Shown: positions 1 to 64,000, counted from the first letter of the stretch. The stretch: 64,000 nucleotides of DNA from Adineta vaga (GCA_021613535.1 CP075496.1:1984001-2048000); one strand, 5' to 3'. A program made the numbers and translations. The notes: a model not told the origin generated them from the letters alone.

Positions 1-223
1 AGGATATAAACTGAAGAAAAACCATATGTAATACATAGTGTGCCTTGATTATCAACAACTATAAGACGTCATTCGATGAATAAATAATCAGATAGATGGA
101 ATACTTTTTCTCAGCTTTTTCTCTTTATTGTCATGATGTGATTATGGTTGTCATTTGAATACAAAAAAAACATATATGTCGACACAAGAAAAAGAGAAGA
201 AAGAAATGATTAAATTATGTCTT

Positions 224-1518
224 TTAAACAAGAGGATAACTGGCAGCAGTAGCAATACCACATTGGTTACGTTTGTTACGGCTCATTTTGATATAACCTG
301 AGTCACCCCATCCTTGTCCCCAGCTAAAGACAAAGATCCAAATCATTAAATATGTTATGTATAAAAAAGTTAATTAATAATAATTACCTGTTTTTAACGA
401 GCCAGTAATCTTTGCCTGAATCGGTACCATAACCAACAGCAAGAACACCATGATCAAGTCGAACTTGTGAACAGAAGATTTCGTTATAAACTATAGAAGA
501 ATTTAAAATTTCAATGAAGTTTTCATGTCTTTGAAAAAAAACATACCACCGTGTTTGTATAATTGAAATGATGTATGACCAGCATCAATAGCAACTGAAA
601 TTGGACCAACAGTAGCAACAGCTTGTTGAAGAGCATTTTCATCTTTTGTTGTAATATCAGTAAAACCAGTATCGGTAGCACCAACATTTTCAGATTTGAA
701 TCGGCATTGATTATCAACAGCTTCATATGGATATGAATCTTCAGTATCAATACCATTGTTATCTTTGATGTATTGAAAAGCTTGATCCATTAAACCACCA
801 TTGCAACCCATGTTACCTTGTTTACCTGAACAATCAACTAAGTTTTGTTCGGAGAGTGAAACGAGTTTGCCAGATTGTTTGAAGTGTTGACCTTCAAGTG
901 AACCAGTGGTTGAGAAAGCCCAGCATGAACCGCATTGACCTTGATCTTTAATTGGTGTTACATAACCTTTGTCACGCCAGTCTTTTAGAGAAAGAAAAAA
1001 ACGTCATTCAAATGAATTAACACTACAATTGATCTTCATACATACCAACGGTATCTGGTAATTTAACTTTGGGATTGAATGTAAATGTATGACGATCTTG
1101 ATTTCTTTGTCCTCGCATTGTAACATTATAACCATTCATTACTTTAACGAATTCATTGATTGTCTAATACAGTAAAAGATAAATGAAGATGATTTGTAAT
1201 GAAAGTTATTTAATTTACCATATCAGCGTATTTGTTCATTCCAAGCCAATATGTGTGAACACCAAGATCAGCTTGAAGATTATGATCTTGAACTTTTTTC
1301 AAGTTACCTTCCCATGTTGCTCGACTAAAATTTTCCGATAAAATCGATCGAAATAATTTCACACGAAATTTTTCTTACCGAACATGTTCTTCAGCATCAG
1401 AATATCGTTTATTATTGGCTTCTTTCCATAATTTCCAATGTTGATTTAATGTAACATCAAGAGCTAATGTACAACTAAGAGCAAGTGCAAGAACGGCAAG
1501 TACCGAAATGGATTGCAT
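224..1518 (-). CDS. CTSL: Cathepsin L-like papain-family cysteine protease (multi-exon)
   Basis: Spliced translation gives a signal peptide ([19 protein letters not shown]), an ERFNIN-type propeptide, [11 protein letters not shown] (catalytic Cys), [18 protein letters not shown] (His), YWLVKNSWG (Asn) and C-terminal [12 protein letters not shown]. Confidence 0.96.
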
Positions 1519-1632
1519 ATCTATATTTTATCATTCATTAAACATTTCTTTGATCATCTCAATTTTCACTTACCTTTATTTATTACCAAAGAATAAAAAG
1601 AATGTGTGAGTTAATTCAAAATTCACAAACGT

Positions 1633-1639
1633 TTTTATA
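1633..1639 (-). promoter_or_regulatory. Putative TATA box of cathepsin L
   Basis: TATAAAA on the minus strand about 60 nt upstream of the donor of a 5'UTR intron (GTAAGT near 1574). Confidence 0.4.
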
Positions 1640-1929
1640 CTAAAATTTTATCTTCAATGCCACGTGTGTCTATATTATTATCTCTCACGGTAAAACGCGC
1701 TGTCACTATAGTCTTGCCCAGTCATTACTTCATGGTTATTTTTAGTTGTTCTAGATTCGTTTTTGTTAAAGCAATTCAAATTAGGTCAATTTATCATCCT
1801 CGTCATAAACATGAAGGCACATTTATAGTTGTTTTATTCGTACCCAAGAAAAAGAGAAGAAAATAGAAAAGAAGAAGAAGAAAACTCTAGAAAAGAATCA
1901 CTTTGTCCCACATGTAGAAAAACATTCTT

Positions 1930-3500
1930 TCAAGATTCAAGAACATTATCGAATGAATATGCATTTGTTGCTGAACCACCGTGTCCTGCACTACTCAATG
2001 GTTCCATCGGTGATCGTTTTGATCCACCATTGTGATCTAACATTCGTTCCATTTGTCGAATAGTATGTTCATTTTTAATCATTTTATCTTGTAATTGATG
2101 TCGTTCATAACCGAGATTCGTTAGAACAGAATCTTTTTCAATTAATAATTCTTTAATTCGTTGATTTTCAGCTAAAGTATTTGCATGATTCTTTCGTAAT
2201 TGTGTTAATTGATCTGTTAAACCCATCAATGCATCTTGCATTTTCATTGCTTCTTCATTTTTCATGAAAGCATCAACTGATTTCAATTTTTCCAATTCTA
2301 AAGCTAAACGTTTTTGTTTAGTATTTACAGAAACAAGTTGTTTAGCAAGAAGATCATTTTCTTTTCGATAACCATTCTAGAAAGACAAAAGCAAATGAAT
2401 GAAAAGTCAATATTGATCTTTAACTTTCAACGTACAACATATTCAAGTAATTGTTTATTTTCACCATTTAAATGATCACATTGTTTACTCTGAGCATGTA
2501 ATTGTTCCATTGATGATTTGTTTTGTACTTGAAGCTCTTTTAATTTTTGCATTAAAAGAACCATTTTATTCTTACTATCAGCTTCCAAAGCATCGCGTTC
2601 ATTTTTGATTAAAGTAAATTTCTCTTGTAAAGTAGCAGCATTTGCTTCCGAACTGGAAAAAGCAAAAAAAAAGATATGAAATAAGAACATTCCATTCGAT
2701 CTTACCGTCTTAAATCGACTTGTAAATTATTTGCACGACCGGTTAGAAATTCGATTTTTTCATCGGCTGCTTTTTTTCCTGCAGTTAATTCGTTGACTTT
2801 CGAATTCAAACGTGCAACTTCTTTTTCTGATGAATCACGATTGAAGACAGTTTTATTATATTCATCTTTAAGACTTGATGCATCACGCATAGATTTTTCT
2901 AAATTCTGTTTTGCAATAAAATATTTCTCTTTCAATAGTTCAAGTTCATTGATTAAAACTTGGTTTTGTCCTTTCAAATCTTCGTTGTTTCGTGTTAATG
3001 TGTCAATCATTAAACGCATTTCACGATCGGCCGCTTTGAAACTAAGAAAAACAAATAAAAGAAAATGTTTTTCCCATTTGTTTTGTTTATTACCGTTCTT
3101 CCATTCGACGATAATCTTCGACAAGTTTTTTCGTTGCTTCATATTCACGGGCTAAACGTTCGAGTTCAGTTTTTAAAGAAAGATTATCTTGCTCAAGTTT
3201 TTGATATTTTGTACGAATTTCTCCGAGACGATTACGTGCTAAATACATTAATTTATCGTGTTTATCTTGTAATTTCGTTAATTCATTTCCCAAGGTGCCA
3301 TTTTCTTCCATTAAACGTTCATTTTGAAACCATAAATCATAATTTTCAGCTTTAAGTTGAATTGCTTTGGAGATAGGTTGTTTGCTCATAATATTAATTC
3401 CAGCATTTCGATTCACTACATCTTGAGGTGCTTTCGGATTAGTCATACGATATTCAAGATCAGCAAATGTATCTGCGCGTTCATCTATATGATTAGCCAT
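1930..3500 (-). CDS. Long coiled-coil protein of unknown function (4 exons)
   Basis: Four ORF segments join in frame across short GT-AG introns; heptad-rich E/K/L/Q composition throughout. Confidence 0.8.
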
Positions 3501-5080
3501 GTGAAGAAAAACCTAAGTAAATCAAATCTAATGAGTATTAAATATATATATTCAATCAAGTAGGATTTCTTTTTGTTTTGTTTTGTTTTATAATTCTTTT
3601 TTAGCGATGAAAATATATTTAGATTGAATATTCAGTTGATAATTATTGAAATCACCTACCTGTCTCTATGTATTTCTCTTTTCTCGTAGTTTGCACACGC
3701 ACACCAAAAACTAATTTAAAAAGCAAAACTCTCAATTTTCTTTTCTCTTTCTCTCTCTCTTCCTTCACTCTTTTTTTTGTATATAACGACCATAGTCAAT
3801 GAGTGAATTGCTGCTTAGTTGCTGCAAATATTCAAACAAATCTTTTAAAAAAAAAGAAATTCAACGGTTTGTTGAGAAAAAGAGAGAGAGAGAAGAGAAA
3901 AGTGAAAGGGTGTCGATGGTAGTCAAAAACAAAAAAGCAAAATACACAAACGTTTAAATGGTTCTCTTAAGTAAAGTGATAGATTTCATCCTATGACATC
4001 AACAGGACAAACGATGAAATTTCGTCAAGAATGTTAAACTAAAAAAACAGAAATTTGAGTCGAAAGAAAAAGAATGAGTTTAGACAATGAGAACAATTGA
4101 TGAGTTAGGAAGAGAAATGTCGGATGTATTCAACAGTTTCATGTCAAAAAAAGATCGGAAATTGTCGAAATGAAAAATTCTATTTCCTTTAAAACGAATG
4201 TCAATAATGTTAAATCTTCATTTCTCAAGACAACAGATTACAAATGCAAAACAATATTAAAAAAGAAAGAAAATAGTTCAAATAGCTATTAATCAATTGT
4301 GTAAGAAGAATAATGCATATTTTATGTAAGAAATATAAACGTAGATAGATGAAAGCTTTTTTCTTTTTTGTCTTTGAAAGAAAAACATTGTATTCAATTC
4401 GAGTTTTTAAGAGTAGTTTACTTACCATGTTTGGATCATTTTTGTTCTGTGAAGTATCGTTGATCAAATTCACATTCTTTTATTAACATTCGGTGACATG
4501 TGTGATGAGAATATTACTTCTATGGTATCAGACAAGAAATAAATCAATTCTTTGTTCCAACAGAAAAAGTTTTAGTGATAATTTCATTCTTTGTAAAAGA
4601 AGAAAAAAAAGGAAAGAAGAATGTCAGTTAAAGAAACTTTACATGATTGAATATCTTGAGTGTAATCAGTAGTAAATCTAAATAGTTTTTATGAAATAAC
4701 CTTCAATGAAAACTTGATTGTAAAGTGAGAATTTTCATGAGACAATAGTTGAAGGACAAGTAAAAGTTTGAAATTTTGAACGATTCTCTGAGTGTATTGT
4801 AATATCGAAATCAATATCAGACATATTTTGCATTTCTTGTCTAAATTATCAATTAGAATAGTTAACACATTGTTTTCTCACAATTCTTTCATGATAAAAC
4901 TCTTTTCGATCTTGTACTTTTGAGTTTTCCATTCATCGATATAAATATTGGATTCAATTTGAATATCAATTCTATATTTATTAAAATCTATATGAGTCAT
5001 ATTCTTTAAAGAGAGAAAAACAAACGAATTCAATAGAAAATATGTCTAAAAGAAGAAAAAAAACGAAAGGTCAATCACAT

Positions 5081-6100
5081 TTACGAGTGCATCTCATTAG
5101 TTTGTTCATTATTATCATTTTTCTTTGTTATTTCCTGAGCATCAAATACACGAATTAATTGTTTATTTGTATATGTTTCATCTAATTCTAAGGATAATTG
5201 TGTAAATTGTATTGATTCAATAAGTTTTTCATTCACATCTGGCATTGTCTGTAAATTATCAGATAAATCCATCAGATCTTTATCAGTTATATTTTTAGCA
5301 AATAATTTCTTTTGACCTGTACGAAGTAATGAATTGAAAAAATCTAATTTTTCACCATTATCAAAACCATTTCCTGTCCAAAATGCTTCATCATTTGCAT
5401 GTTGTCGTTCATTTAATATCTGTAAAGCTTGATCACGTTGTTGTTCAATATTATGAATAAATCGTTGAACATACATTTGAATACGTTGACGAATTTCATC
5501 GTATTCTTCTGCTTTTTTATCCATTTCCAAACGTTTCTTATTAATTAATTCAATACGAGATTCGAGTGTATTCAATTGTAATTTACTTTCACGATGAACA
5601 TCTAATAAATGTGTTCGTCGACATGTTTCACATAGCATAAAAGCACAATGTTTACAAATCTTTAACATTTTCAATAGACCACATGTATGACATCGTGCAC
5701 GATAAATTCCATTGATTTGATTTTGTTGTTGATCACATGTTGTTGGTTTTGATGAATCTAATGCTTCACAAAGTTGTTTAAGGATTGGATTAATAATTAA
5801 CATCGATTCGAAATGTTCAAATGAACGAAAATTCAATTGATATTTACAATATGGACATAGAATGAAGTTCATTGAAGTCGTGGAATTAATCGTCGTATTT
5901 TGAGCATAATCAAGTAAACATGAACGACAAAATGAATGTGCACATGGAAGACAACAAGGTGATGTCATACGAGAAAGACAAATACCGCACATTAAGATAT
6001 CATTGAGTAATTCATCTTTGATTTTCGATGAACTGGATGATGATGATGAACATTCAGAGATATTATCAGGAGAATCAGATGGTGTATAATTAGAAGCCAT
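5081..6100 (-). CDS. RING finger / B-box-like / coiled-coil (TRIM-like) E3 ligase, intronless CDS
   Basis: C3HC4 RING (CGIC...CAHSFCRSC...CPYC), a second Zn motif (CHTC...CKHC...LCETCRRTH) and then a coiled coil; 339 aa open frame. Confidence 0.85.
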   Translation of the reverse strand: MASNYTPSDSPDNISECSSSSSSSSKIKDELLNDILMCGICLSRMTSPCCLPCAHSFCRSCLLDYAQNTTINSTTSMNFILCPYCKYQLNFRSFEHFESMLIINPILKQLCEALDSSKPTTCDQQQNQINGIYRARCHTCGLLKMLKICKHCAFMLCETCRRTHLLDVHRESKLQLNTLESRIELINKKRLEMDKKAEEYDEIRQRIQMYVQRFIHNIEQQRDQALQILNERQHANDEAFWTGNGFDNGEKLDFFNSLLRTGQKKLFAKNITDKDLMDLSDNLQTMPDVNEKLIESIQFTQLSLELDETYTNKQLIRVFDAQEITKKNDNNEQTNEMHS

Positions 6101-6763
6101 AAGAAATTAATCTGAAAAATAAATAACGAAAAAGAGCCAAATGTAATCAGTAAAGAATGAACGATAAATCTTTTCAAGATCATATCAATTACTACGTGAG
6201 CAGCAAGAATAGAAGAAGTAGAAGAAGAAGAAAATGTTGTTCGTATCAATATTACTTTCTCAAGGAGTTTCTAATATTTTCATCTCAATTTCTTTTTTAC
6301 TTTCACCTCACGTCTTCTCTTTCTTATATGAAATCAAAACGATGTAGGCAAAAGAAAAACAATAAATCGGTGTCCAATAGATTTCTTTCGATCATCGTTA
6401 TCGTTCGTGAAAGACGATAGAAATCCAATAATGACAATGAATAGAACATGTATCGTGTACGCTATTTCATTAAATGTCGTTGTGGTTGTTGTTGTTGTTG
6501 TCGTTTTCTAGATCATATTAAAAAGGAAGACATCACGTGTATATATAAACTCGGAAATCAATCAGTTCATTTTATAGGGTAGAAAAAAAAACCTTGGCAA
6601 ACAACGTGTTGGTGATAAAGTCAAAAAAATTCTATTCTTTTACGCATACAAACAGAAAAAAATACTAGAAATATAAGGAGCAAAAGAAACGTATAATGAA
6701 TGTAAATTTCTTTTTTTTTGTCTAAAATAACTAAATGTGCGAGCTTAAAATGAGCTCTCGCAC

Positions 6764-7871
6764 TCACTGTGTTTGTTTTTGACTGAGAGGATGATCTTCA
6801 CCTTTCATTAACTTGTACATTAATTGACCCATCTTTGCAGGTGAATCACTCACGTTCACTTTAGCATCTTTTAATGCTTGAATTTTACTTTCAGCACCAC
6901 CGGATTTACCGCTGATAATAGCGCCAGCATGACCCATACGACGACCGGGTGGAGCAGTTTGTCCAGCAATAAAAGCAACGACTGGTTTCGCTTTTGAACC
7001 TTTATTATTTTGTTGAAGATATTCAGCAGCTGCTTCTTCAGCATTACCACCAATTTCACCAATAAGAATAATACCAGTTGTAGCTGGATCATTCAAAAAG
7101 ATATCCAAGCAATCAATAAAATCAGTACCATTGAAAGGATCACCACCAATACCAACACATAATGATTGACCAAGACCAACTTGACTGGTTTGATGAACAG
7201 CTTCATATGTTAATGTACCACTACGTGAAACAATACCAATTGGTCCAGGTCGATGAATATGACCAGGCATAATTCCAATTTTACATTTACCCGGAGCTAA
7301 ACATCATTCCTATGAGTTCGAAGTCAATATTTCAAATAAACTTACCAATGACACCTGGACAATTAGGTCCAACAAGACGAGATTTATTTTGTCTTACCAA
7401 TTGATGTTTAACTTTAACCATATCATGTTGAGGAATACCTTCTGTAATACATACAATTAAACCAATACCAGCATCAATAGCTTCGAGAATAGCTTCTGCA
7501 GCTCCTGGTGGTGGAACATAAATAACTGTTGCTGTTGCACCGGTTTCTTTCATAGCATCATGAACATTTTTAAATACTGGTAAACCTAAATGTTTTGTTC
7601 CCGCTTTCTTTGGACTAACACCACCGACTAATTTTGTTCCATAATCAAGTGCTTGTTGTGAATGAAATGTACCTTGTTTACCAGTAAAACCTTGGCAAAT
7701 TACACGAGTATCAGCATTAATATATAAATTTTTTCGTGTTGAATCATAAATTGATTTATCATAATTCGTATGTGAACTTGCTTGTTGACTTGAATTAACA
7801 ATCGCACTTGTTTGAATAAAACGACATGATGATGTCGAAATTAATGACGAAAGAAAACGTTTGGATAACAT
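6764..7871 (-). CDS. SUCLG1: Succinyl-CoA ligase alpha subunit, mitochondrial
   Basis: Presequence [35 protein letters not shown] and RRMGHAGA (phospho-His); one intron near 7297-7346. Confidence 0.97.
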
Positions 7872-7988
7872 GTCAACAAGATAGATTTTAGATCTAAAAT
7901 AAAAATATAATAGACTAGAATAGATTTCTAAACATATCGCAAAATTGAAAATGAAATTTATCGATTTATAGAAGTTAAACAATTGATT

Positions 7989-9007
7989 TTAAATTTGTTT
8001 TCGAGCTCCTGATTTTTCATATTGTAATTTTTCGTCTGTTAATGGAACATAGATCACACTCATATGTCGTTGTTCATCATATGTTCCATCAGCTTTTTTA
8101 TCATATGTTATCATTTCTTGATTGAGTTTATTATTTCCAACTGGCACAACAAGTCGTCCACCAACTTTTAATTGTCGAATTAATTCGTAAGGTGTATCAG
8201 GTGCAGCTGCACCGACATGAATAGCATCATAAGGTGCTTCAGCAAGATATCCATGTCGACCATCACCTTTATGAATTACTAAACTTCCCTCATCAATTAA
8301 TTCTTTATTATGTTTTTTAATATTTCGAATTGATTTATCAACAAGTTCTTGAATATGTTCAATACCAATTGCTTTTCCATTTGGACGAACTAATCGCGCC
8401 ATACATGCAGTTAAATATCCTGAACCAGAACCAATATCAAGAACTTTTGCTCCTACAAATCGAAAATTAATAATCAATTTTCAATCTGATACAAAAACAA
8501 TACCAGGTTGAAGTTTATCTTTCAAAATTTCTAATCCAAAACCATGCATATGTGGTGCACTAATGACAATAATATTCTGCAATTATCATTCAAAAAAGTA
8601 CGAAGTTTTACCTGATTGTCACCTGCATCAAAAGAAATCAAATACAACTGATCATGAATATACAGAGAAACTTACGGCATAACCGACTAAATGAAAAATA
8701 TAGGATATACGTAGTTTTGTTTAGAAAGATAGAGTTTTTGAATTACTTGATTGTGGTCGATCACGATAAGCATCGGTTTTATCATCAGTAAAATCAGCTC
8801 GATCGATCTGTAACATTGCATTTTGACACGTTCATTAGTGATGAGTCCATTTTTGTATAAATTTTCAATTAATTCCTCATGTGTTGAACCCGATGAACGC
8901 CAAGCCATTTGTTGATTGAATGCTGTTAATGGTAATGAATGGTATGAAATGAGTAAAACAGCAATTAAAATTGAAAATAATGAAGAATAGAATGAATATG
9001 AGAACAT
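7989..9007 (-). CDS. PCMT1: Protein-L-isoaspartate O-methyltransferase (PIMT) with N-terminal hydrophobic extension; one apparent 1-nt deletion near 8822
   Basis: MAWRSSG (ATG 8908), QSIGYAVTISAPHMH, LDIGSGSGYL, GDGRHG, APYDAIHVGAAA, YVPLT. Restoring one A in the run at 8821-8824 gives VKNAMLQIDRADF. Confidence 0.93.
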
Positions 9008-9775
9008 AAATATGGACTTATCTAAAAACGAAAATGTGAATATTCAATGATGGTCTCACAGATATCTTTAATTCTATTTTACTTTTCTGTGATGACCAAT
9101 TTCAGTTAGAAGAAAAGTGATAACGTATATAAATAATGTGAGAGTATGTCTTGCCACACCCAACTTCTAACACATTACTCTATACATTAAAACTGGTTAT
9201 GAATTATTATTGTATGTTGTATCCCATCAGTTTTCATCTCGAAAACCACTTAGTTACCATTAATTAACCGTACCATAACGATCTAAGATTTTCTTCTAAT
9301 TTATAATTTTCTTAATAAATTCTTTTCTAACTACAAATATTTCCGTAAAGTTACGTTAGTTTCCGCCAAAACAATATCTCACGAAAGTTTTCCATCTATC
9401 ACACAGGAATCATTTTCTTTATCTCTTTAGAAATATTTTCCCATTATAATGAAAATCTTTACCTATACATATCAATCGATTAGTGGCTTCTGGGAGTGGC
9501 TTCAGCTTCACAACGTTTTTTGTTCCGGTTTTGATTGTTTATGTTTATGTTTTTTCTTATCCTCTTCTTAAAAATAAACCATTCAGAAGCAAGTTGTACC
9601 TCTGCTTCCATCTATCGATCGATGTTTTCTAACCATTTTGATTCATATCAAATGCCCATCTATCCAACCGAAAAATACATACAACTATTTTTCTTCAAAA
9701 CAATGCTGCGAGTTGTGATGTTAATTTCGATCGTTTTCATTTTAGATTTAGATCTTCTTTTCTTTTTCAAACAAA

Positions 9776-10203
9776 ATGACACGAGTGAAATGTTCACAAC
9801 TTCGTGGTAAAAAACCAGGTAAAGTCTTCAAGATGCTATTGTTTTTTCAAGAATGAATATCAATATTTTAGATGAAATTCAAAAGCAATTAACTGAATTA
9901 CGTCAAGAATTAAATACCTTACGTGTCGGAAAAGTCACAGGTAGTGGCGGAGCACAAAAATTAGGTAAAATTCGTAATGTACGTAAATCCATTGCTCGTG
10001 TACTTATTGTTCGAAATCAAACGACCAAAGAACATTTAAGACAATTATATCATGGAAAAAAATACAAACCAAAAGATTTACGTCAACGAAAAACACGTGC
10101 TATTCGTCGGTTGATGACACCAAAAGAACGATCGGTACAATTAAAGAAGATTCAACGACGCCAATGCGCTTTTCCAAAGCGTACCTTTGCTGTTAAAGCT
10201 TAA
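9776..10203 (+). CDS. RPL35: 60S ribosomal protein L35 (uL29)
   Basis: [14 protein letters not shown]|[14 protein letters not shown]...VRKSIARVL...[16 protein letters not shown]...FAVKA*; intron 9819-9871. Confidence 0.97.
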
Positions 10204-10337
10204 GGAAGAAGAAAAACACTCATTTTTTGTGTTTTTTTTGTTGTTGTTGTTGAAATGTTCGTTTATTAAAGATCTAAAACGAATAAAATAAGAAGAAAAA
10301 AGAAAAATTAGAAAACACATTTATACGTGTTTTAGAT

Positions 10338-12221
10338 ATGCCAAGAAAGAAACAAGTCACATTTCAGAATAGTATTCAAGGAAAATTTATTCCGAGAAGT
10401 TCATCAGCTTCAGGTTTGCCGATCACACTTCATATCATTTGTTTTTATTCTTCATCTTTCATACTTAGTTTTTCCAATGGGAGCTCATGATAATCGATAT
10501 AATGCCAAAATAGCACAATTTCTCGCATCATCATCATCATCATCAGCTTTAACTGATGAAAATAAAATTGTTTCAACAGAATCTTCTCAAGAAAATTCAC
10601 AATTATCGTCCAATGATTTATCAAGTATTCATTCGAATTTATTTCATCGACGTGTTGTTACAATGATTGAAACATTAAGAAAACCAAATCATAATCTATC
10701 ATCTTCTCATGTAGAACATAAATCTCAACCAATTACATTTGGTCAATTGAGACAAGCAACGATTCTTGAAGAAAAATCGATTTCTCATCAATTACCAATT
10801 AATTTCGAAGGAAAACAACAAAAAACGTTGGCATCATTTGTAAGAGATAACACATCGGATTTATCTGTGGTCGAAACGGTCAAATCATCAGTAAAATTTG
10901 AAACAGATGAACCAAGATTACACTATTCACCTTCATTAGAAAAATTATTCGAAGAACAAAATGCGATTTCACAAATGAAAAAAGAACAGAACTCATCATT
11001 AGTCAATGATGACGTTCATTATTCTACTGAACAAGTACCAAATTCATTTCGATCTAATTCTACATCAAGTTTTTACATTCATTCATCTGTACCAAGATGG
11101 GATTTATCACAAAGTAATCAACAAATCACTTCACCTCCATTATTAATAAACGAACAGAATAGAAATCGACCACCACCACCATCCTATTCATCATCAATAG
11201 CAAATCATCGTTCAATAACTCTATCAGGTATGTAAACCAAATTCGAACAAAACATTTCTTTATCAAATAAGTCCTTTATATACTTCAGCATCCCATCGGT
11301 CTCAAAGTCTCGCTCGTCCACCTATCTCATCATCCAGGTCTCATCATTCCTATTCTCAACCATCTACTGAACCTTTTACGAGTATTTCTCTTCCATGTAT
11401 GTCAACATCAACAAATCCTATTCGTTCACCACCTCCGCAATATCAATCATCAATATCAACAATTTCATCTACGAACAATCTACCTCCTCCGTCTCCTTCT
11501 ACGATTAGCAATACTAATTCATTAGCTGGATTTGATCGTGAATTTTCACGTTTACTTTACGGTAAAGATTCGAATAAAACACGACGTAAAAGACAAAAAC
11601 GTAAAGCTTACAGTGATCCTGTTAAGTAAGATATTGAATAAAATACAATCGATATAAAAACATTCTTTTCTTCTAGAGAATGTGTCGAAGAAGCAGGTCG
11701 ATCATTTGAAAAACATCGTCGTCGAGTTACTACGCATTTAAATAAAACTGATTCAGCTGAGGACGATGATGATCATCATGATCGAATTGAACCAAATCGA
11801 TCATTAAATCTTAATTATGAATTAAATTTTCTTCCAAGACGACGTAATCGTCGACAAGCTAAGTAATAATGAAATGATTTTTCTCTCTCATTTTTCAATT
11901 TCTCTCATATTTTCTTTCAGTTTTCTCAAGAAAATACTTATACCAGCAAATCCATTATTAAAACAACGTATTCCTTCGTTTTTACGTGTTTATTCTCAAG
12001 CATCTTCATACAACGACATTCTTCTTCAATGGCATTTATTTCATATATCAGAACTTGAACTCTTTTATGCAATGATGATACGATTGTATAAAAACGAAAA
12101 TCTCGCTCGTGTTCAACTTTATGAAATCTATCGAACGGCTTTACTTTCAGCACTTGCTGAAAAAACATCATCGAATACTGATAATGAAACGAGAGCTTTA
12201 ACAACATTATTAAAGATCTAA
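10338..12221 (+). CDS. SAV1: Salvador-like SARAH-domain protein lacking WW domains (5 exons)
   Basis: C-terminus LIPANP...IPSFLRVYSQA...DILLQWHLFHISELE.FYAMMIRLYK.E...VQLYEIYRTALL matches the Salvador pre-SARAH/SARAH pattern as I recall it. N-terminus MPRKK...QGKF resembles Sav1 MLSRKK...QGKY. All five exons splice in frame. Confidence 0.75.
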
Positions 12222-12295
12222 TTGCTTTTCTCTTCTTCGTTTTCTTTCGCTTTCATTATTTCCGGTGCTAATATTTTCAATTTTTTTTAGATTAA

Positions 12296-13623
12296 ATGAA
12301 TTTATTAGAAGACATTCTAAAGAAGAATCCTCATGTTCATATACATGATGATAAACATGCGTATGTCAATGATATCATATGTTTATTAATCAAAGATGGA
12401 AGAAAGATGTTACATGTTGTAGCAGATTTTGATTTTACATTAACAATGTATGAAAAAGATGGATTAGTTTTACCGTCAACATTTGGTGTAATTGAATCAA
12501 ATGATTATATAAAAGTAAAAACAAAAGATTTTCTTTAAAATATGAAATTGTTTGAAAAGCAGAAGAACAAAAGTATGATGGTATTAGAATGTAAAATGAG
12601 TATATAGATAAAAAATGACATTCTTTCATGATTTTACTTCGACTTTCAAATACATTTTTAAACGTACGATTTCTATGCGTTTCTTAACAGTCATTCCATC
12701 CTTTCATTTTGGACTTCGATCATGATATCTAAACACTTGACAAACTTGTTTGAGGACGTTCGCAACAGAAAATACTCAGTTCTACATTGACGACAAAGTA
12801 GATATGGTTATCTTTTTCAAAATTTGACTTTCTAATTATGTACGAGATCAAAACGACTTCTTTGTACACTATGATTTATTTAGCTACCTGATGGTTCATT
12901 ACTTCGTGATAAATCATCTGAATTATATGGCAAATATCATCCAATTGAAATTGATGTTCAAATGAATGTATCGGAGAAGATACCCTATATGATTGAATGG
13001 TGGCGTTCTGCTCAGACTTTTTTTGTTTTATCAAATTTAACTAAAACGATCATACGTGATCTTGTTCATCAATCTAAAATGGAATTAAAACAAGGTGTTC
13101 GTGAATTCATAACTGAATTATTAACTAGTCAAACTCCAATTCTCGTCTTTTCTGCTGGTCTAGGTAACATTTTCTTTACAAAATAACATCTTTATCTTTC
13201 TTATCTAACGAAATTTCAGGAGATGTTATTCAATATTTTTTCGAAAAACATATTCCAGAATTTAAACATAATCATGAATCTTCTCATATTGTTTCGAATT
13301 TCATTCATTACGATAATCAAGGCAAAGTAATTTCATTCAGTGAAAAATTAATTCATTCATTTAATAAAAATGAACATGAAATACATGATACACCTTACTT
13401 TCAAACAATTACCAATCGACCAAATGTTATTTTACTTGGTGATACACTCGGTGATATTGGAATGACAGGTGGAATGAAAAATTTAAAACAAATATTAAAA
13501 ATAGGATATCTCAATCATAGTACACCAGAGAAATTAGAAGTTTATAAGAATTTTTATGATATTGTTATATGTGATGATCAAACATTTGATATACCAAATG
13601 CAATTTTAAATGCAATTCAATAA
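12296..13623 (+). CDS. NT5C3: Cytosolic 5'-nucleotidase III / pyrimidine 5'-nucleotidase (HAD family)
   Basis: VADFDFTLT (HAD motif I), KYHPIEID, EKIPYMIEWW, FSAGLGD, VSNF, IHSFNKN, ILLGDTLGD, KIGYLN, YDIV. Confidence 0.95.
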
Positions 13624-13713
13624 ATGATTTTTCTTCTTTTTTTGTTTATTTGATAGAAATGAATCGATTTGAAGAAATAAACTAAACTGGTCATTTTGTC
13701 TTTTTTCAGATCA

Positions 13714-15262
13714 ATGGATAAGCAAAAAAGAATAAAGAAAGAAGTATTTATAACTGAAGATGAAGAAATCATTATTGTCAAGAAAAGAAAACCATTAATT
13801 GTGAAAAAAATGTAAGAAATTCTTTGTTCTTTTTTTGTTGTGGTTTGTAATCGAGTCAATTTATAGTATTGGTCGATGTGCATTGAGTGTTGTTTTCTTT
13901 ATAATTTCATTTATTGCCTTAGCACCACTTTTGCTTCAGTTATATGGTGATGCCATTCTTACTAAAATGCTTTTTCAAACTTGGTGTAATCATTTATTTG
14001 AACGATGATTTGAAAAATAAAAATTTCCTCTTCTTTTAGCTCGATATTATCCATGGATTGATCTAACCAAACCAAATGCATTTAGTTTAAATGGAGTAAA
14101 TATTTATGAACAAACAGAACCCGATGTCAAAATTGGACTTTGGTAAGAAGAGTATTATATGGAGTTTCTAAAGAGATCATTCTTTCGTGTTAATTTCTGA
14201 TTGTCTTTCCTCATAGGTACGTAGTCCCATCATCAGTTGTAATTGATCATAGTTTACCAACTCTTGGTGATCATTTAAAACGTTATATTAAATCTACTGA
14301 TCAACCAATAATCATGTATCTTCATGGTCAAGATGGAACTAGGTAAATGAAGTATATAAACAATTTGAAATTATGTTTTTTTCATTTAGAGCAACACATT
14401 ATCGAGCAAATCATTATCGAATGATGACTGCATTTGATAATCATATAATTGCACTTGATTATCGTGGTTATGGTGATTCAACTGGTACAGCAAGTGTTCA
14501 AGGTGTTGTTCATGATGTTTTACATGTATTTAAATCTATCCGTCAAGCTTGTCCAGAAAATCCTATTACTATTTGGGGACATTCAATGGGCACAGGAGTT
14601 GCCTCATGGGCAATGCATCATTTATTTCAAAATATTACGCGTATGAAAATAGTCTTTCTATTTGGAAATGAACATTAAAATCTTATAGATTATAAAAAGC
14701 CATCCGGACTCGTTCTTGAAGCTCCATTTTATAATACATTACAAGGATTAGTTTCATATCCACTTACTCGAGTAAATATCTCTCTTCTCGTCAATTACAA
14801 ATTATTTTTCTCAATAATTTAGATCTTAAAAATCAATCCCTATTTCATGCAAGCTGCACTCGATGCATTAACAATAGTAAAACTTGATTTTCCCAATAAT
14901 GAAATGTAAAAAAATCGAATTAAATTCATTCAATCCTATTCATTCTTACATATTCTAGTGTTTCATATCTTCCATTACCAATTGTAATCATTCATGCTGA
15001 AGATGATGCAGTCATTCCATATTTTCATGTTGAATTAATTCAAGATTATGTTAAACAACATCGAAATGAAAATTTACCTAAAATACGTTTTGTTACTGTT
15101 CCACGTTCTGCTGCTTGTGGTCATAATCATATTTATTCTTATCCAAAATTTCAAGAAATTGTCAGGTAAAAGTTCACATATTGATCGCTTTTTATTCTTG
15201 TACGAATAATTTGATTTTCTTCTAGTGATTTTTCTTTTCTTAAACGTTCTTCGCCTACTTAA
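13714..15262 (+). CDS. ABHD12: ABHD12-like membrane alpha/beta hydrolase, paralog A (triad intact)
   Basis: N-terminal TM, YLHG, DYRGYGDSTG, WGHSMGTGVA nucleophile elbow, LEAPF, IHAEDD and CGHN. Confidence 0.88.
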
Positions 15263-15402
15263 AACAAGTTTAATTTGTTCAATGATGATTGTCTTTCGCA
15301 GTGTGATATTTTAGTCATTTAATTATCAATATTTTCGTTTTGTAATTTTTATCATAAGCAATAAATTTGTGTGCTTTTATTTTTCTAGATAGAAAAACTC
15401 AA

Positions 15403-16872
15403 ATGGAAGAATCTGATTCTGAACCTATAATTAATATTGAAAGATCTTCTCAACGATCAAAATCTTCGTAAGAAACAAAAATTTGATTACTAATAAATTA
15501 TTTCTTTAAAAAAACACACAAATAGATCAATAATGATCAAAATCGGATTAATACTCGGTGGTTTATATATTTTTGCTTCCATTCTTATTCCAATTATTCT
15601 TCTTACTTATCCAACAATTACTTCACATCTTGTTTTTATGAATAAAAGTTTGTTTCGAATTCATATTCATTCTTCTTTAACTTTTTATGTATGTCTAGTG
15701 AAAACACAAACGAATTTTACTCGTCCAGAATCCTTAGGTATTGATCGTGTATATAATTTTTATCTCAATATTGAATCACAAGTGACACTTGGAATATGGT
15801 TTGTTCGTTAATCGATTAAAATCTTAATTAGACGAATTTTTCTTCAGGCATTTTCGTTCTCCATTAATACAAGATCAATACTTTGAAGATGATGAAGATT
15901 ATTTTTCCAAACATTTGATATCAACTATTCCAATTGTGATCTATTTTCATGGATATGCATATGATCGGTAGAGAATTCATTCTTACAATTGATTGATTTT
16001 CTAATAGGAAATATTTAGTTCGTTAGTAACTCGTCGTGAACTTTGTCAACGATTACGTAATGAATTAAAATATGATGTGATTACATTTGATTATCGTGGC
16101 TTTGGTGATTCAACTGGTGAACCAACAGAGAATGGTTTAAGTAAAGATGCTCAATTTATTTATAATTGGTTACAAAAATTAAATAATAATCAACGAAAAA
16201 TTTACTTATGGGGTCATGCACTTGGTTCAGCAGTTGCTTCACAATTAGCAGCACAATTATCACAGAATGAAAGTCTGTTTTTGTCTTACAATGGTAGATT
16301 CATTCTTAAATCATGTATTTGTTTCTATTAGATAAAAATCTCGGAGGTATTGTCATGGAAGCACCATTTATTAATATTCATCAAGCTTTATTAACTCATT
16401 GGTTATCTTTAGTGAGTTATTGATAGAAATCAATCGATACAAAAAAAGAACCCTTTTTCTATTAGTTTTTTCGTTGGCAACCATGGTATTATAGTTTAAC
16501 AGAGAAAGCTTTACATAAAAATAAACTTTCTTTTGAAATACGTCATCATCTATTGAATCTCAATTGTCCATGTGTACTTATCCATGCTGATGATGATTTT
16601 ATTATTCCATATATTCATTCGAAACAATTATTACAAATTGCTCTCAATGCTCGAACTGATAATAAACAAAAGAAGAAATTATTTCATTTCACTATTGATA
16701 TGATATCATATCATCGATCTGGTTACGGACATCAACGAATTTTTCAAGCACCCAAATTAATCTCAACATTAAAGTATAGATAATTTTACTATGAAAAATA
16801 TAAATTATTGATGTTTACCCTTTTTTTAGAACAATTCTATTCGAAGAAGATTTATCAACTCAAGGAATTTAA
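15403..16872 (+). CDS. ABHD12: ABHD12-like paralog B with nucleophile Ser->Ala (GHALG)
   Basis: TM, YFHG, FDYRGFGDSTGEPTENG, WGHALGSAVA, MEAPF, IHADDD and GYGH; exon layout parallels paralog A. Confidence 0.85.
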
Positions 16873-17143
16873 TGTCAAATATATAGATTCGTTTTTTTCT
16901 TGTAAAAATTTTTCTACTTTCTTATTAATAAAAGAGAAAAAGAAGATTTGATATAGAATATGATGACTGTCGGTTATTAGAAACTAGTTTAGTTTAGTTT
17001 AGATAATAAGAAGAGAAAAAGGTTGATCTTTAGTCAAAGAAAAAACAAATATCATAACAAAAGGAAAGTTCTCAATGATAATATGATGAAAGATAACAAA
17101 CACTTGTATTTTTAAAACAAATATTCAACATATTACAATTACA

Positions 17144-18219
17144 ATGAAACTTCATCCATTATTTTATGAACCAGAAATTCATTCATTTTTATTTATTTCA
17201 ATTAATATTCTTTCTTCATTCATTACTTGTTTTATTCTTCATACTTGGCCATTATCAATATTTTTCACATGTTTATATATTCTTTTAATATTTCTAATCA
17301 ATCATGGTTTAGCTTCGGGTCAATATTATTTACCAATTAAGAAAATACATAATCAAACGATTATTATCACAGGTGCAACGTCAGGTATCGGTCGTGTTTG
17401 TGCAGTTCGATTAGCTAAACTTGGTGCTCGAGTTATTCTTGGAATTCGTGGCCAAGAACGAGCTGAAAGAATAGCAAATGAAATATCAAAAGAATCCCAA
17501 GGTGGATTAGTTATTGGATATGATCTTGATATTTCTAGTTTAGAAAGTATCAAAAATTTTGCTGAAAAAATTGATCATGTCGATGTATTAATTAACAATG
17601 CCGGTACTGTCCATGAAGCATATTCAATTACAACAGATGGAATTGAAAAACAATTCGCAACAAATTACAGTTGAGATTACTTTTTTCATCTAATTAAAAT
17701 TTATTTTTTTCTTTCGTTTCAGTTGGACATTTTTATTTAACTCAACTTTTATTACCTCTATTGCAAAATAGTCGGATTGTTAATATTAGCAGTATTGCTC
17801 ATCATTTAGTTCGACCAACAGATATTGATTATTCATTTACAAAAATGAAATATGACTATAATGGATCAAGAGTTTATGCTCTATCAAAATTAGCATTAAT
17901 CTATCATGCAAGTGAATTAACACGTCGTTATAATGTCAAAGCCTATTCACTTCATCCAGGAATAATTATGAGTACAAATCTAAATAAATATCGATCATTG
18001 TTTCAACGAATTGCTTTACAAATCTTATCGATGATAAGTAAAACAATTGAACAAGGTTCGATGACAACACTTTATTGTGTCTTATCGAATGATGCAAAAC
18101 CTGGTTGTTATCATTCAAATTGTCATGTAAGAAGACCAAGTCAGTTAGCAATGGATACTGGTCGAGCGGAAGAATGTTGGAATGAAAGTGAAAGAATAAT
18201 TCAAGAAAAATTGAAGTGA
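17144..18219 (+). CDS. Retinol dehydrogenase-like short-chain dehydrogenase/reductase with N-terminal TM segments
   Basis: TGATSGIG, LINNAG, FATNYIGHF, NISS, YALSK and SLHPG; one intron near 17670-17722. Confidence 0.92.
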
Positions 18220-18437
18220 TTTTATGGAATTTTCTATTTTAACTCAATTATGTTGGATTTGAATGTCTAGGAATCATTTCATATACATTTTAATCGTCTT
18301 TATCTTTTGTCTAAAATCACAGATAACCTAATGATAAATAGAGAATAACATGGTTTAATATTAGTAAACTGTTTTGTATACATTCTAGATCTATGTTGAA
18401 AGAAGAAGAAGGAAATGAAAAGATAAATCACAATAAA

Positions 18438-20979
18438 CTAATCTTGGTGAATATTAAAAAGTTTGGCAAGTTCTTGAAAATTTGTAATCTCTTGTTGATC
18501 TTTGATAATCTATTGAAAAAAGATAAAGAGATATTATTGAAATAATGTTGAATATAGATGAAAATGATAAGTACCTTTCGTGCAATAGGAATACGATTGA
18601 ATATATTCCAAAGAACAATACCAACTACTTTGTTTTCTTTTAAATAAAACACAACACCTTTACTATAATCATCCTTTTGTTGATTTGTTGTATCAGATTT
18701 TGTTTCCGGTAATTTATGTTTTAATTCACTTGCTGTTGCTATTGGTGCAACATCTTTTTGTTCACGATTACCTTCACTATCATCTTTTTGTTCTTCATCA
18801 TCAGGTTTTCCTTTTGCATAAACAGCAACAGTTTGTAGTTGAGAATCTGTTAAACCAATCGCTTCAAAACCAACTTTTGGTCCTAAATCTGACCAAAACA
18901 TTGATTGATGCCAATAGGGTTTATGTGCACCTGTCATATTTTCTCCTGCTAATTTACCACTAACAACAGCATGATCATAATGTTCGACACGACGTCGTCC
19001 TAATTTAATATCATAGAATGATGCTGCATCACCAGCAACCCACACATTATGACGTGCTTGTAATTCTGCATTAACAAGAAAACCACCTTGATCAGAATCG
19101 ACTTCTAAACCAGCTGATTGAGCTAAATCAGTATTGGGCTCAATACCGACAGCAATAACAATATGATCAGATGTCAGATAGCTTGTTTTTCTGGGTTTTT
19201 GTGGATCAATATACGATAAATTCACTTTACCTTCTTGAATTGATGTACCAATAAGTTCAACATTTGTTAAAACTTCTGCTCCTTCTATTGATATTTTCAA
19301 ATAAATCTCAATTAGATCAGATCTTTGATACATATTACGAACAATTTACCTTCTCGAACACGTTCTGTCGCCCATTTACTCAAATATTCCGGTAACACTT
19401 TACTAATATTACCTAAAAGAAAAAGAAACAAATGAGAAAGATTCTAGGACATATTGCCTTACCTGTTTCTGGCATTAATTGAGTTACTTTTCCACCTGGT
19501 TTACCATTTTTACTATTTTCCTTAGCACGATGCGCTAAAGCACATGCTAATTCACTGCCAAGAAATCCTCCACCAACAATCGTAACATCAGCACCACTAT
19601 CAATAACTTTTTTCAATGCAAAAAAATCATCAATCTAAATAAAATTTCATTATAAACATACGAATGAACAATGTTATCAATTTACTCCTCGATATAAAGT
19701 TAATTTTGTCTTTAGACGATTTGATGCTGTTTGAAATACTTTCAAACTTTTTGGTTGACCACCTGTTGCAATTAAACATTTTTCGAATGATATTTCCCAT
19801 CCATTATCTAATTTAGCGACTGAATTTTTCAAATCCAAATTTACTACCTAATTCAATTGATAAATCTTCATTTTCGACTAAAAATCAATTCAATCTTACT
19901 TTTCTTCCACGAACAACACCTACACCGCCATTTTCTTGATCATTTAATGTTTTAACATCAGTATAAAATTCTTCATCAAAAAAGTATAAACTAAAACAAC
20001 AATATCGTTTATTTTTTGTTCAAATACGATCGAGCAAGAACAAACAAACAAACCTTTTTTCTTTTCCATTCCATTGTTTAAATGAATGATTATTTATAAC
20101 ATTATCATCATCTGTATACCAAATATCTTTTGACAATGGAGGACGCATATATGGATAGTATTTTTCCGAACTTATCACAAGAACCTAAGTAAATAGAAAT
20201 CAATAAGAAGATGAAATTTTAAAGTAGTAAACAAACTTTAGCTGTTGCATCATGTGCACGTATCGATTTGAATGCACTCATGGCTGTTGCTCCACCACCA
20301 ATGATTAAATATTGTGCAAAATTAGGTATATTTGGTGTTAAATCTTTTTTATCCACTTCTTCAGGACTTTCTTCTTCAGCTAGAGAAAACAAAGTATGAA
20401 ATTCATCAGTTTATAAGAAATAAAATAATATTGAATAATTCAAACCAAGTAATTTTCGATCTTGTAAATCAGAGACTTTTTCAATTAAAGTTTTCTTCGA
20501 TGCACTAAGTTTTTCATCATATTCACTGGCTGCTTGTTTTTTTTCGTTCGAACTTTTCCGACTTTGAAACTAAGGAGAAAAATATCGATGACTTAATTTA
20601 TTTTTCTTCATAAATAAATAAATAAATAAAAATGACCTACGATTGAGTAAATAGCACCAAGACCTGTCAAAGCTCCAGCTAAATACATTAAATTGGTAAT
20701 ATTCTTCTTTTTCTGTTCGTTTTCCTGTGAATTTTGTTCATCATTGGAAGATGATGATGCTGTTGAAGCATATCGAAATCCATAGTTTGAACGAAGATAA
20801 TTTGTCGTTTGTGTAGATTCTGAATAGAAACGAATCGAGTTTAAACAAGAAAAAAACTGTTTATTTTTACCAGATTGAATTAGTTTACGAAGAACAGGTC
20901 CAGTTGTTCTTGTTAATGATCGTTTTATAGTATTGAAATTTTGTATTGAAGCTAAACGAGTGAGATGATATGTTTGCAT
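18438..20979 (-). CDS. AIFM1: Apoptosis-inducing factor 1, mitochondrial flavoprotein
   Basis: Presequence plus TM, YLIIGGGATA, PYMRPPLSK, IVGGGFLGSELACAL, AGDAASFYDIKLGRRRVEHYDHA, PYWHQSMFWSDLGP, KGVVFYL and VGIVLWN. Confidence 0.96.
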
Positions 20980-21867
20980 GATTTAAGCAAATAAATCTGC
21001 AAATAGATTATACACTAAAAATATTTCTCGTTCTTTACTTTACAAACCAAACTAAACTGAAAGACCTGAAATGAATGACTCATTCGAATATTTGACTGGT
21101 TAAATAGCAAACCGTTGAGAGAACAAACAAGATGAGAAAGAAAGATATAAATTAAATAAATTTGTTTTCCATGAAATATTTCATTTAGTTTTATTCATTT
21201 AATCGAAAAATGATTCGTTTAGATGATCAGATGAGTTTCGAACGCTCTCTACAAATGATTTTGAAAGGTTGAGTTTCATAACCAATGAGAATCTTCCAAA
21301 CGAAAGAGAGAAAGATGGTTTCTATTCTATATGATTCAGAACCATTAAGATTTTCTCAAGTGATTATGATCGCTCCATATTTCTATAAAAATACTTACTT
21401 CTATTTACCTGTGGATTGACATGAGTTGCATGTTTACTATATAGAATTGCTCGTTTATGCGGTAAATATTGAAAATAGACATTTGATTTTGTTATTGAGA
21501 AAGGGTGTGCCCTAAATAAGGAAGATGCGCAAGGACATATGAAAAGTTAGAAAAGCAAGAACATTTATTTCTCCTTGACGAGAATTAATTTAAATTTCTT
21601 TTAAGTTTCATTTCTAATAGAAAATTTCTTTTTCAAGTGTTTATTAGTATTTTAAACAAAAAATTAATTTATTTTCAAATATTCTAGACTTTCTTTTGCA
21701 TATATAGATATTTCTCATCAATTGAAATCTTTCATTGTTTTTTGTTCTCTTCTCTTCGTTGTGTTGATTATTATGATGAAATTGATTTGTTTAATTGTAC
21801 ATGCTTAAACAAATCACTGGCGACAACAAATTTGCCAAGCAAATTACGACGTACATCGTCATTGGCG

Positions 21868-23980
21868 ATGACAGATCCTGTCGATGATTCTGATGTTGAA
21901 AGACATTCAGATACTGATGAAATCAAACGAATTAAATTCACTTCAAAAAAACAGAAACTTATTAAAGTAATTTTTTTATTTTCTTTCTTCGTAAATTTCT
22001 TTCTTCTATTATTTAGTCCGGTGGATTTGGTAAACCAAGTGTTTATCACGGTCTAATTGTTATTTTTTTGGAATTTTTTGCATGGGGTCTTCTAACAAAT
22101 CCTATTATTTCCGTAAGATAAAGATTTTATTTGTTTTTCTCTTTGTTAAAGCTTCGTTTGTTTAGACACTTAATCGCACATTTCCAACTCATACATTTTT
22201 AATGAATGGAGTTATTCATGGGATGAAGTTAGAGAAAAGAAAAATAATTCTAAAATAATGTTTTGTTTCTTTTAGAGGCTTATTAACATTCTTAAGTTCA
22301 CCATTATTAGGTGCTTATTCCGACGTATGGGGACGAAAATCATTTCTACTTTTGACTGTATTCTTTACTTGTTGTCCAATACCTTTAATGAAATTTAGTC
22401 CAATGTAAATCTTTAAAATTAGTTTTTCATCGAAAAAAAAAATATTTCTTTATATTCTATTTAAGGTGGTACTTTGCTTTAATTAGCATCAGTGGTTTAT
22501 TTTCGGTAACATTCAGTGTTGTTTATGCCTATGTTGCTGATGTTACCGATGAACATTCTCGAGGTGCTGCATATGGTTTGTTCATCTAAATCTTTGTTTT
22601 TCTATACCTTAGAAGAAAATGTTTGTCTTTCGTTTAGGATTAGTAACGGCAACATTTGCTGCATCATTAATAACAAGTCCAGCAATTGGTGCACATTTAG
22701 CTCGACTTTATAGCGATAATTTTATCATAGCACTTGGTTTGTAATTTGTAATTGAAAGGAAAATTTTGATCTGTTTTCATTTGTAGGAACAGGAGTTGCG
22801 GTATTAGATTTATTATTTATTTATTTTATGGTACCAGAATCTTTACCAGAACGATTACGAATGGATCAGAAAATTTCATGGGAGAAAATCGATCCATTTT
22901 CTGTAAGTTGAAGAAATTAATTTTGTTGACGAAGAAAATCAATTGATTTGATCGTTTTAGGCTCTCAAAAATATAACTCATGATCGTTTTATTTATATGA
23001 TTTGTCTGATTGTTCTTCTATCATATCTACCTGGTATGAACTGAGATGATTTTCAATGAAATTTTTCACGAAGATTTTATCGTTTGTAGAAGCTGGACAA
23101 TATTCATGTTTTTTTGTTTACTTACGTTTAGTAAGTTCAGATTACAAGTCAATTCTTTTGATTAACTTTCATTTTTTATCATTTAGGTATTGGGATTTTC
23201 CGAAGATGAAGTTGCTTATTTTATTGCATTTATTGGCATACTTTCATGTATTGCTCAAGTAAATTCGAATGATTTACTCAATGAAAGATGAATTGATTTT
23301 ATTCAGACTGTCTTTTTGGCATGTTTACAAAAGTATTTCGGTGCCAAAGAAACAATCATGGTTGGATTATTTTTTCAAATTGTACAATTAGCAGCATTTG
23401 GAATTGCTACATCAAACTGGTAATTTTCCAGCCAATTTTTTATAATTCTTTTTTTGAATGTTTCTTTCTAGGGTTATGTGGTTCGCAGGTGGTTTAGCTG
23501 CACTTTCATCCTTAACATATCCATCGATAAGTGCATTTGTTTCTGTTTATGCAAAAGAAAATCAACAAGGTAAACAATCTTGAAATATCTTCAAATCAAA
23601 TCTATGCATTAAATTAAGGTCTCGTCCAAGGAATGGTGAATGGTGTCCGTGGTTTATGTAATGGTCTTGGTCCTGCTTTATTTGGATTTACATTTTATCT
23701 ATTTAATGTTGATTTAGGATATCCATCACCAATAACTTCATCAAAATCAAATGTGACAACAATAATACCGAATGTTAAACCCGTATATGTATCAATGTTA
23801 AATCGTGATGTACCAGGTCCACCATTTCTATTCGGTGCTCTTCTTGCTACAGTTGCATTAATGTTTTCTCTTCTTTTACCACATTCAGTTGCAATAGCAA
23901 TTGATGCAAGAAACCTTGAACAAAAAGTTCATTTAATGGAAATGAAGGAAAATCTTAGCGACAATAATCAATCAGATTAA
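21868..23980 (+). CDS. MFSD14: MFS transporter HIAT1/MFSD14 (many short exons)
   Basis: PSVYHGLIVIFLEFFAWGLLT, GAYSDVWGRKSFLL, AYVADVT, PESL, SYLPEAGQYSCFF, GVRGLCNGLGPALFG and PGPPFLFGA. Confidence 0.93.
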
Positions 23981-24562
23981 TTTCGTTTTTCATCTTGCTA
24001 TTTTTCTAACTATTGACATACGGATTTTCTATTTTATTATCCCAAAAGATGTACATAAAATGAATGATTGAAAACAACAAAATCCATTGTTTTACAAATC
24101 AAAGAAATTTTTCCATCATTTTTTTTTGTTTCTTCATAAGCAAAATGTTTTTTTTTCTTTTCAAATTCCAAAGAAACTGACTAGAACAAGATATACAAAC
24201 ACATGTCATTGTAGCAAAAGAAAAAGAACACAACACAACAAAACTGAATAAATGAAGAGAGAAAGAGAGAAAACAAATAAACAAACAGGCACATTCAAAC
24301 AAAGCCAGAAAAGAAATGAAACATAGCTATAAAACAAAGCACACACACAAAACATAAAATGTTTATAAAGACAAATATTGCAAAAAAAAGAGAGAGAAAC
24401 AAACATTGACTTTTATGATTTTCCAAAAGGAAAGCGAATTCTTTTTCGGTCATGGCAGTTTTCTTTTTGTTTTGTCAGATTCGTTTGTAAATAATAAAGA
24501 AGATCACAGCTTTTATTCTGGCACGAAAAAAAAGAAAAAAAGAGAGAGAGAGAATCTTGTGA

Positions 24563-26365
24563 CTAGATAACTGTATTGTTCGTTTCTTTGAGTCGTAATT
24601 CAGCTGCTATACGACGATCATGTTCTTTAAGATAAAGTGTTCGATAAGTATCTCGTTCTTCTACAAAAGATCAATTCGATAGAAAAAAACGAGAAGCAAT
24701 TCAAAAGAGATATTTACGTGCTATTGAAACAAGTAACTGTTGAAGTTTTTCTTGAAAATAAGTCATTGTATTAAATGAACTGTCGAAATGTTGTACAAAT
24801 GCTAAATTAAGTGAGAAAAAAAAAGGATTTTCTTCGATCAAGAAATGATTTTTTTCGTCATACTTTCAATCGATTGTGTACTCATTTCTAAACTTCCTTT
24901 TGGTTCTTTTGTATTTGAATCATTTCCAGTAGTAGTTGTTGGTGTTGTTGTTGATGAAGATGCCGATGGTGATGATGATAAACCATTTTGATGATAATGA
25001 TGTCCATTTGGACGATTAATTACTGAATGTAATAATCGATTCAATGTACCAGTCAATCGTTTCGATGATGAACTTGTTGTTCCATTGATTTTATTTGGTA
25101 AAGTTTGTACAGATGGTGATGAAGGTGATGGACTATTGAATTCATTTTCTTGTTCAAGTTTAACTCCTATTGGAGTTGTTGTTGAAACATCATCGAGACC
25201 ATTAGTTATTTGAGATGGTGATAATGAATTACTTGGATTTTCTGTTTGATCACTATTTGGACTTCCTTGATTATCACCATGATGATTCGTATTCATATCG
25301 TCATCATCGGATAAAACATCAGCTGGACTATTTCCACCCATATAACATTGAGAACTTTCTATAGAAGATAGAAAACAAAATTAACAATGAACTTTATCAA
25401 AAGATTTTTAACTAACCACTAGCATTTTCATCGACAGAATCAAAACGAAATTGTGCTGACCCTGAATCTGTTTGTTTATCACTAGATAAGAAAAAAGGAT
25501 ACAAGTTAATTTTCTTTCAACATAGAAAGCAAAAATTAGTTTTCAATAGCTACCTATCTAATTGAATATTGTATTTTTTAATGAAGTTAGAACACCATGA
25601 ACGTGATGCAGCGAAATCTGGATTACCCGTTAATTCTCTCATTGTTGCTAACGCATAGGAATGAAAATCACGATTATTTACACGTTCGCCATTTTCCTGT
25701 CGAGTTTGAATCCATTCGAGAATTCGTGAATGAGCTTCTTTATTTCGTATAGCTGATGTTCGTTCACCATTCGGTTTTTGATATAGCCATGAAGGATTGT
25801 CGATGGTGCGACTTGAAATAATTTCGATGCAGCTTTAACTCCATGCTTTTCCGCATATTCATGTATTCGAACTTTTTGTTCCGGAGAAACAAGTTTATAT
25901 GAACCACGAATACGTTTCTGAGCAGGACGTTCAATTTTACGTCGACGTTTATTATTTTGATAATCAAGTTGATTCGTTGGTGGAGATGATGAAGATGATT
26001 GAACGGTGGAAAATTGTTGCTGAACAGCAGCAGCGAATGCATCGAACTTTTTTGTTGATTCATTTGATTGTCCTTTTAATTTTAATGTCGGAGAAGTTGC
26101 ATTTGAAGATGAATCACTTGGATCAAGTTGAGGTAGAACAGCCATAAAATCCTAAGTTAAAAATAAAGAAAACAGTATTTTTGTTGAACAAAGAGAGAAA
26201 GAAAATGCTTTTTTTTTAACTTACTGCGATCATACTTTCATCTGCTGTATAATCTATAGGTTCAATTTTTTGATGATGTTGATTATTGAGAGTATTATCT
26301 ACTGAACCTAATGGTGTTGATGCATGTGAATTAGTCATTTTCGTTGATGTTGAATGTTCACTCAT
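24563..26365 (-). CDS. Pogo/CENP-B-type double-HTH DNA-binding protein without DDE domain; one apparent 1-nt deletion near 25792
   Basis: RGSYKLVSPEQKVRIHEYAEKHGVKAASKLFQVAPSTI(L)SW (Brinker/POGK-like HTH) then ILEWIQTRQENGERV...ALATMRELTGNPDFAASRSWCSNFIKKY (Tc5/CENP-B HTH) once one T is restored. Introns present; C-terminal helical tail. Confidence 0.8.
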
Positions 26366-26654
26366 TGAAATAAACTATGGCTAAACGAAGAAAACGGATT
26401 GTAATAATAAGACGTTCTTATTTTATTCCAATATATAGTGTATTTGCTTTCGTGAGAAGGTCTTCTTTACCGAAGAACAAAAAAAAGTTTGTTAGAATAA
26501 GTTCAGTCGTCTACTGCTACCTTTTTTTCTTTATTCTGAAATGAATGTCAGAAAAAAGTATGTGTGTAGAAGGAAAAGAGGCAAAGAAAAAAGAGAACGA
26601 GACGAACTTTTTTATTCTGTTTGCTACCGAAGTGCTCAATTCGACTTCTTTTCA

Positions 26655-27860
26655 TATATATATATATATAGTCACCGAGTAGAAGTTAAAAAAAAGTGGA
26701 AAGAATGAGAAAAATTGTGTTCAACGATAAGCATTATTTTTTTCCTCATTGTGTGTGTGTGTGTGTGTTCGTCTTCTTCATTCTCAGTCTTTTTTTTCTG
26801 TATATGTGCGCGCATTTGGCGTCTGCAAATACATGAATACGAGTGAGAGTAGACAGATAGAAAGGAGAGAAAAAAAAGAAGGAAAAAAATGTTGGGGCCG
26901 AAAACGAATGGAAAACACACGAACTCTTTTATTCTTTCTCGATGTTGATGATAGTGAAGGAAGAGAGAGAGAGAAAGGGAACGGAACTAAAGGAAAAGAG
27001 CAAAACAGAAAAGAAGGGTAGCTAACCATCGGAAAAAATAATCTCAGAGAAAGGAAAAAGAAACAAAATCGTCTGCAAATGTATATAGATATAGAGTATG
27101 TACAATACAAAAAAAAAACTGCACACGAACATAAATGTAGAGTAACTATCAGCAGAATTTCTTTCTTCTTGAACTTCCGCACGCGCGCGCGGTCGCTCGT
27201 ATATGTTCTCGTTCGACGAAACATTCCGAATAGGAAAAAAAGAACGGACGCACGACGATAGATATGAGTTACGTCGTTCCAGAAACAAACTAGACCAAAA
27301 GATAAAAGAAAAAAAGTTCATCTATACTATCATCAGCATCAGCATCAGCATCAATAGAATCACTACGTATATCTAGATTGATTTTCCGAACACACACAAC
27401 GAACGGTTTCTTTTCAAACAGAATCAAAGAACATATTTTCGAGTTTAATTGCACATTAATATCTTCTATGAAAAGCAACACATACTCAATAGCGATGAAA
27501 AAGAAAGAAAAGAGCGAAGGCGAGGCGAAAAAGCGGACGAGACGGAAAAAAGTGTGTCTTGCGCTCGGAAAGTTGACGACCGATGATGGCGGTAGAATAA
27601 GCAGTCGTAACATCTTCTATTCTGCTATAGCTGCTGAAATGTTGTTCGTCGGGAACGAACGCGAGTGTGTGCACACATACACATACGTAACGACGAAGAA
27701 AAAAAGTTAAGTAGAGTCGTCTAGGTTTTTCCGTACCGCATCTGTTCTCGTTGATGTATTTACTTTACGTGTGTGTATGTGCTTTGTCTCTCTCTCTCTC
27801 TCCCTATGTTCGGGACTATACATAAGAGGAAAAGTCAGACATGTGTGTGTTTGTGCTTCG
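26655..27860. repeat. Microsatellite-rich, CpG-richer non-coding region: (AT)n, (GT)n, (AG)n, (CATCAG)n
   Basis: Short simple repeats near 26655, 26750, 26963, 27331 and 27788, upstream of the HTH gene. Confidence 0.6.
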
Positions 27861-28461
27861 ATGGTGAGCAATCTATATTGAGGAATATGATCTTTGCTTA
27901 TATGCACATATGCTAGTGAGAGTAACGTCGTTTTCGCGTCATCGAGAGGAAACAAAGATGAATGATGAATGAATATGAGAACAGACGGAAATGGACGTGT
28001 AAGCACAACCAAAAAAGAACCTTCCCAGCAATGATGCAATAGTGAATAATATTGCATATGACCGTGAATCTCATAACTAATCTCGTTTATTGAATGAATA
28101 GAAAAAGAAAACATATAATGAAACAACTAATTCCAATTCGAAATTCCAATTTATATTCGATTGCTTCAATACAATTGTATTTGCATGGATTAAAAACAAT
28201 AGTTAATAATAAAAACAAAAATGTACAAATATAAACATAAATAGAATTCTTCAGTAATTATTCACAACTGAAAAATCATTTGAAAAAGATACTTTCTAGG
28301 TATGACTATATGTATATGAATCACAATGACATATTTTGTTATTTATGGTTGAATGAATCAATTGGAGGTTTATCAAAGTATTTAACGTACATTGAAATAT
28401 ATCTGTTATCATATTTGTTTCAATTCATAATCAAAACACATACATATATTTAAACGTAGTA

Positions 28462-29028
28462 ATGGGTGCTCGTTCAAGTCGTGGATCATATCAACAGTGG
28501 GACTTAAATGAATTATCTCGAGCAACTGGTGTACCTACTAATCAAATTCAAGGAATCTATCAACAGTTTACACAAGCAGCTGGCCGTGATGGTGAATTAG
28601 ATCAAAAAGAATTTGCTCGTTTATACAGTCAACTTCCTGGTGCTCAACGACAAGATCCACGATATATGCAACAACAGATTCCGCGTATTTTTCGTACATT
28701 TGATCGCGATAATTCTGGTAAACTTTCTTTTGACGAATTTCTTAGTGCTACAGTTATGATGAATCATAATATGCCTCGACGTGAACGAATCAATTATCTT
28801 GTTCGAGAAAATAATCGTCATGGACGTCAACAAGGTGATGGACGTATCTCTGCTCAATATGGTCATCAAGTTTTTCGACGTCTCAATGATTATTATGGTT
28901 TACCTGCTGGTAGTGAACATCAATGTTGGAAACAAGTCGATCGAAATAATCGTGGTTATATTACTCAAGATGAACTCATGGCTTACATTAGTCAACAAGA
29001 TACTTATAATCAACGTTTTCAATACTAA
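28462..29028 (+). CDS. N-myristoylated EF-hand calcium sensor (NCS/recoverin-like), intronless
   Basis: MGARSS myristoylation motif; EF loops RDGELDQKEF, DRDNSGKLSFDEF and DRNNRGYITQDE. Confidence 0.88.
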   Translation: MGARSSRGSYQQWDLNELSRATGVPTNQIQGIYQQFTQAAGRDGELDQKEFARLYSQLPGAQRQDPRYMQQQIPRIFRTFDRDNSGKLSFDEFLSATVMMNHNMPRRERINYLVRENNRHGRQQGDGRISAQYGHQVFRRLNDYYGLPAGSEHQCWKQVDRNNRGYITQDELMAYISQQDTYNQRFQY

Positions 29029-29547
29029 ACTTTATTAATTGTTCATACGAAATAATCAAAATATTGTGTGAATTAAATTGATTAAAATAAAAGATAAAAT
29101 TTCCTTAAACAGAAGGTAGATAGAAAAGAAAATTTTCTCATCAAGTACAGTAAATAAACATCTTCGTTATAATATCTCTCATGACACATTCATAATATCC
29201 TTCAAGAACAAAAATATGATAGTAACACAAAGAAAAGCTATTCTTATCATTCTATGGATCATATTAAGATGCGTCAGAAGTGTTTTCTACGAATACATTT
29301 TGCCCTCAAAGAGCGTCATTGATCATTATTTCTATTGCATATTTACATGTGAGGTAAACGTATCGACGTCATCATGTGAACAAGAAAATACATACAGGTA
29401 TTTCTTCTTAATAGACATACACGTAATCAATGTAAATATTATATACAATACCGTCATTTCGTACTCAACGATATTATATGTACATATTTCTATCGATAGG
29501 TAAGATAGTATTAGATATTACGAGTGATAATTTGTATTTAATCATCA

Positions 29548-30006
29548 ATGGGTAATCGTTCAAGTAGTGTTACTGTACACAAATGGAATCCTAATCGATT
29601 AAAACAAATGACTGGCTTATCACAACAAAAAATTGATCAATATCATTCAAAATATATTGAAGCATGTGAACACGATGGTGTAATGAATGTGAATAAATTT
29701 ATTCGATTATATTCTCAACTACCTTTGAAAAATACTACGAATTTAGAAGAACGTGCAGTTCGTTTATTTCATGCTTTTGATCGAGATCATAATGGAGTAT
29801 TAACATTTGATGAATTTCTTTCTGTGATTACTTTAATCAATTATGAAATGACTGAAAATCAGTTTTCAATTGAAAACGAAATCTCGCCGAATATCAATGA
29901 GATAAAACATCGACGTTCAAAGCCAATGAATCGAAATATTCGTGCACTTGTTCTAAAACAAGAATTGATCGATTATCTAAACCGACCTTTGGCTACCAAT
30001 CAATAA
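29548..30006 (+). CDS. Tandem paralog EF-hand protein with shortened, degenerate C-lobe
   Basis: MGNRSS, RLYSQLP shared with the neighbour, and DRDHNGVLTFDEF; last EF loop degenerate. Confidence 0.8.
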   Translation: MGNRSSSVTVHKWNPNRLKQMTGLSQQKIDQYHSKYIEACEHDGVMNVNKFIRLYSQLPLKNTTNLEERAVRLFHAFDRDHNGVLTFDEFLSVITLINYEMTENQFSIENEISPNINEIKHRRSKPMNRNIRALVLKQELIDYLNRPLATNQ

Positions 30007-30651
30007 TGATATCGAAGGATTTCGTTTTGTGAACATCCTTAGTTTTAAATTGTATATATTCATTGAGTTTATTGATGGAAATTCGTTTAAAAATCAAATG
30101 AATTTTAAAATAAAGATGAAAAAACTGTAGTTTACTACAAAACTATGAAATTCATACCACACTTAATGACGTGGCATTTCTAAAATTAGTTCTTTTCAGT
30201 AAATATTTATTTCTATGTAGAGAAGGGTCGCCTTAGTCGAGACTAAATCTTTACCCAGTGAATGGTATTTACTAAACGCTTTTGATCGATTCCGATGATG
30301 TTCACTATAGATAACTATCTTTGCATAATCTATTTTGGTTCTGTTGTACATCTGGTTACAAGATCTTCTCAGCTCGAGTCATGCGAAACAATGTTCGATG
30401 ACCGATAGACATCACCACTCGAAACATTTGATGAACAGAAAGTATTTTATATGAGAAAATGTTATTCTATTAGTCTTTTAATGGTAACTCAAACAGACAA
30501 AATTGATATAACCAATGAAAGTTAAGTTAAAATACACGCATTCGAAAAGTTGATAGTATAAGATAGCCTGACTTGGCCGGACAGGCAGACAGATCACGAT
30601 AGAAAAAGTGTTCCGTGGGTAGCTCTGATTCATACAATATGTATGACTTTG

Positions 30652-32460
30652 TCATTTTCTTTCTGTTTCCACTCTGGTGTCCGAAGATGGCAAACTTGTT
30701 CGCGATTCTACTTGTGATTTTTGTTGAAGTTCTCGTTGAATTAGTTCCTGTTGAATATGCATCGGTAAACCCGGATTTAATTTTGTTACGAATGGTAAGA
30801 TTGCTTTGGACATATTTTCAAAATCGACAATTACTTTAATGAACATTGTATCATCCTTCACATAGGGATTGTCTAGTCCTTCAAATATACTCAAAGGAGC
30901 AAATTTTGGAATACCACTGGCAATATTCATATCCGATCGTGGTTGCTGAAAACTATTCGATCTTGTATCAGGTCGAAACGATTCAATGATATGATTCTTC
31001 GCCGGAGTTTGATCATAAAGACAAAATGTCACTTTGAAATTGAAAGGATATCGGAGGATAGAATCGTGCGGACCGCGTAATAAAACGAAAAATAACGACA
31101 TGTGAGTGCGACGTGCATTCCCATCGCCGTGTAAGTACAGGCGAGCCATCATTAGGTAGCCGGTTGGCGAGGAACGAAATGGTGGAGAATATATCGATGT
31201 TTGTCGCTCGGTTTTTGCATCATCTGAAAAGAAAATAGTTTGAATAGAATTTCAATGATTTCTCTACGAACTCATTTTCTTCTGAACTTCTTTTATTCTC
31301 CAAACTAAAGTTCCATCATAAGAAGTCACTTGTTGATCATCAATCTTAGTTTGAATTAGTGTTAATTCCTGTCGAAGAACTAATAAATTTATGTGCATTG
31401 CGTTTAAAATGCTATTTGTTTCTTCATTCAATGTTTTGATTGTGCATAATTTTTTTTCTGTTGTTTCGAGAGATTGATATATTTGTGTTGCATCATTAGT
31501 CAATTGTGCTATCACGTCTTTTATATGATGAACGCCGTTGTAAAAAAGATCAGCCAATTTGAAAAACTCTTCCAATTCATTTTGATGTTCATTCGTATTC
31601 AACATTGAAGATGGTCTTGATGATGCTTCCGTTTCCATACGTATGTTGACAGTAGCAGATTTTCTAGATTTTGCTTTGATTTGATTTATACACAACAATA
31701 GACTGTTTTGATGTTCCACAGTGTCATAATGTTTTCCCATTTCACCACGAAGAATCTATATTTGATCAACGATATAAGAAAACAAAATTATGTACAAAAC
31801 ATACTTGTTCTTTACACTCAAAGTTATGTAGACAGCAATTTATAGGTTTTTTCAAACATAAGTTTTCTTCATGGTTTTGTATTGATACTTGAGAATCAAA
31901 TATCTCCCCACAAGATGAACAGACAAATTGTTGATGGAACTTTTCAAGATGAACCTAGATCAAAAGAATGATTTAGAATAGTTCAATAAATAGAAAGAGA
32001 AATCAATACTTGATAGTTTTTTAGTTTATCGGTCCACTCACACGAACCACATGTAATCGAAAGTGTTTCCATATCTTTTCGAAATCCTTTGTCTAGTCGT
32101 ACCTATGAAAACTTAAAGATATAAAACAAATGATGATTTGAATATTACCTCTGCAATTGAACTGATTTCCTGACATATAATACATTGGATAAACCTTTAG
32201 ATAAATAAACTACACTCGATATAGAACACATGATGAACTAGATTTCTTACTCAGTTTGAGGCTGTATACATGTCTGGCATAATCTATGGCCGCACTCCAG
32301 TTGCATTGGATCTTTGAGTAGGCGTGAACATATTGGGCATTTATATTTCTCATCAAAGGATTCTAATAGGTTAACATAGTATCCGCCTGCATGTACCATC
32401 GCCTAAAATATAATATATTTTTCTATATAAGTCAATTCTATTGTGTAAACAACTTACCAT
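30652..32460 (-). CDS. TRAF: TNF receptor-associated factor (RING, TRAF zinc finger, coiled coil, MATH)
   Basis: ATG-only first coding exon (32458-32460), RING CPIC...CGHRLCQTC, SYDGTLVWRI, SIYSPPF...GYLMMARLYLHGDG, FKVTFCLYDQ, NIASGIPKF and YVKDDTMFIKVIVD; exons in frame. Confidence 0.93.
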
Positions 32461-35400
32461 CGTGTATATATGAGGAAGTTGATTGCACAAAGATTTGCTT
32501 TGATGTGAACTATGGTCTGGAATAAGACACTCAAAATCTAAAATTATAAATATATATATATAATTCATATGAAAACCAATTCATTCGACTTGGCTATCTT
32601 TCTACAAAACTATAGTGAACGTCTAGTAATAACTTAGACAAACACAAAAGAATGATAAAAATCAAATCATACAGCACCGTATCTATCATAAATAAGTTTG
32701 ATTGATAGCGCTCAGAAAGTATGAACATGTTCTAATGATTATTGCAAAATATCTTGGAAACGTAGAATCATGTATTTTCGTTATTAAAGCTACCAACAAC
32801 TTTAGTTATTTTTCTATTTTAAGACAAAGATTGTTACTTCAAGATGAAAATTTCCGTAGAGAAGACCTGGATTTGACTAATATTCCACGTGGCTTAAGTG
32901 TCATCAAGCTTTCCAATGATTGATGGGTCAGTTTCAAATTGTTCATGAATAAAATTCATTCATTGATTTACTTGCATTTCTCAAACACAAGTTCATTTGT
33001 ATGAGATCTTCGTTCAGTCATATTCAATGCTCTATGTCGAATGAAGCATATTGAAGAGCCAATAGAAAAGCTTTGGATCATATCGCTTTTCGGTTAAACG
33101 TCGTTTTCCAATCTTTGTTTTCTCCTTTTGATACCAAGCTATCACAGAAATGTGTGTATGTGTTCAAGTTACATTATCGAACATCTTCATGAGTAACTTT
33201 GATTATTGTATCAACTTTGTGTCTTATTGCCAACCATATGTTTCGTTTGAAAATGAATCTATTTAACTTTAGATTTCATCACTAGATTGCCAGCAATATG
33301 AAACTTTATCAAAGAGATTTAGGTTCTTTATATTTTTCTTCACATACAAAATGATAATTTCAAATTGTTTTGAGATCATTGAATGATAGTAATCGATATA
33401 ATCGAATTCTATCAATGCTTCATTATATATCGAATTTCTTCTTGTATATTTTTAAATTAACTTAGTGTTTAGCGTTTGTTTTATATAAACTGCATTAAAA
33501 TATCATTATAATAACACATACACGTGTTGTGCAATATTGATATTATTGCGCTTGTTCAATGTAGAATAGAAACAGATATTACATTCAAATATCTGAACCA
33601 GTTCTAGCAGCATTATTATCAATGACGAATGAAGACTAAATATGTTCTGTTATTCCAAGCCATTTCATCGGATTCTGATATTTTACATTGTTGATTTCGA
33701 TTAATGATAAAAACAAGCTTCCTATATAAATTAGGAAGCAATCAGCATTTTGTAATCAGTTCCAAATTTGTATCCATCAATTGAAATCATATTGAAAATT
33801 TGTTTTTGTCAGTATAAGTACTTTATATAGATATTTAAAAATCATTGTAAATATATGACGATTGCTATGCTGCAACCTCAGAATCCATCATATTGATTAT
33901 TTAACACACCATATAACATGTTTCCTACGTCTCTTTTAAAAGCCAATAAATTCACAATAGCCGAATCACCAGTATTTCAATGTTTCACGCGAACTGTTCA
34001 AGTTTAATTGAATAAATATATAGGACAAATTCTATTTTCGGAGAATATTCTCAGAACAGAATTGCAAATGTAGATATTCAGAGGACATTTCATTTTCACC
34101 ATATAATAGTCATCTATGAAAGAAGTAAACTTTTGTGCAAAATGATTCTTTTGCTCACAACTCATGATATCATATCTTATCTGAGTTTTTTTTTCAAGTT
34201 CTTTTTTTATGTATGAAGGATTTTTATGACGCAGTTGTTAATCGTAATTCTCTTATTATTATTCTCTTCTCGAAATTATTATTTTACGAAAACAACGCTA
34301 GATAACTTAATACGTTTAAGAACTTTTATTACAATGTCTGTCTCCATGTTTCAAACGAAATGTTTCGCCGAATGTCTTTCCATGTCTTATTTACGTCATT
34401 TATCGGTTGTCTATGGTAGGTCTTAAAAAATTACACTTAACCTTATCGAATCTACATTCTTGACTTTTTCTCTTTTCGCGGAAAAGAAAGGAATAAAAAT
34501 GAGAACACTGTTATCAAGCTATATTATTCTACTTGAATGTGAGCAACATAACAATATCTGAAAGATAATATCTTGTTGAGAAAAAACAGTTGCGTCATCA
34601 GGTTTTCACTTTCTTCTGTCTTCGTTGATTTTTATCTATTTTTTATCACAGATTATAATATAAGTAAGGATGGTTTTTTTCTCTGCTTGGAAATTTCATC
34701 GTCTGATGTTCTTTTATCTCTTCTTCGAATTGATAAGAAACGTAGTAAATAATCCATGGATCATTCTCTTCAACGATACAACAGAATAAAAGCTTTCTAG
34801 GTAAAAAGAAACGAGGCCATAAAAATTTTCATGTTCTTACCTGTGTACACAAAATCAATAATAAATTGAATAAAATAGTGGAAGACAAATTTTATTTGAG
34901 CAACCAATAAAATCCATTTATGCACATATTTCGAGGCACTTCTTGAATGTCATTCATAAACATCGTGCAATTCCGGAGAGAGATTCTTTAAGGTTACTTT
35001 CGACATATACAATCTTGCAAAAGTATGCTAAATCGGTCTATAAAATAGCATGTGATTAATGTAATTTGAATAACAGCTAGGAAATTTCCAACTTGAGACT
35101 GAATATGATATTTGTAAAAAACCATGTCTCCATCTATTGTAACTGATTACCTTTTTTTATAAATATCCACCAATCAGCAATAACTACTTCCTTTTTTTCT
35201 GTCTGATTGCTTTTTATGAAACATTAGTTATTATTTTGAAAAACGATACTTTTACCAACTAAATACAATATAGTTTATAATCTTATATTTGTGCATTCTT
35301 TTACTAAAATTTGATGCATGAAAAATAAATTGGTTCTCGATGTGCTTTGTAGATATATCTGGGCCAAAAAACGGAAGTAATAGAAATGAAAACGAATATT

Positions 35401-37259
35401 TCAATCAAATGATAAATCAGTGTCAATCAAATGTCTATACAACATGAGTACATACTGATTCGGAGAAAGGAAGTGACGAATATCGACACTATTTACTCAT
35501 TGTCAACAATATCATATAAGTAAAGGTTGAAGAAGGAAATGATTTTCTGCAATGAAATAGTATTTGAGCAAAGTGTGCAAATATTACGAAAATTATCGAA
35601 GAAGAAGAAGAAGAATGTCTTCAATTCATATTAAAAGTTTGTTTTACTAGAAGTCTCATTTTCGTCCAGACTTTCAAAAAGACCATTCGCTTCCGATGCG
35701 ATGTTACGACAATCATCTATGTCTAGATCATTGTCTTATATTCTCAAAGCAGAATAGTACACACAATACTCATATATTTGTTCTCAATATACTCATGCAG
35801 ACGAAATCGGAAAAACGCACAGAAAACTCGCTGTTTTGTCTTTTCTACGATGGCAGAGCTTTTTACATTATATTAAATGACCAGAATTGCTTCAAAATCG
35901 AAGGCAACACATTTGATTAGAAAATATATAATGTAACGCTGATGTTGTTTGAAATAAATTCTTGCCTCCGAACATTTTTCGAAAATCAAAGTAACAATTT
36001 TCACGTAGTTATAAGTAATTTAAAAAAGGTTGCTTACTCGTTATGCATTTACTTTGATTACTGCTACTGATCATGTTTCGTGTAAGTGCTCTCACTGCTT
36101 TTTGTTGTACTGTATTATTTTTTTTAGAAAAACAAACATATTTATGCAAAGAAGTTGTATTTGGAAAGAAATTTTTTTAAAAATCACTCAAGGTCATGGA
36201 ATATAACGAGTGTATGTTGGAAGAAATGTAAAATTTCTAATTATAACCATTGAATTTCTAGGTGCTTTTTTTTGACATAGGCAAGAAGCAAATTGATGCA
36301 AAGATAATTTCCATTCAAATTATCATACTATACAAGAATTCCGCAGAATAATATAGAATCTAAATAAATTGAAAAAAAACCCTCGAATTTCAATTTTAAT
36401 AAATAAATGATCGGTGCGAGAAATTTATAATTAAGTTCACAAATCTATTTAAGCATAAATTAGGTAGACACTTTTATTTTTATTTTCTCAATATATAGAT
36501 TCTATTGATTTCTATTGAACGCATCAAAAACCATATAATAGACATTAATTGTCTGCGAATCATAGATATAAACTATTCAGACTATACATAGTTGAGTTTG
36601 TGATCACATGTTTTGACACCCTCCAGGTAAAAGAAAATAGTTGATTCAATATAGGAGAATTATGCAGTAAGAGAAGTAGTGTAAAGACTTGACAAGTTTG
36701 AATTGAAGTTGGAAGAAAGAAAACTTCCAACTGGTTTTTTTTTCTGCAAGCTGATGAGTCATAAAATGTATTTACTTTTTATACTAAAATTTCCAACATC
36801 ATTATTTGAAAGAAATATTGTATACTGCTTTTCAGTATTCCATGAATAATCAAAACATAGAAAACAAATTTTCTGTGAATTGAGAATCAAATTGATTACA
36901 AATATTCTCCACCCATTCTCATTCGTTAATTAACAGCTATTATTGAATAATACCGTTCCAAAATGTCACTCATCAATACATAACACATTATTGTTTAGGA
37001 CAAATAGTTACAAAACAAATGCTGACATCCATATCGATAGAAAAATAGTTTGCAATTAACCGAAGCGCATCGTTTCATTTCTCTTTTATAGAATCTCCGA
37101 AAATTTCATACAAAACTAGGCAGAAAGGGTCATGCACACCAAAAAAAAGCCGAAGAAAAATAAAATGCTTGTCAAACCATCAAGCTAAAGGAAAAAGACG
37201 TTTTCCTTTATTTTATCATGAAGAAAAATATCCTTCGTTATCATGAATTTCTTTTTCCA

Positions 37260-38881
37260 TTACGCATAACTGCTGAACTTCCACGGCTCAGATAATCGAT
37301 TGAACGTTTCATTTTTCAATTCTTTCAAATTTCGAATAAGGCGCAATGCATTATCAACATCACGACGAGCTTGTCGCTAAATATGATAGAGCTATACTCA
37401 TTACAATGAAAACTAGATATTATCAACTTACTGTATTTATATCGAAATGATACATTCGTGGAGCAACACCAGCTTTATCTTCTAAAAGCCATTGTCGATT
37501 TTTTTTAATTTTCATTTGATTTTCGTAGAGTTTATCTACAGTATCATCATTCATTGCTTGTATTTCACTAAATTTTTTCTTTGAAAATCTCTTCAAACAA
37601 AATTCATACAACTTACTAAGCCATATCAATAATATCTTCAGCTTTCCATGTACTTGGTTTTGCATGAACACTTTGTGATAGACCATTATATTTGACACCA
37701 ACATCTCTAATTCCATCTTTCTCATATTGAACATACTGGAAACGAAAAAAGAACGAGAAAGTTTTCAACTTAATAAATATCATTTCTTGCCATTCGATAT
37801 CATTCATTTTCTCTCGATAACGTCTTTTTTTATTGCATTAATTAAATTATTAGGAACTAGATATTTATATATAATTGATAATTATTAGTGCAGATGCGAA
37901 AGAAAAAGTATTAATGTGAGTGTATATCACACAAAGGTATCTGAGCCAGTTTTGGAAAGGATGGTGCATATGTGTAGCGAACAAAATTTTTAATAATAGC
38001 TGGACTGAAATAAAGAATGTGTTCTGTTTTTCTCGGAATAATTTGAGAAAAGAAGAGGAAGACAGGAAATAGAAGGACATATGTTTATAATATCGAGCAC
38101 TTACCGTTCGTCCAAAATAATCACGCGGATTATTTAATTTTGCTGATCCAGTACTACCACCGGCACGTGATTCAACTGTACGTCGAACTTCTTCTCGAGC
38201 TCGATTTAATAAATCATCACCGCAAGTAACATTTGAATATGTTGATGGAGTTGAACAGCGTAATTGACGTAATTCACGTGAATAATCAACATCACGCATA
38301 GCACGTTTTAATGATGAAACACGATCCACTGAATCATTAAAACGATGATTTAATGACGAATCACGACCTAATGATGAATAGATTGAAGGTGAACGTTTAG
38401 TAGAAAACGATTGATGCTGGAAATTTTCGTGCGGGGAAAAATAATGTGACGTGCGTGGTGGTGTATGATACCCATTATAAGGTCGATAATGTGTATATTG
38501 ACTATCGAGGGTAATTGGGGTTCTATCTCGAATGCGTTCTGTATAACGATCAAAATCATGTGTACCATAAGTTGAATAAGGTCGACGTGTTTTTAAATTA
38601 TCATAACGACTTGTTGATTGTGCTCGATGATATCGATCATAAGGTTCATTAAGAGTACCAATAATTTCATCATTAATATCTTTAAAACGAGCTACAGAAA
38701 GAGCTCGAGATGAACGAGATGTTGGAGCATATAAGTCCGATGAATAAACGTTCAAACGTGATGAAAACCCGCCTCCATTGATACTATCTTCGCCTGGACC
38801 ATAATCATAAATCGATGGTGTAGTTTCTCGTCCTGGTGTTGTACCGCGGAGGCGACTCATCGAATGAGCTCGCTGATACAT
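37260..38881 (-). CDS. Hypothetical protein, S/R/Y-rich low-complexity N-half and helical C-terminus (4 exons)
   Basis: Long open exon 38881-38105 joins three downstream exons in frame at canonical GT-AG sites; family not recognised. Confidence 0.7.
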
Positions 38882-39881
38882 ATTAACCTACAATGATATT
38901 AAAGAAAAGGATTTCATTCATACATTATCTTTCCTGATCATATGTACATATACTCACAGTTATTAGTTACTTATCTATCTAGATTGGATAGTATATATTA
39001 AGTATAAGAAGAAAAAAAAAGAAATCTTCTACTTATGATGTGTTAATACTATTCTATTTTCCGTTTTCTTTCTTTCTTCTGGATAGGTTAGATTGTCGAG
39101 TGGTTTTTTGTGTATGGTTTTTTTCCTATCTATTCTTTTTTTTTCTTTTAATCGACCTTGTACATAACAACAACAACATATATTACCGACAAGAATTTCT
39201 TAAAGGAAAGCAAAGAAACAGAGAGAGAGAGAAAAAGCAAGTTAACCATCTTCGACTTGGTATTATTACCGATAATGGTGCCATTAACTGTGCAGAAAAA
39301 CAACGAAAATATCATCATGACAAGAGCAATGATGTGGGTTTTCTTCTTCGATCGTATCCTTATTGTTCTGTCATTTAGTGCGAGAAAAAGTCTTTGCCCA
39401 AACTATTTTTACTAGATCGAAGAGAACGAGAGAAAAAATACGAGAAATTCTCAGTTGTTTTTGTTGTCATCGAATGCAGTTATTCGCTAGTGGGGTTGAC
39501 GCATCTATAAATAAACACATAAAATAACAACATATTTGTATGTATCGCAAAAAATATGTTCACGAAAATATTAAAAAAATCTTTTTCGTGTGTATCGTTG
39601 TTGAATAGAGAAAAGTATGTATGATAAAATCTTCACTATACTAATGAACAATATATGTTCAGATAAGATCAATGTTTGATATGACAAGACAACTGGTAAA
39701 AGATGGATATGATGCTTTGTTTAATAAACATAATCGGAGTCATGATTAGTTATTTATATCTATGATGCATATTCGAAAGATCATCTTTATTCTTTGAGTA
39801 TTTATTTATATGAAGAGAAAAAAAGAACTGCATGATATATGTTAATTAAGAAGTGTCAGAAAAAGTTTCTCTTTATAGTCA

Positions 39882-41368
39882 TTATACATGTGTTTGTTCT
39901 GAGCTGGGTTGCATCACAAGTTGACCAGCCACATTCGGTACTTTAACAATAATAACTTTAGTTGATGGTGGTTGCTGCTGCTGTTGTTGATGCGTAATGA
40001 CTTTCGTGGTTGGAATTGGTACACGTCTAACAACGACACTTTCAGTTATATTCGATCGTGTACTTGGTATAATATCGCTTTGACTACTACGCAAAGTTGA
40101 ATTTGCTACTGGACGATCGAATGAAGTAAATGTTCCTCGATTTCGAAGAGCTTTTTCCTCATCTTCAGAAGTAAAATATATTAAATCTTGCCGTGTTGTT
40201 TGATTTGTTCGTTGCATTGGTCGAGAAACCGCTACATATTCTTGAAGTGGTGTTGCCACGACTGGTTGATTTTGTGCCGGAAATGTTATTAAATCTTGTT
40301 GAGTTGGTTTCGTTGTTATTGTTTGATATTGTACTGGATTACTATTTCCTATACAGACAAAACAATCACTATCACATCAGGAAAGATAAAAAAATCAAGG
40401 ATTACCTGTCCTTAATTGTGTTGGTTCAACAACAGAAGTCACTATTGGTTCGGGAGGTGGGCCAGATAATGAATACATAACTGGTTGATTATCAACATAA
40501 TCAACGATTGGTGGATTAACATAGGTAGTTTTCGATGTTGATGGATTAACATAAGTATTTTTCGTACTTTGTCCACCATTACTTGTACTTAATGGTCCAA
40601 AACTATTATGTGATGCCACAAAACTATTATTTAATTGTCCAGAATTATTATTTATTGAACGAGTATTATTTCGATTAGGATTATTATCATTATTTCCGAT
40701 ATACATTTGACTACCACTATCCATTAAATTTTCAATATTTTTTTGACCATCTTTTTCGGGATTTTTACGATAATCTTGAGCATAAAAAAAATTCTTCTCT
40801 TTCTTCTGCTTCCATGGTCGTTTATGTGTTTGCTTAAAGATAGTTAAAATAATTAGAATTATTCCGACTATACACGTCACGACACCAAGTACGATTCCAC
40901 CAATTTTAAATCCTGTTGTTGAACTATCAGTATCTATAAATATACAATTAATAAATGTTCGAAATAACAAAGAATAAACTTACTAAAATAAACTATACAC
41001 AAAGCTATTCCACCTAATAGAAAAGCAAAATCTAGTTGAATTCGAGCATACGAAAAGATTTGGACAGACCTGCTCCAATTAATACACAAATAACCAATAA
41101 AATAAATAGAAATACAGTACAACATTTATCGCATCGTCCTCGAACTCTTTGTTGTGTTGGTTCCCTTTTAATCACTTGTCCATTTTGACCATTTAGTCCA
41201 AAATGATCTTTTGTTTTATCGAATAACTACGAAATAAAATACGAAAATCTTTTTTAAATAAAACAAATTTCTATTTAATTTTCCTGTACATACATCTAAA
41301 TTTCCTGATGTAGATGCATACGAATCAGAACCTGCATTTTTATATCCTCTCGGTGCTGCTTTAGACAT
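39882..41368 (-). CDS. Hypothetical membrane protein with two hydrophobic segments and an N/P/T/Q-rich tail
   Basis: MSKAAPRG start, CCTVFLFILLVICVLIGAGGIALCIVYF and IGGIVLGVVTCIVGIILIILTIF TM-like segments; spliced model plausible. Confidence 0.65.
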
Positions 41369-42439
41369 TGAAGTTGTTCGTTATGTGTACGAATACAAGA
41401 AGCCGAGATAAACACAGTGTTTTTAAAACATCCACCTGCTTCGTCTGTGAATTGTGTTACGATGTAAATACGATTTAACGTTTCTTACAAAAACAACATT
41501 ACGATCAATTTTTAAAAGACTAATGCTTTGTTTTAATGTCGTGCAAACAAAAAAACGAACAGAAAGCAAGACAAATACATTCTTTTTGGATCAAAGAAAC
41601 AAACGTTAGGAGAGTTTATTATTAGACAAACTATGTTTCTTCTCAGATGAAAAATAGAACGAATTTCAAATTATTTATGAATAATCACGAACAAAATCTC
41701 ACCCTAGCATATATACTTTACTGTACATTACGTCGATTGACATATGCCAGGTTTTTCACCTCTGCGATCACTTAGAGATCTAGAATTATAGAAGCTAGGA
41801 TAATTTTTACATTTATAATAACTAATACTATTTACATAATCTTTTAATCATACAATTAATCAACTAAATCATAATAAAGAAGTAAATAGCATCCACCACA
41901 TATCTTGATTGATCGACATTTGAAAATCATTCATTTTATTTTATTTTATAAAATCAGATGTTGCTTTTAAGTTTACACAAAAAAATAGAACACTATACAC
42001 AGATAAGGAAAAAAAGAAAATCCCGAAATTAACACTTGATTGAGAAAACATGACAAAAGATACAAATACAAGAGAGGAAGAACAGAAAAGGCACACCAAA
42101 ATTCTATAAAATGGAAGAATTAAAGCTTTCGAACAAGTTCTTGATGGTGACTTGATGATAAATGAGCAAATAAATCTGATGTATAATTGACATCTATATC
42201 ATGTAGTTCATAAGTTATCTGATACATCAATACTCTACTGAAAAGATTCCTTCTCATCATCAAGTGGAATGAATTGAACTAAATCAAATATTTGAATGAA
42301 AGTGAATGCTTTACTTTTATTTTTATTCTTACTCGATCCCATATCACCATTCTAAAATAATTATTACGATTTAGTGGTCGTTCTGCTTCGAGTAATCTAT
42401 TATATCGCAAAATCAATTCAATTTAATGAATGATGATAA

Positions 42440-42760
42440 AAATAACAATGCTCAATTCATTTGTTTAGAAATTTGATTGATCTAGAACAACAGACAGAAA
42501 ATAGTTCATGATAATCAATGGAAGAAAGAGAAGCAAACATACTTGAACAAGATCTTCAGTTGATATTTGCTTGTCTAATTCAATATCCATATCTTGATCA
42601 CGATAGAGAAAAGTAGTTGTTACTACTGGATTGAAATGTAAACCACAGAGAAGACCCGTCTTTGTTTTACCTTCTTCGTCAAGTCTAAATGATAAAAAAA
42701 GAGTTCGATCGATTGTCATCATCGTTTGTTTCATACCTTAATTCAAACAGAACACTTCGT
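42440..42760 (-). pseudogene. Probable relic of a TDRD9/spindle-E C-terminal region
   Basis: Spliced FELR|LDEEGKTKTGLLCGLHFNP...LYRDQDMDIELDKQISTEDLVQ|INQISKQMN* resembles the TDRD9 C-terminal motif as I recall it; stop right after and no helicase exons upstream. Confidence 0.5.
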
Positions 42761-45036
42761 CGTATTTGTCAAAGATGAAAAACGAATGAACTAGATGACT
42801 GTTGAGATGGAAATGTATCATATCTCGGTACATGGTATCAGAAGCGGCATATCAGAATGTAATGCAACGACTTTGAATTTGAGTTAGTAGGAAAAACACC
42901 GATGTGATTTCTTATAAAAAAATTACGTATTTTATGCACTAGTATAAGTACCAGTAGAAATAACTAAAATGGAAATCGTTTAATAATAGGAGTGGTACAG
43001 ATGCAGAAAGTTGAAAATACCGACGAAACTATCAAATATTCTATTCATTTTCGTTGAAGATTGTGTGATGCATTGACATTATAAATGTGTTTTCTATGTC
43101 ATTGTTATGACCTCATCCTATATTGTATTCATTCAAAATCTGCTTTGATATGACTAAATGTTGTGAATCATTTCATACTTTTCTTCGGATAGATATTTTC
43201 TTCCGATACACACAACCGAAGTCACATACACTAAATACATAAGATCTTCTATTCTTTCTTTTCTTTTCTTTCTGTTGTACGATGTTATTATTAAACTGGC
43301 CAGGTTCGTCTCCATAAACCACAACCGACTAAGACCTCGATAATGACTCCACGTTGTTTTTTCACTACTTGCTATATGTTGATAACATATATAAATACGG
43401 TTTATTTTGTAAAATAGGATAGTTGCTTTCTCAAACGATTTTATTTTTTCAAATTAACCGTTCTACATCAACAAATACAAGTAGGTGAAACTTCTCTTTT
43501 TCATCAGTGCTTTGTAATAAAGAAAATGTTTAAGAAGTGCGAAAAGATACGTTGTGTTAGTTGCTACATGTTACTATAATAACACAAAATATAAAACAAA
43601 GAAGTGACTAAGGAAATATTCTCATCAAAAATGACGACAGAGGACTGACTGAGACACGAAATGAAACTTGATACTTACACTATCGATGCTATTAAGCTAT
43701 CCTGTAAGTAATGAAGCCAAACTAACGCTGTAGTAAACGCAAAAAATTAAATGCTGGAAATTTCGTAACGGAAGAGAAAAAAATTAGAAGATCCTTATTC
43801 AAAATAATAGTTATTCCAGCTTAGAACTTTGAATTTGATTCGAAAACTAAAACTTAATCGAGCAAAAGAGCAGCAAGAATATATTACAAAACCTATCATT
43901 CACCCAATTAAACCATCGCGAGTTTTACATTTGGTACCGTTCCTATTCCGATTGCAACTAAATAAATAGTTATTACAATTAACAAAACATATGATATTCT
44001 CACTTAGAAAAGCTTACTATGTTCTGAAATGTAACGAAGGAAAAAATGTCATACATCATAAAATCGAGTCACTTGTTCCGTCTATAATGCCTTCTAAAAA
44101 CGAACACTAGATAAAAAAATGGCTTACTCGTCATGATCAAATCGTAAATCAAGCGAAAGATATTTTCCTAGAACGATCAGATGCAACAAAATTTCACCTA
44201 ACGTCAATAAATGATGTATAAAATCGATAATATTTCAAAAATGAAAAGACAGACAAATCTTACTTTATTTGATATCATATTGGACCATATCGACGACATT
44301 TCATTATAATGAGCCACTAAAATAAGTATCAATCACTGCGAGCAGTGTCTACGATCAATCAGCCCAACTTTAAAAAGCCAAAACATACTAAAAAGTCGTA
44401 GTGTATTCGATTTCATAATAGATTCTACCAATAATATTTTCTACTCGAAAAATAACTTACGACACCTTCCTTGATACTATAAATACGTCGATTCATTTCA
44501 TACAGGAGAATCTAAATGAAACTAAACGTTTATTCTAGAGAAAGGTGTAATAATATTGATTACTTTGACGCAAGGAAAAATAACTGAAAGCAGTGATTGA
44601 TCCGAGAGAAGATGTATTCGTATCGATCGATTCGAGAAAAGTCGATTTCGTATTGATTGATTGTATTCAGCGAAACGTTGAAGATTCTGATGACTGCTTC
44701 CCAAAGAATGCGTGTTGATATTAAGCATTCGATGCAACAAAACATAAACGAAAGCATGGATAGTTCGGATGACAAATCAAGTTGAGGTTGATTGATTTGA
44801 TGTAGCAGAACTTAGAATAAAACGATAAATGTGTTGATGAGATGCCGTGTTGGTTTTGTTTAAGAAGATGGAGCAGATTTTTGGAGATGTGAATGATTGT
44901 TTTAAGAACAGGTTGTGTTTGTAATGGTTCAAAATATTCTTCAGATCCTTGGTGATTCCAATGACTGTTTCGAGAAAAATTCATTTTGTTGTTGAAAATC
45001 GTGTAAATGATGTCGAATATTTATTTTTTTTGCAGA

Positions 45037-46533
45037 ATGTCCGCAACAGTTGCAAGTGTGACGAAGGTGTTGAAGAAGAGTAAAATCCATCTCATTGATG
45101 GCAATTCAGATGTCATCAATGAATGTCTTCGACGACATCTCCGGAAATTGGAGAAGGCGGGTAAAAGAAAAACCAAAACTGGTCGTGCCATGGTTACTGC
45201 AGGTCCAACCAAATTGGCATTCGTAATTTATTTTGAGAATGGAGGTAAATTGAACTGAAATTTGAAAATGAGTTAAAAGACACTGTTTCTTACTTTAGTC
45301 ATCGAACCAAAGGTTTCAAATATACGTCGAACACCGCCAGGATCACCGTCTATTCGTTCACGGTGGATTCGACGTCGTTGCCTTTGGTCTCACTTCCACC
45401 TGCGACAGCTTCTCCACTACCGCCACCACCACCTGAGACAGCTTCTCCACTACCACCATCACCACCAGCTTTGACGATTGATGCACCATCTTCATCCGCT
45501 GTTGTTCCATCATCTCCGCTAAATGGTGCTCAATCCTTTTTACCTCCTACAACTGGTGTCATGCAATGGTCTCCACCAAATGTTGCTGCACCGCTTCAAT
45601 CATTTCCATCAGTTGCTGATGCACTTGATCTTGTTCCATCATCGTTACCAGCTGTGGATGCACCTGCTCCTGGTCAGCTGATTTGTTCAATTAGCCACGT
45701 AAATATAGATTTTTTCAATTATATTCTAAAACTAAAGACGAAACAAAAGTTTATGAAAAAGATCAAAGTTCTATACCGATACAAATAGACGAACAATTTT
45801 CGTGACGGTAGTATTGTTGAAATGTGGAGCATATAAAATGATTGTGTCTTCTAAAGAAATATAAACGAAGTAATGATTCCAGAGTCATTACTTGTCATAC
45901 GTTGAAAAAACGTGATATTATTTAATGTTTGACAGTTTTCGGACATAGCGTTGACTTTTGCGAATAATAAATGTCTTTGTGGCACTTGTCATTGTCTGAT
46001 TTCTCTTCTAGGAACGAAAACCTGCGTGGCTGATTGAACTACACAAGAAACATAGTGCTGCTTTGTTTCCAGTTGATATTGAGTCGGAGCGATTGAATGG
46101 TGATTATGAAACCACTCAAGATAAACTTGATGCAGCAACTGAAATGATAAAGTTGAATAATGAAGAAAAGAAGCAGTTGGATGAAGATAAAAAGGTGGTC
46201 GATATTAAATTAATGGTACTGGATGAAGAAAGCCGAGAGGATGAAACTGCAAAGGAGAATTACAAATTTCAATCCATGCAGATACGCAAGAAGATCGGTC
46301 AGATGCAAGCATTGCGGACGGAAACAGATAAGGACTGGCTTGATCTGATCGATGACTATCTTCGACAACATGGAATGGATTGTTATCGGTAAGAATGATC
46401 TATAATAGAATATTCGAATTTACGAATAAAAATTTGCTTACTTAATCGTTCTTTTATTGATTCTATTTTCAGTCGACGTGTGCTACCAAACAAGGCGGCA
46501 GTTAAACGTTTGAATACTGGTGGTAATCATTGA
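45037..46533 (+). CDS. Orphan gene: basic N-terminus, Pro/Ser-rich middle, acidic coiled-coil C-terminus; apparent 1-nt deletion(s)
   Basis: Acceptor just before ATG 45037 and canonical introns; exons 45037-45244, about 45299-45672, 46012-46388 and 46473-46533. A homologous decayed copy at 48.2-49.3 kb supports the exon structure; small middle exons are uncertain. Confidence 0.6.
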
Positions 46534-48180
46534 ACATTCCATCTAATTGTTTTCCTTGCTTTTGTTTTGCGTGTGCGGACATCACTACCTTTCAATAATT
46601 GCTTTGTATTATTCAATCCGTTTTTCGATTTGTAAATTTAATAATAGAAAACTTGTTTTTTTTAATTTGTTAATTAATTGTAATAAAAAATAATTTTATC
46701 ATTATTGGAGAATAAGAAAAATAATTCTTTTAAACCAGTCATTATTGGAATGGTTCATAAGATTCACATATTTTATCAATCATCGTAACACGATCGAAGA
46801 TAGAGCTGTTCTAAATTCATAGATTCAGTTTAACAAATCTCTAAATGGAATAAAAGAAAGAAACATAGAAAACAAATTTTTAAACAAATAAATCCTCACA
46901 TACTTTTGTTAACAAATGCCACGATCATTTCTATTGATTGATTCATATTCCATTTAATACTATTGAGTAAAATAATTTCTGTAAGCTGAAAAGTATGTTT
47001 TCATAAACCCTTTATCTGTATGGATACACACGAACAGTAACACCAACATCGAATCGAATGTAGATAAAATAGGAATAAACTATGGATACAATTCCATAAA
47101 ATTCTATTGGTTTTTCTCTCAGATGATTAAAAGATGAACAAAAAATACTGTCGTTAGCGTACATTTGAATATTGATTGATCGATACAGACACTATATATC
47201 TAACATAGGAACGAAACAGTCTAGTTATCTCTTTGCCTTTATGGAGAATTGAGGCGGAACATAAACAACAATGATAAATAGTTTATTTTAATACTGAATT
47301 TATCTAACAATGCCGAAATACTTTAAATGCAGAGTTATTCGAAACAAGTATAGTTAGGAGCGTTTCACACTACCAACAGTCGTAATTAATGTTCAGATAT
47401 ACATACTCTATTTAATACTATCTTATTTTCAAATATAGACCTTCTACTACTCTTTTGGCATTGTTTAATATTGATAAAAATTATAGAAAATGGTCGAAAA
47501 AACGAAATCAAAACAAAAATCCAGTAGCACCAGTGGTACATGAAATGAAACTAAATATATTGTATATTACGAGAATTAAATACTCCAATACTGTTGCTCA
47601 TCATTGTTGAAGATGTTCTGTCTAGTCAAACCATTAGGCTTGTGATTGAAAAAAAGTACCATTTGTCGGCAAGAACCGAATGCGTGATCGTGGTATCGCA
47701 CTTCTCAATGGTTGGTATAAGGTAAAATTGAGCATGTTATTTATGTCGATTGAAACTATTTGGAAATTATCTAAAGATCGTGGGTGATAGATAAGTTGAT
47801 GTTTTTAGTATACGACACGTTTTCTAAAAATTAGACGCATAAAACGCATATCACCGTATTGAACGGACTTCTGATCAATACCGTTTTTTGCTTTTGCTTG
47901 TTCATATTAGAACTATGACAGATCAGTTCGTATTAAAAGATTTGCTACCTAGCTCCTAAGATCGGAACTAATATGAAACTGTCTCGTAGCTAGTCTAGAA
48001 TGAACAACTACTCTTATGAAAAAAAGCAAACAATACATGATGGAGATTATTTAAACTGTGGTGCTCAAGTCAGTAAAGTATTGTATATCTGTAAATATAT
48101 TGATTTTTTAATGAATTACAGGAAAGAATTAATTAAGTATTCATAAAATTTGGCACTTATTTTCTTTCCAATCTTTCAGA

Positions 48181-49330
48181 ATGTCCACAACTGCACAAAC
48201 TGGTTCGAAGATACCTATATTGGAAAAAGGGTCGGAATTGATTGGAAGATTTCGATGATTTTTTATGATAAATATTGCTTCAATCTTCTTATTAATCTTT
48301 AAAACATTTCAGTTGAAAACGATGATTTTTCTGAGACTTCCAGACCGATTCCAGTGCTTTTTGGGGATCGGAATCATCCGTCTGGGGATTAAAGAACATC
48401 TATATCCATCTCATTGATGGTGATTCCAACGTTATCAATGAATGTTTTCGCTGACATCTTCGTAAATTGGAGATGGTATCTAAACGAAAAAGGATAATGG
48501 AGGTAAGATAAAAGAAGACGAGAAATAAATCCAATTATCTGTATCTCTCACTTTAGTCATTAAGCCAAAGAGACCAATTACACGTCGAACACTACGTGTA
48601 TCAATGTCGTTACCGTTGGTCTCAATTCCACTATCTCAACTAGCCATCGCTGCGCTTGATCAAGTTCAGCCTATTTCTTCAATTAGCAAAGTAAGCATTA
48701 ATACATATGTTCGTTTATCTTCCAAAACTAAATGCAAAATAAAATTCTGTGTCAAAGATCAGAATTACATACTATCAGATATAGATAAAACATTCTCGCC
48801 ATGTAAAATGTCTTGATGTGTAAAGTATATTGGAAGTTATTTTGTCTGTTGAGAAAGATGCACATGTTCTTGTTACCCTCATCATCATCATCGACCAATT
48901 TTTCTTTAGGGAAAGTGAGCCCACATGAGTAGTTGAAATTCCAAAAAATTATCGTGATGCTCTGGATTCGATCGATATTGAGCTGGATCAATTAAAAATA
49001 CCCATGAAAATAACAAAAATAAATTTGACCCAGCAACGAAAAGGATTAAAATAAATGGTGAAGAATGATTCAATCATAGAAAATTAAAAAAGACAAGAAA
49101 AACTATGAATATTAATCCATGTAAATTTGTAAGAAGATTGGTCAGATGCAAGCACTCCTCGACAAATACAAATAGAAACAGATTTGATCTGATCGGTTAA
49201 TATCTTGAGAATCGTGGCATGCATCTTTATCGGTAAGTCTTATCTACCGTTCAATATTCAAGTTTAATTTTAATGAATAATTAATATATTTAATCGCCTT
49301 TTTCAATTTTATTTTCAGTCGAGATGTCAT
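48181..49330 (+). pseudogene. Decayed tandem copy of the 45.0-46.5 kb orphan gene
   Basis: Direct nucleotide matches (atccatctcattgatgg, aagaagat.ggtcagatgcaagcac, tatcggtaag) at the same splice sites, with an in-frame TGA, deletions and an insertion. Confidence 0.85.
48203..48387. mobile_element. About 185-bp insertion (MITE-like remnant) in exon 1 of the pseudogene
   Basis: Segment absent from the intact paralog; right end gatcggaatcatccgtctggg resembles the terminus of the 49648 element. Confidence 0.5.
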
Positions 49331-49647
49331 TTTCATCAAAATGAGGAAACAAGTGACGCTCATCCGTAGGCTTCGCTGACCCCTCACTGAAAGAACTATA
49401 ATGATGATTAACGTATCTATATTCTTTAAAAAACTCTCTTAGATAGAAGAAACACTCGTCAAAATTTCTTTTCTTGATTTTATGTTTTGATTTTGTTCAG
49501 CATCATTGAAAACCTCGAGATTCAAATTTTAGCGCATCTGGTTGAACGAATAAAAAAATACATCAATTTTAATGACAACCGCTCCCGAAACTATTTTGAG
49601 ATTTGTCAAAAAATATGTCCTGAAATCGAGATTTATTTGGACTCTAA

Positions 49648-49744
49648 CCCAGGTCGACCAATCGGATACTCGAATCCGATCGGATCCCATGCCGGATTCA
49701 ATCGGAATCCAATGATCCGACAATATCGGATTTGTCGACCTGAG
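49648..49744. mobile_element. 97-bp palindromic MITE-like element
   Basis: 21-nt TIRs: cccaggtcgaccaatcggata versus the reverse complement ctcaggtcgacaaatccgata (3 mismatches); internal GGAT/ATCC-rich, GC-rich sequence. Confidence 0.75.
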
Positions 49745-51309
49745 AGGAGCTTTATGAAATTAGTCGTTTAATATACTAAAAGATACAGCATCGAAAACTG
49801 AACAAAATCCTCTATTTAGTTATTCTCTTTCTGTGAACCGATCGGTACTAGTCGAACATTAAAAATACGTAAATTTGATAAATATAATGATATTAATTGT
49901 TTCTATCTATTCTCTGAAAGAAAAAAAAGGAGTGTTCCAAAAACCTTTTTGGGTTCTGCAACATCTCCAGAACCAGAAAAAGTTCTGTATGACATATGAG
50001 AAACCAAGAAAGGTTCTGGGCAACAATTCTGAACTACGAAAGGTTTTGTCCGACAATTCTAAACTATGAAGAGTTCTGTCAGTCATCCCTTAAACTACAG
50101 AAGGTTTAGTTATTTTTCTACTGAACCTTAAAAACTCCTTAGTGAGACGAAACTGAATCCAGTTGGTTCGGTAGTACAACTGAAGAACTTTAAAAAGTTC
50201 TGTTTTATTTATTTTGAACCAAAAGGGTTCTGCCCAAAAATATTCAGTTTGAAAGGTTTCGATCTGATAATATTGAATCATAGAGATTTTTTCCTTCGAC
50301 GTTACTAAACGTAAAGTTTCTTCTCTGAAATCCGCAACCTGATATAGCTGCTCCAGTGAATGTTGGAGTATCGCAAGTTTCCTCAACTGAAGAAGAGAGT
50401 CACACACTCAAAAAATGTATATACGTTCGTTTGTTCATGCAAGTCAACAACAATTTAACAACTTTCTTTTCTCTTTTGAGTTTTGTCATAACAAAAAACG
50501 GAAATGCTTCGCCCATTTGAAGTTGGCAATAACGATCTTAGGTATGAACTGAACAACTTAATGTTTTGCATCGACGATGGTGGGAGTCCACTATCAGTAT
50601 ATGTTTATTCCAAGCAATTTTTCAGTCATCCAAATCTGAGGGAGGTTTTTCTCTTATTACTTACATGTAACAAAATCATGTTCAGGCCAGTTACAAGTTA
50701 ACAGAGAACGACTCTAATATAGCTCAAACTAACTTATATGTTATGTCAACAATAGAGGGTAGGAGTTGATCAGCTCAAGTCCATGAACTCTGATGAAATG
50801 AACTAAAGAACTATTCAAAAGTTTATCATTTCACCGAGCTCAATCTTATAAAAATATTCTTTACGAATAAAATGATCTTTTTCAGCGGTTCCTCTATTCG
50901 ATTATGTAGAGATATCACGCAGTCATCAACTGATAGTATGTAAGGGTATTTGCATACCCTTGAGCATAGAAGATATCTTTATATAATGAGACTAGTAGAC
51001 AGGGACGGGCTGAGGATTCTATAATACTCGAAAACTTAACTTCAAAGCATGGGTCCCGTATGAAACTTGTGAAGGATGATAAGTGACCCAAATGGTGACT
51101 TTTTACCAAAAACATTTTGTGATTGAAGTTTGCGAAAAAAATTCTTTTAATTGCTACACCCAACTTTTGTTTTTGGTTTAAGCAGTACTCAGATTCTTAG
51201 AATTTCATCCACAGATTTCAAGTCTTTCAGAAGCTATCAAGAGATATATTCAATACGACTTGTTCAATCCCTCTTTCTATTCGGACAGCTTTCGAAACTA
51301 AATATCACA

Positions 51310-51680
51310 TGAAATATTTCTTATTGTTGTATAGGTACATATCGATATCTGATTAAGAGTAAGTAATATTTCTAATACGAAATGAAACATTCTCTGTTAT
51401 CATTTAGGTTTGTATAGATATGTGAGTAAAAATGAGTTATTTTCAAAACAATATGTTAAATACTTATTGTTATCATTTCGGTTCATAGCCATATCTGATT
51501 AAAGTTGAGTGATATTTTGAATTTTAGATTAAATATTTTCTATTGCTATTTAGATTCAGATCGAAGTCTAACGAAATGTGAGTTATATTTTATATAGAAA
51601 ACTAAATATTTTCTTCTTTTATATTTAGACCGATCTATATTGCAGAGAAATGGTAAGTGGGATATTAGAAACAAAAGTAG
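51310..51680. repeat. Degenerate tandem array, about 5 units of about 73 bp
   Basis: Recurring aaatatt..tattgtta..tt(a)ggt/a..cata..atatctgattaa..gtgagt.atattt units. Confidence 0.55.
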
Positions 51681-51946
51681 AATGATTTTCTTTTTATATC
51701 TAGGTTGATTTGTACACATATTCAATAAGTACTGCAAGTGCGTCTGTTTATATTGCAAGGTCAAAAACAGACTGAGAAAGTGAATTAGGTTAGGGCTGAA
51801 TTGAGCCAATCGGCAGCAAGCAAAAAGCGTGATTCGAATGTAGCTTAATTCCCTTTTTGGTCTATTTGAGATCTTAACATAAACAGACGCACTTGCAACA
51901 CTGGAATATGTGTACAAATCAACCTAGATATAAAGAGAAAATAATT
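51681..51946. repeat. Long inverted repeat (hairpin), about 110-bp arms and about 45-nt loop
   Basis: aatgattttctttttatatctaggttgatttgtacacatattc pairs with gaatatgtgtacaaatcaacctagatataaagagaaaataatt; inner tgcaagtgcgtctgtttat pairs with ataaacagacgcacttgca. Confidence 0.9.
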
Positions 51947-54866
51947 TTCTGAAAAACCATTTAACACACCTTTTATGTCAGACTGAACCTTATTTTTGTA
52001 TAGAATAATGAAGAGTTCTGTTAGGTTTCAACAGAACCCTCTATGAGCCAGAAGCTTTTTGTGGGTTCTGAATTTTACAAGCGGGCCGAACCCCTAAAAA
52101 GGTTCTGGAAAACTCCTTTTTTATCTTCAGAGTTGGCTTTCATGCATCTAATATCTATGATGTGATGAATAAAATTTCAATAGAAAGAAAATGATTGTTA
52201 AAAAATTGTTCAAAAATATCAACTGCTACGGATTTGAATTTAAAAGATGCATATGTCAAATTAATCAACATCATGCCATATAAATTTGGTTGTGTAGGAC
52301 CATATTGACGTAATAAATTTGCTGATAAATAACGAAATTATGAAACACACGATAATAAACAAATCAATTGATTTCAGTATATTGAATTATCAACGAGTAA
52401 ATATTCCATTGAGCTATATGAGAAAGTCATAATGTATTGTGTATATTTCGGAAAGTATAGAGGCAATTGATCTCAAATTGTGTCGAAGGAAAATAATATG
52501 AAAGTGTTCCACAATAGATTTTTAATGTTGAGAGAATCTGAAATAAAACATAGTTTCTCGTAATATTAACGTAAGATGCGATCAAATGAGAATTAAATAG
52601 GTTTCGAAAAAAACAGTCGAGTATTCCAGAAGGTCTTCTATTGTAAACCTAGATTTACATAAATGAATAGACAACATTATTCTATAGAAGAATAAAATAA
52701 TAGGAATCTATCGAATGACGATAATGCGAAGGATATATCACATGATGCTTTAAACAAATATTACCTTCAAAGATAATGATCAAAAAAGATTAGAACACTT
52801 ATGATAATTAAATGAAAATAGAGTTGCTCTAATAAATTACTGCTTGTCTATAAATCAGAAACAAAATTAGTAGAAATATAGATGAGATTTACGAAATGTT
52901 CATTTTTAATTTTGTTCTCATTTCGTAAGTCTAAATATGGAAGTTTTTATCTCTTTTCCCATGAAAGTAGAAAAGAAAAACTTCTTCTACGCAAGACATC
53001 AACATTATTATTTGTTTTCATTAGAATTTAAAACATTGAAAAAAGAACGAACAATCATATACTCTATAATTTTGGTCAAAATGTATATGTTTTCTGATAG
53101 AAGAGAAAGCTTTTATCTGGAAACATCAAGTATTAAAAAATAAAGAAAAAGAGTTTATTTAATTTTTTGTATGGATTCAATAGTTATTTACCTAATTATG
53201 ACAATGGATAATATCCGTTTACAATCGATTATTTTAAAATTTACAAGCTCGTCTTTCAAATGACGTTTGATAGTGTCTTCATTTTTATCTTGGTTATGAT
53301 GCAACACTCGTTTGGATTCTCATTATTTGGATGCTGTGAGATTGTTCAAAGGTTATAGGTAACTATTATACGAATTCGATATTTTTTACAAATATATTTA
53401 GAGCATTGCAATCAAAATTGATTAAATCAAACCAAACAAAGTTTATCATTAATTTTTTATCTCTTTTCGACTAATGTTAGATATTATTTGTTAATTCATG
53501 TCAGATATAATCCTATCTTTGTTAAAATAACAATATTATATGAAAGAAAATTTCCGTTTAGTGTAAATATGATAATTATATACTTCATCAATATATTCAT
53601 AGTAAAAAAGTCAGTGATCAATATGCCATTGGTTCAATGAAACAAATGTCATGATACATGCGTCGATGGTATATTTTAGAAGAATGTTCATCACAATCGA
53701 TGAATTCAGAAAGGCAGTTCACATTGATTTCGCAAATAAACAAAATCGTCATATTAGATGAAGAAACTATTTTGGATGTATATTCAACAACTAAATGTTC
53801 ATTATCATATGTAATTATTTGAATACACAGCATGCAAAACTTCGATAAATCTAGTATAGTCGGTTTCATCGACGCCGATGATGAATATATTCAAAAAGAG
53901 ATATGTGTAAACTCAAGACAGAACGACTTTACCACTCGCGAATTAATCATACTCTTGTAATATTCAGAATGATAATGAATAGGAAGGGACTATAAGTACG
54001 GGTCACTATGTAAACATGAAACACTCTTTGTGTCCACAAATGCATTTCGCCGTCTTTCATTGAAGTTCGAATATATTGGAAGTTGCATCCAGATGCGATT
54101 TATATCCTAAGTTGTGTCTCTACACATTAGTTAGTTGAGACTGCGATACACTCTTTTCTCTAAAACTTACTTTTCTATCTTGAAAGATGTACGAGTACAA
54201 AACATCTTTCTATCATTAGACATCAAACGCCAAATCAAAGAAGCAACTAAATAAAGTTGTCAAACTCGTCATCCGCTTTATCTTGACCTCAACCCCAACT
54301 CTCTAACGCTACAAATATAGTAACGATTCGTGAGGCACTCAGACTTTAAACTAAACTCTCTATTATGAGAAATATTCAAAATAAAGTTCGGAAGAATATT
54401 TTCCTACGTTTTCATGCACAACAGAATGTTTAAGAAATAATTTCCCAGTCGTTCCCAATCGATCAGCGATGGGAATAAGTGCAGCGGACCCATTAAAAGG
54501 CTCATAAAACGCATCGACGGTCGTCCTTCCTCTTCATAATCTCTCCACTATTGAAACATTTTCAGAAGACATTATATTAAGAGTAGACAGTTTTACAAAA
54601 TATCACATGATACCCATCAAACTTCACCTAATAAATTATAGTGCATTTCAAACACGGTATTTCGCTATCTCTGACATACACAAATCATCAACTTAGATGA
54701 TACACACATTTCTCAGGGTCGAAAATCAAGAGCTTAAAACAAAACACGTTATTGTACGATAATTACGACTTCGAAACAAACTGTGTATTCAATTCTCACC
54801 ACATCGGTTTCCTCTAAAAAAATTCTCCAGAAAAGAGCACTAAAAACAATGTCCCTCGAGTCCAAA

Positions 54867-56191
54867 CTACAAAGTCAACCTATTTCCAAAAGTATTTCGG
54901 AGATACTTTCTTTCTTGATCGCTGATTTGATTGCCCCCGAGATCTAGTGCAGTGAGTGTCTATAGACGAGAGAGAGCATGGATGTGTCAATTAGGACAAG
55001 AGCGAATGAATGTTACTGTGTTTATTCGCAAGGCATCTCCAATATGTTGTGCGCCTTGATCGCTGATTTCATTGTAATAGAGATTTAGTGTGGTGAGTGT
55101 CTATAGAGGAGAGAGAGTATGGATGTGTCAATTAGGACAACAGCGAATGAATATTACCGTGTTTATTTGCAAGGCATCAACAATATGTTGTGCTCCTTGA
55201 TGGCCGATTTGATTGCCCCGGAGATCTAGTGTGGCGAGTGTCTATAGACGAAAGAAAGACTGTGAATGTGTCAATTAGGACAAGAGTGAATGAATATTAC
55301 CTTGTTTATTGGCAAGGCATCACCAATATGTTGTGCTCCTTGATCGCCGATTTGATTGTTCTCGAGATTTAGTGTGGTGAGTGTCTATGTATAGAATATT
55401 CCTGTCGAGAATGTGGGTAAAGCAATCGGAACTTTAGAGTTATGCTTTTCGACTAGATATAGTATTATACAAGAGGTGTCGCGGTAGGGTGGGAAAGTGT
55501 TAGATCTGGGTTCATGGAGTGAAAAGAGAAATCGTTGCTTGTCTGATTATTACTGCGTTAATGTTCGAATCGTCGGATGAGTAGAGTGAGTACTATACTA
55601 AAGGTAGTGATACTTGTTTATTTCGAATGGTTTTGGATTGTTATTTTTACATTTGGTTTGCGAAAGATCGTATTGAGTCGGGCAGAATTTAAAACAGTTG
55701 ACTTTATTTTATTCAGTGGATTTCAAAGATAGTTGTTGCATTGTCTAAGGGTTGCAATAGAGACATTTGTTTGAAAGGTGAAAGAGGTTTTAATGCTGCG
55801 GTTTTATTCTTGTGCGGCACATGAGATCACGTTTAATAAGATATATATTCTATGAGCATAGATAGTAAAGAACAGGCGAGAGGAAGGGTTGTTTTAATAG
55901 CATGAGTCAATATTGTGTTTGGTTGACTCGTGGAAATTGCTTGGGAATTGTGAAATTTGTTTTTTCTTTGAGTAAACTGATTAAGTTAGATATTGCGAGG
56001 CTCATGTGTGCTTGAACAGATGAGAAAATAGGTAAAGCACTTTGCAAACTTACTTGATATCGATGATAAGTGTTCAGAATTTGATTAAAACGTTGGCAAA
56101 CATTTTGCATTGAACAAAATAGTGTAAAATCAGACAGATGATCCAAAATTCGATAGACGAGTTCAATCGGTAATGTTGAAAATGTGTACAT
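54867..56191 (-). CDS. F-box + RI/NLRC3-type LRR protein, one LRR per exon
   Basis: F-box exon 56191-56054 (TLPIELVYRILDHL...VCQRFNQI); 84-nt phase-0 exons 55384-55301, 55241-55158 and 55100-55017; terminal exon 54959-54867 ending NRLTL*. Confidence 0.88.
54914..55390. repeat. Tandem repeat, about 3.3 x 142 bp (LRR exon + intron unit)
   Basis: Repeated gagtgtctataga...atgtgtcaattaggacaa.agcgaatgaat.ttac...caaggcatc..caatatgttgtgc.ccttgat. Confidence 0.95.
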
Positions 56192-57104
56192 ATTCGCTTT
56201 AAATTCCACAAAAGTTTGTTGAGAATACAAGCTATTGAATATATTTTGTTTGTTATGAAAAGAAATTCGCTTTACTGATAGTATTGTATTTTTGTTATTC
56301 GAAAAAGATAATGAAATCTGACGATTTCAACAAAAGCGAATAGTTCGTTTATGCAGAAAGATGGCGTTAACGTATGTATTGAGTGGAGTTTCGTCTGACG
56401 TGTGTGATTATCAGTGTCAGTATACACTCAAGATACGTATTTTTCATTAGTAATTTTTTGAGTTTTACAAAAGAGTTCGTTTTAAGAAAGGATATTTTTG
56501 CATGTGATATTCAACAAAAGTTCAATCAGAAAAGGAAATCTTTGAGGGTAGATACCGATAGTCTCTACTTTTCACGCTCACGCTCCATACCCTCATAAAC
56601 TAATTTCATTCTATTAGTTCGACGTAAGGCAATTTTTATTTCAAATACGTCTATCCTTAAAGATCTTAACAAGAAAATTAATTGAATTAAAGAAAACAAA
56701 GCCGGTTCATCTTATCGTGATGTGTGAGATAAATTTTTTGTATGAACAATTGGTGGTGTATCAAATATTCTCAAAAGCAAAAGAAAACACATGAAAGTAT
56801 AAACTAAGTTCGAGTCTGACTCTCACCGAGTTAACTGAGACTGTTGCATGTCTATGCCATCGTATCTCTAAGATGTTCTTATATGATTTGCTTATTCCCC
56901 TACGTTTTTCATTGATTCCAATAGTGTTCAAACTAGACAAATTTTACTGTACTTTATTTTTCTCAAACCTGCTACGGGTTCGATTCTACCTATGTGTTCA
57001 TTTATTGAATTATCATCTCTAGAATGATCAATAGTTTCTATTTCAATATTACTAAACTTTTAATGATTTTATGAATAAATAACGACCGACTGATTGTAAT
57101 CTCA

Positions 57105-58155
57105 TATTATATCTATCGAAAGCGCGTACTGAAGGGTAGAGCAATATTTTGATTTTGTGCAGCCTTTAACTGTTAACCCTTGCTCCTTCGCATCGACCCC
57201 CACCTATCGTCCTACCCTTAATCTACTCTCGGTTTCCGATATTTAAGACAGTCTTGAAGAAAATGGTTTTTTGACCTTTGACACTGACACAAAAGCGCAC
57301 AGAAACTTTTTTTTCCATATGACGCTCCTTTCTGTGGAAGGAATAAGGTGTGAGTGTAAGTGTTCCTTGACAGAGTACGCACATACATACATCCACACAA
57401 GGGGAAAAGACGGATCCTGGATCCTCATAGTTCCTGCGATCACACAGTTCATGATGACCAATGATAACCCATGAGGTTCCGAGAGTTTTATAGGATTTGG
57501 GTATCCAGGATCCGCTTTTTCTCCCTTGCAGACCCACGCCCTCAACTTCTACTGAAAAAATATTTCTTCAATTAACCCAGTAGTTTTATTAAATAATTCA
57601 CAGTCAGAATTTTTTCTTTTACGCTTAATAACAGGTTATTTTCAGTTTCGCAATAATTATAATAATTGATTAGAATTGTGAAAAGCTAACATCAGATTTG
57701 AAATCCTCGACTTCGATTACTTTTGGGTAAATCATATAAAGATGATTATTAGTAAATTTTCATGAATTTTGATATTGCTGCAATCTGACTGGGTTAGACA
57801 AATAAGAAATAACAATTAATTAATTAATTATGGTCCATAGAAAAATATTTTTGGGAAAGGAACCCAAGATTCGTATTCCTCGATCTCGATTACATATGAC
57901 GAATCGTTGTCCGATGACCAGTGGTAAGTTTTCATCGATTTATACACTGCTTTCACCTGATTGGCTTGGACAAACAAACAAACTTTAAGCATTTTAAGGA
58001 CCCTATTTGAGAAGCATATAACCCTTTCTTTCAGAAAAGGGAAAAACGTTTAAATAACGGTGGTAATCAATCAAAAATTGCAATCGAGTTCCTCGTATTT
58101 CAGTGATTTCATGAAAGCAGTACTTTCATCGGGAATTTTCAGATTTGCCAAGTTA
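57105..58155. mobile_element. Degenerate non-autonomous element, class unresolved
   Basis: GC-elevated segment with an internal inverted pair (aaagacggatcctggatcc / ggtatccaggatccgctttt) and a direct repeat (tcctcgac/t.tcgattac at about 57704 and 57877); no coding signal; boundaries approximate. Confidence 0.45.
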
Positions 58156-58333
58156 ATATATTAATATTTATTTTATTTTTTGAATCTTTATATAATTTTT
58201 GTAAGAATAATAAACTTTATCTTTTTGGAAAACAGGAACAAAACATTCTTTTTATATAACATAGTCCTTTCGATTCCTGAAAAGATTCACGTGTTTATCA
58301 TAATAATTCTAACATAATTCAAATACAATTGTT

Positions 58334-58446
58334 TGACGTCATTGATTCAACGATATAAACATAAATGACTACAATCAAATAAGAGGTATAAAAACATTCT
58401 TAAACAAGCGCATTAACACATATCTCTTCCTTCTTAATTGACGTCA
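58334..58446. promoter_or_regulatory. Pair of perfect CRE palindromes (TGACGTCA)
   Basis: TGACGTCA at 58334-58341 and 58439-58446, with near-matches TGACATCA and ACGTCA nearby. Confidence 0.45.
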
Positions 58447-59132
58447 AAATTTTATGACATCAGGTTTTGTTATCGAACTTACACAAGAAAAGTCATCACA
58501 AAACTAACGTCAAACAAATTGCGCAGAATGAGTGAGATGAAGTCATTAAAAGAAAGAAAAAGATGAATTTGTGATTTCCATAATTGATTTCCTTACAATC
58601 AACTTTTCTTTCTTTGGTTGAGATGCAAATCGTGGAAAACCATTGCGAAAACTTTTTGTTTGTTTGATAAAGAATATCTGGTTCATTTTTGGGCTCTGTA
58701 TGAATCTAATAAGGAGCAGCACAAACTAAATCTGTAAATGGAAATGGTAGAGACGATTTATATGATAATGGCCATGTACAGTATCCAAATATGATTAAAC
58801 CATGACTTGATATACGAAGTCAAGTATAAAAATTCAAACATCAACATGATAATACGAACATCTTTATATATGATATCCACACACCTGTCTTCACTTTTAA
58901 CAAATAGTGAATCAAAACAAACCATGTATACTGACTTGATATGACTATTTTGCTTTCTATTACATCCTAGGTGTATAGAATCATTGACGAAAGTTTACAT
59001 CGTATATGTTACTTTTCTAGACCTTTGAGCTCCAAAGGAAACTAGTTGAAAAAGAATGTAACTTAAATGAGGTAAAATCAAATAAAAAAGTTTATTTATT
59101 AGATAGAAAAAGACGTTCCTTATAAATTTCTT

Positions 59133-59634
59133 TCAAACAAATCGATTAATTAACGAAAGCATTAAAGCACTGACCAATACAACCATAGTTGATTTCGATG
59201 TAATGCTTCCTGTATTGCAGTAACTACTTCTACAACAACAGAGATATATCCGTTGACCTGTAGTAGGCTCATTTGTCCATCTACAACCAGACCATGAACA
59301 AAGACCAGGTTGTGCAAGTCCACGAGTAGATGGATAACGATAATCAGAATATAAACTTTTTTTCTAAAAATTATAAAAATATTAATGATAATTTGATCTA
59401 ATCAATCAATTCTCTCGAGACACTTACAGCACAATATCCAGAATATGATTGAACTACTGATACAGCCGGTGACGATGGATAAAATGGATTAGGACAATTT
59501 GAACAAAAATAACAATTTATACTATTAGCAGTACCTTTAATTCATATAATCGAATTAATAAAATATAATTACTAAGAAAATTTCTTACCAACACACACGA
59601 ATAATAATGCAAAATATAAAAGTATATTATTCAT
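59133..59634 (-). CDS. Ly6/uPAR three-finger GPI-anchored protein (missed by the ORF track)
   Basis: Signal MNNILLYFALLFVCV|GTANS, then INCYFCSNCP...GYCA|K...LCSWSGC...YLCCCRSSYCN and a hydrophobic GPI-type tail; 3 exons. Confidence 0.88.
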
Positions 59635-60604
59635 TTTTTTTCTCGCACTCTGATTACAATGTTACTAACTGTTAGATAATAATTTTCTCTTTGTGAGTGT
59701 ATATATATATATTATTGTCAGAAGATAACGAAAACATTATTATCTTGGTTTTGCGCATATTATATTAATATGTGAAAGTGTTTTTATACTGAGTAATATT
59801 AAAGAAAAAGCATATTTTTTTGTCATTCTTATCAAATGACTCTTCGTCTTTGAAAACGTGTGAACAATATTTGCTCTGAAATATATCAATAGTATTTGAA
59901 TGAAAGATAAAATGATTCATAGACTAACCATTCTAATGTAAATTTTGATGAGATTGATCTGAGTTTTATCTCAACTTAGAAATAAATTCAAATTGAACAA
60001 ACAATGTCGATATTATTTGATCATAAGTCTAGAGACGGAAATGAATACTTCAATAAATCCCTTTTTTGTTGAATTTCTTTAGGACATTTCGAAATAATTG
60101 AAAAAGAAATGTTAAATAACTGCATTTTTTCGTTAACAAGTTAATGTCTTCATCAATTCACATGTTTTCATGTTTGTCGCAGTTGAATAAAATGATCACT
60201 GACGTATTTGCTAGCAGCAGCTGCTTCTCTTGTTGAGATTCTTTTATTGTTTAATTTTCTTTTCGTATCAAAAACAATGTAGGATGCGGAAGGAAAGAAA
60301 ACGCTCTATGCAATGACGACAATGAATAGCAGAGAAAAATCGATCGATAATAAACAAACGACTAACTATCATTCGTTCGACCCTCGAGGCAAACCAGGTA
60401 GAATTTCAATTGAAATACATCAAAGAATTTGTGGGCGGAGAATATAATGAAAAGAAAGGAAGTATATACACTCTCTTGTAACAGATGTTTCAGACATTAA
60501 ATGCATAGCGACATAAAAACGAATCATTGTACTTTCTTCAAACATATTTTTCTGCGTGTAAGAATTTAGATTTTGTCTACTTTGTACATAAAATTTTCGT
60601 CAAA

Positions 60605-63356
60605 ATGGATCACGATGATATGGGTAGTAATATGCAGCAATTAATTGCTGCAAAAGCTGAAGAATTATTTAATCAATGTGATACGGAACAGAAAGGTTTT
60701 ATTATAAAGAAAGATATGCAACGTTTACGAGAAGAACTTGGTGTTGAACCCGAACAACTTGAAGATGTTTTTGATTCGTTAGATAATGATCATAATGGAT
60801 ATTTAACATTAGAAGAATTTACTTGTAAGTTGAATTTAATTTAATTAGAAAAATTTTCGTTTTCTTCGGATATCATTTCAGCGGGTTTTGGAATGTTTCT
60901 TGGTGAACAAATGGGTGGGGGACATGGTAATGAACATGAAATGATTGAACATGATCCAAATGACAAAGAAGAACAAGATTTATTTCATGATACATTAGAA
61001 TCTCTTGGTGCAAAAGATCTTTACGATGATGAAGAAACAATCATGGGTTTATGGATGAAATTACGTGAAAATGATCCAACGTTATTGCGACAATTTGAAC
61101 AATTTATTGGAAAAGTTACACAAGAGATTCGTCGATCGAAATTAGATCATCGAAGTATTGAAGCTGCTCTTCAAAGTAAATCATCTGTACATGAATCTGA
61201 AATAAAAAAATTATACGATGAAATGGAACAACAAATAAAAGCAGAAAAAGCTAAAGTTCTTGCACAAGTAAATGTGTATTTTTTGGAAACGATTTTATTT
61301 AGATTAAAAATTTCAATTTCAATAGGAAAAATTAAAAGAACGTGAACTTCGAGAACAAATGGAACGTGAATTACGTTCGAAAGAACAACACTTAGCAGAA
61401 GTGACAAAAAAACAAAGTGAATTAGAAATAAAATTACTTCGAGTCAATTTAAATGAAACGGAAACGAAAAGTGAAAATGATCGTTTACAAAAAGTTTGTT
61501 TGAATTCTTTTTTGTTTGTATGGAAAGCATTTTTATTTAAGGAAAAAAGTCAATTAGAAGAACAATTACAAGAAATAACCAAAAGTTTAGAAGAATCGAA
61601 AAATTATATTTCACAATTACAAGTTCAAACAAAAAAAGAAAAACGTGATCGAGCAAAGTATGTTAATACTATGCAAGAATGAGAAGATTACAATTATTTC
61701 TTTAGACAAGCATTGACATTAACAGAAAGTATCGCTCTTGAACGAGAAAATCTTGTTAAACAACTTGATTCATTAAAGTAAGAAAAACAATAAAAAAAAA
61801 CATATCAATAAATATTTACAATTCCATTTCAATCATTAGAACAATCAATAAACGATTAGTTGATGAACGAGATCTTCATCATGGTTCGAGAGTAAGTTCT
61901 ATTATATAATTCACTTATGGCGATTATTGATATCTTTGAAAATGATTGATTGTAATATTTTAGCAACAAGAAGAATCACCATCACCAACGAAAAAACCTA
62001 TGCGAAAACAAGGTTCTATTCTTTCTGACTATTTCACTCCATCACATCGGTAAATCAACAGATAATTTTCTTCAAAAGAAAAAACGTTAAATAAATCTCG
62101 TCTTTTGCATAATTAGTGAACCTGAAGAAGATGATGATGGAACATCTCTACCAAATGACAATAATATTGAATCTTCACGAAATCGACGACGTCGTTCAAG
62201 GTAGTATTTCAAATTCTTTAATTCAATTAAAATGTGATAAAACGGAGGACAATATTGATCTTGCTGTTTTAGAGCACACGAATTGGGTGCACGAGAACAA
62301 CCCGTAGGTGCAAATTCAGATTTTCAACATTCAGAATTAATGGTAACGAATTTCTAAAAAAAATCGCTATTTTATTGTTCAGATATAGTTTTTTCTGTTT
62401 AGAATGTAGCAGCAAATGCAGTACCGGAACGAATGTTTAAAGTAGCTTTTATTGGTATGTATTCTTATTGGAATGTATGATGAGAGGCTGACAAAACAAA
62501 ATGATATTTTTAGGCGATAGTGGAGTGGGAAAAACAAGTTTTATTCAACGATTTTGTACGGATAATTTTAAAGATTCCTTTTCTGCTACCATTGGTGTTG
62601 ATCTTCAAGTAAAAATGATGAATATCGATAATCGAATTGTTGCTTTACAATTATGGGATACTGTAAGTATATAAAAAAAACGTCTTTTAGAAGAATTGCC
62701 ATTGACGAAATTTTTCTTAAATCTTTTCAGGCTGGTCAAGAAAGGTTTGTTTGATAAAAATAAAATTCATATCAATTGAATTTTCATGGAATTTAATCAT
62801 AGATTTCGAAGTATTACAAAACAATATTTTCGAAAATCCGATGGTGTTATACTTGTCTATGATGTAGCATCTGAAATCACATTTCGTAATGTTCGTGCGT
62901 GGATGACAAGTGTTCGAGTATGTTTCAAATAGACAAATCTATTTCTTATTTATTCAAAATTGTTTAAAGGAATCGGCTGAAGATGATTGTGTAGTTGCAC
63001 TTGTGGGAAATAAGACAGATTTATGTAGTGATGATGAAAAACGACCGGTCAAGTATAAAGATGGAGCCAAATTAGCTGATGTAAATTCACTTCATTTGAA
63101 ATTGTTTTTCTTTGATTAGAATCATCTTTTTCATCTAGGAATATGGTTGTTTATTTTTTGAATGTAGTGCTAAATTAGGTACATCAGTTGTTGAAATAAT
63201 GGAAGCAATAGCTCGGTAAATGATGTAGTTTCTTCAGAGCAAAATTCTTCAATCAATCTTTTTTTTAGAATCATGCAAGATAAAGATGACAAACAACGTA
63301 AAGGTGAAAATATTGTTGATATATCATCAAAGAAGAAAAAACGTGGATGCTGCTAG
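60605..63356 (+). CDS. CRACR2A: Large EF-hand/coiled-coil Rab GTPase (CRACR2A/Rab46-like)
   Basis: KAEELFNQCDTEQKGFIIKKDMQRL...LEDVFDSLDNDHNGYLTLEEF, coiled coil, GDSGVGKT, ATIGVD, WDT|AGQER|FRSITKQYFRK, GNKTD, ECSAK and a C-terminal GCC prenylation motif. Confidence 0.9.
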
Positions 63357-64000
63357 TCAGTTCAATGCATATCTTTCTTTCTTTTTATATTGAACAAAGC
63401 TAAATGAACACTGCTGCGCAGTTCTTTTTCTTTTCTTTTTTTTCTCTCTTTGATACGGTGTCGGGATAAATTGGGTTTGATAAAATCTACCAAGAGAAAC
63501 TGAAACGAAGAAAACAAATCTTAATAAATTGAAAGGAAATTCATCAGATGATTTAATAGACATGCACATGATAGAAACGAAGAAATTTCTTTTCGGATGA
63601 AGAAAAACGAGAGAAAAACGATATCTATTTCTTGAATTGCACGAATGACGATTACATATCTTCTATCGATAACCATACATCCGTGATTTTTTCTTTCGGG
63701 CGATCATTCTGATTGGAAAGAGATTATTCTTGCTCGATGCTCTTGACATATACAATCGAACAGTTGTCATTTACGTCTCGATACAAATAAAGAGAATCTG
63801 ATTCTTAGAAAACAAGTCAACGGGAGGTAAGGATGTTATGTTGATTGTTTCTTTTTTTCTTTCAACGAACAATTTGGTTATTCTTTTGTTTAGAATCGTT
63901 AATAATCATGAGTTTTTATCTGTTTCTTTCATGTTCATTTTTTCTCTTCATTCGTTGTCAACCACGCGATGAAATTGTTGAATGTAATGATAAAAAACTC

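Follow-up and report, generated by a model that had tools for sequence, protein, structure and literature searches.

A compact five-gene cluster in the bdelloid rotifer Adineta vaga resembles an operon resolved by spliced leader trans-splicing

In the Adineta vaga window CP075496.1 (the whole stretch of DNA that was analysed, 64,000 nt), five unrelated genes are situated head to tail on the plus strand at 9776-16872, in the order RPL35, g2, g3 (NT5C3/UMPH-1), g4, and g5, the last two both encoding ABHD12-like hydrolases. This arrangement raises the question whether the five genes are transcribed together and resolved into single mRNAs by spliced leader (SL) trans-splicing, as put forward in a preliminary description of the locus, or are independent genes in close packing. 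The stop-to-ATG gaps measure 134, 74, 90, and 140 nt, respectively, all within an upper limit of about 250 nt, and a recheck of the sequence reproduced all coordinates previously claimed for the co-oriented genes and their gaps. The features of the locus are listed below; a slash marks the splice position.

9023..9739, no strand assigned: PCMT-RPL35 spacer, presumed bidirectional promoter region, judged by its length
9740..9745, plus strand: TTTTAG acceptor 30 nt upstream of the RPL35 ATG, probable SL acceptor of RPL35
ATG 9776, stop ends 10203, plus strand: RPL35, two exons, intron 9819-9871
10204..10337, plus strand: gap 1, 134 nt; ATTAAA at 10265, AATAAA at 10282, TTTTAG/AT with AG at 10334-10335
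ATG 10338, stop ends 12221, plus strand: g2, five exons, 552 aa
12222..12295, plus strand: gap 2, 74 nt; TTCCGGTGCTA at 12260-12270, TTTTTTTTAG followed by AT with AG at 12289-12290
ATG 12296, stop ends 13623, plus strand: g3, three exons
13624..13713, plus strand: gap 3, 90 nt; AATAAA at 13676, TTTTTTCAG followed by AT with AG at 13708-13709
ATG 13714, stop ends 15262, plus strand: g4, nine exons
15263..15402, plus strand: gap 4, 140 nt; AATAAA at 15360, CTAG/AT with AG at 15387-15388, second AG at 15391-15392
ATG 15403, stop ends 16872, plus strand: g5, eight exons

The spliced models of all five genes are open, and 13 introns are backed by GT..AG joints in RNA-derived contigs. RPL35 (uL29) matches Pfam Ribosomal_L29 (E 3e-12 on exon 2) and shares 83-89% identity with the RPL35 proteins of rotifers; the joint of its intron 9819-9871 is present in RNA contigs. 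The g3 product is a pyrimidine 5'-nucleotidase (Pfam UMPH-1, E 1e-22 for exon 2 and 7e-41 for exon 3), with introns supported by RNA joints. In case of g4, an N-terminal membrane helix and the nucleophile motif GHSMG are those of an ABHD12-like alpha/beta hydrolase, the 84-aa exon matches Pfam Hydrolase_4 and Abhydrolase_1, and seven introns are supported by RNA joints. The second ABHD12-like hydrolase, g5 (Pfam Abhydrolase_1, E 1.5e-11), carries GHALG as nucleophile motif, the serine being retained in the ohnolog (GQSLG) and in L048 (GHSLG). The g2 protein is serine- and proline-rich with two PPxY motifs, three of its four introns are supported by RNA joints, and orthologues occur in the ohnolog, Rotaria, L048, L053, and L059. 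Due to the lack of any Pfam match of its exons at E values up to 5, and to best Atlas matches that are weak and fall into unrelated bacterial clusters (scores of at most 0.87), the former designation of g2 as a SAV1-like Hippo scaffold was abandoned; SAV1/Salvador, defined by WW domains and a C-terminal SARAH domain, was rejected since none of the exons matches a Pfam family.

A U-rich AG within 2-14 nt upstream of each downstream ATG, as initially described, is present in all four gaps: these pyrimidine-rich sites end at 10335, 12290, 13709, and 15388, i.e., 2, 5, 4, and 14 nt upstream of the respective ATGs. Likewise, AATAAA precedes the acceptor in gaps 1, 3, and 4 (10282, 13676, and 15360), with 46, 26, and 21 nt from the end of the hexamer to the AG, and no canonical poly(A) hexamer was found in the 74 nt of gap 2. 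YYYNAG occurs within approximately 14 nt upstream of 7.2% of the 2,823 ATGs on both strands of the window, and YYYNAG plus AT in 1.1% of cases. Due to this background, acceptors at four out of four downstream ATGs are improbable by chance (approximately 1e-5 to 1e-8). However, AG/AT close to the ATG also occurs at genes with long spacers, e.g., RING (663 nt), and thus the acceptor alone is no mark of an operon. Alternatively, the genes might be independent, each with a weak promoter in the 3' end of its upstream neighbor and a short outron replaced by the SL. The layout would then reflect a compact genome in which over half of the mRNAs are trans-spliced, without polycistronic transcription, and the published proportion of bdelloid mRNAs bearing the leader, more than 50% (PMC1925144), is in good agreement with this view, which we nevertheless regard as rather unlikely.

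Addition of the rotifer SL is shown for the acceptors of g2 (10335) and g3 (12290). In run X14, the loose end ACTTACCAAG corresponds to the SL tail directly before 10334, and a contig of run X1 carries five extra letters at the same position. In case of g3, both X5 and X14 show the loose end CTTACCAAG, corresponding to the SL tail, before 12289, and according to depth arithmetic the contigs of this gene begin at 12289 in each of X5, X13, and X14. The 9-10 junction letters at both genes match the tail of the exon common to the SL RNA gene copies examined (30 loci). Followed by GT, the SL tail occurs 53 times in the genome, compared to two occurrences of a control, and these copies are located in SL RNA genes of approximately 100 nt with the exon TGCTTATTACAACTTACCAAGAG; the published rotifer leader is GGCTTATTACAACTTACCAAGAG (PMC3795323). 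Besides the first base, one exon variant, truncated-looking and with a single change, was found among the commonest SL RNA copies. No SL2-like sequence was detected among the SL RNA gene copies or at the g2 and g3 junctions, where the visible leader consists of the tail only. The four acceptors receive none of the 15 cis joints considered (out of 16 across four RNA runs), in agreement with the previous statement that the gaps have no convincing donor. Furthermore, AG/AT is present at 27 of 27 candidate trans acceptors versus 5 of 22 cis acceptors (Fisher p = 2e-8, the test covering the first 23 of the 27 candidates). The SL-resolved operon initially proposed therefore holds with respect to the leader at g2 and g3 and to the layout of poly(A) signal and acceptor, but the SL was unseen at 13709 and 15388, where contig cover is absent or begins at a SNP bubble.

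In gap 4, the sole gap mapped in this respect, the upstream poly(A) site abuts and overlaps the downstream acceptor. The poly(A) site of g4 is situated at 15392-15397, 4-9 nt beyond the g5 acceptor: a g4 contig of X5 covers 15224-15397 and continues with 12 A's, and the upstream cistron is thus cleaved and polyadenylated within the spacer, its poly(A) run following 15397. It follows that one precursor cannot give rise to both mature g4 and mature g5 mRNA. It also follows that a separate g5 transcript would have to start inside the transcribed region of g4 and that g4 transcription crosses the g5 acceptor, which, together with the presence of upstream 3' UTRs and poly(A) signals in the gaps, argues against independent genes. 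A single contig of X1 (depth 92.5) runs unbroken over 15224-15467, fills the bin 15250-15449, and with the joints 15163>15224 (g4) and 15467>15526 (g5) is spliced on either side of gap 4, although a contig over two genes can come from overlapping separate transcripts, which assembled contigs may merge. RNA across the gaps, anticipated in the preliminary description, is therefore represented by this one spliced contig at gap 4, but no read or contig in the RNA output displayed spans gaps 1-3.

Some observations at the inner gaps count in favor of independent transcription. Gap 2 contains a conserved 11-nt element, TTCCGGTGCTA, which is ETS-like on the reverse strand and could be a promoter element; moreover, g2 contigs end at 12258 or 12274, and the bases 12275-12288 are without contig cover in three runs. 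However, with 32 genomic matches versus 10 for the control TTCCGGTGCTA is not a general motif, and its distance is constant to the g2 stop and not to the g3 acceptor. In gap 3, AG/AT of the acceptor is present in 9 of 9 lineages and the remainder is unalignable; gaps that cannot be aligned outside the acceptor are unexpected if they bear promoters. The 3' contig of g3 extends to 13697, and exon 1 of g4 is without any contig cover.

RPL35 itself appears to be trans-spliced, at TTTTAG/AT ending at 9745. Depth arithmetic places the starts of RPL35 contigs at 9744 (X5) and 9746 (X13), TTTTAG/AT before RPL35 is kept in L048 and Rotaria, and the full 23-nt SL is joined to the RPL35 mRNA of a related environmental bdelloid (L057). 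The contig starts and the latter mRNA contradict the notion of RPL35 as a simply capped first cistron. The stretch 9023..9739 is the only one nearby that is long enough for a conventional promoter, and we presume promoter activity of this spacer of approximately 720 nt on the basis of its length. It is bordered by the divergent PCMT gene on the minus strand, with an acceptor-like TTTTAG/AT at 9022. The distance between the PCMT and RPL35 ATGs is approximately 870 nt here compared to approximately 4.6 kb in the ohnolog.

In depth, RPL35 contigs exceed g2 contigs by a factor of 50-200 (about 2,000 versus about 20), and g4 contigs are deeper than those of g2 and g3, with a g4:g2 ratio of about 2 to about 10 between runs. 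Depth ratios among g2-g5 vary from run to run. Contig depth is a poor expression measure, but the pattern fits with partly independent control, and the differences of up to about 100-fold and shifting ratios count in favor of independent genes. They may also point to RPL35 as a highly expressed, efficiently terminated unit of its own, followed by a smaller operon of g2-g5, g3-g5, or g4-g5 that depends on occasional read-through or on internal promoters, e.g., in the unusually long g3 intron (369 nt), within which low-depth contigs were found at 12569-12913. C. elegans hybrid operons provide a precedent for such an internally promoted or read-through-fed arrangement. The fall in depth after RPL35 and the deeper g4 contigs are in accordance with this possibility, as is the genomic context: in Didymodactylos and some environmental contigs, g2 does not come after RPL35, whereas the g2-g3-ABHD12 linkage is present in every contig covering that region. 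On the other hand, conservation is strongest in gap 1, where the stretch from AATAAA to the acceptor can be aligned with L048 and Rotaria, the RPL35-g2 linkage persists in both ohnologs and Rotaria, and the internal promoters are hypothetical. A separate RPL35 unit with a smaller operon downstream is considered improbable.

The tight spacing of the cluster has persisted through an ancient genome duplication and in several bdelloid families. In the ohnolog block on another chromosome (contig C1), the ancient duplicate of this region, all five genes follow one another as in the window; the gaps measure 84, 142, 122, and 125 nt, every gap has an AG/AT acceptor 4-10 nt upstream of the ATG, and the proteins are 37-76% identical to the window copies. 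The order is also kept in Rotaria (gaps of approximately 147, 108, and 130 nt), where two introns are expanded to approximately 2 kb and the annotation merges g3-g5 into a single gene model of 1,126 aa. Seven to nine environmental bdelloid contigs retain the adjacencies with gaps of 73-225 nt, and the gene order, the comparison of which among rotifers was suggested earlier as a check, is maintained with short gaps in these bdelloids. Since the flanking RING gene (663-nt spacer) and the short-chain dehydrogenase (SDR) gene downstream of g5 (271 nt) are syntenic in L048 as well, gene order alone is not specific for an operon. Introns range from absent to approximately 2 kb among the ohnolog, Rotaria, and the environmental bdelloids, and introns and outer spacers vary up to ten-fold, whereas the inner spacers remain at 73-225 nt in every lineage, a constancy that speaks against independent genes.

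Taken together, we consider it somewhat probable that the cluster is an SL-resolved operon that has hardly any intercistronic sequence or none at all. RNA polymerase II would start in the spacer beside the divergent PCMT gene and transcribe several cistrons, the upstream mRNAs would be cleaved and polyadenylated inside the gaps of 74-140 nt, and the single 23-nt rotifer SL would be trans-spliced to TTTTAG/AT 2-14 nt before the ATG, giving capped downstream mRNAs. Co-transcription of the five genes, the position of the promoter, and leader use at g4 and g5 are what we infer from the layout. RPL35 may mostly be terminated before g2, with read-through alone feeding the downstream genes.

The closest parallels are the intercistron-less operons of Ciona intestinalis and the SL1-type operons of C. 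elegans (PMC1488885), in which one leader serves monocistronic and operon genes, AATAAA precedes the downstream acceptor by a few tens of bases, poly(A) addition takes place at or beside the acceptor AG (here CTAGATAG followed by an A run, 15392-15397), and upstream and downstream mRNAs from one precursor are mutually exclusive. In contrast to these, the junction is mapped here at one of four gaps, the stop-to-ATG gaps amount to 74-140 nt due to the inclusion of 3' UTRs, and AG/AT is invariant at the acceptors; unlike in Ciona, where ribosomal protein genes are mostly not trans-spliced, an apparently trans-spliced ribosomal protein gene heads the cluster. With the SL2-type operons of C. elegans it shares co-oriented, functionally unrelated genes approximately 100 nt apart and trans-splicing close to the ATG, but no second, operon-specific leader was seen at junctions read over 9-10 nt, and apart from the acceptor the sequence between the cistrons shows no evident conserved Ur-like element. 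Chaetognaths are the nearest phylum with documented operons (PMC12460157). Those of Paraspadella gotoi likewise show spacing below 250 bp, the leader on downstream genes, no operon-specific leader, and housekeeping content including ribosomal protein genes, and the definition applied there (genes <250 bp apart with at least one SL-bearing gene) covers the present cluster; leader sequence and lineage differ, and genome-wide Iso-Seq there compares with assembled contigs from one locus here (PMC12460157). SL trans-splicing in bdelloids has been known since 2005, and the work of Pouchkina-Stantcheva and Tunnacliffe, on the same leader of 23 nt with SL RNA genes of approximately 100 nt, described leader addition and, as far as reported in these sources, no operons (PMC3795323, PMC1925144).

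According to Wenzel et al. (2021), operons are unreported in rotifers (PMC7986045), a 2025 paper loosely counts rotifers among the operon-bearing lineages (PMC12460157), and no published rotifer operon was found in the searchable literature. With the leader at the start of at least two downstream genes, the cluster has the appearance of a tunicate-style operon, in a phylum without operons described in that literature. A documented rotifer operon would bear on two questions, namely whether leader trans-splicing predisposes lineages to operons and whether, within Gnathifera, rotifers have the trait in common with chaetognaths. With four junctions, a mapped poly(A) site overlapping an acceptor, and two ancient duplicate copies, the locus is an accessible test system, and it is relevant to annotation, as public Rotaria models combine g3, g4, and g5 as one protein. 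Whether bdelloids use operons of this almost or entirely intercistron-less type genome-wide, with one leader and a near-invariant TTTTAG/AU as trans-acceptor, from before the bdelloid genome duplication onwards, we hold to be evenly balanced. In that case, a bidirectional promoter region would drive two operons, the cluster and the adjacent divergent PCMT>SUCLG1 pair, the fused Rotaria model would be one of many bdelloid gene models in need of splitting, and Rotifera would become a further operon-bearing animal phylum besides nematodes, tunicates, flatworms, and chaetognaths.

The layout given in the preliminary description, five co-oriented genes with stop-to-ATG gaps (gaps 1 to 4) of 134, 74, 90, and 140 nt, proved right to the base. 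The genome comprises 100.8 Mb in six contigs at 31% GC, and the genes are as follows:

9776-10203, + strand, RPL35, spliced model open
10338-12221, + strand, g2, serine-/proline-rich protein, spliced model open
12296-13623, + strand, g3, NT5C3, spliced model open
13714-15262, + strand, g4, hydrolase, spliced model open
15403-16872, + strand, g5, hydrolase, spliced model open

Each gap is closed by a pyrimidine-rich AG (10335, 12290, 13709, and 15388) situated 2-14 nt upstream of the ATG. Gaps 1, 3, and 4 contain an AATAAA 21-46 nt ahead of the AG; gap 2 lacks it. An acceptor within approximately 14 nt is found for only 7.2% of the window ATGs (n=2,823), and one followed by AT for 1.1%. Contigs from four public runs (X1, X5, X13, and X14) contain splice joints for 13 of the introns in the five models (47-370 nt, GT..AG), which marks these runs as RNA-derived. 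None of the four gap acceptors is the endpoint of any cis joint listed in these contigs, in agreement with the earlier statement that the gaps contain no convincing donor.

Database searches were carried out by single exons, spliced translations being used locally and only for placing exons on loci; by protein, the closest named relatives are found in Rotaria and Didymodactylos. In the exon-by-exon search RPL35 matched Pfam Ribosomal_L29 and g3 matched UMPH-1, i.e., NT5C3. Both g4 and g5 encode alpha/beta hydrolases with a membrane helix at the N-terminus, for which an ABHD12-like identity is plausible. The exons of g2, which encodes two PPxY motifs, gave zero Pfam matches at E 0.01 and even at E 5, and weak, unrelated matches in the protein Atlas, so that the proposed SAV1-like Hippo scaffold (Salvador) is unsupported. 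In g5 the catalytic serine of the nucleophile motif (approximately 16225-16240, exon 16019-16272) is replaced by alanine (GHALG); the counterpart is GQSLG in the ohnolog, an ancient duplicate block on chromosome C1, and GHSLG in the environmental bdelloid contig L048. Loss of catalytic activity in this g5 copy is one possible reading, an allelic or assembly variant another. As a sixth cistron the SDR gene at 17144 was discarded: its spacer measures 271 nt, there is no acceptor near its ATG, and its synteny, seen in L048, does not extend to the ohnolog.

The genome encodes at least 53 copies of the SL RNA gene, most of them in divergent pairs with a spacing of 167 nt; the string ACTTACCAAGAG plus GT has 53 genomic occurrences, compared to 2 for a control. 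These genes are approximately 100 nt long, and their exon, TGCTTATTACAACTTACCAAGAG, agrees with the published rotifer leader GGCTTATTACAACTTACCAAGAG (PMC3795323, Table 1). Copies L001-L030 are located on C1, C2, C4, C5, and C6; C5 contains clusters around 9.88-9.93 Mb and 10.91-10.93 Mb, and a single truncated-looking copy has an exon with TTAAAACTTACC.

Addition of this leader had been predicted at all four gap acceptors; RNA contigs bear it out at 10335 and 12290, and at 13709 and 15388, where contig cover is missing or bounded by an artefact, no leader was seen. A contig of X14 carries the unaligned letters ACTTACCAAG immediately ahead of 10334 (g2), and contigs of X5 and X14, from two different studies, carry CTTACCAAG ahead of 12289 (g3). 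At both sites the final two leader bases fall on the genomic AG, and the junctions therefore read ...CCAAGAG|AT. By depth arithmetic, the g2 contig of X1 has five extra letters past exon 1, and the g3 contigs of X5, X13, and X14 all start at 12289. In this comparison 10222-10307 was left out as a repeat, and gap 1 was read from the acceptor onward only. Exon 1 of g4 has zero contig cover in every run and is uninformative on leader use. In case of g5, which is equally uninformative, contigs of X13 and X14 begin at 15396, an assembly-graph artefact since it lies exactly 30 nt ahead of a SNP at 15426. Contig ends were for the most part discarded as indicators of RNA ends, as several of them keep a distance of exactly 30 nt to a heterozygous SNP (e.g., 15396/15426 and 13867/13897).

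At the junction of g4 and g5, a g4 contig of X5 spans 15224-15397 and continues with twelve A's. Since five A's are genomic (AAAAA, 15393-15397), the start of the tail is placed between 15393 and 15398, i.e., 4-9 nt past the AG at 15387-15388 and directly past a second AG at 15391-15392. Gap 4 thereby resembles the operons of Ciona, in which the downstream acceptor AG precedes the upstream poly(A) site (PMC1488885). With g4 polyadenylated past the g5 acceptor, g4 transcription must cross this acceptor, and a g5 precursor, if any, must start within the g4 transcribed region. Furthermore, a single X1 contig (depth 92.5) contains the g4 joints 14905>14959 and 15163>15224, runs unbroken through 15224-15467, and goes on with the g5 joint 15467>15526 and 255 more g5 bases. 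It is a spliced dicistronic g4-g5 assembly and, bearing in mind that overlapping transcripts can merge in contigs, is suggestive of a joint transcript but no proof. Cistron-spanning RNA contigs were also sought via relatives of RPL35 and NT5C3 exon 3, all of which are genomic with introns except for L057, a fold-back contig with a full leader on RPL35 and without a downstream gene.

L057 is an intron-less, spliced JGI environmental contig of bdelloid origin (RPL35 85% identical) and reads GGCTTATTACAACTTACCAAGAG|ATATTCGATCAGACAATG. In the window, RPL35 contigs begin at 9744 (X5) and 9746 (X13) by depth arithmetic, which is at a TTTTAG|AT ending at 9745, 30 nt ahead of the ATG and also present in Rotaria and L048. 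Thus RPL35 is probably trans-spliced too, and its promoter is expected further upstream, in the spacer of approximately 720 nt common to the divergent PCMT gene. PCMT (approximately 8907-7989, minus strand) is followed by SUCLG1 (succinyl-CoA ligase alpha, from 7871) after a gap of 117 nt (7872-7988), which ends in TTTTAG|AT (AG 7895-7894) 22 nt ahead of the SUCLG1 ATG; the spacing is 112-135 nt in Rotaria and L048. PCMT/SUCLG1 is a candidate for a second operon, divergent from the RPL35 cluster over the common spacer. The RPL35 of the ohnolog (C1 approximately 9965163-9965579, minus strand) is intact, with a 7-residue deletion and an identity of only approximately 51% to the window copy; for RPL35 of other bdelloid species the identity to that copy is 83-89%. 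One of the duplicates appears to be fast-evolving.

The cluster is conserved in the ohnolog, Rotaria, and L048. The ohnolog (C1 approximately 9.958-9.966 Mb, minus strand; exons placed by local tblastn) carries RPL35-like, g2, g3, g4, and g5 in this order, with gaps of 84, 142, 122, and 125 nt, each closed by YnAG|AT 4-10 nt ahead of the ATG, and AATAAA in gaps 1, 3, and 4. Protein identity to the window is only 37-76%, the gap sequences are unalignable, there is a five-fold difference in the PCMT-RPL35 spacer, and past g5 the two blocks are no longer collinear. Rotaria sp. Silwood2 has PCMT on the minus strand followed by RPL35, g2, g3, g4, and g5, with gaps of approximately 147, 108, and 130 nt and two introns enlarged to approximately 2 kb. 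In its public models (L035-L037) NT5C3 and both ABHD12-like genes are fused to 612 or 1,126 residues, likely due to the short spacers. Among environmental bdelloids the whole cluster occurs in L048 and parts of it in L049, L051-L054, L058, and L059, with gaps of 73-225 nt. In L048 the wider-spaced flanking RING (approximately 725 nt) and SDR (approximately 272 nt) genes are syntenic as well, so that little weight can be placed on gene order by itself. RPL35 occurs without g2 next to it in Didymodactylos (L038) and in contigs L040-L046, and the head of the cluster is thus less conserved than g2-g3-ABHD12.

Considering all gaps, the acceptor is the sole element kept in every one; gap 1 is exceptional in that the stretch from AATAAA to the acceptor aligns among the window, L048, and Rotaria. 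Every presumed trans-splice acceptor (window 9745, 10335, 12290, 13709, 15388, 7894, and 6112; the ohnolog; L037, L048-L054, L058, and L059) is followed by AT. Across lineages the four gaps show AG|AT in 27 of 27 cases, compared to 5 of 22 for the cis acceptors within these genes, which suggests TTTTAG|AU as a putative specific signature of leader acceptors. Just 5' of the g2 acceptor an inverted repeat is situated in three lineages (window 10318-10335, L048 approximately 5279-5299, and L037 approximately 10580-10600), as ACAC...GTGT or, in Rotaria, CACAT...ATGTG; it could form a small hairpin or could simply be the branch-point region.

Several observations weigh against one promoter. Contig depth, a poor proxy of expression taken here as a caution only, is approximately 630-9,900 for RPL35 versus 10-50 for g2; the depth of g4 exceeds that of g2 and g3, the g4:g2 ratio varying from approximately 2 to approximately 10 between runs; and 12275-12288 in gap 2 is bare of contigs in three runs. 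On the same side was entered TTCCGGTGCTA (12260-12270), a GC-rich element of 11 nt whose reverse strand is like an ETS site. It lies approximately 40 nt past the g2 stop in the window, the ohnolog (C1 9962948-9962958), and L053 (approximately 610-622), its TGCTAA part alone being retained in L048 and Rotaria. Its position follows the g2 stop and not the g3 acceptor, for which reason we tentatively prefer a 3'-end element. With 32 genomic matches versus 10 for a control it is not common, and its interpretation as a general promoter motif was rejected. That each downstream gene has a promoter of its own within its upstream neighbour is, in our judgement, unlikely, and a hybrid in which RPL35 forms a unit by itself is more doubtful still. 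We moderately favour an operon resolved by SL trans-splicing, of the Ciona or SL1 type, with some doubt on the full membership of RPL35.

Operons and polycistronic mRNAs were described as unreported in rotifers by Wenzel et al. 2021 (PMC7986045), and no later report of rotifer operons was found in a full-text literature search. A 2025 chaetognath paper places rotifers among the lineages with trans-splicing and operonic transcription, citing trans-splicing work only (PMC12460157). By the operational rule of that study, genes less than 250 bp apart with one SL-bearing gene, the cluster counts as a validated operon.
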